Assembly: GCA_011364975.1 (NCBI GenBank)
Contig: RDOE01000027.1
Span: forward strand, 1-39,285
Source of the DNA: Promethearchaeota archaeon
Lineage (GTDB): Archaea > Asgardarchaeota > Lokiarchaeia > Sigyniarchaeales > SOKP01
DNA length: 39,285 nt
Reading direction: 5' to 3'
The first letter of the stretch is position 1. Each line of letters starts with the position of its first letter. This document shows, in pieces, positions 1-39,285 of the stretch. The notes below the pieces were generated by a model that was not told the DNA's origin, did no database searches, and was given only the letters and a program-made list of their open reading frames with translations. A program made the translations under genes and the position numbers.

Positions 1-972
1 TGGTAAATATTTTGTTAGAACCTTTTCAATCAAATTGAATTCTAATTTATCAATAATTAAAAATAGTATTGATTGATTTAAAAGCATTAATTTAGGATTA
101 AGTCTATGTACTTCGACTAGATTAAGTTTAAGAAATTGTTCAAATTGTTTAGAAAATAATGATAGGTTTTGAAAATCAAATATACTAAAATTTATAAAAT
201 AATCTAATATTTCATTATGCTTAATAAATGTTTCAGTCAAATTTATCCTCCATAAAATACGATAGATAGAACTTAATTTAAGATCTATTAAATGTAATAC
301 ATTTTCTTTATAGATAGAATTTATCTCTTTTTCAATTTTGGAAGGTTTTTCAAATTCTTCTTTAAACGTATTAATATAATAGGCATTTAAGAGATTTTGA
401 TTATAAATATTAAGACTGATGTAGAAAATAAGAAAACCTGAATAATTCAAATTTCTAAGTAATTTTATAAGAGTATGTATAAAATTTATTCTATTTTTAA
501 TAAGATCCGTTTTTATTTCAAAACCCTGAAGAGTAATTTCACTCTCTTGAGTTTTTATTGAAACTAATCCCTCAATATGATTGATATTTGAATTAGGGGC
601 AAAATTTTTTGTAATGGTCTTAAAAAATTGCCTTTTTAAGCTATGGGGGCCATAAAAGTAAATGAATTTATTTTCTTTTGTAAGTTTTTGGAAAATTAGA
701 TTAAATGAATTTAAAATTCTCTCTCTATCCTGATCTTCGAACTTAATCAAAAATACTTTTTTATACTTATCGGAGATATCTATTTGAAGCGAATAACTCT
801 TTAATAACCTTTTCATCAATAAATCATTAAGAATAGTAATGTTCTTTGGTAAATTTCCTGCTCTAAAAATAGAAAAAGCAATGAATTTTTTACGTTTATT
901 AATACTTTTATAAAAGATTAATCTATCTTCGATTATAAATGAAAATAAATTATATTTTCCTTTTCTTGACAT
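1..972 (-). CDS. Hypothetical protein, partial (runs off the left edge of the window; at least 324 codons, MSRKGKYNLFSFIIEDRLIF...)
   Basis: ATG at 972-970 on the minus strand. I read the frame manually down to position 1 without finding a stop. It is absent from the ORF track because the stop lies outside the window. Confidence 0.8.
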   Translation of the reverse strand, partial: MSRKGKYNLFSFIIEDRLIFYKSINKRKKFIAFSIFRAGNLPKNITILNDLLMKRLLKSYSLQIDISDKYKKVFLIKFEDQDRERILNSFNLIFQKLTKENKFIYFYGPHSLKRQFFKTITKNFAPNSNINHIEGLVSIKTQESEITLQGFEIKTDLIKNRINFIHTLIKLLRNLNYSGFLIFYISLNIYNQNLLNAYYINTFKEEFEKPSKIEKEINSIYKENVLHLIDLKLSSIYRILWRINLTETFIKHNEILDYFINFSIFDFQNLSLFSKQFEQFLKLNLVEVHRLNPKLMLLNQSILFLIIDKLEFNLIEKVLTKYLP

Positions 973-1130
973 TTCATTATAGATTTAAATGAAAATTATA
1001 AAAAGTAAACTTTTTCAAGATTTTATTCTAGGATTCTTCAGAATAAATCTATTTATGTGAAATAACATTAATTAAAATGTATTTAAATGCTTTTTTGTTA
1101 GAGAATATAACTCTTTAAAATTAACCAATT

Positions 1131-2390
1131 ATGCTTGATATGATTCTAAATTTTATAAAGGAACAGAAACCAGAGATTATTGTTCAATCACCTTCAAGAA
1201 TTAATTTAATAAATCCTCTAGATGGTGTTGAGGGTGATTTCTGGATGCCTTCTGTCGCAATTTATGGATTGAAAAATCCTTTATCAGTCTTCCTCTTTAT
1301 AAAGAGTCGCAAAAGTGATAGTGTAATAAAATTTTTTTCAATTAAAAAAAAAAATAATTTTTTTGAAATTCAACTTGAAAAAGAAGAGCTTATCTCAAAG
1401 GATATTATAGAAGTCAAAAATGAACTTAATGACGATTTTAAATTATTTTATGGTAGTATTTATCGCTTCTATAAAACTTGCAGTACTTTTTGGGAAAGAT
1501 TTATCAGAATGAATTTTGAAGTAGGAATCCTAACAACCATTCCACGACAAAGTGGCCTTGGTGGAAGTGCTTCTATGATAATCGCTATACTATACGGATT
1601 TGCTAACTATTTTAGATTATATAACGATTTATCATGTATAACTAAAGGGGAATTCCCAATTAATAAAGACATTATTGCAGAGATGGCAACTAAAGTTGAA
1701 TATGACGATTTGAAAATTACCGCGGGTTATGGAGATCGCTACGTCATAACTAAAGGAGGCTTATTATTTTGTTCATATTTTGGGAAATTATTTCATAAAC
1801 AGTTATCAATGGAACCTCTAGCAATTTGTGAAAGAATAGATAAGAGCTATAACATAAAAAATCTACCAATTATAATATGTTATTCCGGAATTTTACATGA
1901 AAGTGGAAATGTGCATGAAAAATTAAGGAAGATATATTTATCTAAAGACCCTAGAATCTTAAAGGGATATGAAAAACTAGCTGAAATTTCATGGAAATCT
2001 CGTTTCTGCTTAATGAGACATGATTGGAAACAATTGGGAACTCTATTTAAAGAAAATACAAAGATTATGAATGATATCATGAAATATGCTGGTTTTCAAT
2101 ATGGAATCGGCTTAGGGAATAACATTTTAATAAATTTAATTGAAGATCATCCTGATGTATATGCTGTTAAATTAACTGGCGCTGGAGGAGGAGGTTCGGT
2201 TTTTGCATTGGTTAAACCGAACAAAACTAATTTGGTTTTAAAATATTGGCAAAAAAAATTATTTGATATTACTAAAAATGATAAACTTTTCTTATCATTA
2301 TTACCTAATTATCCTGTAAATATTAGAGAATCACTTGTGAATGCTCAATTTTTCAAAATAAAAATTGCTGATGGCGTGAAAATAATCTAG
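1131..2390 (+). CDS. GHMP-family sugar kinase (glucuronokinase/HddA-like)
   Basis: N-terminal SPSRINL, ATP-binding loop IPRQSGLGGSAS, AGYGDRY, C-terminal KLTGAGGGG. Confidence 0.8.
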   Translation: MLDMILNFIKEQKPEIIVQSPSRINLINPLDGVEGDFWMPSVAIYGLKNPLSVFLFIKSRKSDSVIKFFSIKKKNNFFEIQLEKEELISKDIIEVKNELNDDFKLFYGSIYRFYKTCSTFWERFIRMNFEVGILTTIPRQSGLGGSASMIIAILYGFANYFRLYNDLSCITKGEFPINKDIIAEMATKVEYDDLKITAGYGDRYVITKGGLLFCSYFGKLFHKQLSMEPLAICERIDKSYNIKNLPIIICYSGILHESGNVHEKLRKIYLSKDPRILKGYEKLAEISWKSRFCLMRHDWKQLGTLFKENTKIMNDIMKYAGFQYGIGLGNNILINLIEDHPDVYAVKLTGAGGGGSVFALVKPNKTNLVLKYWQKKLFDITKNDKLFLSLLPNYPVNIRESLVNAQFFKIKIADGVKII

Positions 2391-2435
2391 TTAATCAAAA
2401 ATATCATTAAATTTTATGATTTATGGGGTGTTATT

Positions 2436-2633
2436 TTGAGTAAATATGACAGGTATAAAAAAAGCGCTGAGGGTTATATTTTTCCTCATAAACACTGTAA
2501 AAGATGTGGTCAAATGATTGAGGAAGCGTTTACTTATTGCTCTGATTGTTATAAAAAGATAAAAGAAAAGAAAAGAAGACGGATATCCTTCTTTAAAAGA
2601 AAGAATAAAGAAGAAAAAGAGTACTCCGAATAA
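2436..2633 (+). CDS. Small Zn-ribbon protein (DUF2116-like)
   Basis: PHKHCKRCG...YCSDC followed by a basic helix; TTG start after GGGGTG. Confidence 0.7.
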   Translation: MSKYDRYKKSAEGYIFPHKHCKRCGQMIEEAFTYCSDCYKKIKEKKRRRISFFKRKNKEEKEYSE

Positions 2634-2664
2634 AGAACTTTAGAGTTTAATCTTAATACAAATT

Positions 2665-4371
2665 TTAAACGTCCATTCGTTTTAAAATCCAATTTCGATC
2701 AAGTAATACTATAAATGGGCCCAACCTTGGACCAAACTTTTTACCTAATATAATTTTATATATTGCTTCGAACATTTTTTTAGGAGGATATGAAAGTTCT
2801 TCTTGAGCAATTTTAAAAATTATATTTTGAACATCATCTTCATTCACGTCTGGATTTATTTCTATATATTCTCTAAGCATTCTTATCCCCTTAATTTGTT
2901 CCTCATCTAGACTTTCAATTATCTTGTTATCTAATTCTTTTGGTATAGAGAAAATGGAAATCTTATTGGTAATGGACCTACGAATTTTCTCGTTTGGTTC
3001 ATTTTCTAATATTTCTTTGATTTCATTAACCCAATTTAATGTTCTTTTTAATAATCCCCGGAAGTCTTCTAAACTAACAAATTTTTCAAATTGTTCATCA
3101 TTTATTATTGATTTTACTTTTTCATATAACTTATCAATACTCAGAATATTTTGGAGTTGAGCAAGAAAAATTAACAATTTATATGATATACGAATTGGTT
3201 TTGATTCTCTTATCTTATCAACTTTAATTAACGGATACAAATATTTGAAGAAGAATAATTCATCATCATTTTCAGCATCTTCATTGGAGTAGTATATATT
3301 TTCCATTCTCTCTAAATAATCATAATATTGAGGTAATTCTTCTATTCTGAAAGAAATGTGTTTCATTGGATTTGTTCTTAGGATTAACATTCTATAAATT
3401 TCTGGGTCAGCAATTTCTAAATACTTGTTAGATGTAAAAACTATTCCTTTTGATGTTTTCATATCTTTATCTCCCAATCTCAGCCACTCATAAGGCAATT
3501 TAATAGGGCCTTCGAAATTGAATACTTCACGACAGATTTCAAGTCCAGTATCATACGCACCACCCTTAACACTATGATCCTTACCCGCAGGTTCACAAGT
3601 TGTTTTATAGATAGCCCATTTAGCAGGCCAGTCGACACGCCAATTTAATTTCAATCGTCCACTGTATATAGATAGATTTCCCTTGTATCCACATGCAGTA
3701 CATTCGTAATATACCTCATCTTTTTCATTAAAATATTTTAAAACTCGATTAGGGGTTATTGTACCATCTAATTCCTTATGTTGTAATTTATTACAGTTTT
3801 CACACAATGCCATAACAGGCATCCAAGTTTTTTGCATCTCTAAAAATTCTTTTCTTCGAATTTCATCTAAAGTAGGTATAATATATTTTTTTAAAATTTC
3901 TTTGATCTTATTAGTATTTTCAAGAGCAATCTTTATCTTTTTTTGCATAACTTTTGTTTTGTATAAATCAAATGTCCAGATGATTTTACTCTTAATTCCA
4001 AATTCCTTAAAAGTAGAAATTAATTCATTACCAAAGTGTTTTGCATAATTCTCACATTGGCAATCATCGAATGGGCATGGAATCAATGCAAAAGGTTTTC
4101 CCAGATGTTCTTTTTGAAACTTTTTATTTATATATTCTGGAAACCTTTTCGCCGCATCAAAATCATCTAGAAATAGAAAAAAGTCTATTGATTTTCCTTT
4201 ATCTATTAATATTCTTCTTAAGGCATCACAAATAATAATCTCTCGTAAAATACCAATGTGAATATGGCCTGAAGGAGTTTTACCTGTCGCTAATGTTATC
4301 TTCTTTAAGGACCTTCCTAAGATTTTGTCAACTGTCTCTTCTAGCCAATGATCAAGATATTCTTTATTCAT
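2665..4371 (-). CDS. lysS: Lysine--tRNA ligase, class I
   Basis: TGKTPSGHIHIG (HIGH), KLNWRVDWPAKW, EPAGKDH, MKTSKG (KMSKS-like), C-terminal GPRLG. Confidence 0.97.
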   Translation of the reverse strand: MNKEYLDHWLEETVDKILGRSLKKITLATGKTPSGHIHIGILREIIICDALRRILIDKGKSIDFFLFLDDFDAAKRFPEYINKKFQKEHLGKPFALIPCPFDDCQCENYAKHFGNELISTFKEFGIKSKIIWTFDLYKTKVMQKKIKIALENTNKIKEILKKYIIPTLDEIRRKEFLEMQKTWMPVMALCENCNKLQHKELDGTITPNRVLKYFNEKDEVYYECTACGYKGNLSIYSGRLKLNWRVDWPAKWAIYKTTCEPAGKDHSVKGGAYDTGLEICREVFNFEGPIKLPYEWLRLGDKDMKTSKGIVFTSNKYLEIADPEIYRMLILRTNPMKHISFRIEELPQYYDYLERMENIYYSNEDAENDDELFFFKYLYPLIKVDKIRESKPIRISYKLLIFLAQLQNILSIDKLYEKVKSIINDEQFEKFVSLEDFRGLLKRTLNWVNEIKEILENEPNEKIRRSITNKISIFSIPKELDNKIIESLDEEQIKGIRMLREYIEINPDVNEDDVQNIIFKIAQEELSYPPKKMFEAIYKIILGKKFGPRLGPFIVLLDRNWILKRMDV

Positions 4372-4459
4372 TATATTTAACGAAAAATGCCAATTCCTTA
4401 TCCTATTAAATAATAAAAGTTATTTATCATTTATTATTTTAAAAGTTAGTGAATTTGTA

Positions 4460-6280
4460 TTGAGAATAGCCGTACTTAATAAGGACCGTTGTAAACCTGA
4501 TAAATGCAGTCCATTTGGAGAAAAGCCTTGTATTAAATATTGCCCAAGGGTTCGAACGGGTGATAAAACTATAGTATTAAATCCTGATGGGAAAAGTGTT
4601 TTAATAACGGAAAGTTTATGTACTGGATGTGGCATTTGCATTAAAAAGTGTCCCTTTAATGCAATTAGTATTGTAAATTTACCAGATCCTTTGGAAAATC
4701 AAATTACCTATCGATATGGTGTTGACCAATTCTCATTATTCAGAATGGTCATTCCCAAGAAAGGAAAAGTAGTTGGCTTAATCGGACAAAATGGTATTGG
4801 AAAGAGTACTATGCTTAAAATTTTATCGGGAGAACTTGATATAAATCTTGGTCGCTTTGGTGAAGAACAACCCAGCGAAGAAGATATAATAAATTTCTTT
4901 AAAGGATCAGAGTTACAACAATATTTCATTGATTTATTTAAAAAAAAGATAAACATTATTCATAAACCTCAAAATATTACCCAAATTCCTAAATTCGTTT
5001 CAGGGAAAGTTGGAGAAATTCTCAATAAAAATGACATGAATAATGAATTGAACGATATATGTGATCAATTAAACTTAACTAATATTTTAGACAGAGAGAT
5101 TTCAGTTCTTTCTGGAGGAGAACTTCAGAGAGTTGCTATAACTGCGGCATTTCTAAAAGATGGAGATGTCTATTTAATTGATGAACCAAGTTCTTATTTG
5201 GATGTAAGTGAAAGAATAAATATGGCAAAATTGATCAGATCACTTTGCGAGCGAGATAAAATAGTTATTGTTGTTGAACATGACTTAGCTATATTAGATT
5301 ATTTAAGTGATTATGTTTCTTTATTTTATGGCGAACCTGGAGTATATGGTATTATTTCCCACCCACAAGGAGTAAGAGTTGGAATTAATATATACCTTAA
5401 TGGTTATATAAAAGACGAAAATGTGAGAATAAGAAATGTTCCAGTTCAATTCCATGAACGTCCACCGATAGATTCTTATTTTAGTAAAGGAGATATTCTA
5501 CTCGAATATGAGGATATGAAAAAAGATTTAGGAAATTTCCATTTAGAGGTTAATGGAAGTGAAATCCATGCGGGAGAAATTATTGGGATTCTAGGACCAA
5601 ATGGAATAGGTAAGTCAACATTTATGAATTTACTAGCAGAGAATGTTCAGAAAAGGAATTCCGTAATAGCGGACGATCTTAATAATGAGAACCATAAAAT
5701 TACGGTATCATTAAAACCTCAATATATTAAATTAACAGAACCAATATTAGTTTCTGAAGTTTTAAATAAAATAAAATTCGCCCCTCATCTTAGTGATTCT
5801 TATAAAAAGCGATTAATAAATAATTTGAATTTGGATATCATAAAGGAAAGAAAGATAATAGATTTAAGTGGTGGCGAGCTTCAAAGAGTTGCTATTGCTA
5901 AATGTTTGGCCACAGAAGCGGATATATATTTATTAGATGAACCTTCAGCATTTTTAGATGTAGAAATGAGATTACAAATGGCTCAATTATTAAGAAAATC
6001 GATAGAAGAACTCAAAAAAGCTGCTTTTGTAGTTGAGCATGATATTATTACTCAGGATTTTATTGCTGACTCAATCCTAATTTTTGAAGGAATACCTGGA
6101 TTTAGAGGAAAAGCATTGTCTCCCTTAAATCTTAGGGACGGATTTAATAAATTCTTAAAGATGATGGACATTACTTTCAGAAGAGACAGTATTACAAAGA
6201 GACCTAGAGTAAATAAAATTGGTAGTAATAAAGATGATTATCAGAGAAGTATAAATGAATATTATTATGTGCCCAAATAA
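4460..6280 (+). CDS. rli: Ribosome recycling ATPase ABCE1/RLI
   Basis: N-terminal Fe-S domain (CKPDKC...CIKYCP...CTGCGICIKKCP), two ABC cassettes (GQNGIGKS, GPNGIGKS, LSGGELQR twice), C-terminal ITFRRD..RPRVNK; TTG start. Confidence 0.98.
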   Translation: MRIAVLNKDRCKPDKCSPFGEKPCIKYCPRVRTGDKTIVLNPDGKSVLITESLCTGCGICIKKCPFNAISIVNLPDPLENQITYRYGVDQFSLFRMVIPKKGKVVGLIGQNGIGKSTMLKILSGELDINLGRFGEEQPSEEDIINFFKGSELQQYFIDLFKKKINIIHKPQNITQIPKFVSGKVGEILNKNDMNNELNDICDQLNLTNILDREISVLSGGELQRVAITAAFLKDGDVYLIDEPSSYLDVSERINMAKLIRSLCERDKIVIVVEHDLAILDYLSDYVSLFYGEPGVYGIISHPQGVRVGINIYLNGYIKDENVRIRNVPVQFHERPPIDSYFSKGDILLEYEDMKKDLGNFHLEVNGSEIHAGEIIGILGPNGIGKSTFMNLLAENVQKRNSVIADDLNNENHKITVSLKPQYIKLTEPILVSEVLNKIKFAPHLSDSYKKRLINNLNLDIIKERKIIDLSGGELQRVAIAKCLATEADIYLLDEPSAFLDVEMRLQMAQLLRKSIEELKKAAFVVEHDIITQDFIADSILIFEGIPGFRGKALSPLNLRDGFNKFLKMMDITFRRDSITKRPRVNKIGSNKDDYQRSINEYYYVPK

Positions 6281-6536
6281 TTATCATCTTTATTATTAAT
6301 ATTATTTTATACAATATTTACTGCATTATTTCCATTGCATACCTAATTTTTATTATAATCATTAATAATTTTAATTAAGAATTTAATAAAATAATTTAAA
6401 AACAATGTAATTCTAGTTTTCTGGGCCCTATTTTATTTGATATAATATATTTTTTTATTACTAGTTTTATTATTTTATTCCAGTCGAAATCTTACACTAA
6501 TTCAGAAATTATTAATATAGAAATAAAAATAAAAAA

Positions 6537-6791
6537 TCATTCTTTGATTTTCCATACTACTTGTGGTCTTCCTCTTTTGCCATTATTTCTGGTATGTTTT
6601 TCTATAAACTTTCTCTTCTGTAATTTTAATAAATTATCATATATAGTAGTTCTAGGTGTCGTAAGTTGTTTAACTAGCTCTCTTCTAGTCAAGGGACCCA
6701 CTTCATACAGAGTTTTAATCAAATTATTCTGAATTGGTGTTAAGTTGTAATTTGATTCATATTCTTTTTCTAACATATTTCTACTAACCAT
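6537..6791 (-). CDS. Small winged-HTH transcriptional regulator (TrmB/ArsR-like)
   Basis: LTPIQ..LIKTL..GPLTRREL..LTTPRTTIYDNLLKL..FI, wing GRPQVVW; GGAGG SD upstream. Confidence 0.85.
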   Translation of the reverse strand: MVSRNMLEKEYESNYNLTPIQNNLIKTLYEVGPLTRRELVKQLTTPRTTIYDNLLKLQKRKFIEKHTRNNGKRGRPQVVWKIKE

Positions 6792-6815
6792 AATTTATTC
6801 CTCCGCGTCATTTTC

Positions 6816-6858
6816 TGTCGAATTTATAATTTATCATTACTTCGACAATTTATCGACA
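6816..6858. promoter_or_regulatory. Putative operator: inverted repeat TGTCGAA (6816-6822)/TTCGACA (6841-6847) plus a third TCGACA (6853-6858)
   Basis: Repeats read directly. They lie between a TATA-like TTTATAAA (~6862-6869) and the wHTH start codon. Confidence 0.45.
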
Positions 6859-6920
6859 TTATTTATAAAGAAACTAAATATAGTCTTATAGTATTTATTA
6901 GTATCAGGTTTTATATAAAG

Positions 6921-6955
6921 ATGCTTATTGATGCATTATTATCATAAATAAGCAT
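6921..6955. promoter_or_regulatory. Putative operator: inverted repeat ATGCTTATT-N17-AATAAGCAT upstream of the RHH gene
   Basis: Perfect 9-bp arms read directly, immediately after the TATA-like TTTTATATAAA (~6909-6919). Confidence 0.45.
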
Positions 6956-7014
6956 AAATTTAAAAACGACAAAAATTTTGATAATATTGTATTAATAGTA
7001 AGAATCTTTCAATT

Positions 7015-7383
7015 ATGACTGAAACAACAAGAACTACAGTCACACTAAGTAAAACTAGTATGAATCAAGTAGAAGAATTAGTAGGTGTATTTGGAAACAC
7101 TCCTGCTTCTGTCATAAGTCGAATTGTTGAACATTTTTTTGATTACGGGCGATTTGATGATGTTCTGGACAAACTAAGGGTTAAAAAAAGAGAGATGTAT
7201 CCCCCTAATGAAGCAATAATTAATAGGAAAATCACAAATTTATTCAAAGGAGCAAATAGAATTCCATTCAAGGACTTTATAGATTATTTGGAAGTAGATC
7301 CACATTTAATATTGAAGAATATTCATATATGGACTGAAAAATATAATATAAAAATAATTGAAAATATTGTAATTAAAGAATAA
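7015..7383 (+). CDS. Ribbon-helix-helix (CopG/MetJ-like) domain protein
   Basis: N-terminal TRTTVTLS beta-ribbon, followed by helices MNQVEELV and PASVISRIVEHFF. Confidence 0.65.
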   Translation: MTETTRTTVTLSKTSMNQVEELVGVFGNTPASVISRIVEHFFDYGRFDDVLDKLRVKKREMYPPNEAIINRKITNLFKGANRIPFKDFIDYLEVDPHLILKNIHIWTEKYNIKIIENIVIKE

Positions 7384-7455
7384 ATATATTCCTTCTCAAA
7401 TATTTAAACTAAATCAATTATTTCATATTTCGATGTTGTAAATAAACAGCGGTTC

Positions 7456-7668
7456 TTAAAAGAATCCCTCAAAAAAATTGTTAGTCTGACCCATGGTCCA
7501 ATCGAGTAATGATGTGATTATCCCCACTATAATAAAGAAAATAAATAGAGCCAATCCAATTAGTAAGGCATATTCTACAAGATTCCCTCCTGATTCATCT
7601 AAAAAAAATCTTTTTAACTCGCTTTTAATTGTTTGCAAATATTTTCTTAGCTTTGTTCTTTTAAACAT
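7456..7668 (-). CDS. Flp/Fap (type IVc/Tad-type) pilin-like protein
   Basis: FFLDESG|GNLVEYALLIG: Gly-1, Glu+5 and Tyr+6 Flp motif, followed by a hydrophobic helix; about 43-aa mature peptide. Confidence 0.7.
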   Translation of the reverse strand: MFKRTKLRKYLQTIKSELKRFFLDESGGNLVEYALLIGLALFIFFIIVGIITSLLDWTMGQTNNFFEGFF

Positions 7669-7744
7669 AATTTATTTATCAAGCATTTTAAATTTGAATA
7701 ATAACTAAATAATTTAAACTAAACAATTTTTTGATAAATAAATC

Positions 7745-8158
7745 CTATTTTCTAAGAATTTCAATCATATCTTCCAAAGATTGATCATTAGCCTGCTCAC
7801 GAGGGATATATAGTTTAAATTTATTATCATCCATTCTTCTAGGAATAATATGAAAATGAAAATGATCTATAACTTGACCAGCGGCTTTAAAATTGTTTTG
7901 AAGAATATTATATCCATCGATATCTAACTTATTATGAATTAAAGTAGCAACTTTTTTTACAGTCTGAATAATATTGGCTAAATCCTTTATAGGAATATCT
8001 TCTAGATGCATAAAATGTTTTTTTGGAATTACAATAGTATGTCCACTTGAAACAGGAAAAATATCTAAGAAAGCTACATTATAATCATCTTCGAATACAA
8101 TTTTTGCTGGGATTTTTTTCTTAACAATTTGGCAAAAAATACAATTTTCTATACTCAT
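7745..8158 (-). CDS. HIT family nucleotide hydrolase
   Basis: NCIFCQI, AFLDIFP..GHTIVIPKKH, AGQVIDHFHFHIIPR. Confidence 0.95.
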   Translation of the reverse strand: MSIENCIFCQIVKKKIPAKIVFEDDYNVAFLDIFPVSSGHTIVIPKKHFMHLEDIPIKDLANIIQTVKKVATLIHNKLDIDGYNILQNNFKAAGQVIDHFHFHIIPRRMDDNKFKLYIPREQANDQSLEDMIEILRK

Positions 8159-8286
8159 TTTATTTTACCCCTCTAATACATCTGATTTCTGTAATATTAT
8201 TTAATTTATTTTTTAAAAAATTTTCACTGACTAATAATTTTTGAATCTTATATATCTCTCTTATTTTAAAAATATTAAGGGGAAAA

Positions 8287-9102
8287 ATGTTATACAAAGA
8301 AATCAAACTTTTATTAGATAGACGCATTGCGCCGAAAAGATTTTTGATAAATGGAGATATGTATGGTTTGCAGTATGGTCAAGCTGACAATGAAAAAGAA
8401 ATAAAAAAAGTATTACTAACTATCGATTTGAATTTAGAGTCTATTCATTATGCAATTAAAAATAAAATTAATCTTATAATCTCATATAAGGGTTTAATCT
8501 CCAAACCAATTAATAAATTTAATAATATCCTAATTAAAAAACTTAATTTACTTTCAAATTACCCTATCTTAATTTTTATATTAAATTCTTCGATAATATC
8601 TGCACAAGGGGGGATTTCTGACACCATAATGGAACTATTGTATTTTCAATTAGAAAAGGTGCTTGAAATTAAAAATAATAGAGGAAATACCATACCAATA
8701 GGTAGAATTTGCTTACCCAAATCATATACAGAAAATTCAGTCCCAATGACAGTATTAAAATTATTGAAAAGAATTAAATCAAATATGTCACTTGAATCAT
8801 TATCTTTTGTGGGCGAATTACAAACTGTTATAAAAAAAATCTGCATTGTTGGAAGTGAAATTAAAAATGTTAACTATTTAAAAGAAGCATCGAGAAATGG
8901 GTGCGATTGTTTAATTTCAAGTACAATAAATAGCGAATTAGCTAATTTAGCTAAGGAATTAAGAATAATTTTGATTAAGATACCTCTATACTCATCTTTA
9001 AATATTACTATGAAGAAATTCACTAATTTATTAAGTCTAGAATTTCCATATGATGAATTTCTTTTTTTTGAAATAAAAGAACCAACTAAAACTTATAACT
9101 AA
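8287..9102 (+). CDS. Nif3/YbgI (DUF34)-fold protein lacking the canonical metal ligands
   Basis: GLQYG...IKKVLLTIDL...AIKNKINLIIS, GGISD, IGRI, IKKICIVG match the Nif3 scaffold; the HH, HT.LD and GH...E motifs are replaced. Confidence 0.75.
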   Translation: MLYKEIKLLLDRRIAPKRFLINGDMYGLQYGQADNEKEIKKVLLTIDLNLESIHYAIKNKINLIISYKGLISKPINKFNNILIKKLNLLSNYPILIFILNSSIISAQGGISDTIMELLYFQLEKVLEIKNNRGNTIPIGRICLPKSYTENSVPMTVLKLLKRIKSNMSLESLSFVGELQTVIKKICIVGSEIKNVNYLKEASRNGCDCLISSTINSELANLAKELRIILIKIPLYSSLNITMKKFTNLLSLEFPYDEFLFFEIKEPTKTYN

Positions 9103-9259
9103 ATTAAAAAGTTTATCAAATCTATATTAAATCAAATGCAAAATTGTAATCATATATCAAATCCAAAAAACTGCTTTTTATTAAATTAAATTTAAATGGT
9201 TGAATTTTTACAATTTTTTTAGTTTTGTTAAAATTAAATTAGATATTTAATGAAGAAAA

Positions 9260-9841
9260 ATGGTAATACTGGAATATAACGGTAAGAGTCCCAAAATCGA
9301 TAATAATTGCTATGTATCACCGTTGGCTACATTAATAGGAGATGTTACTGTTCAAGAAAATGCTATTGTTTGGCCAGGAGCAATATTGAGAGGAGAAAAT
9401 TCCCCCATTATGATTGGAGAATATTCTACAATATTTAATGGTGTAATGATGTTTACCAGGTCACAAAAAAGTTCAATACATATAGGTAGGTATTGTATTA
9501 TAGAAACCGGTGTATCAATTTTAGGTTGTTTTATGGAAGATTATGTTCAAATAATGGAGGGGGCTCTTATTTATGAAGAAGTTTCAATCGGAGAAGGTTC
9601 TATTATATTAAATAATAGTCAAGTCCCTCCAGGATTTACAATCTCAGCGAGATCTGTATTAAAAGGAATACCAATTGAACCAATTAAAGAGCAAACACGG
9701 AATGATGTATTGAAACAAAAAGAGCGAGCAGAACACTATTCTCAATTGTTTATAAAAATAATTAATTATTTACCAAACGCTCAGAGTTACCTAATAACCC
9801 TACCAGACTTTTTAAAGTTATTGTTAAAACAAGATCAATAA
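9260..9841 (+). CDS. Gamma-carbonic anhydrase-like (hexapeptide repeat) protein lacking Zn ligands
   Basis: GKSPKID..YVSPLATLIGDVTV..VWPGAILRGE, left-handed beta-helix repeats, C-terminal AEHYSQL; His ligand positions substituted. Confidence 0.8.
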   Translation: MVILEYNGKSPKIDNNCYVSPLATLIGDVTVQENAIVWPGAILRGENSPIMIGEYSTIFNGVMMFTRSQKSSIHIGRYCIIETGVSILGCFMEDYVQIMEGALIYEEVSIGEGSIILNNSQVPPGFTISARSVLKGIPIEPIKEQTRNDVLKQKERAEHYSQLFIKIINYLPNAQSYLITLPDFLKLLLKQDQ

Positions 9842-9848
9842 AAAAAAA

Positions 9849-10736
9849 TTATATTTTTATATTTAATTTATTTGTTAATTCTTTATATCTTGAACGGAGG
9901 GTAACTTCTGTCACTCCAACTATTTGAGCTATATCTTTCTGGGAAATCCTTTTATCTTTTTTTTTACAAATTAAATAAAGCGCACCAGCACATAAACCCT
10001 TTGGATCCTTACCACTTGTCGAAAATCTTGATGTAAAAGAATTAAGGGTTTCTATTGTTGATTTTTCAACTTCAATATCTAGTTTTAATTCTGCAATATA
10101 TTTAGGAATTAGTGAAATGGGCTCTGTGGAGGGTACCTTTAAGTTTAATTCTCTCATAATGGTACGATAACATCTTCTTACGTTCTTAGCATCTATAGAT
10201 GATTCATCTAAAATCTCTTGAAGGGTTCGTGGCACTTTTCGTTCTCTACAAGCGAAGTAAAGGCAAGCTGCGACCATACCATTAATGGATCTACCCCTTA
10301 ATAACTTTTTTTTAAACGCCTGTATATATAACCTAATTGCTGCTTTCTTTACATGATCGGGTAAGTTTAAATTACTGGATATACGCTTTAATTCAGTAGT
10401 TGCAATGAGCATATTTCTTTTATCCCATGTTAAGCGTGAGTTCCATTTTGCGGCTCTTTTTAGATCTGGACTTTTAATATTTGCTTTATCCATAATAGTA
10501 CTTAAGCCCATATCAGGTAATAAAATGGAAATTGGTGATCCAGTCCCTTCTCTTTGCTCTTTTTCCTGTTTAGTGAATGCACGCTTCCCACTATGAGATA
10601 TGTCTAAAAATCTCTCACTTATAACTAATCCACATTGACTACAAACAATTTCTCCTTTTTCTTGAATTATTATCGTCTTACCATTACATTCTGGGCATGA
10701 ACTTGAAATATCTTTAATTTCTATATCTAAAACCAT
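9849..10736 (-). CDS. tfb: Transcription initiation factor IIB (TFB)
   Basis: Zn ribbon CPEC...GEIVCSQCGLV, cyclin repeats LLRGRS..AACLYFACR..PRTL and TSGKDPKGLCAGALY, GVTEVTLRSRYKEL. Confidence 0.96.
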   Translation of the reverse strand: MVLDIEIKDISSSCPECNGKTIIIQEKGEIVCSQCGLVISERFLDISHSGKRAFTKQEKEQREGTGSPISILLPDMGLSTIMDKANIKSPDLKRAAKWNSRLTWDKRNMLIATTELKRISSNLNLPDHVKKAAIRLYIQAFKKKLLRGRSINGMVAACLYFACRERKVPRTLQEILDESSIDAKNVRRCYRTIMRELNLKVPSTEPISLIPKYIAELKLDIEVEKSTIETLNSFTSRFSTSGKDPKGLCAGALYLICKKKDKRISQKDIAQIVGVTEVTLRSRYKELTNKLNIKI

Positions 10737-11267
10737 AATAAAAACCTAATTTTATTAAAATTATTATATATTATTATAAAACCTACTACTTTTTCCCCGT
10801 GTATTTCAAAGAAAGTAAGTTTCTATTAAAAACTTTAATTATTTGTGACTGAAACTGTAATCTTCTTTTAATGCAAACTAGTTACATATAAACTAAATAT
10901 ATAAATCTTTTGATTGAAATATTTATTTGACCTGATTTTTCACATCTCCAAAGGCATATTAGTTTTAAATCCAACAATTAGATTAAAAACGCCATGAAAT
11001 TGAAAGTTTGATAAAAATTTACGATAAAGCTTATATCTATTCAAGAAATAAGAATTAGAAATCATAAATTGAATAATTCTTATTGGAGATATAAACGCTA
11101 TGAGTAAATAATATTATTTTTCATGTGGATTTAGATGATATTGATAATTAATTATTTGATTTATCATGTACGAATTGGTATCCTTGAAACAGAAAAAGTT
11201 GGAAATAAAATGATAAAGTTTGTTTCATATAAAAATGAACTTAATTCCTTGAATCCCTTAAACAATC

Positions 11268-11699
11268 TCAAAGAATTTTTTCACATTCTTCATTGACTAT
11301 TTTTATAGTACTATTAAAATCTTGCCACCAATCTTGACCTTGTTGAGCAACTAACATCGCATCCCTTTTATTGGTATCTAAGCACCTAATCTCATCTTTT
11401 TGAGCCTTAACCTTCTCTTTCCATATCTGACTAAATATGTTTTGTAGATTTACCTTAACTTTCTTTAATAATTCTTCATAAGTCACCGACACGTCTTCTT
11501 TTTTCTGTAATTTTTGGAGTTGGTCAAACTTCACTTTCTCTTTAGCTCGATTTAAATCACCACAATTAATTTTAACGGAAAAAGGATTTTCTTTTCCATA
11601 TTTACAATACTTTTGAATTTCACATGTAGAGCAATAACTTTCAAAACTAATCAAATAATCTTCCAATCCAATTATTGAATAATTTAAAACTTCAGGCAT
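11268..11699 (-). CDS. Hypothetical protein with a Cys cluster (CxxC-x5-C)
   Basis: 143-aa ORF with protein-like composition and YCSTCEIQKYC; no family recognised. Confidence 0.7.
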   Translation of the reverse strand: MPEVLNYSIIGLEDYLISFESYCSTCEIQKYCKYGKENPFSVKINCGDLNRAKEKVKFDQLQKLQKKEDVSVTYEELLKKVKVNLQNIFSQIWKEKVKAQKDEIRCLDTNKRDAMLVAQQGQDWWQDFNSTIKIVNEECEKIL

Positions 11700-11933
11700 A
11701 TAAATTTTCTAATTAAACCTTTATAAAAAGGATCCTCCTTTATTTATAATGAACTTTAAATTAGAATCTTTTCGTTATTTAGATATTAATATTGCTTATC
11801 TTATAATAAACGAAAAATTAGAAAAGCGTTTTTATATCAGATTTTAAAGATTAAATCTTATTTCAAAAAATTTTTTAATCATTTATTATTAAAATATTAA
11901 ACGTAAAGTGTTTTAAGAATGGGAATGACGCTT

Positions 11934-12037
11934 GGGAGAGCAAATTCCTCATTACGAGGTATCTCTCCAATGGCTTAGCCTGGTATAGCGCACGGCTGAT
12001 AACCGTGAGGTCGGGGGTTCGAAGCCCCCCTTTCCCA
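11934..12037 (+). tRNA. tRNA-Ile(GAU) with a 30-nt intron (11941-11970) between nucleotides 7 and 8
   Basis: Exon 1 GGGAGAG pairs with CTTTCCC (12030-12036), discriminator A. D arm GCTT-AGCCTGGTA-TAGC; anticodon arm CACGG-CTGATAA-CCGTG (GAT 11998-12000); T arm GGGGG-TTCGAAG-CCCCC. Confidence 0.85.
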
Positions 12038-12162
12038 TAATATTCCATAACTTAATATTCAAATTTTTACTAATTTTGAGATAGATATTATTTTTACCAA
12101 AAATATAAAAATTTCAGATTTAGAAAATAACAAATCACTCCAATAATTTTTTAATTTATTAA

Positions 12163-12756
12163 ATGAAAACTATAATTATCTCGGGAACTCCTGGAACTGG
12201 AAAAACTAGTGTTTCAAAATTAATTTTAAAAGCATTAAATGCCAAACTAATAACACTTAATGAACTAGTCATCAAAGAAGGGTTAATTCTCGGTTATGAT
12301 GAAATAAGAGAGACTTCAATTATCAATAAGAGAAAAATACTTAGGCGAATCAAAAGTTTAATTAGCCAATATAAAAAAGATACTATAAAATATCTCATAA
12401 TTGAAAGCCATTTTTCTGATATAATTCCAAATAGATATATAGATTATGCAATAGTATTAAGATGTGACCCCGATGAATTATTTAAGAGGTTAGAAAAAAG
12501 AGGCTATAGAAAGGAAAAAATAATAGAAAATGTTCAGTCTGAAATTTTAGGTAACTGCGCAAACTATATTATTAACAAAGGATTAAAAAAGCCAGTTTTG
12601 GAAATTGACACATCATGTAAAAAAGTTGAAGATATTGCTAAAATCGTTGTAGATTTGATTGTTTTAAGAATTGATAGTAGAGGATATGAGATAGGAAAAA
12701 TTGATTGGCTCGAGAAACTATATTATAAAAATCGGTTAAAAGAATATTTTGATTAG
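12163..12756 (+). CDS. Adenylate kinase AK6/Fap7 family
   Basis: IIISGTPGTGKT P-loop, IIESH motif, VLRCDP..L..RL..RGY..KIIENVQSE. Confidence 0.92.
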   Translation: MKTIIISGTPGTGKTSVSKLILKALNAKLITLNELVIKEGLILGYDEIRETSIINKRKILRRIKSLISQYKKDTIKYLIIESHFSDIIPNRYIDYAIVLRCDPDELFKRLEKRGYRKEKIIENVQSEILGNCANYIINKGLKKPVLEIDTSCKKVEDIAKIVVDLIVLRIDSRGYEIGKIDWLEKLYYKNRLKEYFD

Positions 12757-12780
12757 ATAAATTATCAATGTGATGATTAG

Positions 12781-14427
12781 ATGATTTTTGAGTTATCTGA
12801 TGTTGATGCGTTAGGGCGAATTGGTTATATTAAGATAAATAATAAGGAAATTATAACCCCCAATCTCTTTCCAGTCATACATCCTTCTAAAAATGTTGTA
12901 ACCACAAACGAGTTAAAGAGTATCGGTGCCCAAGGAGTTTTTACTAATGCTTATATCATATATAATAATGAAAGTATAAGAACAGAGGTTTTAAGAAAAG
13001 GAATTCATAAATTTTTAAACTATGATGGGGTAGTTGCCACCGATAGTGGCGCTTTTCAGCAATATATGTATAATGATAATAGCATTAATATTAATGCCGA
13101 AACAATTGAAAAATTCCAAGAGGCTATCGGATCTGATTTTCCGGTAATTTTGGATGTCCCTCTGCAATTAAATGATCCCTATGAGGTTGCGCGTGTTAAA
13201 TTAAATAATACGCTCAATAGAGCTAAAGAAAATGTTCTACGAAGAACTAGACCCGAATCAAATTGGTTTGGTCCAATTCATGGTGGTAAGTATTCAGATC
13301 TTTTAGAGGAATGTTGTCGAGAGATGAATAAAATGAATTTTGCTGTTTATGCAATCGGTGGTTTAGTTAAAGCATTTATGGATTATCGGTTTGATTTAAC
13401 AACCAAGATATTAATAACAGCGAAGAAAATATTAAATCCTAATAAACCGATCCATATGTTTGGATTAGGATTACCACAATATTTTGCTCTAGCAATCGCA
13501 TGTGGATGTGATTTAATGGATTCCGCGGCGTATATCTTATATGCAAAAGAAGATCGATACTTTACTTTATCTTCTGGAACAAAAAATCTTCAGGAATTAG
13601 AGGAATTTCCTTGCCATTGCCCAGTGTGTACTGCTTATACTCCTAAAGAATTAAGAGAAAGCAAGGAAAATGTAAAGATCAATTTACTTTCAAAGCATAA
13701 TTTGTATATCTCTTTTTCAGAATTAAGGACCATAAGACAAGCGATAAGGGAAGGAAATTTGTGGGAATTATTAGAGCTACGTATTAGAAATCACCCTAAA
13801 TTAGTAAAGGCTTTTCAAAATTTAAAAAAAAACATTTCCTTTATAGAAATTTTTGAAAAAACATACAAGAATCATGGCAGACTTTATTCTAGTACTGAAA
13901 GTATTTTAAGACCTGATTTTTATAGATATAGAAAAAAGTTAATTAATTATTATCGCCCACCTAAACATGTTAAATTAATGATTATATTACCAGAATTAGA
14001 TATTAAAGGAGAAAAATCTCCGAGTGTCAATAGTTGGATTACTAAAATTAACAATGAGGTGTCTCTTCATCGAGGTGAACTTCATATTTATTACTTTTCA
14101 GCTATCTATGGTATTATCCCAGAAGAATTAGTTGATTCATTTCCGTTAGGTCAATATGAAACAATATATCCCTTAACTCCGGTTAATTCAATTTATAATA
14201 ATGCTTTAAGAACTACTGAAGCATTTTTAGTAAAATCTTTAAAAAATTACGAAAGATGCTATACTTTAATCCCTAAAACCTTTTATAATGAATTTAATGA
14301 TGAATGTCATTTTCCTAAAATCCATCCAATCAATAAGCTAATTAACATTTTTAATAAAATTAAGCTGTCAGAGTTTGCAGTTTTTGATAATATTGATGAT
14401 TTGATTAAAGATCTTAAACTCCTCTAA
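12781..14427 (+). CDS. tgtA: tRNA-guanine(15) transglycosylase (ArcTGT, archaeosine pathway)
   Basis: TPNLFPVI, TNAYII, TDSGAFQ, ILDVP, HMFGLG, GCDLMDSAAY, Zn site CHCPVC...HNL, IRQAIREGNLWEL. Confidence 0.95.
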   Translation: MIFELSDVDALGRIGYIKINNKEIITPNLFPVIHPSKNVVTTNELKSIGAQGVFTNAYIIYNNESIRTEVLRKGIHKFLNYDGVVATDSGAFQQYMYNDNSININAETIEKFQEAIGSDFPVILDVPLQLNDPYEVARVKLNNTLNRAKENVLRRTRPESNWFGPIHGGKYSDLLEECCREMNKMNFAVYAIGGLVKAFMDYRFDLTTKILITAKKILNPNKPIHMFGLGLPQYFALAIACGCDLMDSAAYILYAKEDRYFTLSSGTKNLQELEEFPCHCPVCTAYTPKELRESKENVKINLLSKHNLYISFSELRTIRQAIREGNLWELLELRIRNHPKLVKAFQNLKKNISFIEIFEKTYKNHGRLYSSTESILRPDFYRYRKKLINYYRPPKHVKLMIILPELDIKGEKSPSVNSWITKINNEVSLHRGELHIYYFSAIYGIIPEELVDSFPLGQYETIYPLTPVNSIYNNALRTTEAFLVKSLKNYERCYTLIPKTFYNEFNDECHFPKIHPINKLINIFNKIKLSEFAVFDNIDDLIKDLKLL

Positions 14428-14431
14428 TAAA

Positions 14432-14878
14432 ATGAACGTTTTAGATACTATCACTGCTTATGGAAACCCATTGGTAAGATGTATCCACAAGACAACAATA
14501 GAATTAACAAAGGATAATTTTTTGACAGAAAAAGGAACTTGTATTCTAGGGATAAATGCTTCCAAAGCTTGCTCAGATCTTAATAAATCATTAAAGGAAA
14601 AAATAAAACTCGGGGTAGCAATAAAAATCACTCTTAAAGCTGACGACGTGAAAGAAACTTTTATCGGATATGGAAATAAAAGATTAACATTAAAAAGTAA
14701 AAAAGATATTGTTTTTAGAAAAAGTAATTACATCTGTGATAGAACGGTCCTGATAAATTGTACCAAAGCGTCACGTGATCTCAATAGAGCATTAATTGAA
14801 AAATTATTTGACCATAACAAAAAACTAATCGTGATTTTCCAAGAACTAAAAGACGTTGGAAGAACAAATGAGAGATAA
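14432..14878 (+). CDS. DUF371 family protein
   Basis: AYGNP.V...HKTTIELTKD..LT.KGTCILGINASK, DIVFRKSNYICDRT. Confidence 0.9.
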   Translation: MNVLDTITAYGNPLVRCIHKTTIELTKDNFLTEKGTCILGINASKACSDLNKSLKEKIKLGVAIKITLKADDVKETFIGYGNKRLTLKSKKDIVFRKSNYICDRTVLINCTKASRDLNRALIEKLFDHNKKLIVIFQELKDVGRTNER

Positions 14879-16019
14879 ATCGAGTTATATAAAAATCGAA
14901 AAAATTTGGGCTCATAAACTACTCCAAGTTTTAAAGAAAGAATTTCGAAATAAGATTGAATTAGATAGAAAAAGAAAAGTATTATATGAAAATAATTATG
15001 TTTTATTTCCAATTCATCATAATGCATTAAAAAATAAACAGTTTAAACAAATTTTAAATAAACAATTTGAATGGCAGGTCGTACTTAGGAAATCTGTCCT
15101 AAGTATTCAAAGTAAGACCAGATCTTTAAATAATACTTTTTCTACTGAATTACCTAAAAAACTCAAGAAATTGGTCCCTCGGTCTTATGACATTATCGGA
15201 GATATTGCGATATTGGAATTTGAACAAAGTGATGCCCTCTCTAAGGAAAAATATGATAAATTAAAAAAACAAATAGCTGAAAAATTAATGAATATAAATA
15301 AAACAATAATTAAAGTATTCGAAAAAAAAAGTGAGGTTAAAGGGCTTTATCGCTTAAGAGATCTTAAAATTTTATCTGGTGAAGACAATTCCGAAACCAT
15401 TCATAAGGAAAATAAATGCCAATTTAAATTGGATATAAAAAAAGTGTATTTCTCCCCACGACTAGTCCTTGAAAGAAAAAGAATTTCTATGTTGGATTAT
15501 AAAGAAGGTGAGAAAATCATTGACTTATTCGCAGGTGTTGGTCCATTTTCTATTCAAATTGCTAAGCATCATAATGTTGTTGTTAACGCTTTCGATGTTA
15601 ATCCTGATGCTTTTTATTACTTATTAGAAAATCTTGAAATGAATAAAATTAAGGGAAAAATCAGCGCTTATTTGCTTAATGTTTTAGACCTCCTGAATCC
15701 TTTAAATGAAATAGGATTAACTCTTAAAAGTAAAGCGGAAAGGATTATAATGAATTTACCTGAAAATGCTTTAGATTACATTAGAGTTGCATGTTTTTTA
15801 ATGCAAGATTCGGGTGGTATCATTCATATTTACCAATTTTCTGAGAAACCTAACTCCATTAAAAAAAGTATCCAAAAAGTAGATTTAGAATTAACTAAGA
15901 ATGGATGGCTAATTGAGAAAGTAATAAATGCAAAAGTGGTTAAACCCTTTTCTCCAAAAGCAGATTTAACAATACTCGATTTAAAAATAAAGAAAATGCA
16001 GAACTTAATTGCTTTTTAG
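14868..16019 (+). CDS. trm5: tRNA (guanine37-N1)-methyltransferase Trm5 family
   Basis: SYDIIGDIAI, YRLR, TIHKEN, VYFSPRL..ER.RI, DLFAGVGPF, IIMNLP. ATG at 14868 is preferred over TTG at 14856. Confidence 0.88.
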   Translation: MRDKSSYIKIEKIWAHKLLQVLKKEFRNKIELDRKRKVLYENNYVLFPIHHNALKNKQFKQILNKQFEWQVVLRKSVLSIQSKTRSLNNTFSTELPKKLKKLVPRSYDIIGDIAILEFEQSDALSKEKYDKLKKQIAEKLMNINKTIIKVFEKKSEVKGLYRLRDLKILSGEDNSETIHKENKCQFKLDIKKVYFSPRLVLERKRISMLDYKEGEKIIDLFAGVGPFSIQIAKHHNVVVNAFDVNPDAFYYLLENLEMNKIKGKISAYLLNVLDLLNPLNEIGLTLKSKAERIIMNLPENALDYIRVACFLMQDSGGIIHIYQFSEKPNSIKKSIQKVDLELTKNGWLIEKVINAKVVKPFSPKADLTILDLKIKKMQNLIAF

Positions 16020-16108
16020 TATTAAAGAACATCCTGCTTAAGATTTTATCCTTTTAATCACCTGATAAAGAGAAGAATATTGAACCAAACATTTAATCTA
16101 TATGAAAA

Positions 16109-16183
16109 TGGATCTGGCAGGATTTGAACCTGCGATCTTCGGATTAGAAGTCCGACGCCATATCCATGCTTGGCTACAGATCC
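16109..16183 (-). tRNA. tRNA-Arg(UCU), intronless
   Basis: Reverse complement GGATCTG TA GCCA AGCATGGATA TGGC G TCGGA CTTCTAA TCCGA AGATC GCAGG TTCAAAT CCTGC CAGATCC A folds as a complete cloverleaf. Confidence 0.97.
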
Positions 16184-16356
16184 ATCTTTAGGATGAGTAA
16201 TAATAAGAATTTACATTTTCTAAAAAATTTTTGCTTAATTGCCAAAAAATGACCACAAATTAATAATTCGTTAATACCATTTTTTTTTAATTTTATCTTC
16301 TTATAATTTATTGTATTTAGAAAAAATCTAGTATCTTTCTAAATTCAATTTATCGT

Positions 16357-17112
16357 TTGAGAGGTAAAGCAGTGCTAAAAAAAAAGATTTTCATCCATCA
16401 AAACATACCTTATGCGTTTAATTGGAACATAAGTCACCATAAAGCTAAACTCTCTCAATTAAGCCTCCGAAGGGAGCAATTTCTAAAACTTGGCACGTAT
16501 TTTAAAAGAATTTATCAAGGACAAATACCAAATAATCTTTTTAACACTAGAGAATATCATAGGATCTCACAATTTAAGATAAAAGGAATGAAACTTAGTT
16601 TTCTTTCAAGTTTTGGTAAAAAATTAATTCGAGAAGAAAAAATTATATATTTAGATTCAACATCAGCTTTACCTAGATACGCCCAAACTGTTTTTCAAAG
16701 TTTCAAGAATAGTGAAATTGGAAGATTGCCTGGGCACGATCCTATCCTTAAATATATTTTAATTAAGGATAAAAATTCCTTAGCAATTGAAATTCCAATT
16801 TGGAAGAAGTTTTATAATACCTACCTGACAGGACATATTGATCTTATCCAAATTCAAGATAATATAATTAAAGTAATTGATTATAAACCCGAAGGGAATT
16901 TCATTTATTCTTTACCTCAAGTTGCCACTTATGGCCTTTTAGTGAAATCTAAATTTAATTTAGATGAAGTCAAATGTATTTCATTTAATAAAAAAGAAGC
17001 ATGGGAATTTGATCCTTCAATTCTTTTAAATGAAGTGAGAGAATATTTATTAGCTCAAGGAAATCATGAAAGAATCTGGGAAAATTATATCAATCGTAAT
17101 TATTCTACTTAA
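16357..17112 (+). CDS. PD-(D/E)xK (RecB-like) nuclease domain protein
   Basis: AIEIPIW...LTGHIDLI...VIDYKP...QVATYG motifs; no Cas4-type Cys cluster; start position uncertain (TTG). Confidence 0.8.
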   Translation: MRGKAVLKKKIFIHQNIPYAFNWNISHHKAKLSQLSLRREQFLKLGTYFKRIYQGQIPNNLFNTREYHRISQFKIKGMKLSFLSSFGKKLIREEKIIYLDSTSALPRYAQTVFQSFKNSEIGRLPGHDPILKYILIKDKNSLAIEIPIWKKFYNTYLTGHIDLIQIQDNIIKVIDYKPEGNFIYSLPQVATYGLLVKSKFNLDEVKCISFNKKEAWEFDPSILLNEVREYLLAQGNHERIWENYINRNYST

Positions 17113-17371
17113 AGCTTTTCTTATTTGAGTTATCTTCTTTTTTCTCTTCTTTTGTAATAATATGCTTTTTTAGGATGAAAAAGCTTAAGACTAAAGCTAT
17201 GATCTCAACAAAAATACCCACAAATGAGATGATAGTTCCATTTAAGTCCAAAAATCTTAAATATATAGCACATAATAATCCCGAAGATGCAAGTAAAAAA
17301 ACAATTACTCCGTTAACTATCTGAGAAAATGAATCCTTAATATAACCGAGCTCTTTTTTAATCCACGACAT
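17105..17371 (-). CDS. Small membrane protein (2 TM)
   Basis: Two hydrophobic stretches and a charged C-terminal tail; same strand as the two large upstream ORFs. Confidence 0.75.
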   Translation of the reverse strand: MSWIKKELGYIKDSFSQIVNGVIVFLLASSGLLCAIYLRFLDLNGTIISFVGIFVEIIALVLSFFILKKHIITKEEKKEDNSNKKSFK

Positions 17372-17469
17372 AATTTATAGCATTAAAAATAATGAAATTT
17401 GATTTTAAGTATTGTAAATTAAAAAAAACACAATAATTTTAATAGTTTTGTGATTGAAAAGTTTGGAAT

Positions 17470-19881
17470 TTAGCTATTTCGACGCTTTTGTTTGAACTTA
17501 ATATATAAAGCCTTATTTAATAATTTCCCAATTTTATTTACGGTCTGTTTACCTATTTCATATCGTTCCCCATCAAGAATTTTCTCAAAATCATTTTGAT
17601 TTAATTTAGGTCCTAATCTTCCCTGTAATACAGAAAAAAATGTTTCTAATATTTCTTCTTTTATGGATTGTTCCTCGGGAAAATTCATCTCAGGTACATA
17701 TAACCGAATTTTTTCTATTGAAAAAAGAAAAAATTCACATATTTTATTATAAGGTCCACCTTCAAGTTCGCTATGAATTTTTATATTCTCTGTAGCAATT
17801 TTAGTATCTTTTTCTTGCCAATAAAATTGGTTAGGATTTATACCAGGGCGAGTTATTCCAATTAATGCTGAAGTAATCCTACGTTCGATCCAGTTAAACG
17901 TATTTTCTTCATGTTTTTCCCGTATTTCGACTTTCTTTTCGGCTTCTAATTTTTTGTGTGTTTCCTCAATACTCTTTACTTTTAAGATTTCTGCTTCATC
18001 ATAATGTTCAAACCTTTTAATGATATCATAAGCAAGGCAATAAGAAATAGGTGATATCAAATCTGCTTTTAATTTTAATGGTATTATATCTTCATAAATA
18101 TAGCTTATATTATTTCTTAGCTTTACTATGCTGCTATTTAAAGAATCATTTGTCAATCTTGATAAAATAAAGCCGTTCACAAGGAAAACTTGATTATTTG
18201 CATTAAGAACAACAACCAATTCATTTTGTCTTTTTATTACTCGATTAATGCATAATTCTTCTAATTTAATCCAACTCCAATCTTCCTTATCAATATTTTT
18301 TTCAGTTCTTTTTAAAGCAGTAAGGAACAATGTTTTATCATTTGAAACCTTAGCGAATAACTCGATAATTCTACTTAATTGCCTTATAATTTTGGAAAGA
18401 ATATAATAAAAAATATCAAGAGCAATGTTATTTAATATATTTTCAAAATTAATTAGGGTAATAATTTGTAAATAATTTTTTAATTTTAAATCATGAAAAA
18501 ATATTTTTTCTATTATTTGTTTCTTTCGAACAAATTCTCTTAAATCATTTATCGAAATATTCAATTCCTTTTCTAAAATTCTCCAAACTTGTTGAAAATC
18601 TGCTTCATCTCGATGAATTAATTTAAAGAGATCGAAATCTGACATATCTTTTGAGGTGCTAATAATGTCCAAATAGGGTTGTTTTAAACTACATAGAAAC
18701 TTTTTAGCTAAATATACTGGATTTTTTTTAAGATCATTTAGCAATATTAGATCTTGAACCTTAATATTGTATCTAATCATATTTTTCTTTATAGTATCAA
18801 GTATATTCTCGTCTATATCTATTAGATGGAGTATATCTTTTATTCCCCGCCTATTAATCAAAAATATAATTTCATCAAAGCTGGAATCGTTAAGACTCTG
18901 TAAAAAATAAATTAGATCATTGGGGGATTTTTTAAGCTTACTGATTAATTCTTTTTTCAAATCAAATAATACTTTCCCTTCAAAATCTTCAAAACTTTCT
19001 TTTTCTTTTAAAGCTTCTTCGATTAGGGATAATATTCTTTTTTTATAATTATTCCCTTCAATATAAGACTTAAGGCCATAAAGTGAGATAGGATATTTAT
19101 TTAACTCATAATCTAATATTTTTCTTTTAATCATTCTTAATGACATAGTCTGAGTTTGAAGTTCTTTATAAGATTTAAACTCAAAATTAGTTTGAATCTT
19201 ATTAATAAGACGATTTAATATTGATAATTCAAGAAATTTATCTTCCTTTTCTTCACGTTCTAATTTCTTTTCAATGTCAATCGACAAATCCTTTAACCCC
19301 GAACTCTCTTCTAAAATATCTAGTTTAATATCTTCAGTAAATCCTATTAGGTCTCCAATAAAATCATAGAAATAGAAAGATGGGTATCTTAAGATAATAC
19401 TTAATAATTCCTGTTCGATTTTTTGCTCAATGTCAGTGAGCTCTTTTACCCTTTGAATGCCTTGATAATCATTTTCTCCTTCCTTTATTAATAAGTTTAA
19501 AAAAAGATTTTCAATCTCTATTACTTTGTTTAATAGATTAATCTCTAAATTAAATGAATCTTTTAAAGTTAATTCGAGTTCATTCATTAAAGTTCCTTTT
19601 TCGTGCAGTTCAGTTTCCAACGTTGTTTGATCTGAAAATTTCTCAGTGTCTATTTGAAATTTAACCTTTATCCCCATATAATTATATAAATGCACTGCCG
19701 CAGTTCCAATTAAAAGATTATTTATTGAGGGATCATTTTGTATCAACTCGAATATCATTTTTTTATCTGCTTCTCTTTTAAGATGTGAAATTATTAAATC
19801 TATTGTTTGAAAATACCTAGAAGTACTTTCAGCGGCAATAGTTCTCCTTCTAATACCACTTATTTTCCTTTTCTTAACCAA
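17470..19881 (-). CDS. Large hypothetical, predominantly alpha-helical protein (803 aa)
   Basis: Long ORF rich in E/K/L/I with coiled-coil-like segments; start overlaps the upstream gene by 22 nt. Confidence 0.85.
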   Translation of the reverse strand: MVKKRKISGIRRRTIAAESTSRYFQTIDLIISHLKREADKKMIFELIQNDPSINNLLIGTAAVHLYNYMGIKVKFQIDTEKFSDQTTLETELHEKGTLMNELELTLKDSFNLEINLLNKVIEIENLFLNLLIKEGENDYQGIQRVKELTDIEQKIEQELLSIILRYPSFYFYDFIGDLIGFTEDIKLDILEESSGLKDLSIDIEKKLEREEKEDKFLELSILNRLINKIQTNFEFKSYKELQTQTMSLRMIKRKILDYELNKYPISLYGLKSYIEGNNYKKRILSLIEEALKEKESFEDFEGKVLFDLKKELISKLKKSPNDLIYFLQSLNDSSFDEIIFLINRRGIKDILHLIDIDENILDTIKKNMIRYNIKVQDLILLNDLKKNPVYLAKKFLCSLKQPYLDIISTSKDMSDFDLFKLIHRDEADFQQVWRILEKELNISINDLREFVRKKQIIEKIFFHDLKLKNYLQIITLINFENILNNIALDIFYYILSKIIRQLSRIIELFAKVSNDKTLFLTALKRTEKNIDKEDWSWIKLEELCINRVIKRQNELVVVLNANNQVFLVNGFILSRLTNDSLNSSIVKLRNNISYIYEDIIPLKLKADLISPISYCLAYDIIKRFEHYDEAEILKVKSIEETHKKLEAEKKVEIREKHEENTFNWIERRITSALIGITRPGINPNQFYWQEKDTKIATENIKIHSELEGGPYNKICEFFLFSIEKIRLYVPEMNFPEEQSIKEEILETFFSVLQGRLGPKLNQNDFEKILDGERYEIGKQTVNKIGKLLNKALYIKFKQKRRNS

Positions 19882-22169
19882 TCGCGATAAACCTCTTTAA
19901 AATTATCTGAAATCTCAAACATACATTTTTTATGCCAATATTTAAATTTAAAAACATGAAATAAATCCGCATTAAACAAATCTTTTTCCTCTTCTGTAAA
20001 TGCATGCCTTAGAATTAAAGAAACAGGCTTTGGAATTAATTTTGAAAAATATTTTAATTCATACTCTCTTATAAAATTATAAAAATGATTCTGTTGAGAT
20101 ATTCTTATGAAATCAATTGGAAATAAATCCTCATTTTTTTCGTTGAATAACGCAATTTCTTCTTCGATAATATTTTGAACGTATTTAGGAAATTCATACT
20201 TTATATCAATACTGTATTCATATTTTTTATAAAAGTCTAATAACACCTCCTTTTTTCCCTCATCATTAACTTTAGCTATATATTTATCTAAAAAATTGCA
20301 GAAATTTTCGGATTTAACCTCTAATGCTTCTCTCTCCTCAAGATATTTTATCAATGAAGAAATATTCTCAGTTAAATTCCACGTCATTTTCTGTTCTATT
20401 TTAAAAAATTGCTTCGAATAATCCATAAACCAATCTAAAATATATTGTTTCCATTCTAAATTTATACCTCCAAACCGTTTTTCTAAAAATCGATGAAATT
20501 TATTAATAAACATGAGTGGATCGACAATTTCATTTTCTGGTTCATCTTTAAGGAATCTGTTTATGGTAGAATATCTTAAAACATAATTTAACAAGAAATT
20601 TAACTCAGTCGAAAAAGTTGTAAACTTCTTTAGATGATCTTTAATAGTGTCTGCATCTTTTTCCATCTGAATTTCAGCAAAACTTATTAGATCACTTATT
20701 GTAAGTTCAATATTTTCAAAGAATTGATTTAAACTACTAATTACCATCTTTTTAAATTCTTTGGTTATTAACTCTTCATTAAAATTTCTTGTTTCAGAAG
20801 TTAAAATTGGATTTATTTCAATTTGATTTAATAAGAAATCCTCAAACTTTTCTAATATTTTATTTCCTAATATTTTTGAAGGTTTTTGTTCAAAATTGAA
20901 CTTCTTTCTTATAATTGTAAGGAAATTTTCGGTTAAAGTTGTTAATCTTCTTCGTGTAAAATACTTTGGAAGTGCTTCATTCAAAAGATTTAAGCTAACT
21001 TTGTTAATTTCAAAAAAGTAGTTAAATGCAGAGTTCAAGTCATTAGCTCTTAGCTTCTTCTTAGTATCAATTGATAAGTTTAAAGAGTATGCTATTAATT
21101 CCGAAATTTCTTCATAAATTTCATTAGAATTTATTAACTTATTTTTAAAAAAAACTATATATTTTTCTATTAGGTTTTTTAATTCATCAACTTCACCAGT
21201 TACAATAAACTCATTAGATATTTTTTCTATATCATCAAAATATTTACTCAAATCCTCTAAATAGCCTTTAATGTATCTAATAACCTCATTAACGGATACT
21301 GTTTCATTAATTCTAGTAAGTCCAATTTCAATATATTTTATTAAAAACAACATCAATTTCTCTTGAATTTCATCTATCGTTCCAGTATTGGCGAGTTTTA
21401 ATAGATCAGTGCCGAGTTTTAAGGTTTTATCAACTATAAAAATAGAACTAGGTTTTGAAATTAAATATTTTAAATGCTCTATTTTAGTAGAGCCTTCAAA
21501 TTGAGTATTAATTGACTTGAAATCATGATTTGAAAAGATAATTTCAATAGGTCGCCTGCTCCACAAATATTTCACATCGCTTTTTATTGCGCCATAAGTT
21601 TTTAGCATTTTTTCTTCAGTAGGTAAGGAATAATTTAATCCGATCAACTTTTTATTCCATTTATCTTCTATTAGGTCTGCGAACAACTTTTTACTAAATC
21701 TTTTCGCAAATTTATTTAAGATACTAACTTTATTAGTTTTACTTAAATCAGGATGTTCTGCGAATTCTTCAACTTCATAGAATAATTCACAGACTTTATC
21801 TACAGAATCTTTGGATTTATGAGTATCTAAATATCCTGTTTCAGGTTTTAATGCTAATAAAAGACCCTCACAATCTTTAAAATTTCCCGGTATAAGGATC
21901 ATTGATTTAGGATAAATAGATATAGAAGTATCTTTCTCATCTAAATTAGATAATTCAAATTCTATAGAAAATACTTCTGATCCTGTATAATCTCTTAACA
22001 TTGCATTATACATTCTAAGAAATCGTATTACATCTTCTGACAAATTATTTAATCTTTCTATTGTTAGTTTCCCAGGCCCTAAAACGTTTCCAACTATAAT
22101 ATCATTAGGGCTTGAATAACCAAATATTAAAGAAAATTGATAGTTAATAGATTCTCTTGTTGTTATCAT
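19860..22169 (-). CDS. Large hypothetical protein (769 aa); possible N-terminal longin-like alpha/beta domain plus helical body
   Basis: Long ORF. The domain assignment rests only on a by-eye secondary-structure pattern. Confidence 0.85.
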   Translation of the reverse strand: MITTRESINYQFSLIFGYSSPNDIIVGNVLGPGKLTIERLNNLSEDVIRFLRMYNAMLRDYTGSEVFSIEFELSNLDEKDTSISIYPKSMILIPGNFKDCEGLLLALKPETGYLDTHKSKDSVDKVCELFYEVEEFAEHPDLSKTNKVSILNKFAKRFSKKLFADLIEDKWNKKLIGLNYSLPTEEKMLKTYGAIKSDVKYLWSRRPIEIIFSNHDFKSINTQFEGSTKIEHLKYLISKPSSIFIVDKTLKLGTDLLKLANTGTIDEIQEKLMLFLIKYIEIGLTRINETVSVNEVIRYIKGYLEDLSKYFDDIEKISNEFIVTGEVDELKNLIEKYIVFFKNKLINSNEIYEEISELIAYSLNLSIDTKKKLRANDLNSAFNYFFEINKVSLNLLNEALPKYFTRRRLTTLTENFLTIIRKKFNFEQKPSKILGNKILEKFEDFLLNQIEINPILTSETRNFNEELITKEFKKMVISSLNQFFENIELTISDLISFAEIQMEKDADTIKDHLKKFTTFSTELNFLLNYVLRYSTINRFLKDEPENEIVDPLMFINKFHRFLEKRFGGINLEWKQYILDWFMDYSKQFFKIEQKMTWNLTENISSLIKYLEEREALEVKSENFCNFLDKYIAKVNDEGKKEVLLDFYKKYEYSIDIKYEFPKYVQNIIEEEIALFNEKNEDLFPIDFIRISQQNHFYNFIREYELKYFSKLIPKPVSLILRHAFTEEEKDLFNADLFHVFKFKYWHKKCMFEISDNFKEVYRDWLRKGK

Positions 22170-22471
22170 TCTTTATTTCCCTTAGATACTAATCTTATAA
22201 ACAATAAAAATTATCTATTTTAATTTTTAGTAATTTGATAATAGAATTAGTGCTATATTTAAGAAAGCTAAGAATAAGTTAATAATATCCAATAAATTAG
22301 ATTTTATTAAATAATATTTAAAATTATAAAAAAAATCTTTAAAATACAATCAATAAAAAAACCAAAAGATAGAAAAAATAAAGAAATAAAAACAATCATT
22401 TGTATATTAATAATGTTTTGATTTATTGAAATTAGAATTATCAAATTAATCTTTTCAGAAGGTGAATTTTA

Positions 22472-22876
22472 ATAGAATTCGGAAGTGATTTAGGAATTGG
22501 TCCCGAGGAAATAGATAAGATTAGTCCTCAAATAACATTCATTACGTCCAATGCTGATATAGAGGCTATAGCGTTAGTGAGTATTGAAGGTTATCAAATC
22601 GCATTTACAGCATTACCCCAGTATCAAGTTGATGGGGATCAATTCTGTGGATTAGCAAGTGCATTATTGATGACGGGGAGTTCTACTATAAAAACGCTCT
22701 TTCAAGAGGAATTAAGTGAAATTATCGTAAGAGCTGAAAATGGATATATTGTAATAAGCAATGCGGGACGATTAGTAATCGTTTGTGCAGGAACTATAAT
22801 AGATACCATGATGAAAACAGTTACAGTAATGAGAGCTGCAGCAAAAAATTTAGCAAAAATATTCGAACCTAAATAG
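22472..22876 (+). CDS. Roadblock/LC7 (MglB-like) domain protein; probable non-canonical ATA start at 22472 (ORF track starts at GTG 22577)
   Basis: DIEAIALVSIEG..IA, GLASALL..G, LSEIIVRAENGYIVI..AG..VIV, helix MRAAAKNLAKIF. The frame is open from the TGA at 22463-22465, and an AAGGTGA SD lies 6 nt before the ATA. Confidence 0.85.
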   Translation: MEFGSDLGIGPEEIDKISPQITFITSNADIEAIALVSIEGYQIAFTALPQYQVDGDQFCGLASALLMTGSSTIKTLFQEELSEIIVRAENGYIVISNAGRLVIVCAGTIIDTMMKTVTVMRAAAKNLAKIFEPK

Positions 22877-23359
22877 AATGAAAGGGATTTATCAGAATAT
22901 TTAATCTTAAAATAAGGACGCTTTATAATTTGAAAATACTTCACGAATTAGATTAATTCTCTATATTATTTGCAAGTAATTTTAATTTACAATCCAATTT
23001 TTTCTTAACCCCCCTTTTTCGCTTTAAAGTATGATCTTTTTTATAAATACAGCCTTTTTTAATTATAAAGATCTCTACTTTATCATTTATGGTTAAAAGA
23101 ATACCACTATGAACGATTTCTACATAAATATAGACTTACTCCAAAATTTCTAAGCTATTTCTACTTAAGTTGAAAAGCAAAGAATTCATCCCAATTGAAA
23201 ATATAGGTAAATATTTTGAATTAATTAAAGACTATTAAATGGAAGATTAGCAATTAATAGAGTTAACCGAATTAAATAAGATAGTCTAATTTTTTTCAAT
23301 AATTTTAAATATTTACAAAAATAATCGTATCTAACTAATTAATGATATGATTTAAATAA

Positions 23360-23413
23360 ATGGCTACTCTAAAGATTGTTACTTGGTGTTGGCAGTGGCC
23401 TTGGCGTTCTTAA
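23360..23413 (+). CDS. Putative Trp-rich leader peptide MATLKIVTWCWQWPWRS (trpL-like)
   Basis: ATG GCT ACT CTA AAG ATT GTT ACT TGG TGT TGG CAG TGG CCT TGG CGT TCT TAA: 4 TGG codons, ending 168 nt upstream of trpB2 on the same strand. Confidence 0.8.
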   Translation: MATLKIVTWCWQWPWRS

Positions 23414-23581
23414 TTACGCCCCTTTCATTGGACTAAACCATTAATTTTTCCCTTATTCTCTATACTGTTTTCTTGTATACATATTAGGATTTTCCCTTTC
23501 TTGCATTAATAATTTTGAATTCCAATCTTATAATGACACATTTTTGTATAAAATGTAACTAGAAAAAAAGAGTTTATAAAA
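23403..23581 (+). promoter_or_regulatory. Candidate attenuator region of the trpB2 leader
   Basis: Hairpin GGCGT/ACGCC (23403-23420) spanning the leader stop; pyrimidine-rich tract with TTTTCCCTT twice (23446, 23490); inverted repeat ACATTTT-N5-AAAATGT (23538-23556). Confidence 0.45.
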
Positions 23582-24982
23582 ATGACAGAAAAATTAAACG
23601 CAAGAATATTATTGCAACCAGAAGAAGTACCGAAGGTTTGGGTAAATATTCTACCTGATCTTCCGGTTCCCATGACGCCCTTAATTAATCCTCTTGATGG
23701 TAAACCAGCTCCTCCAGAATTAGCATTTGCGATTTTTCCAAAAGAATGTGTTCTCCAAGACGTTTCTCAGGAACCTACAATAGCGATACCAAAGGATTTA
23801 AGGGAAATCTATGCTACATCTTATCGACCAACCCCTCTTCATCGAGCATATGGATTAGAAAAAGAAATTGGGTTAGAAGGAGATAAAATAAAAATTTTTT
23901 ATAAAAACGAATCAGTTTCTCCTACAGGTTCCCATAAACCCAATACTGCTCTCGCACAAGCATACTATGCTAAAAAAGAAGGTGTAGAAGAACTAATTAC
24001 TGAAACTGGGGCTGGTCAATGGGGTTCAGGTTTAGCTTATGGATGTAACTTATTTAAAATAAGATGCATTGTCTATATGGTTCGCGCTAGTTTTCTTCAA
24101 AAACCAGGAAGAAAAATTTTAATGAAAGCCTATAATGCAGAAGTCCATCCTAGCCCCTCAAATCTTACAGAGGCCGGAAATAGCTTTTATAAAACAAATC
24201 CTCTGCATCCGGGAAGTCTAGGAATTGCAATATCCGAAGCGGTAGAACATAGCCTAAGGAGTAATACTGCGAGATATTCTTTAGGTAGTGTTGTTAATTT
24301 TGTGCTTTTACATCAAACTTTAATCGGTCAAGAAACAAAAATGCAATTAGCTAAAGTTAACGAAACACCTGATATTCTTATTGGTTGTATGGGGGGTGGT
24401 TCAAACTTTGGTGGATTAATCCTCCCCTTTGTTAGAGATAAATTAAACGGTATATTACCAGATCTCGAGATCATTGGGGTTGAGCCGAAAGCCTGTCCTA
24501 GTGTTAGTAAGGGTGAATATAGGTGGGATTACGGCGATTCTGCCAAGAAAGCGCCTATTTTAAAAATGCATACACTTGGTCATACATTTATACCAAGTCC
24601 AATTCATGCTGGTGGTCTAAGATACCATGGAATTGCTCCAATCATCTCTATTTTATGCAATAATAAAATAATGTATCCGGCAATGCATCATCAAACCGAG
24701 ATCCTTGAAGCTGGCATAACTTTTACCAAATCAGAAGGCATTTTACCTGCACCAGAATGCGCTCATGCGATTAAGGAAGCAATAGATCAAGCTTTAAAGG
24801 CAAAGGAAAACAATGAGAAAAAAGTCATTGTATTCAATTTTAGTGGGCATGGATTTTTTGATATTTCTGCATATGAAGAATATATGGCGGGAGATTTAAC
24901 GGATTATGAATTACCAACTGAGGAAATTCTTAAAGCACTTAAATCAACGGACATGCCAGTAATTGATGAAACCCAATTCTAA
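23582..24982 (+). CDS. trpB2: Tryptophan synthase beta chain 2 (TrpB2, stand-alone)
   Basis: W.NILPDLP N-terminus, RPTPL.RA..LE, SPTGSHKPNTA (PLP Lys), TETGAGQWG, HPGSLGIAISEA, GGGSNF, IHAGGLRYHG, FNFSGHG. Confidence 0.95.
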   Translation: MTEKLNARILLQPEEVPKVWVNILPDLPVPMTPLINPLDGKPAPPELAFAIFPKECVLQDVSQEPTIAIPKDLREIYATSYRPTPLHRAYGLEKEIGLEGDKIKIFYKNESVSPTGSHKPNTALAQAYYAKKEGVEELITETGAGQWGSGLAYGCNLFKIRCIVYMVRASFLQKPGRKILMKAYNAEVHPSPSNLTEAGNSFYKTNPLHPGSLGIAISEAVEHSLRSNTARYSLGSVVNFVLLHQTLIGQETKMQLAKVNETPDILIGCMGGGSNFGGLILPFVRDKLNGILPDLEIIGVEPKACPSVSKGEYRWDYGDSAKKAPILKMHTLGHTFIPSPIHAGGLRYHGIAPIISILCNNKIMYPAMHHQTEILEAGITFTKSEGILPAPECAHAIKEAIDQALKAKENNEKKVIVFNFSGHGFFDISAYEEYMAGDLTDYELPTEEILKALKSTDMPVIDETQF

Positions 24983-25073
24983 AATTTTTTATTATTTTTT
25001 TTAATTCTCCAGAAGAAAATCTTAAAATTTTTAAAAAAATTCTACTAATAAAATTTAGAGAGTTCTGAAATTA

Positions 25074-26159
25074 TTGAATATCTTAACGTTTATAATTATA
25101 AGCGTACTGTATAGTTATGGCTTTCTTGCATTATATATCACTTATCAAGCAAAAAAGAAAGGTGAAAAAGGAGCCTTTATAAATAATTTGGCAAATTCGT
25201 TAGTATTAATAGTCAGTATTTCTCTTAATATAATCATAGTAAATTTTCTAAATATTTCAAACCTTTCTCTTATAATTTTCCCATTTGATATCTTCATTGT
25301 TTTGTTTATTATATTTTTTATACCTTTATTCTTCCTTTCAATCTTTCGAGAAAAAAAAAAGATTAAATTAAAAAATGATTCTTGGAGAAAATACTATATA
25401 CCCGTTTTAAAGGAGCTTCCATTTAAGTACGAGATTTATAGAAAAATTACTCATTTATTAGTTTTAAGTATCATCTTTTTTTATTTTACTTTAGGTTTTT
25501 TTGTCCAAAATTTTTTTGTATATGTTCTAGATTCATTACCTGAGTTTATTTCAGATTTATTTTATTCTCTCTATAACATTGAATCAGATAAGATGATTTT
25601 TACTCAATACTTAGTTGTATCTTTAGTAAGTATCGCATTAATTGGTCTTTTAACAGCAGATTTTGTAAGAATTTTAAAACCTGAGTTTTATCCTTTAAAA
25701 CCAGTGAATTTAATACTGAGACCAAAGGAATTAAGGATGAGATTAGGCCCTCATATATCTATGGGAATTGGTTGCTTTTCAATTATTATACTATTTGGAC
25801 TTTTCCAGCCAATTGGACCATTAATTATATGTGTGTCTATGAGTATGGCTATATTTAGTGATGTATCATCAAATTTAATAGGACGAAAATTTGGAATGAA
25901 GAAGATAAGAAATACTAACAAAACTTACGAAGGATTATTCACTGGCATAATAGTAGCTTTTTTTTCTGGATATCTCTCATTAGTAATAATCAATCCAATT
26001 ATTTCTATCAGTCCTCTTAGTTTCGTAGTAATTCCAATTTTGGGGGCATTGATTATCGGCTTTATAGATTATCTCAATTTAGAAATAGATGATAATTTAT
26101 TATATAATTTCGTTGTAACTTTAATTTTGTTTTTTATTTCTGTAATTTTTCAGTTTTAA
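25074..26159 (+). CDS. CTP-dependent polyprenol/diacylglycerol kinase family membrane protein (SEC59/DGK1/VTE5-like)
   Basis: EIYRKITHL, LRPKE, FSDVSSNLIGRKFG, NKTYEG, IDDNL; multiple TM segments. Confidence 0.85.
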   Translation: MNILTFIIISVLYSYGFLALYITYQAKKKGEKGAFINNLANSLVLIVSISLNIIIVNFLNISNLSLIIFPFDIFIVLFIIFFIPLFFLSIFREKKKIKLKNDSWRKYYIPVLKELPFKYEIYRKITHLLVLSIIFFYFTLGFFVQNFFVYVLDSLPEFISDLFYSLYNIESDKMIFTQYLVVSLVSIALIGLLTADFVRILKPEFYPLKPVNLILRPKELRMRLGPHISMGIGCFSIIILFGLFQPIGPLIICVSMSMAIFSDVSSNLIGRKFGMKKIRNTNKTYEGLFTGIIVAFFSGYLSLVIINPIISISPLSFVVIPILGALIIGFIDYLNLEIDDNLLYNFVVTLILFFISVIFQF

Positions 26160-26217
26160 ATATATCATTTAAATGAACTAGCAAAATTTTTGAATAAATT
26201 AAATTTACTATCAAAAA

Positions 26218-26721
26218 ATGTTAGAAGAAAAATTAAAAATTGATAAAATTAAAAAAGGCACAGTTATCGATCATATTGATGCTGGGTATGCGCTAACTAT
26301 TCTCAATCTAACAGGACTTGATGAATCCCCAAATTTAATGACAATAGGGGTAAATGTTTCCTCAAAAAAATATAAAAAGAAGGATATCATAAAGATAGAA
26401 GGGGTATTTCTTGATGAAATTCAAATGCAACAAATTTCCATTTTATCGCCAAATGCAACAATCTCTTTAATAGAAGAGTATAAGGTAATGGATAAAATCA
26501 AAGTTAAGCTACCGAAAAAAATAGAAGGATTGATTTTATGTCAGAATAATACTTGCATTTCCAATTCAGAAGAACCAATAGATTCTGAATTTTCTGTATT
26601 AGAAGAGAAACCTTTAAAAATACAATGCATATATTGTAATCGGATTTATAAATTAGATGAGATAGTATTCAGTTCACGAGAAAAAATAGAAAAAAGGGTA
26701 AGACAATTAATTCAATTATAA
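26218..26721 (+). CDS. pyrI: Aspartate carbamoyltransferase regulatory chain
   Basis: IKKGTVIDHI, G.NV.S.K..KKDIIKIE, SPNATI, Zn site C.N..CISN...CIYC. Confidence 0.95.
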   Translation: MLEEKLKIDKIKKGTVIDHIDAGYALTILNLTGLDESPNLMTIGVNVSSKKYKKKDIIKIEGVFLDEIQMQQISILSPNATISLIEEYKVMDKIKVKLPKKIEGLILCQNNTCISNSEEPIDSEFSVLEEKPLKIQCIYCNRIYKLDEIVFSSREKIEKRVRQLIQL

Positions 26722-26727
26722 GAAAAT

Positions 26728-27147
26728 TTAAAGAAAAGCAAGGAATGTATGAATAAATATTGTAGCTATCATAAATAATAAGAAGTAAATACCTAAACCT
26801 GGTTTGATTATATTTTTCCAATTCCATTCTTCTTTATTATATTCATACTTTAAGATATACTTATTTACAATGAAAGGTGTCAAAAACCAAAATACAAGCA
26901 TCCATAAGAATAACCACCATCCAAACAATCCAAATATTAATCTTCCAATAATACCACTTAAAATGCCTGTAATTGCTCTTATCCAATATAGTTTAGTCTC
27001 TTTTTCCAATCTAATATCTATCTTTTTTGTTGACTTTTTATCTGGTTGAAGATCTTGTTTCTGAAGTTGTTTTCTTTTTTCTTTTAGTAGCTTCTGTCTT
27101 TCTCGCTTTATATTAATTCTCTTAGGTCGCTTTTCTTTTTTAACCAT
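26728..27147 (-). CDS. EMC6/Rab5IP-like three-TM membrane protein
   Basis: LYWIRAITGILSGIIG..FGLFGW..F, then W..II..GLGIYFLLFMIA..FIHT, which is the EMC6/OPTI-like pattern; basic N-terminal tail. Confidence 0.65.
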   Translation of the reverse strand: MVKKEKRPKRINIKRERQKLLKEKRKQLQKQDLQPDKKSTKKIDIRLEKETKLYWIRAITGILSGIIGRLIFGLFGWWLFLWMLVFWFLTPFIVNKYILKYEYNKEEWNWKNIIKPGLGIYFLLFMIATIFIHTFLAFL

Positions 27148-27238
27148 AATTAGTATTATAAATATTATTTATTATAAAAATCATTATATTACATAGTTTG
27201 AAGAAAATAACTAATTTTATTCGTGATTTGAATTAAGG

Positions 27239-29296
27239 ATGGAAAAAATAACCAAATTCTCAAATTTTGATGTTTTTATAATAGTAAAGGAATTAGATAA
27301 AATATTAACTAATGGTAGGGTTAATAATGTATATCAGATAGATGATTTGATAATTTTAAAAATCAATACTCTTTCTAATGAAACAAAAAATTTGATTATT
27401 AAAAATGACTCTCGAATAAATATAACGAATTATGATTACCCAATTCCAAAATTTCCCAGTCAATATATTCTCTCATTAAGGAAATTCCTTAGAAATAGAA
27501 AAATCTTAAAAATTTATCAATATAATTTTGATAGAATCATAGTTTTCGAGTTAACTGATATTACAGGTGTCCCTTGGAATTTTATAATAGAATTATTTAA
27601 TAAAGGGAATTTTATCCTTTTAGATGATAATAACTTTATAAAGGTTGCAAAAAGTTATAAAAAGTATAAAGATAGAGATGTTTTAGCTAATAAAGAATAT
27701 GAATTTCCTAAAATTAAGGGAAATAATCTCTTAAATATTGATAAAGATGATTTTGACAAAATTATTATAAATTCTAAGGAAGAAATTATCAGAATCATAG
27801 CCCGTAATGTCAATATTTCGGGATTATATAGTGAAGAGGTCTGTTTCCGTGCAAATTTAGATAAAAATCGAATTGGAGAATCTCTAAATGAAATAGAAAG
27901 GGATTTATTATTTAAAGCTCTTAAGAGTTTGAGAAATCAATTGATGTTTGGGGATATAAATGCTCAAATCGTTAAAAATGATGATGGAGAAGAGCTTATT
28001 TTCATACCCTTTAAATTAGAGATATTAAAAAATTATCAATCTCAGGATTATAAATCTTTCAATGAAGCCGTTGATAATTATTTTTCAAAATTAGATTATC
28101 AACAATTAGAGAAACCTAAAGAAAAAAAGATACATCAAGAAATTAATAAATTTGAAAAAGTTTTAAAAAGTCAAGAAGAATATTTGGATGAGCTTAGAAA
28201 GAAAAAGGAAAATTACTATCGATATGGAGATTATATTTATAACAATTTTCATTCACTACAGAAACTTCTTAATGTAATCTTAGACGCAAAATCAAAGGGA
28301 TATAACTGGGAGGACATTAATACAAAATTATTAACCGCTAAAAAAAATAATTATGAGGACTTAAAATCTTTTATTAGAATTGTTCCCTCTACAAGGCAAT
28401 TAGTAATAAGAATTAATTCTGATGAGATCCTTATAGATTTAAGTAAGTCAATTGGTGAAAATGCCAATAGGATTTACGAAAAAGGAAAAAGAGTAGATAA
28501 AAAGAGTAATGGGACCCTCCAAGCAATTCAAAAAACTAAAGAAATATTAGATAAGCTACAACGTAAAAAGGAAAATGAAATACAAGAAATATCTCAATTA
28601 ATTAAAAAACCAAAAAAAAAATGGTATGAAAGATTTCGTTGGTTTTACACATCTGATGGGTTTTTAGTAATCGGTGGGCGAGATGCTAGCTCAAATGAGA
28701 TAATTTATAAGAAACATATTGAACCAAACGATCTTGTATTTCATACTAATTTTCCCGGTTCTCCATTGGCAATAATTAAAAATCCAAATAATGAAACAAT
28801 TTCAGAAACATCAAAAAGAGAAACCGCAGATTTCGTTGCGAGTTACTCTCGTGCATGGAAGGAAAATTGGGGTGTTGTTGATATTTTTTACATAACTCCT
28901 GATCAAATTTCGAAAACACCCCCATCTGGAGAATTTTTACCAAAGGGTTCATTTATGATTTCAGGAAAAAAAAATATTATTAAAGATGCTAAAACAGAAT
29001 TAGCTATAAAATTAGAATTTGTGGAATTAAAACAAGATTCTACTGATGAATCTATTATTTTATACCCTATGCTTAAATATGGTCCTCCAAAGGCGATAAA
29101 GACCCAAAATAGAAATTACATCACACTAAAACCCTCAAAATCAGGGGAATCTAAAGGAAAGATGGCTAAAAAAATTAAAGACTTTTTCTATAAATCTTAT
29201 GAAGAGGAATTAAAAAAGTGGATTAATTTATTATCTTTAGATGAAATTATAATGATAATACCTTCTGGAAAAGCAATCTTAATCGAACCGAGGTAA
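27239..29296 (+). CDS. rqcH: Ribosome quality-control protein Rqc2/RqcH (NFACT family)
   Basis: FSNFDV, LRKFL...IYQYNFDRI, IIELFNKGNFIL, SFNEAVDNYF, ENANRIYEK.K, KWYERFRWF..SDGFLVIGGRDASSNE, SKTPPSGEFLPKGSFMI.GKKN. Confidence 0.95.
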   Translation: MEKITKFSNFDVFIIVKELDKILTNGRVNNVYQIDDLIILKINTLSNETKNLIIKNDSRINITNYDYPIPKFPSQYILSLRKFLRNRKILKIYQYNFDRIIVFELTDITGVPWNFIIELFNKGNFILLDDNNFIKVAKSYKKYKDRDVLANKEYEFPKIKGNNLLNIDKDDFDKIIINSKEEIIRIIARNVNISGLYSEEVCFRANLDKNRIGESLNEIERDLLFKALKSLRNQLMFGDINAQIVKNDDGEELIFIPFKLEILKNYQSQDYKSFNEAVDNYFSKLDYQQLEKPKEKKIHQEINKFEKVLKSQEEYLDELRKKKENYYRYGDYIYNNFHSLQKLLNVILDAKSKGYNWEDINTKLLTAKKNNYEDLKSFIRIVPSTRQLVIRINSDEILIDLSKSIGENANRIYEKGKRVDKKSNGTLQAIQKTKEILDKLQRKKENEIQEISQLIKKPKKKWYERFRWFYTSDGFLVIGGRDASSNEIIYKKHIEPNDLVFHTNFPGSPLAIIKNPNNETISETSKRETADFVASYSRAWKENWGVVDIFYITPDQISKTPPSGEFLPKGSFMISGKKNIIKDAKTELAIKLEFVELKQDSTDESIILYPMLKYGPPKAIKTQNRNYITLKPSKSGESKGKMAKKIKDFFYKSYEEELKKWINLLSLDEIIMIIPSGKAILIEPR

Positions 29297-29402
29297 ACTT
29301 TATTTTATATTTTCATAAATCTAGTATTGTGTATGTAGAATCACCAATCTTACTTAACTTTATCTCTATTGAATAATATAAAAATAAAAATTAATCTAAA
29401 CC

Positions 29403-29819
29403 CTAGTTTACTTGAACTAAATACATATAAATTACTAAAAAGACTAATCCTACCAAACTAAAAAATAGGACTAATGGATTTCTAAATCCTTGGATAAGAG
29501 AAATAGCAAAGACCACGATCACCAATTTAAAATCTAGAGGTTTACCCGTAAGTTCCTTATAATTACCAATGCTAACCATCATAAAAATAAAGAATAAAAG
29601 GATTAGAACAACCTTAAAAATGATATCAAAAATTTGAAAAACTAAATTATCATTAATAAAAATTATAATAATTTCACCATTAACTAAAATCGAAATAATT
29701 AGAAATAAGCCCCCAATTATTGCCGAAATAATAACAGATTTAAAGGCAAATTTATCGTTAAAATCTTGTTTTTCCTTATTATTTTGAATTAAATCATTCC
29801 CTTTTTTTATTTTTGACAT
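29403..29819 (-). CDS. Hypothetical membrane protein (about 4 TM)
   Basis: Four hydrophobic segments; starts 1 nt after the stop of the upstream gene. Confidence 0.8.
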   Translation of the reverse strand: MSKIKKGNDLIQNNKEKQDFNDKFAFKSVIISAIIGGLFLIISILVNGEIIIIFINDNLVFQIFDIIFKVVLILLFFIFMMVSIGNYKELTGKPLDFKLVIVVFAISLIQGFRNPLVLFFSLVGLVFLVIYMYLVQVN

Positions 29820-29820
29820 G

Positions 29821-30654
29821 TTATCTCTTTATCCTTTTTATTTCCTTTTTGAGTTGAGTTAATTTGTAAATATAATAGATATAGAAACCTCCTATTCCCC
29901 CAAAAATAATTATATTAAATGTTAGTAGGAGAATTTCTGTGATTGATAACGGTGGAATAAATGGTGGAAACTGTAATTCAATAATCACATCATTTTGAAC
30001 TGAAAATCCATCATAAGATACTTCAGAAGTACCAAAAACAATTTTGAAAGCTTTTCGTGCATATTGTCCGAAATTTAGGTAACTATCTTCGGTATTAGTT
30101 TCATTTTTCCTAATTGGGAGGGAAAATTCATATATAATGCTGTTTTCCTCTAATTTAGCAGCTCCATTCCCATCTTGAATCGAATCAGAATAAAAATTAT
30201 CGTTATCAATATAAAAATCTGTATAAAAGTAATCTCCACTACTTATATTATTGAATTGGACAATTTTTGCATCGATAAAATCTTCATGGTTTGTAGTATC
30301 ACTATCAGATATTAAAAAACCGACAAATTCATGAAAATATGCTGGCGAATTATGATCTTCTAATTCAAATTGAATACAAATAAATAAGTTATTTTCAGTT
30401 TGCAATATCCAAAGATCCAATCGTAAACCATTTTTTGGGTTTGTTAAATTTCGATATAAATATAATCCTTCTTTGACAGCGCCGTCCCATTCATTAACGC
30501 CGATATCAATAATTCCATCAATTTCAGGTGGATCACCATATTCGGCTTTTATCGAAAGAGGATCAGCTCTACATAATATTCCAAGAAATAGCCCTGTAAT
30601 TAATATTTGGGCTAATAAAATCAATGTTAATATCTTGATTTTCAATTTGTGCAA
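29821..30654 (-). CDS. Secreted, membrane-anchored CBM9/DOMON-like domain protein
   Basis: N-terminal signal peptide, PPEIDGIID...EWDGA, NLFICIQF, YEFSLPI, C-terminal TM helix with a basic tail. Confidence 0.65.
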   Translation of the reverse strand: MHKLKIKILTLILLAQILITGLFLGILCRADPLSIKAEYGDPPEIDGIIDIGVNEWDGAVKEGLYLYRNLTNPKNGLRLDLWILQTENNLFICIQFELEDHNSPAYFHEFVGFLISDSDTTNHEDFIDAKIVQFNNISSGDYFYTDFYIDNDNFYSDSIQDGNGAAKLEENSIIYEFSLPIRKNETNTEDSYLNFGQYARKAFKIVFGTSEVSYDGFSVQNDVIIELQFPPFIPPLSITEILLLTFNIIIFGGIGGFYIYYIYKLTQLKKEIKRIKR

Positions 30655-30851
30655 TATTCTATCGCCTTTTTTTTATCGATTGTCCAATTTAGCATTTATA
30701 AAATTATAAAATGGATAATTAAGATTTAATTTAATATTTTACCTTCAGTTTATTTTTCTTACTTAATTTTTGATCAAATATATTAATTTTATTTAGCAAA
30801 ATTAGTAAAAAAAAATCAGGTCTAATTAACACGAATAACTTCTATTTACAA

Positions 30852-31292
30852 TCAATTAGGAAGGAAGATTACACAATTAAACTTATTTATATAAGTAATA
30901 AGATAATTAATAAGTCGTCTAATGTCTCGTTTTGCTTCATCTTGATTGCTTTCATTAAAATCAGCAAATGCTTTGGGCCCGATAGCGACTAATGAACCAG
31001 ATAAATCTTTTTCTCTTTTAATAAAAAGCCAGAAAGGATTATCCTTTTCAGTATCTGTTATAATAAATAGCATCCATGCATTTAATGTCCAGTCTTCTTT
31101 ATCAGGACCAATTACTTCTCTTATACCATGAATAACATTGTATTTCTTGGTCATTTTTATTGCTTTTGCTAGTTGATTAAAGTATGTCCTTTTTATATTT
31201 AAATAACCATTAAAATAACGTTTTGCATCAAATAGCTCTAATTTTCTATTTATTTCATTTGAATATTCTAAGTTTATCTTCCATATGTCCAT
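30852..31292 (-). CDS. Hypothetical protein
   Basis: 146-aa ORF 8 nt downstream of the previous operon gene; no family recognised. Confidence 0.75.
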   Translation of the reverse strand: MDIWKINLEYSNEINRKLELFDAKRYFNGYLNIKRTYFNQLAKAIKMTKKYNVIHGIREVIGPDKEDWTLNAWMLFIITDTEKDNPFWLFIKREKDLSGSLVAIGPKAFADFNESNQDEAKRDIRRLINYLITYINKFNCVIFLPN

Positions 31293-31300
31293 ATAATGAC

Positions 31301-31744
31301 CTATTTATTAATTTTAAGAATTATTTCCTCTAATTTAATATCCTCGAATTTATTTTTATTTTTATCTAAAAGAGTTTTTAAATATTGATATTCCTCCTCT
31401 TCGAAGTTTAAATTTAAATAACATTCAAAAACTAAAATTTGTTTAATAGCAACTAATCCTGTAGAATGGATAATATCAAATTTTTTAATTTCTTGTGAAA
31501 ATATATCAATATCATTTCTTTCAAGATTATATCCTTTAAAAGAGAGTTTTAATATCTTGTTTTTGAAAATAGGGTAAATTGTTATTCTTATAAATTTCTT
31601 GGTTTCTAATTTTATGACCAAACAATACTCATTACGAGTTGATATATCTAAAGTATTAGGATGAAAATTAATTTCAAAAATGGATAAATCATCTACTTTT
31701 TTTATGCTCGCAGATGTGATGTATAATTTATTTAACTCATCCAT
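31301..31744 (-). CDS. Hypothetical protein, possible C-terminal ACT-like domain
   Basis: LKLSF..helix..DIIHSTGL...FECYL..helix..IKLEEI resembles a beta-alpha-beta-beta-alpha-beta fold; AGGAG SD. Confidence 0.7.
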   Translation of the reverse strand: MDELNKLYITSASIKKVDDLSIFEINFHPNTLDISTRNEYCLVIKLETKKFIRITIYPIFKNKILKLSFKGYNLERNDIDIFSQEIKKFDIIHSTGLVAIKQILVFECYLNLNFEEEEYQYLKTLLDKNKNKFEDIKLEEIILKINK

Positions 31745-31759
31745 TTTTATATCTCCTAT

Positions 31760-32119
31760 TTAATCATGAAATTTATCTTCTTTGTTTATAATAAAATTTT
31801 CCTTAATCTTTTTAATGCAACTTATTGTACCAGAAGTTTTTACCGGAGATAATATTATTCTCTTCCCTTCAATTTCTCTTATTAGGGTTAAAGCTGATAT
31901 TACTATTTCCTTTGTATTATGAGAAAATCGAATAATACCACACTTATGGTGAATATCCAGTTCAAGTAGCCACAACCCTACTTTGCTTGCTTCCTTCAGA
32001 CCAAAAAAGCGCCAAATTGCTTCCCAGATTGCTTTTAAGATTCCATTACCGGTAATTTTGAAATCATCTTTTAGAAGTAATTTAAACAATAAATATCTAT
32101 GGCGCTCTTTCTTAACCAT
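31760..32119 (-). CDS. rnp2: Ribonuclease P protein Pop5/Rpp14
   Basis: ERHRYLLF, IW..FG...AS..LWL, GIIR, V.SALTLI, TSGTI..IK. Confidence 0.92.
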   Translation of the reverse strand: MVKKERHRYLLFKLLLKDDFKITGNGILKAIWEAIWRFFGLKEASKVGLWLLELDIHHKCGIIRFSHNTKEIVISALTLIREIEGKRIILSPVKTSGTISCIKKIKENFIINKEDKFHD

Positions 32120-32167
32120 TACTTTAATCCTTTTTTAATTAATTCTACTCCTGTTTCAATAATCTTA

Positions 32168-32794
32168 TCATGCCTTTTTAGCTTTCTGGATAGGCATTCC
32201 TAATAAAGTATTACACACACTTATAAGCCCTCTAGGATGTCGAAAATCATACATATTTTCAAAATTTCCATTGATTATATAATTTGCTCTTAAATTCATG
32301 GCCATTTGAACTCCCCGATATAGCCTTCTTAAATTTTTTGATTGAATTGTTTCATTTTCCATCATAATCGGTGCTAAAGAAAATTCAATAAAAGAATTAT
32401 TTTGTTTTGTCAATGAAATAACTCCTGGACTAATTGTTTTTAATATATCAAATAATGAGTAACTTATAATATCCACCCTTGAATCCTTAGCAGCTTGAAT
32501 TTGGATTTGTTTGTCTAATGTTTCAATAGATAGTATTTCATTAGTAGTAGAATGTTGTGAGATCTTTAATTTAAACTCTTGTAAGCTTTTTGGTCTTAAA
32601 GAGGTACGAAAATAGATATTAATTTTACTTCTTTTTTCGATTATAGATTTTAAATCTGAAGTAAATTTGAAGTTTTCATTTTTTGATTCTAAAATAATAT
32701 TTTTAATTCCTAAATCTTCACAGAATCGCAATGTTTTTTCAATTTCTTCGAAATTATTGAAATCTACCTTTAATCTTGATTCAAAATATGACAA
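32168..32794 (-). CDS. rnp3: Ribonuclease P protein Rpp30, C-terminally truncated or frameshifted
   Basis: AAKDSRVDII, IEFSLAPI, YDFRHPRGL...LLGM. It lies directly upstream of Pop5, and the expected tail is found in another frame (32169-32119). Confidence 0.88.
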   Translation of the reverse strand: MSYFESRLKVDFNNFEEIEKTLRFCEDLGIKNIILESKNENFKFTSDLKSIIEKRSKINIYFRTSLRPKSLQEFKLKISQHSTTNEILSIETLDKQIQIQAAKDSRVDIISYSLFDILKTISPGVISLTKQNNSFIEFSLAPIMMENETIQSKNLRRLYRGVQMAMNLRANYIINGNFENMYDFRHPRGLISVCNTLLGMPIQKAKKA

Positions 32795-32921
32795 TCTTAT
32801 AAGAGCCTCTATTTTAAGAATTACATTACGCAGTTGTATATAAAGATTTATAAGTATTGATTAAATAAAAAAATTTTATTATAAAAGAATATTTTAATTG
32901 ATATAACTTTTCACATTATGA

Positions 32922-34220
32922 GTGGAACTCTTGACTAAGAAAAGAACTCTCTCAGAAATTAAAAAGAAAATTGAATTGGGAGCAGCTACAGTTATAAGTG
33001 TACAAGAATTCATCGATAGAATAAATAATGGCGAGAAAGTAGGATTTGAAGATATAGATATTGTCACAACTGCCACTAAGGGATTAATGAGTGGAATTAT
33101 GGGAATTTTTTCATTTAGATTATCACCTCCTAAAACCTTGAGAAAATTTACAAATATAACTATAAACGGTATTCAAGCGTTTCCAGGACCTTGTCCAAAT
33201 GAATATTTAGGAATTGCAGACTTAATTGTTTATGGTACTGCTCAGAGTAAAACACGTGTAAACTATTGTGGGGGCTCTCTTTTTAGAGAACTTGTAGAAG
33301 GTAAACCGGTTGAAATTATTGCTGAGAGTAGTGAAGGAGAAAAATTAGAACGGTTTTTAACCTTAGATGAGATGCAGTTTGCCAAATTGATGGGCACAAG
33401 ACAAGCCATCAAAAATTACAATGCGATGATAAATTGTGAGTCATACAACGTAGACACGATCTTCTCGTGTTTACCGTTTGAACCGAATAAAACACAAATC
33501 ACATTCTCTGGATGCGGAGCACTTAATCCATTTCAAAATGATCCTAATTTTGAATCGTTAGGTGTTGGTACGCCTCTATTAGTTAATGGGAGTCTTGGTT
33601 ACTTAATGGGACCAGGGACTCGCAATTACATAGAAAAACCCAACATGATGACTATTGCGCCTATGAAAGGGATGAAACCCGAATATTTAGGTGCTTTTAG
33701 AACCTCTTATGGATTAGAACCAATCTGTAGTCTCGCGATTCCAATTCCAATTCTAAATGAAAGAATTTTTAAAAATATTGTAAAATCAGATAAAGATGTA
33801 CCTTTAACTATTTTAAGCCTTGTAGGTAGAGAAAAAGTAGGAGAGATCACTTATAATGATGTATGGGATAACAACTTTGCAATGAAATTTAATTCAGAAG
33901 CCTGTAAAGCATGTAAAGAGTGTAAAGTTGAAAATGTATGCCCAACTAATGCTTTTATATTCAAAAATGATAAAGTTATAGCAATAGATAGAACTAGATG
34001 CTTTAATTGTGGAAGTTGTGTTCGAATATGTCCTAAAGCATTTAAATTAGATATGAAAAATATACAATTCGAGGGTAAATTATTACCAATTGTTTTACGT
34101 CAATCTGATAGATACGGTGCTATTAAATTAGCCGAAGAATTAAAAACAATGATTTTAAAAGGAGAATTTCCATTAAAAGAACCTACAGGACCTCTGGATT
34201 TTTCTCAATCGATTAAATAA
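32922..34220 (+). CDS. DUF39-family metalloprotein with a C-terminal 2x[4Fe-4S] ferredoxin domain (methanogenesis marker 16-like; homocysteine-synthesis sulfurtransferase-related)
   Basis: RTLSEI..KI..G.A.V, DIVTTAT.GLMSG, GPCPNE.LG..DL, FSGCG.LNP.QNDP, CKACKEC...CP and CFNCGSC..CP, RQSDR..A..LA.ELK. Confidence 0.85.
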   Translation: MELLTKKRTLSEIKKKIELGAATVISVQEFIDRINNGEKVGFEDIDIVTTATKGLMSGIMGIFSFRLSPPKTLRKFTNITINGIQAFPGPCPNEYLGIADLIVYGTAQSKTRVNYCGGSLFRELVEGKPVEIIAESSEGEKLERFLTLDEMQFAKLMGTRQAIKNYNAMINCESYNVDTIFSCLPFEPNKTQITFSGCGALNPFQNDPNFESLGVGTPLLVNGSLGYLMGPGTRNYIEKPNMMTIAPMKGMKPEYLGAFRTSYGLEPICSLAIPIPILNERIFKNIVKSDKDVPLTILSLVGREKVGEITYNDVWDNNFAMKFNSEACKACKECKVENVCPTNAFIFKNDKVIAIDRTRCFNCGSCVRICPKAFKLDMKNIQFEGKLLPIVLRQSDRYGAIKLAEELKTMILKGEFPLKEPTGPLDFSQSIK

Positions 34221-34245
34221 TTTTCTTTTTTGAGGTAAACTACAA

Positions 34246-34689
34246 ATGTCGGCCTTGAAAATAGATAAATTTGACCAAATCGGAATCCTTGTTAAGGATA
34301 TAGAAAAAGCAGCTGATTTTTACAAAAAGTATTTCAACTTTAAAGGACCTATCAATGTAGTTGAACAGTGGTCAGATGTGGAGTATAAAGGTAAAAAGAT
34401 ACGATTTAAGATGAAAAAGATAATGCAAACAATAAATAATATACAATTTGAAGTCGTAGAACTGTTAGAATCAACAGGCGATCATTTATACTCAGAGTTT
34501 CTAATTGAGGGAAATGAAGGATTGCATCATTTGGGTCTTTATACAAAAAATGCTGAAGAGATTATAAAAGAATTTAAAAATAATTATAATATTGACGTGA
34601 TTCAAACCGGGAAGGCTGGAAAAGTAAATTTCTTCTATCTAAATACGAAAAAGCTCTTAGGTTATTATCTTGAATTAATTTCATTTTAA
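34246..34689 (+). CDS. VOC family protein (methylmalonyl-CoA epimerase/glyoxalase-like)
   Basis: DQIGILVKDIEKA..FY, QFEVVE, EFL...EGLHHLG, YLELI. Confidence 0.85.
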   Translation: MSALKIDKFDQIGILVKDIEKAADFYKKYFNFKGPINVVEQWSDVEYKGKKIRFKMKKIMQTINNIQFEVVELLESTGDHLYSEFLIEGNEGLHHLGLYTKNAEEIIKEFKNNYNIDVIQTGKAGKVNFFYLNTKKLLGYYLELISF

Positions 34690-34744
34690 TTCTACTTAAA
34701 TTTTTTTAAGAAACTTTTTTTTAGATTCCAAATTTGATTTAACT

Positions 34745-36487
34745 ATGTCTAAACAATTATCAAATGGTGGCGACTTACTTGTTAAATGCCTTCTCAATGA
34801 AGGAATTACTAAAATGTTTGGGATTATCGGTGGTGAATTAACAAGAATTTACGATGCTGTTGAAAGATTTGGTCGTGAAGAAGGGATAGATACTGTAATG
34901 GTTCGTCACGAACAGGCTGGAGCACATATGGCTGATGCTTGGGCACGAGTTACAGGTAAGATAGGAGTCTGTCTTGGTACCGCAGGACCTGGTGTTACCC
35001 ATCTTGTACCTGCAGTAGCTGCTGCTCAAGCAGATTCTATACCGATGTTAGTTATTGGAGCCCAAATAGCAAGAATGTTTGATGACACCGGGATTTTACA
35101 AGGTGGATTAAATCAAATGGACTTAATGAAGCCTATCACTAAATTACAAATTTCTGTTGAAGAAGTATATGAAATCCCTTTTGCCGTACAGAGATGTATA
35201 AAAACTGCTTTATCCGGGAAGCCAGGCCCAGTTTTTCTAGAATTAAGGGAAACGGCGTTAGTTCGAGACGCAAAAGAAAGTGATTTCAAGAAGATAATAC
35301 CCCCTCAAAAGTATCGACCAATTTATCGTCCTAGCGGGAACTCTGAAACGATTGAAGCTGCCATTGAACTGTTAAAAACAGCTAAGCAACCTATAATTAT
35401 TTCAGGTGGAGGAACTATCGCTTCTGAAGCTTCGAATGAACTGAAAAAGTTATCCAGAACCTATAATATCCCAGCATTAACAACTGTTAAAGGTCTTGGG
35501 GCAATATCAACTGATGAGAAAACATATGCTGGATCATATCCATTTTCAAGTACATTTCGAAAGGCTGCAGCTGAGGCGGATGTCATCTTATCTTTAGGAT
35601 GTCGTTGGGACTATACTACTTTTTATGGTACTGATCCGGTTTGGAATCAAGATCAAAAAGTAATACAAGTTGACATTGATCCAGCGGAAATTGGTAAAAA
35701 TAGACCGGCAGAGATTGCTATTATTGGCGACGTAAAAGCCGTTTTAATCCAATTATTAATTAGTATGGAAAAGAATCTTCCAAAAAACCTTGTTAGTAAA
35801 TGGTCTCAGTGGAATGATTATCTTCAAAAAGCAAACGAAATTGATAAAGATATAATCAAAAAAATTTTTAGTTCAGATAAAGTTCCCATGAAACCAGAAC
35901 GCATGATTGTAGAGATTTTAGATTATATTACTCCAGATACCCTTTTAGTTATAGATGGTGGCGATATTGCCATATTTACTTTTGGATTGATATCAAATTA
36001 TTATCGTAATCCCCGAAGTACCTTCTGTTCCATTGGAATGGGCCATCTAGGGGTAGGATCTAGTTATTCTATTGCTGCTAAATTAGCAAAGCAAGATAAA
36101 CCAGTCGTATGTATAAATGGAGATGGGTCTTTCATGTTTAATGTTCAAGAGCTTGAAACCGCGGTGCGATTATGCCTCCCGATCGTAATTTGTGTTGGAA
36201 ATAACAGTGCATGGGGGATGTTAAAAACCAATCAGAAAAATAGCATGAAGAAGCGATACTGCGATGTGGATTTACCTAATATTGATTATTCTAAAATTGC
36301 AAAAAGTTTTGGATGTTATGGTGAAAAAATAGAAAAACCTGAAGATATAAAACCTGCATTAAAACGTGCGTTTGACTCTGGTCTTCCAAGTGTTCTTGAT
36401 ATATCAATCGCTTTTGAATCGCCACCTGCTGGGAAGTTTTTAGCAACATATAAAGCCAGTAAAGGGTTATTTGGAACAGGATATTAA
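34745..36487 (+). CDS. Thiamine diphosphate-dependent enzyme (acetolactate synthase/2-hydroxyacyl-CoA lyase-like)
   Basis: VRHEQAGAHMADAWAR, TAGPG, GKPGPVFLE, IQVDIDP.EIG, ThDP motif GDGSF...NNSAWGM. Confidence 0.92.
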   Translation: MSKQLSNGGDLLVKCLLNEGITKMFGIIGGELTRIYDAVERFGREEGIDTVMVRHEQAGAHMADAWARVTGKIGVCLGTAGPGVTHLVPAVAAAQADSIPMLVIGAQIARMFDDTGILQGGLNQMDLMKPITKLQISVEEVYEIPFAVQRCIKTALSGKPGPVFLELRETALVRDAKESDFKKIIPPQKYRPIYRPSGNSETIEAAIELLKTAKQPIIISGGGTIASEASNELKKLSRTYNIPALTTVKGLGAISTDEKTYAGSYPFSSTFRKAAAEADVILSLGCRWDYTTFYGTDPVWNQDQKVIQVDIDPAEIGKNRPAEIAIIGDVKAVLIQLLISMEKNLPKNLVSKWSQWNDYLQKANEIDKDIIKKIFSSDKVPMKPERMIVEILDYITPDTLLVIDGGDIAIFTFGLISNYYRNPRSTFCSIGMGHLGVGSSYSIAAKLAKQDKPVVCINGDGSFMFNVQELETAVRLCLPIVICVGNNSAWGMLKTNQKNSMKKRYCDVDLPNIDYSKIAKSFGCYGEKIEKPEDIKPALKRAFDSGLPSVLDISIAFESPPAGKFLATYKASKGLFGTGY

Positions 36488-36532
36488 TCAAATTTTATCT
36501 AAAACTTGTACCAAAATAGAAGGGAAACAAAA

Positions 36533-37330
36533 ATGGAAAATGAAAGATTTTTAGAGGGTAAAGTAGCTCTTATCACTGGAGCAGGAAGTGGGTTTGGCCG
36601 TGAAATGGCGATCAGTTTTGCTAGTAAAGGTGCGAATCTAATATTAAATGATATCAACCTCGAGAGTATTGAAGAAACTCGCGAAATAATTTTGAAATCG
36701 AATAAAGTAGATATACTCCTTGAACAAGCCGACATTTCTAATGAAGAACAAGTAAATCTCATGAGTAAGAACGTTTTTAATAAATTTAGTAACTTATTTA
36801 TATTAGTAAATAATGCCGGAATTAGAGGAGGATCATCCAGTCTCAAAACTAAAACTCAAGATTACGATAAAGTTATGGATGTAAATGTAAAGGGCGCATG
36901 GAACGTAACAAAAGCATTTTACAAAAAAATGAGTAAGCAACCATTTAAGCCAATATCAGGAAAGATAATTAACATCACTTCATGTGCGGGTACGGAATGT
37001 GGTTTAAATCCCTTTATTGGAATGTATAGTGTTAGTAAAGCAGCTCTTATTGCTTTTACAAAACTTTGGGCTCTTGAATTAGGCCCTAGCAACATTACTG
37101 TAAACGCTATTTGTCCAGGGATTTTCATTACACCGATATACAATAATGATCCGGATTTTATTAGGGAATGGATTAAATTACGAAATATCAAACTTCCAAT
37201 TAACCAAATTGGAGAAGCTAAACAAGTCGCGGATGTCGCATTATTTTTAGCATCACCTGCATCTGATTACATTACTGGACAAAATATAATCATAGACGGT
37301 GGAATGACAATCTCAATAAATAAAATATAA
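36533..37330 (+). CDS. Short-chain dehydrogenase/reductase
   Basis: ITGAGSGFG, LVNNAG, YSVSK catalytic motif, VNAICPG, YITGQ.I..DGG. ATG at 36533 is preferred over TTG at 36506. Confidence 0.93.
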   Translation: MENERFLEGKVALITGAGSGFGREMAISFASKGANLILNDINLESIEETREIILKSNKVDILLEQADISNEEQVNLMSKNVFNKFSNLFILVNNAGIRGGSSSLKTKTQDYDKVMDVNVKGAWNVTKAFYKKMSKQPFKPISGKIINITSCAGTECGLNPFIGMYSVSKAALIAFTKLWALELGPSNITVNAICPGIFITPIYNNDPDFIREWIKLRNIKLPINQIGEAKQVADVALFLASPASDYITGQNIIIDGGMTISINKI

Positions 37331-37470
37331 ATAAGTGAATTAATTCTATTTTAAATCGGGATTTTAAAATGATTTTTCTTATTATAAAAAATCGGATTTT
37401 AAATTTGTTTTTAGAGAAATAAGACAGTACATTTAAGATCTGAATAGAATTAAAAAATCTTATAATAGAT

Positions 37471-38055
37471 CTATTTACCACGACCTTTATTAGCTCTAAT
37501 GCTTGGTCGTGTTTTTTCAGAGCCCCATCCTTTCTTTCGAAGACCTCTTGCTCTCTTTCCTGCAGAAGTCAAACCTCTGGTTACTCTATTACTATGAGGT
37601 TTTTCACAAATCCAATTAATCTTAGGATCATTTATTATAACAGGATGGTTAGGGTCTACTAAAATAACCTCATAATACCAATTTCTACCATCAGAATATA
37701 CTTTATAACTATTTAGAACTTCAAGATTGGGAAATTTTCTTTGAGCACGTTCTTCTGCGATCCATTGTAAGTTTTTACCAGTAGTATATTTAGTAACACC
37801 TAAAGCGCGCGGTTTTCTCCCTCCTGTGGGTCTTAATTTATGCATACCACCCTTTCGAACGCGAGCTCGTACAACAACATAACCTTGTTTTGCTTTATAT
37901 CCTAACTCTCTGGCTCGATGAATTTTGGTTGGATTTTCAACTCTTTGTATCGACTTTCCTTTTCTAAACTCTATTCCCCTTTTCCAATGAGGAGTTTCAT
38001 AGCCTTTTTGGTGCTTCTCAAAAGTTTCTTTTACGTAACTATATCCTGACTTCAT
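37471..38055 (-). CDS. rpl15e: 50S ribosomal protein L15e
   Basis: ARELGYKAKQGYVVVRARVRKGG, IAEERA..KFPNLEVLNSY, YEVILVDP.HP.I..D, RGLTSAGK..RGL. Confidence 0.98.
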   Translation of the reverse strand: MKSGYSYVKETFEKHQKGYETPHWKRGIEFRKGKSIQRVENPTKIHRARELGYKAKQGYVVVRARVRKGGMHKLRPTGGRKPRALGVTKYTTGKNLQWIAEERAQRKFPNLEVLNSYKVYSDGRNWYYEVILVDPNHPVIINDPKINWICEKPHSNRVTRGLTSAGKRARGLRKKGWGSEKTRPSIRANKGRGK

Positions 38056-38308
38056 GATATTCCTATGATTAAATTTTATAACTATTGAAGTAATAGAAAA
38101 TTAATTAATTTTATCATTTATTAATTTAATAGGATAAAGCAGATAAAAAGTTAAGAGATACGTTCCTCTTTTCTATACTAAATATCTTAACAAAAGAACG
38201 GAGTATTATAAAATATCTTGATATTAATTAACCAATACTTTTTTAATTTAAATTAAATTTTTAATTTTTAAAGATTAAATAAATTTAAAAATTCTAAGAT
38301 TACCTCAT

Positions 38309-38788
38309 ATGAATAAAAAACGAAAGAAGGAAGAAATAACGTTAAAAACATCTGATGTTAATGAAAAAGATGGGATAAGCATTAATTATAGTAAGGAAGA
38401 ATTAAAAGAAAAATTTCCTAATTTAATCTCAGAAATTGATCATAAAGAAAAAGTTTTAAAAATTGAAGCCGTAAATAACGAATTTGAAGAAGCTATTAAT
38501 TCTGCTAATGATTATGATTATTGCGAAGATTTAAGCAATCCTGGAGCATTAGACTTCATAAGACGATGTAAAAATAACGATGAAGCCTTAGAAGTCCTAA
38601 ATTATTTATTAAAAAGAGACGAAATTTCAAAACAAGACCATAATTTTATCGTAAAAAAGATTAATGAAGAGGACGGTTTAAAAAAATTAATTAATGCTTG
38701 TGGAGGATATAAATCACCGGGATATTATGTGAGGAAATATTATAAAAATATAAGAATTAATACTGATGATAAAACTATTCATGATTAA
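38309..38788 (+). CDS. DUF2095-like protein
   Basis: KFPNL..EI, P..LDFIRRC...EALEV.NYL.KR.EIS, K.PGYY. Confidence 0.75.
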   Translation: MNKKRKKEEITLKTSDVNEKDGISINYSKEELKEKFPNLISEIDHKEKVLKIEAVNNEFEEAINSANDYDYCEDLSNPGALDFIRRCKNNDEALEVLNYLLKRDEISKQDHNFIVKKINEEDGLKKLINACGGYKSPGYYVRKYYKNIRINTDDKTIHD

Positions 38789-38791
38789 AAT

Positions 38792-38872
38792 TTAAATTAA
38801 TGATGAACTTATGACAAATGATAAGAGCTATTGCTCATAGCAATGACGTTGTCGCCCCAATCTGAAATTTAA
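38792..38872 (+). ncRNA. Box C/D methylation-guide sRNA (D guide predicted for 23S rRNA P-loop G2251, E. coli numbering)
   Basis: Terminal stem TTAAATT/AATTTAA; C box ATGATGA 38800-38806; D' ATGA 38818-38821; C'-like ATGACGT 38843-38849; D box CTGA 38862-38865; 12-nt D guide TGTCGCCCCAAT. Confidence 0.75.
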
Positions 38873-38879
38873 GTTTTAA

Positions 38880-39134
38880 TTAAGAATTATTTTCAATTAT
38901 TTTTTTTAAGCTTAATCCTTTTTCTGTTAAGAAGTATCCTTCCTTATTTTTTGCTATTAGTTCAAAATCAATAAGCACTGGAATTCTCCCCCTAATACAT
39001 GCTAGAGGGACTCCAGAAAGAATCTCAATAGTTTCAAAATTTTTTGCCCCTTTATCTATTGCAAGTAAAATATCAATCCCCATACTTCCTAAAAGATATT
39101 TAAGATCTTTTAAAGAATTATCACTTTTATTCAT
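38880..39134 (-). CDS. Small winged-HTH protein
   Basis: IDILLAI..G..NFETI..LSGVP..CI..RI..L...ELI.....YFLTEKG wing motif. Confidence 0.8.
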   Translation of the reverse strand: MNKSDNSLKDLKYLLGSMGIDILLAIDKGAKNFETIEILSGVPLACIRGRIPVLIDFELIAKNKEGYFLTEKGLSLKKIIENNS

Positions 39135-39285
39135 ATAACATCGATTTTTTCTAATCTATCTAAAAACAGCATTAGAAAATTCTGAAATTAAAATTATTTA
39201 ATTTTTAATATAAAATAGATTAATAATATTTATACTATTTATTTTTGAAATTAATTTTAGTAAATTAAATTTTCTTAAATCGGTA

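Follow-up and report, generated by a model that had tools for sequence, protein, structure and literature searches.

A predicted protein-spliced intron between bases 7 and 8 of an archaeal tRNA-Ile(GAU) gene, accompanied by an upstream copy of the acceptor strand

The window analysed in this study is a 39,285-nt stretch of DNA from a Promethearchaeota archaeon (GCA_011364975.1, RDOE01000027.1:1-39285), corresponding to contig C125 of the draft genome. Positions 11934-12037 of this window constitute the sole detectable tRNA-Ile(GAU) gene of the genome, and the gene is split after base 7. From its sequence and that of its orthologues, we predict with high confidence that it is a working gene carrying a 30-nt intron between bases 7 and 8, of the kind excised by proteins of the EndA type. 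The insert displays four of the five listed defining features of the relaxed bulge-helix-bulge (BHB) class of protein-spliced archaeal tRNA introns, of which it is a predicted member. Three of its traits are unusual: it sits at the acceptor/D junction, its splice motif recruits the acceptor strand as central helix, and a conserved copy of that strand lies in the leader. Overall, we regard the case as solid for an intron, suggestive for a folding mechanism and speculative for a mobile cassette.

Gene anatomy, splice motif and processing machinery

All features described here lie on the plus strand. Exon 1 (GGGAGAG, 11934..11940) supplies tRNA bases 1-7; bases 2-5 contribute one strand of the 4-bp helix at the centre of the splice motif, and A6 and G7 begin the 5' bulge. 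The 30-nt intron (11941..11970) is delimited by its absence from uninterrupted orthologues and by a covarying hairpin. On inspection of the sequence it opens with a bulge base C (11941), followed by the two arms of the hairpin (11942-11950 and 11956-11964) around a loop (11951-11955), by CTCC (11965-11968) as the partner of exon bases 2-5, and by a terminal AA (11969-11970) that shares the 3' bulge with U8. Exon 2 (11971..12037) provides bases 8-73 in the order D arm, anticodon arm (CACGG-CTGATAA-CCGTG, with the anticodon GAT at 11998-12000), T arm and 3' acceptor strand (CTTTCCC, 12030-12036), and it ends in the discriminator A (12037); CCA is not encoded. Every element named in the original prediction is present at the coordinates given there. 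Upstream of exon 1, a leader element (GGGAATG, 11921..11927) and a spacer (ACGCTT, 11928..11933) are degenerate copies of tRNA bases 1-7 and 8-13, respectively. An A/T-rich, TATA-like stretch (11886..11901) was noted by inspection roughly 20-35 nt upstream of the leader element and is a possible promoter, in which case the transcript would start at or near 11921, though the whole surrounding region is A/T-rich.

The seven nucleotides that directly precede U8 (TCTCCAA) are unable to pair with the 3' acceptor strand (12030-12036); the strand that fits it, GGGAGAG, lies 30 nt further upstream and forms six Watson-Crick pairs and one G-U pair. In this gene, all four positions of GGAG (exon bases 2-5) pair with CTCC, leaving the bulges AG^C (11939-11941) and AA^U (11969-11971), and the intron stem AAATTCCTC/GAGGTATCT forms seven of its nine pairs, with two mismatches. 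In BHB motifs the cut follows the second base of the bulge. In this genome the intron starts with C and finishes with A, so that no border other than 7/8 yields the orthologous tRNA. Four relatives have an intron ending in G; there a border at 6/7 would lead to an identical product. The exon-side helix is the imperfect part of the motif, as had been proposed: the leader GCT (11930-11932) can pair with G9 G10 C11 (11972-11974), this GCT/GGC helix is present in the minimum-energy fold, and an equivalent of 2-3 bp between the spacer end and G9 G10 (C11), with 1-2 unpaired bases adjoining, can be drawn in all 11 intron-bearing genes. Because this helix is short and interrupted, the motif is best described as relaxed (HBh'/BHL type) with a good 5' half-site; the outer helices are not continuous on both sides, as the strict hBHBh' form has them. 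The minimum-energy fold of this genome's gene joins bases 2-7 to the intron in a continuous 6-bp helix, so that the 5' bulge is not its predicted optimum.

The pairings hold across the 11 intron-bearing genes described below. The central helix (exon bases 2-5 with intron bases 25-28) is paired in 42 of 44 cells, with all four pairs in nine genes and three in the other two (G020 and G018), and the intron hairpin is paired in 87 of 99 cells. An alignment of ten sequences, which leaves out G024 on account of a second insert, shows seven of the nine hairpin pairs changed on both sides. The covariation score of this alignment is 0.340 vs 0.210 in shuffled alignments, none of 500 being as high, and it falls to 0.06-0.17 when the partners are slid by 1-3 columns. 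Likewise, 90.5% of cells are paired in the named structure, compared with 83.9% in shuffles, none of which (0/500) reaches the observed value, while shifting the structure by 1-3 columns brings the paired share down to 38-74% of cells.

Standard tRNA finders overlook the gene, in keeping with the original prediction. ARAGORN reported only a tRNA-Arg in the window and also missed the Ile(GAU) gene when run genome-wide with introns allowed, and the Rfam tRNA model matched 11969-12032 over model positions 6-65 only (41.9 bits). An uninterrupted orthologue is called by ARAGORN as a tRNA-Ile(gat) of 74 nt and matched by Rfam at 64.3 bits over model positions 1-71; at three intron-bearing loci ARAGORN made no call. 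At gathering thresholds, Rfam returned two tRNA matches in the window and neither a group I/II intron nor any other catalogued RNA. Neither a DNA search nor a scan for the anticodon arm revealed a second Ile(GAU) gene in the 99% complete genome (3.74 Mb in 200 contigs, 30.6% G+C, 6% contamination). One candidate, called by ARAGORN as 'tRNA-Ile(aat)' on contig C76, was rejected as an Ile copy, since by inspection it reads as an intron-containing Trp(CCA)-like gene.

Two EndA paralogues are encoded as separate proteins of 200 and 205 aa, each with the catalytic and N-terminal endonuclease domains (PF01974 and PF02778). By sequence, the closest PDB chains of one are 3p1z_B, 3ajv_B, 2cv8_A and 2zyz_B, a group that includes catalytic subunits of crenarchaeal two-subunit enzymes; those of the other are 1a79_A and 5x89_A. 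RtcB is encoded as well (553.7 bits), and an archaeal RNase P RNA is present. Twelve of the 21 ARAGORN calls in the genome carry an intron. Interruptions upstream of the T arm affect 20 of the 29 tRNA-like genes that could be anchored on an intact T arm: in these the 5' strand lies 75-155 nt upstream of the arm as against 46-60 nt, and the commonest excess is about 30 nt. Several more partial Rfam tRNA matches in the genome have inserts in the D or T loop. This agrees with published descriptions of heavily interrupted tRNA genes in Asgard archaea (PMC11291895; 10.64898/2026.10.13.758758).

Presence and absence of the intron among relatives

Pattern searches of 42 genomes of the genus recovered the 30-nt insert in 11 and the uninterrupted junction in 21, with both forms together in none; the 10 genomes with neither form are mostly incomplete assemblies. 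A DNA search of 60 relatives yielded 30 loci: GGGAGAG directly abuts U8 in 18, nine (our own locus re-fetched plus eight relatives) have a 30-nt insert at the same position, and the three without the anchor involve contig ends or a second insert. The uninterrupted orthologues carry the predicted exon 1-exon 2 junction letter for letter, and all 11 introns are exactly 30 nt long and keep the hairpin and the exon helix, so the proposed intron at 7/8 of tRNA-Ile(GAU) withstands comparison with relatives. Beyond the genus, the Ile(GAU) genes examined from the same order and class have no insert at 7/8, and some of them are interrupted elsewhere, in the D loop, anticodon stem or T loop.

Both forms occupy one locus with matching flanking genes: a gene for a 143-aa protein adjoins most copies of either form on the upstream side, and an AAA_18 kinase-like gene and a tRNA-guanine transglycosylase gene (PF01702) follow downstream. 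Exon 1 is invariant in all 11 intron-bearing genes (mean pairwise identity 1.0) and has the sequence found at the 5' end of the uninterrupted orthologues. Over a 40-nt anchor, exon 2 shows no difference between 26 loci; a single T-loop change occurs in G020. In the 11 intron-bearing genes, mean pairwise identity is 0.83 for the leader element, 0.54 for the intron and 0.45 for the spacer, and 0.38 and 0.35 for the 40 nt upstream and downstream, respectively.

An assembly error was among the outcomes that would have undone the original prediction, and contigs from three other studies cross 11921-11971 without an indel (X4 record 9, covering 11700-12300; X5 record 10, 11700-12037; X14 record 1, 11700-12000). 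Among 20 sequencing runs from seven studies that hold the sequence, none is recorded as an RNA run. Two routes of intron gain were rejected. For reverse transcription, a CCA encoded after the discriminator, its expected signature, occurs in just one of the 11 intron-bearing genes (G003); for transposition within the genome, a search for further copies of the 30-nt intron (blastn-short) gave chance matches of 10-16 nt only.

The leader copy and the predicted folding of the precursor

A sequence of the form GGGRADG, followed by a spacer of 6-7 nt, directly precedes exon 1 in all 11 intron-bearing genes, and the uninterrupted alleles examined have no such element. In G062 and G007, element and spacer match tRNA bases 1-13 at 12 of 13 positions; this single mismatch over 13 nt identifies the segment as a duplicate of the tRNA 5' end, and its last base directly adjoins mature base 1. 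The duplicate had escaped the original prediction. At four positions of the element, those facing C66, C70, C71 and C72, the G never varies. Opposite U67-U69, the three remaining positions hold either A or G, apart from a T at one position in three genomes, where a T-U mismatch results; with this pattern of G and R, 74 of 77 element cells pair with bases 66-72. Among the other tRNA genes of this genome with an intact T arm, none has two tandem candidate 5' strands.

Predicted folds assign the element a consistent place. All are nearest-neighbour predictions, which fold the D arm wrongly. RNAalifold, run without constraints, predicts one helix between the element and the 3' acceptor strand and another between exon 1 and the intron. 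The minimum-energy folds with the leader reproduce this arrangement in nine of ten genes, whereas in those without the leader exon 1 moves onto the acceptor strand and the motif no longer has its central helix. Pairing probabilities follow the same course. With the native leader, the exon-intron helix has a probability of at least 0.5 in eight of ten genes (0.03 in G020 and G003), and pairing of exon 1 with bases 66-72 is close to 0 (0.13 in G012). When the element is blocked, the helix falls to 0.15 or less in nine of ten genes (0.76 in G026) and pairing of exon 1 with bases 66-72 rises to 0.6-1.0 in nine of ten; when the leader is removed, the corresponding values are at most 0.06 and 0.6-1.0 in all ten. 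To judge from these models, the leader copy probably lets the cutting motif fold.

We therefore propose, as a working model, that in the precursor a helix between exon bases 2-5 and the CTCC close to the intron's 3' end would place four base pairs between two 3-nt bulges, AG^C and AA^U. The intron hairpin on one flank and the short helix between the leader and bases 9-11 on the other would complete a relaxed bulge-helix-bulge. The two-paralogue splicing endonuclease would cut both bulges, RtcB would join the exons, and RNase P would remove the leader. If the element were missing, exon 1 would be expected to pair with the 3' acceptor strand. GGGRADG, as a relic copy of bases 1-7, may occupy that strand first, freeing exon 1 for the splice motif, and it may also keep the 7-nt exon attached to the rest of the tRNA while the intron is cut out and the exons are joined. 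Whether the leader element truly serves as a decoy, or stand-in for exon 1 on the acceptor strand, is on the strength of these folds a matter of roughly even chances. The model alters the folding order first envisaged, in which splicing had to precede formation of the acceptor stem. That exon 1 is engaged by the intron agrees with the folds, and recognition of the duplicate of bases 1-13 replaces the absence of any acceptor stem with a surrogate one, which probably forms with the leader element before splicing.

The model also has to account for the spliced RNA, from which exon 1 would need to displace the element before RNase P cuts ahead of G1. For RNA spliced in silico, the fold with the element on the acceptor strand has a predicted energy of -33.4 to -37.7 kcal/mol, against about -32.5 kcal/mol with exon 1 in its place, so that the element's predicted hold is better by 1-5 kcal/mol. 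An element still favoured after splicing would be an obstacle to RNase P; exon 1 would have to win by tertiary structure or kinetics, or because cleavage by RNase P is irreversible.

This predicted competition is one of several observations that speak for a real intron whose upstream element has no role in folding and is instead either the decaying footprint of the founding event or part of the promoter or initiator, a reading that we hold to be quite possible. Element and spacer plainly copy bases 1-13, the spacer half is decaying (0.45), the element sits at the expected transcript start downstream of the TATA-like stretch, and all 11 carriers may stem from one event, so the association of element and intron could reflect common descent alone. 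On the other hand, the 7-nt element is conserved at 0.83 amid flanking non-coding DNA at the random level of 0.35-0.38, and its variation preserves pairing with CUUUCCC, bar the one position at which three genomes differ. A promoter is required by uninterrupted alleles as well, yet they have no element, and blocking the element switches the predicted fold.

Since the element pairs with bases 66-72 as well as or better than exon 1 in 8 of 11 genomes and closes the cloverleaf in the predicted folds, it could alternatively be the mature 5' acceptor strand itself, with a 43-nt intron (11928-11970) removed or the same 43 nt kept as an extra arm. We consider this very unlikely. The element occurs in five variants, whereas every other tRNA position is fixed across the genus, and it is GGGAGAG (11934-11940) that never varies and that matches the acceptor strand of the uninterrupted orthologues exactly. 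Exon 1 pairs in 42 of 44 cells of the central helix, and by inspection bases 2-5 of the element pair less well with those four intron bases. A 43-nt arm at the 7/8 junction would, moreover, disrupt the U8 tertiary core of the tRNA.

Least probable, and already largely refuted, is that the gene is a pseudogene or an assembly artefact and the working Ile(GAU) tRNA comes from elsewhere: the gene is not called by standard finders, the genome is a 200-contig draft with 6% contamination and an Ile(GAU) gene cut by other introns could evade the scans, but the insert recurs without an indel in contigs of three other studies, both forms are together in 0 of 42 genomes, the exons are invariant while the intron structure covaries, and no second copy was found.

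Distribution of the intron allele and relation to known systems

To place the intron allele on a phylogeny, we used a tree built from two downstream proteins, which covers 22 of 29 distinct loci; seven loci without a TGT fragment (L023, L034, L035, L037, L040, L044 and L045) and nine duplicate fetches were dropped. The 10 intron-bearing rows are scattered over this flank-gene tree. Six changes are needed to explain them, at least five of which are forced by well-supported branches, and 115 of 500 label shuffles gave a count as low. A single origin on the flank-gene tree was accordingly rejected, given the five or more forced changes and the lack of excess clustering relative to shuffles. One pair of close relatives is informative about how the allele may move: G015, with the intron, and G014, without it, are 93.5-93.8% identical on both sides of the locus, and a 5.2-kb segment present only in G015 has its right edge exactly at U8. 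The position of this edge points to a 5' module exchanged or replaced as a block, with invariant exon 2 forming one edge.

Directly upstream of the element, four of the 11 intron-bearing genomes carry a gene whose product resembles Vsr/EDxHD nucleases in its C-terminal domain, in various states: intact in G062 (709 aa), open to the contig end in G029, broken by two stops in G007 and reduced to an 88-aa remnant in G015. None was found on the contigs of the 21 uninterrupted genes. The window studied here carries only the stripped-down unit, without the nuclease-like gene: tblastn over 11601-11960 gave chance hits only (E >= 3), and across the genome the gene was not found, the only signals being weak tblastn hits to N-terminal residues 14-123 (E 0.009 and 0.054). 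Beside a paralogue of the nuclease-like gene lies a tRNA-Ser(GCU)-like gene, for which no exon border could be placed and no convincing BHB was seen.

The nuclease-like protein has no match in Pfam, PHROG or NCBIfam, and a PDB sequence search was empty. An AlphaFold model of its C-terminal 240 residues (pLDDT 78.5) returned nothing from Foldseek at E <= 0.001. In a wide structural search with VIA-align, the best matches of the model were with 9gek_A, the RAP module of FASTKD4 (Z 8.5; 120 aligned residues, rmsd 3.8), with 1cw0_A, Vsr endonuclease (Z 8.1; 133 aligned, rmsd 3.6), with 3r3p_B, the catalytic domain of I-Bth0305I (Z 7.7; 98 aligned, rmsd 3.3), and with 3hrl_A, a DUF559-like protein (Z 7.2; 92 aligned, rmsd 2.6). 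A motif E-Y-D-G-x-x-H-D is invariant in nine family members. As these Z values lie within the range of unrelated models, the neighbouring gene of the relatives is probably, rather than certainly, a Vsr/EDxHD-like putative nuclease.

Purely as a hypothesis, the patchy intron pattern would be compatible with a homing-like spread after which the nuclease gene decayed. A fuller version holds both that the leader copy is an obligatory decoy or clamp and that the 5' module is a cassette spreading between species by recombination anchored in exon 2. The cassette would comprise promoter, decoy, exon 1, intron and, in some species, the Vsr/EDxHD-like nuclease gene, and its spread may be driven by the nuclease cutting uninterrupted alleles. 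Taken as a whole, we judge this conjecture unlikely, if far from negligible. There are parallels with homing-endonuclease introns of the Vsr/EDxHD type (I-Bth0305I, PDB 3r3p), in that a nuclease-like gene adjoins the unit in 4 of 11 cases, is intact, broken or a remnant according to species, and accompanies an intron that is patchy on the tree. Unlike those systems, the nuclease-like gene lies outside the intron, and the intron is no ribozyme.

The closest known relatives are the non-canonical BHB/BHL introns of tRNA genes in Thermoproteales and Asgard archaea (PMC4090602; 10.64898/2026.10.13.758758): these too are short inserts cut by a protein endonuclease. They share two 3-nt bulges 4 bp apart in a motif built partly of exon, their hosts have two EndA paralogues and many interrupted tRNA genes, and presence and absence vary among close relatives. 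A passage of the review names the positions 3/4, 20/21, 22/23, 25/26, 29/30, 30/31, 45/46, 53/54, 56/57 and 59/60 'etc.' (PMC4090602), and a second review gives positions other than 7/8 (PMC4033280). Against the positions in these lists, the present intron stands apart in its location at 7/8, at the acceptor/D junction. It differs further from known BHB/BHL introns in that its central helix uses up the 5' strand of the acceptor stem and in that a conserved leader copy of this strand accompanies it. A literature search limited to the main texts of papers, in which the slash of a position such as 7/8 is unsearchable, found no statement of an intron at 7/8 and no description of a leader decoy element.

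Split and permuted tRNA genes, known from Nanoarchaeum, Caldivirga, Staphylothermus, Thermofilum and Cyanidioschyzon, offer a second parallel. There, RNA that is later discarded pairs with the precursor, enabling the BHB and holding the pieces together (PMC3218864), much as proposed here for the leader. Unlike those genes, the present one would yield a single collinear transcript, and its discarded segment is proposed as a stand-in for exon 1 instead of a long trans helix beside the motif.

What, then, does this gene contribute? It shows that an essential tRNA can escape standard finders, and the genus provides a natural experiment, in which 32 sister genomes have one gene at one locus either interrupted by a 30-nt intron or intact. 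Because the cutting motif uses the acceptor strand itself, this should be the intron position hardest to tolerate, and the leader copy suggests both a simple rule for making such introns spliceable and a visible footprint of the gain event. According to a 2026 census preprint, the route by which Asgard tRNA introns arrive is still open, and splicing has been demonstrated for none of the newly found introns (10.64898/2026.10.13.758758). Should the cassette conjecture prove true, it would be the first concrete account of how a tRNA gene acquires a BHB intron, with the duplicated bases 1-13 as its footprint.

Surroundings of the tRNA-Ile gene

Upstream of tRNA-Ile(GAU) in the window lies a palindromic motif, CAAAAAATTTTTTAA (11864-11878), which is kept at variable distances in intron-bearing and uninterrupted loci alike. 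The intergenic region is divergent, and the motif may serve it as a common terminator or promoter element. Also conserved beside tRNA-Ile across the genus is a gene for a 143-aa cysteine-rich protein (11268-11699, minus strand), for which a Pfam search returned no match. The second tRNA gene of the window, an ordinary, uninterrupted tRNA-Arg(TCT), occupies 16108-16184 on the minus strand and scores 73.2 bits.

The 5.2-kb segment present in relative G015 and absent from G014 spans positions 14618-19864 of the fetched locus L115 (contig C222 of G015; reverse-complemented coordinates) and contains an ORF for an 80-aa zinc-ribbon-like protein and another for a 1211-aa protein. Relatives of the 1211-aa ORF also adjoin the uninterrupted tRNA-Ile genes of three further genomes (G001, G023, and G016).

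Variation among interrupted tRNA genes

Among the 11 intron-bearing tRNA-Ile genes, only that of G003 encodes CCA after the discriminator, just past the tRNA (locus L060, contig C1). The corresponding gene of G024 carries, besides the 7/8 intron, a second insert of 34 nt positioned after the anticodon stem (locus L061, contig C20; ~1590-1625 of the locus), the border of which is ambiguous because of a CCGTG repeat.

Two further genes were observed on contig C106 of the window genome, outside the window. The first, a tRNA-Ile(UAU)-like gene (29437-29640, plus strand), holds two inserts: one of ~60 nt somewhere within bases 7 to 12, its border ambiguous because both ends carry the repeat TAGCT, and another in the anticodon loop. 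In the second, a tRNA-Sec(UCA)-like gene (34349-34460, minus strand), ~40 nt separate the 9-nt 5' acceptor strand from the D arm, so that here, too, the acceptor/D junction may be interrupted by an insert.

A tRNA-Ser(GCU)-like gene beside a nuclease-like paralogue

In G017 and G029, a paralogue (30-35% identity) of the Vsr/EDxHD-like nuclease gene found upstream of tRNA-Ile in some intron-bearing relatives adjoins a tRNA-Ser(GCU)-like gene (positions 1625-1775 of locus L082, G017 contig C70; 1706-1850 of locus L083, G029 contig C94). The Rfam match of this tRNA-like gene is limited to model positions 7-64, and two candidate 5' acceptor strands, GCTCGGG and GCTCAGC, lie upstream of it. Across a 150-nt region at this gene the two loci, which belong to two different species, are 98% identical, a degree of sequence similarity that suggests a recently moved element.

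What the first reader, a model, noticed from the sequence alone, without database searches (positions are those of the whole stretch)
23360..23413. Trp-rich leader peptide ahead of trpB2: candidate ribosome-mediated Trp attenuation in an (Asgard-like) archaeon
Seen in sequence: an unannotated 17-codon ORF, MATLKIVTWCWQWPWRS, with 4 TGG codons among its last 9 sense codons. It is a G-rich patch in very AT-rich intergenic DNA and ends 168 nt before a tryptophan synthase beta-2 gene on the same strand. Established: bacterial trpL leaders (E. coli ...KGWWRTS) sense charged tRNA-Trp through ribosome stalling, archaea couple transcription and translation, and the best-characterised archaeal trp control uses the TrpY repressor. 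Inference: this uORF makes trpB2 expression depend on Trp starvation. I do not know of a described leader-peptide attenuator for Asgard trpB2, but I could not check the literature.
Basis: partly seen in the sequence, partly recalled or inferred. Interest (0 to 1): 0.92.

Follow-up and report, generated by a model that had tools for sequence, protein, structure and literature searches.

The report
Tryptophan leader ORF in Asgard archaea
A tiny, tryptophan-codon-rich reading frame sits in front of the tryptophan-making genes of many Asgard archaea, which looks like the bacterial trick of using a stalling ribosome to sense tryptophan shortage and has not, as far as I could find, been described in archaea.

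Summary
Window 23360-23413 (+) encodes MATLKIVTWCWQWPWRS, with TGG at codons 9, 11, 13 and 15. It ends 168 nt before a stand-alone TrpB2 gene.

It is not chance:
- It is the only real Trp-rich intergenic small ORF in the 3.7-Mb genome.
- An equivalent ORF ending in W-x-W(-x-W...) lies upstream of trpB2 in 19/25 loci of the genus, 34/44 in the rest of the class and 12/40 in other classes of the phylum. The antisense control gives 0, 0 and 2.
- The reading frame is kept: start-to-Trp spacing is 30, 33, 36 or 45 nt in 41/42 leaders. The peptide itself varies.
- The same module precedes trpD-C-F-B-A operons (19/22) and one separate trpE gene in relatives.

The Trp codons and the stop codon are embedded in a covarying three-helix RNA domain with its own conserved TATA box. 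A U/C-rich tract follows.

Best reading: a trpL-like, ribosome-mediated Trp sensor. How stalling reaches the downstream gene (termination, processing or translation) is inferred, not shown. No RNA data covered the leader. I found no prior description in archaea. A 2021 paper states that no archaeal attenuation was known. Relatives are Promethearchaeota (Asgard).

The parts
23304..23311 (+). TATA-like box (TTTAAATA) of the leader promoter; the predicted start of transcription near 23337 is inferred
   Evidence: It aligns with the strongly conserved TTTATAAG / TTTTTATA block about 55 nt upstream of the small-ORF ATG in 22 genus loci and 42 family loci. The TSS position is inferred from the usual archaeal TATA-to-TSS spacing (recalled, not measured).
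23347..23354 (+). 5' arm of closing helix H1 (ATGATTTA), 5 nt before the small-ORF start codon
   Evidence: It pairs with 23434-23441. G-C to A-U compensatory change occurs in 5 of 22 genus sequences. It was the top helix in an unbiased covariation scan of 42 family leaders, with 16 covarying cells and 4/4 pairs. In the window's own MFE the closing helix is 23337-23344 with 23439-23446.
23360..23413 (+). Leader ORF, 17 codons plus stop: MATLKIVTWCWQWPWRS; Trp codons at 23384-86, 23390-92, 23396-98 and 23402-04
   Evidence: The frame is conserved: aligned start to aligned Trp codon 2 is 30/33/36/45 nt in 41/42 leaders. The Trp-rich C-terminus is conserved across the phylum.
23362..23400 (+). 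Helix HS: start-codon region (23362-23369, GGCTACTC) paired with the Gln-Trp-Pro codons (23393-23400, CAGTGGCC)
   Evidence: It is present in the MFE of the window and of relatives. 74% of cells are paired across 22 genus sequences, with 4 of 8 pairs changed on both sides. It accounts for the conservation of M-A/V-T and Q-W-P.
23403..23420 (+). Hairpin HT: GGCGT / ACGCC. The 5' arm holds the last Trp codon and the loop holds the stop codon TAA (23411-23413)
   Evidence: It is the only terminator-like site in 22850-23650. 90% of cells are paired, with compensatory changes (GTGC/GCAC, TTGGC/GCCAA, GCAT/ATGC). A hairpin containing or abutting the stop codon is seen in all distant lineages inspected.
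23426..23441 (+). Conserved CA-NN-GG motif (23426-23431) and 3' arm of H1 (TAAACCAT, 23434-23441)
   Evidence: C90/A91 and G94/G95 are invariant in alignment A1. CA-NN-GG is also present in trpD-operon and trpE leaders. H1 pairing is supported.
23445..23478 (+). U/C-rich tract (T5 at 23445-23449, then CCCTTATTCTCTATACTGTTTTCTTG); candidate site of premature termination
   Evidence: AT skew is -0.32 to -0.47 and GC skew is -0.47 to -0.58 in the 60-nt windows from 23410 to 23499. Pyrimidine content in the first 90 nt after the stop is 0.71 here, against 0.50 +/- 0.07 in genome intergenic windows. A T>=5 run lies within 90 nt of the stop in 51/69 leaders, against 0.50 background. The function is inferred.
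23504..23535 (+). Hairpin H4/H5 (CATTA...TTG-AATTC-CAA...TAATG) with a nearly invariant apical TTGAATTCCAAT
   Evidence: It is the only helix RNAalifold found on the whole alignment. 92% of cells are paired, with 5 of 7 pairs changed on both sides. G.U to A.C cells are 8:0, which argues for pairing in RNA on this strand. It is also present in trpD-operon leaders. Its role is unknown. Its 3' strand is TATA-like, which is the basis of the rival second-promoter reading.
23538..23556 (+). Hairpin H7 (ACATTTT / AAAATGT)
   Evidence: MFE. The equivalent hairpins CATCA/TGATG and CACATC/GATGTG occur in relatives. The alignment is poor here, so the counts are weak.
23582..24982 (+). trpB2: stand-alone TrpB-like PLP enzyme, the gene presumed to be regulated
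   Evidence: It is the only TrpB-like gene in the genome. TrpA, IGPS and anthranilate synthase were not found in this 99%-complete genome. Two short pieces of the CDS occur in one metatranscriptome library.

Best explanation
The 17-codon ORF is a genuine leader ORF of the trpL type, a cis-acting sensor of charged tRNA-Trp.

A promoter about 55 nt upstream (TATA 23304-23311) starts a roughly 245-nt leader RNA. The ORF's start region, its alternating UGG codons and its stop codon are all base-paired within a compact three-helix domain (H1, HS, HT). A U/C-rich tract follows immediately.

Inferred mechanism when Trp-tRNA is plentiful: the first ribosome runs through and leaves at the stop codon. 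The domain then folds, and the transcript is ended or silenced at or after the U-rich tract.

Inferred mechanism when Trp-tRNA is scarce: the ribosome stalls on the UGG codons and holds HS and HT open. This destabilises H1, and RNA polymerase reads on into trpB2. TrpB2 makes Trp from indole, and this organism has no other Trp pathway.

Shown here: the ORF, the conservation of its frame and Trp codons, its linkage to three kinds of Trp-synthesis units, and the covarying RNA helices.

Inferred: translation of the ORF, the direction of control, and the output step.

The confidence given is for the sensor reading as a whole. For termination as the specific output I would give about 0.45.
For: 1) Conservation upstream of trpB2. 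The motif W-x-W within 7 codons of a stop, searched in -450..-1, is found in 19/25 genus loci, 34/44 in the rest of the class and 12/40 in other classes. The antisense control gives 0/25, 0/44 and 2/40, and block-shuffled means are 0.45, 0.73 and 0.99. Among named near relatives it is 58/76, against 0/76 antisense (the same species set, so not independent).

2) The same module precedes other Trp units. It lies upstream of 19 of 22 trpD-C-F-B-A operons (genes confirmed by Pfam). It also lies upstream of a separate trpE gene, as MPNLLVKTGLRTTTWFWVWRWHA ending 143 nt before trpE. The background for this loose criterion is 4.7% of 2202 genes. The leaders align block for block.

3) Coding constraint without peptide constraint. 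The aligned start to Trp codon 2 distance takes four lengths, all multiples of 3, in 41/42 leaders. The adjacent non-coding spacer takes eight lengths with mod-3 counts of 6/13/23. Codons between the TGGs vary (Q, P, A, R, H, S, L, T) and the N-termini differ.

4) Regulatory geometry resembles bacterial leaders. There are 2-6 Trp codons, the stop follows 0-6 codons later, and a hairpin overlaps the last Trp codon and the stop.

5) RNA structure. 88% of cells are paired, and 16 pairs changed on both sides against 7.9 in shuffles, 0/500. An unbiased scan recovers H1, HT, H4 and H5. G.U exceeds A.C in every helix that has such cells (H5 has neither), 72:21 overall.

6) Physiology. The genome lacks TrpA, IGPS and anthranilate synthase. 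Within the family, the lineages that lack the leader at trpB2 (g15, g16, G080, G134) have a trp operon that carries it instead.

7) There is a conserved TATA box upstream of the small ORF.
Against: - There is no RNA evidence. The one metatranscriptome that holds this DNA covers only two pieces of the trpB2 CDS, so the transcription start and co-transcription are unknown.
- The window's own terminator-like features are weak: a 5-bp hairpin followed by CCTTTC and a single T5.
- A T>=5 run after the stop is only modestly enriched, 51/69 against 0.50 background.
- Archaeal intrinsic termination is generally held not to need a hairpin (recalled), so how folding would affect it is unclear.
- The fold of the domain is only moderately better than shuffles (z -1.94), and the whole leader is not (z -0.39).
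- Masking a ribosome footprint on the Trp codons does not change the predicted accessibility of the trpB2 ribosome-binding site: 0.38, 0.38 and 0.37 over 36 leaders.
- The small ORF has no evident Shine-Dalgarno sequence.
- In one subgroup (L002, L003, L006, L008) the middle Trp codon is lost. In L002 the start region can still pair with the changed Trp region (my reading of the MFE and the strands); the other three pair less well or not clearly. So RNA pairing may be constrained as well as the Trp codons.
- The 3' strand of H4 is TATA-like, about 54 nt before trpB2, so a second promoter is possible.
- The leader is absent in 9 of 40 further class loci and in most loci of other classes.
Confidence: 0.78

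Rival explanations
1. Same sensor, different output. The stalled ribosome acts after transcription, on translation initiation, processing or stability of the trpB2 mRNA, through the conserved downstream hairpins (H3, H4/H5, H7) and a U/C-rich anti-Shine-Dalgarno tract. It does not act on termination.
For: About 110 nt of conserved, covarying structure lies between the U-rich tract and trpB2. A plain terminator model does not need this. MFE folds pair the U/C-rich tract with the purine-rich region around the ribosome-binding site. In compact leaders of other classes, CCUC pairs with the GGAGG/GAGG before trpB2. The predicted ribosome-binding site is only about 38% unpaired.
Against: Predicted accessibility of the ribosome-binding site and start codon is unchanged by a ribosome footprint on the Trp codons or on the stop: 0.38/0.38/0.37 and 0.56/0.59/0.58. 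The compact leaders show no consistent change either. No alternative pairing linking the small-ORF domain to the downstream hairpins showed covariation.
Confidence: 0.25
2. A translation-independent structured RNA, such as a riboswitch, a tRNA-Trp-binding element or a protein-binding site. The UGG triplets are recognised as RNA, and the open frame is incidental.
For: The helices covary. In the L002 group the middle Trp codon is lost; in L002 the start region can still pair with the changed Trp region (my reading). UGG is followed by C in nearly every repeat (UGGC with a 6-nt period), which is a nucleotide-level regularity. The H5 loop is nearly invariant, as binding sites often are.
Against: The frame is kept open with a start codon at a conserved column, and indels are only in multiples of 3, in 41/42 leaders. 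An in-frame stop always follows within 0-6 codons, even in lineages with unrelated leader sequence. The trpE and some trpD leaders share little beyond alternating Trp codons. No Rfam family, T-box included, matches. There is no TRAP protein in the genome, and there are only 2-6 triplets.
Confidence: 0.08
3. The small ORF and trpB2 are separate transcription units. A constitutively terminated small transcript sits upstream of an independent trpB2 promoter (the TATA-like TTATAATG at 23528-23535), so there is no cis-regulation.
For: There is a TATA-like sequence at a conserved distance of about 54 nt before the downstream start codon. A U-rich tract follows the small ORF. There is no RNA evidence of read-through.
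Against: The TATA-like stretch is the 3' strand of a helix whose non-Watson-Crick cells are G.U 8 to A.C 0. That implies it is transcribed and paired in RNA on this strand. The whole block from the small ORF to H7 is gained or lost as one module. The module tracks whichever Trp unit the genome depends on.
Confidence: 0.07
4. The ORF encodes a functional Trp/Arg-rich micropeptide (for example, membrane-active) that is co-expressed with Trp synthesis genes.
For: The C-termini, such as WRWQWPWRWQ, resemble Trp/Arg-rich antimicrobial peptides (a resemblance recalled, not tested). The ORF is conserved.
Against: Only the alternating Trp residues are conserved. N-termini, length (13 to more than 60 residues) and the residues between Trp vary freely. 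No export or processing genes lie nearby. The most conserved non-Trp residues are explained by RNA helices. Linkage is specific to Trp-synthesis genes.
Confidence: 0.04

Closest known systems
Bacterial trp leader peptide / attenuator (E. coli trpL; Rfam Trp_leader)
   Same: It is a short ORF in the 5' leader of Trp-biosynthesis genes. Trp codons are concentrated near its C-terminus, with the stop a few codons later. The regulatory codons and the stop are embedded in RNA helices, and a U-rich tract lies downstream. The frame is conserved but the peptide is not.
   Different: The domain is Archaea (Promethearchaeota). Trp codons alternate (W-x-W-x-W, 2-6 of them) instead of being tandem. There is no sequence or structure match to the Rfam family. 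No clear four-segment terminator/antiterminator is present. Instead a three-helix domain encloses the whole ORF, followed by a U/C-rich tract and then about 110 nt of further conserved hairpins. Archaeal termination machinery differs from bacterial. In this genome the target is a stand-alone TrpB2.
Other ribosome-stalling leader ORFs in bacteria (actinobacterial amino-acid leaders, PMC1262725; mycobacterial poly-Cys leaders, bioRxiv 10.1101/834739). Only the search listings and abstract openings were seen.
   Same: Runs of cognate codons in small ORFs upstream of biosynthetic operons act as sensors of amino-acid supply.
   Different: All are bacterial. Their architectures are unrelated to the one found here.
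B. subtilis TRAP-binding (G/U)AG repeats in the trp leader
   Same: Triplet repeats occur at regular spacing in a trp leader RNA.
   Different: TRAP needs 9-11 repeats and the TRAP protein (recalled). Here there are 2-6 UGG triplets, in frame within an ORF, and PF02081 is not found in the genome.
tnaC / Rho-dependent control of tryptophanase (E. coli)
   Same: A ribosome arrested near the end of a leader ORF could block access of a termination factor to the RNA just downstream. An analogous scheme with the archaeal factor FttA/aCPSF1 and the U-rich tract is conceivable. The U-rich preference of FttA is described in PMC13681488 (passages read).
   Different: TnaC senses free Trp through the nascent peptide and has one critical Trp (recalled). 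Here multiple Trp codons point to sensing of tRNA charging. No factor dependence was tested.
TrpY repressor control of trp genes in Methanothermobacter and Thermococcus (recalled)
   Same: It is archaeal regulation of Trp biosynthesis in response to Trp.
   Different: TrpY is a DNA-binding protein acting at the promoter. The element here is an ORF within a structured RNA. A TrpY homologue was not searched for.

Membership tests
Ribosome-mediated leader-peptide attenuator (trpL type) | Short ORF in the 5' region of an amino-acid biosynthesis gene or operon, on the same strand | tested here: met
   for the window. for trpB2 orthologues. for the trpD operon and trpE.
Ribosome-mediated leader-peptide attenuator (trpL type) | Enrichment of codons for the cognate amino acid, close to the end of the ORF | tested here: met
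   The window has 4 TGG in the last 9 sense codons, and relatives have 2-6. The background is 1 of 10,910 intergenic small ORFs with 4 Trp in 8 residues and 1 of 2202 genes with W-x-W-x-W upstream.
Ribosome-mediated leader-peptide attenuator (trpL type) | Reading frame conserved while the peptide sequence is not | tested here: met
   The start-to-Trp distance is a multiple of 3 in 41/42 leaders with four different lengths, while the neighbouring spacer shows all residues mod 3. N-termini and inter-Trp residues vary.
Ribosome-mediated leader-peptide attenuator (trpL type) | [quoted passage not shown] | tested here: inconclusive
   The covarying helices H1, HS and HT enclose the Trp and stop codons, and a U/C-rich tract follows. 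No antiterminator helix was found, and the terminator-like features are weak in the window. Strong hairpin-plus-U-run terminators occur in some distant leaders, such as L072, L024, L025 and L027.
Ribosome-mediated leader-peptide attenuator (trpL type) | Leader ORF is translated and co-transcribed with the regulated gene; expression responds to the amino acid | not testable with these tools
   The only RNA library that holds the locus covers two pieces of the trpB2 CDS and not the leader. The indirect hint for a long transcript is the G.U to A.C count of 8:0 in H4.
Rfam Trp_leader and other curated RNA families (T-box included) | Match to the covariance model at the gathering score | tested here: not met
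   There is no match in the window at gathering. At E up to 10 in 22170-23600 there is nothing except a chance IRES hit. There is no match in six representative leader loci.
TRAP-regulated trp leader | TRAP protein (PF02081) encoded in the genome; 9-11 (G/U)AG repeats | tested here: not met
   PF02081 is not found in G000 (99% complete), while the control detects B. subtilis. The repeats here are 2-6 UGG triplets.
TrpB2 (TrpB-like PLP enzyme), for the downstream gene | Score above the curated cut-off of the NCBIfam equivalog | tested here: met
   NF009057 at 628 bits (cut-off 366) and TIGR01415 at 584 bits (cut-off 519). Canonical TrpB TIGR00263 scores only 144 bits against a cut-off of 392.

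The most novel reading that the evidence does not exclude
Ribosome-mediated transcription attenuation, so far treated as a bacterial invention, operates in Asgard archaea. A Trp-codon leader ORF controls premature termination ahead of trpB2, the trpD-C-F-B-A(-E) operon and trpE. It has an RNA architecture of its own, in which a three-helix domain encloses the whole ORF, and it evolved independently of bacterial trpL. If so, the closest prokaryotic relatives of eukaryotes have functionally coupled transcription and translation and also regulated termination.
Probability: 0.45. Interest if true: 0.93.

Novelty: new variant of a known kind. Interest (0 to 1): 0.88.

Why it matters
Amino-acid leader peptides are the textbook case of gene control through coupled transcription and translation, and they are known from bacteria.

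[quoted passage not shown] A 2025 commentary says that direct evidence for archaeal coupling 'remains scarce' (PMC13681488; passages read).

The element found here is conserved and easy to recognise. It sits in front of three kinds of Trp-synthesis units across many Asgard lineages. That gives a concrete, mutable sequence for asking whether archaeal ribosomes talk to RNA polymerase or to termination factors, and how.

It also supports a physiological point. Many of these organisms have only TrpB2 and lack the rest of the pathway. They appear to raise TrpB2 when Trp-tRNA runs short, which fits salvage of environmental indole.

Tried and rejected
- **RNA evidence.** One search for runs found a single metatranscriptome holding 16% of the sampled words. 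Laying four runs gave two short contigs inside the trpB2 CDS (23796-23958 and 24351-24612) and nothing on 22500-23795. This says nothing about a start site, an end or co-transcription.
- **Second Trp-rich small ORF.** The ORF at about -727 in L002, L003, L006 and L008 is an out-of-frame overlap with the 5' end of the upstream Roadblock/LC7-like gene.
- **Other Trp-rich small ORFs in the genome.** Two lie inside coding sequence read out of frame. The third (C93) has three spaced Trp in a hydrophobic N-terminal stretch and is not of the W-x-W type.
- **Leaders for other amino acids in this genome.** The top candidates (poly-Cys, poly-Met and others) lie before an FAD oxidoreductase, an ABC ATPase, a TldD-like fragment and an HSP20. 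None is a biosynthetic gene.
- **Translational refolding model.** Footprint masks do not change the predicted accessibility of the trpB2 ribosome-binding site.
- **RNAalifold on the whole 304-column alignment.** It found only H4/H5. The other helices were proposed by eye and then counted, so those counts lean towards them. The independent scan recovered H1, HT, H4 and H5, but not HS.
- **Alternative helix between the Trp codons and CATTGG-CTAA.** It is seen in truncated folds, but the two variable bases are not compensated, so I dropped it.
- **Pairing of CATTGG or UUGG with the CCAAT of H5, and a tRNA-anticodon-loop mimic.** There is no covariation beyond conserved GG:CC, so I dropped both.
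- **H5 motif as a regulon marker.** The short patterns occur 32 and 246 times in the genome, and the long pattern occurs twice. This is uninformative.
- **Family searches.** Rfam and TRAP gave nothing.
- **The 80-aa ORF between the leader and trpD in some operons.** It has no Pfam family.
- **Literature.** Eight counted searches found no paper on an archaeal Trp leader. Papers in subscription journals and supplements were not visible.
- **Taxonomic limit.** I could not look beyond this phylum. The one genome-contig scan returned only near relatives.
Full report
**What is there.** The + strand of the window carries ATG at 23360 and TAA at 23411-23413. Together they encode MATLKIVTWCWQWPWRS, with TGG at codons 9, 11, 13 and 15.
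- The ORF lies in a 1.4-kb stretch without long ORFs, apart from a 99-aa Roadblock/LC7-like frame at 22577-22876.
- It ends 168 nt before a 466-aa ORF at 23582-24982. That ORF is a TrpB2-type enzyme: NF009057 scores 628 bits against a cut-off of 366, while canonical TrpB TIGR00263 scores only 144 against 392.
- GC rises to 0.40-0.48 over the ORF, against 0.13-0.25 around it.
- No tRNA or Rfam family lies there.

**Chance.** The genome is 3.74 Mb, 30.6% GC and 99% complete.
- Of 10,910 intergenic small ORFs, four have three or more Trp in eight residues, and only this one has four.
- Two of the other three lie out of frame inside real genes. The third (C93) has three spaced Trp in a hydrophobic N-terminal stretch and is not of the W-x-W type.
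- Of 2202 genes of at least 200 aa, one has a W-x-W-x-W small ORF within 650 nt upstream.

**Conservation upstream of trpB2.** TrpB2 orthologues were found in 36 of 41 relatives, in 136 of 161 genomes of the class, and in 172 of 251 sampled genomes of the phylum. I read 109 upstream regions.
- I searched -450..-1 for a frame holding W-x-W within seven codons of its stop.
- On the sense strand it is present in 19/25 genus loci, 34/44 in the rest of the class and 12/40 in other classes.
- On the antisense strand the counts are 0, 0 and 2. After block shuffling the means are 0.45, 0.73 and 0.99.
- The six genus 'misses' still carry a two-Trp ORF at the aligned position, for example C-W-R-G-L-W.
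- Typical peptides are MVTENFDFCWQWPWRS, MATDKNSFWRWQWPWRF and MATVNNWAWRWQWPWRWR (six Trp). In other classes they end ...FWAWRWLLWP...SWHPWRSWRWQ or ...CWRWWHWF.
- In 58 of 76 named near relatives the stop lies 115-193 nt before trpB2. These are the same species representatives, so this is not an independent sample.
- Those relatives are Promethearchaeota/Promethearchaeia MAGs, that is, Asgard archaea.

**It behaves as a reading frame.** In an alignment of 42 family leaders, the distance from the aligned start codon to the aligned second Trp codon is 30, 33, 36 or 45 nt in 41 of 42.
- The next, non-coding spacer takes eight lengths from 34 to 41 nt, with all residues mod 3.
- The start column holds ATG or GTG in 38 of the 42.
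- Residues between the Trp codons and the N-termini vary.
- An in-frame stop follows the last Trp within 0-6 codons, even where the leader sequence is otherwise unrelated.

**The same module precedes other Trp genes.** This is the strongest new evidence.
- TrpA is found in 42 of 161 genomes of the class.
- In 19 of 22 such genomes with enough upstream sequence, a Trp-rich small ORF lies upstream of trpD. trpD is the first gene of a trpD-trpC-trpF-trpB-trpA operon, whose domains were confirmed by Pfam. trpE follows directly in 4 of 5 genomes checked.
- Examples are MTISFANHFGWQWPWRWQ and MILNMATVKSSAWRWQWPWR.
- One of the 19 (L196) has no ATG/GTG/TTG start in frame. L207, L211 and L222 lack the ORF.
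- The background for this loose criterion is 4.7% of genes.
- In G059, where trpE stands alone, trpE has its own leader, MPNLLVKTGLRTTTWFWVWRWHA, ending 143 nt before the gene.
- The trpB2 and trpD leaders align block for block. The shared blocks are the start, TTGGCAGTGGCCTTGGCGTT, the hairpin, CA-NN-GG, the closing arm, and TTGAnnTCCAAT...ACAC.
- Within the family, the lineages that lack the leader at trpB2 (genera g15 and g16, and genomes G080 and G134) have a trp operon that carries it. G072 and G049 have it at both.
- These are few independent events among kin, so this is a pattern and not a statistical test.

**RNA architecture.** A conserved TATA box (TTTATAAG; TTTAAATA at 23304-23311 in the window) lies about 55 nt before the small-ORF start.
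- H1 (23347-54 with 23434-41) closes a domain that contains the whole ORF.
- Inside it, HS pairs the start-codon region with the Gln-Trp-Pro codons.
- HT pairs the last Trp and Arg codons with the sequence after the stop, which leaves the stop codon in the loop.
- On 22 genus sequences, 88% of cells pair. Sixteen pairs change on both sides, against 7.9 in shuffles (0 of 500 reach it). Sliding the partners drops pairing to 35-52%.
- I drew these helices from the same sequences, which inflates such figures.
- An unbiased scan of 42 family leaders independently recovered H1, HT, H4 and H5.
- G.U cells outnumber A.C cells 72 to 21 overall and 8 to 0 in H4. That fits pairing in RNA on this strand, including a helix more than 100 nt downstream of the ORF.
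- After H1 comes a U/C-rich tract. Pyrimidine content is about 0.60 across the family leaders (0.71 in the window), against 0.50 background. A T>=5 run occurs in 51/69 leaders, against 0.50.
- Then come H3, H4/H5 with a nearly invariant TTGAATTCCAAT tip, H7, a Shine-Dalgarno-like purine patch, and the gene.
- Thermodynamic support in the window alone is modest: z is -1.94 for the domain and -0.39 for the whole leader.

**How it most likely works.** What is shown is a conserved, frame-preserved ORF rich in Trp codons. It is embedded in a covarying RNA domain and tied to Trp-synthesis genes. What follows in this paragraph is inferred.
- A ribosome that loads while the leader is being made either passes the UGG codons and leaves at the stop, or stalls on them when charged tRNA-Trp is scarce.
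- A stalled ribosome covers the 3' strand of HS and the 5' strand of HT. H1 alone would then have to close a loop of about 90 nt holding a ribosome, so the domain stays open.
- I propose that the folded domain, next to the U-rich tract, favours premature termination and that the open state lets polymerase continue. Termination could be intrinsic, or could work through the U-preferring factor FttA/aCPSF1 (PMC13681488, passages read).
- Some distant leaders have outright hairpin-plus-U-run terminators between the ORF and the gene, with the stop codon in or next to the 5' arm (L024, L025, L027, L072). That fits simple occlusion of a terminator stem.
- The direction, stall gives ON, is inferred from physiology. 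The genome lacks TrpA, IGPS and anthranilate synthase. TrpB2, described as an indole-salvaging Trp synthase (recalled; only listings seen), is therefore its only route to Trp.

**What argues against or is missing.**
- No reads covered the leader.
- The window's terminator-like features are weak.
- Archaeal termination is thought not to need hairpins (recalled).
- Footprint masks do not alter the predicted accessibility of the trpB2 ribosome-binding site. That speaks against a simple translational switch but leaves the role of the conserved downstream hairpins unexplained.
- The 3' strand of H4 is TATA-like, so a second promoter cannot be excluded.
- One subgroup lost the middle Trp codon; in L002 the start region can still pair with the changed Trp region (my reading; see also 16).
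- The leader is absent from several lineages.

**Comparison and novelty.** Functionally this is closest to bacterial trpL.
- It is not a member of the Rfam Trp_leader family or of any other Rfam family.
- There is no TRAP protein.
- Eight literature searches found no archaeal Trp leader.
- PMC8448881 (2021, passage read) states that no archaeal attenuation or antitermination was known.
- The library lacks most subscription journals, and supplements were closed, so prior description elsewhere cannot be excluded.

**Verdict.** This is a new variant of a known kind, in a domain where the kind was unreported. The sensor is well supported. The output mechanism is a hypothesis.

Noticed in passing
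window 11969-12032 (+): A partial tRNA match in Rfam (41.9 bits, model positions 6-65 of 71) that ARAGORN did not call. It could be a tRNA fragment or an unusual or interrupted tRNA gene.
   Followed up: no
G000:C145:8050-9692 (outside the window): A HdrA-like ORF is preceded, in the same frame, by coding-looking sequence ending ...FPTDDCAI-TGA-ICGPK.... The in-frame TGA may be a selenocysteine codon or a break.
   Followed up: no
L198:7449-7691 (+), and equivalent places in L199, L213-L215 and L217: In some trp operons an 80-aa ORF with no Pfam family lies between the Trp leader and trpD, so the leader ends about 410-445 nt before trpD.
   Followed up: partly
L043 (G080, trpB2 upstream): This is a natural deletion variant. 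The TATA box, hairpin remnant, CATTGG, H1 3' arm, T-run and H4/H5/H7 are kept, but the start and the Trp codons are gone. The same genome has a trp operon with an intact Trp leader (L201).
   Followed up: partly
L036 (G061, trpB2 upstream): The closing helix is retained (ATGGTTTTAA ... TTTAACCAT) around an 8-codon ORF without any Trp codon.
   Followed up: no
window 22577-22876 (+), and upstream genes in L002-L008 and L036-L038: A Roadblock/LC7-like small gene is the conserved upstream neighbour of the trpB2 leader across the family. In the window it is only a 99-aa frame, and about 480 nt separate it from the leader.
   Followed up: no
window 25074-26159 (+): A 361-aa ORF between trpB2 and the aspartate carbamoyltransferase regulatory chain gene (26218-26721) has no Pfam or NCBIfam family, even at E up to 1.
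   Followed up: no
L128 and L153: Two contigs carrying this archaeal trpB2 locus at 76-77% identity are titled as bacterial MAGs (Nanopelagicaceae, candidate division WOR-3). Others are titled Thor-, Odin-, Hermod- or Hodarchaeota. These are probably binning or labelling errors.
   Followed up: no
L096, L104, L107 (family f12, other class): The leader peptides end W-x-W-G-P-R-G-P-V. The GPRGP part is encoded by a GGGUCC-NNNN-GGACCC hairpin directly after the Trp codons. This is another case where peptide conservation reflects RNA pairing.
   Followed up: partly
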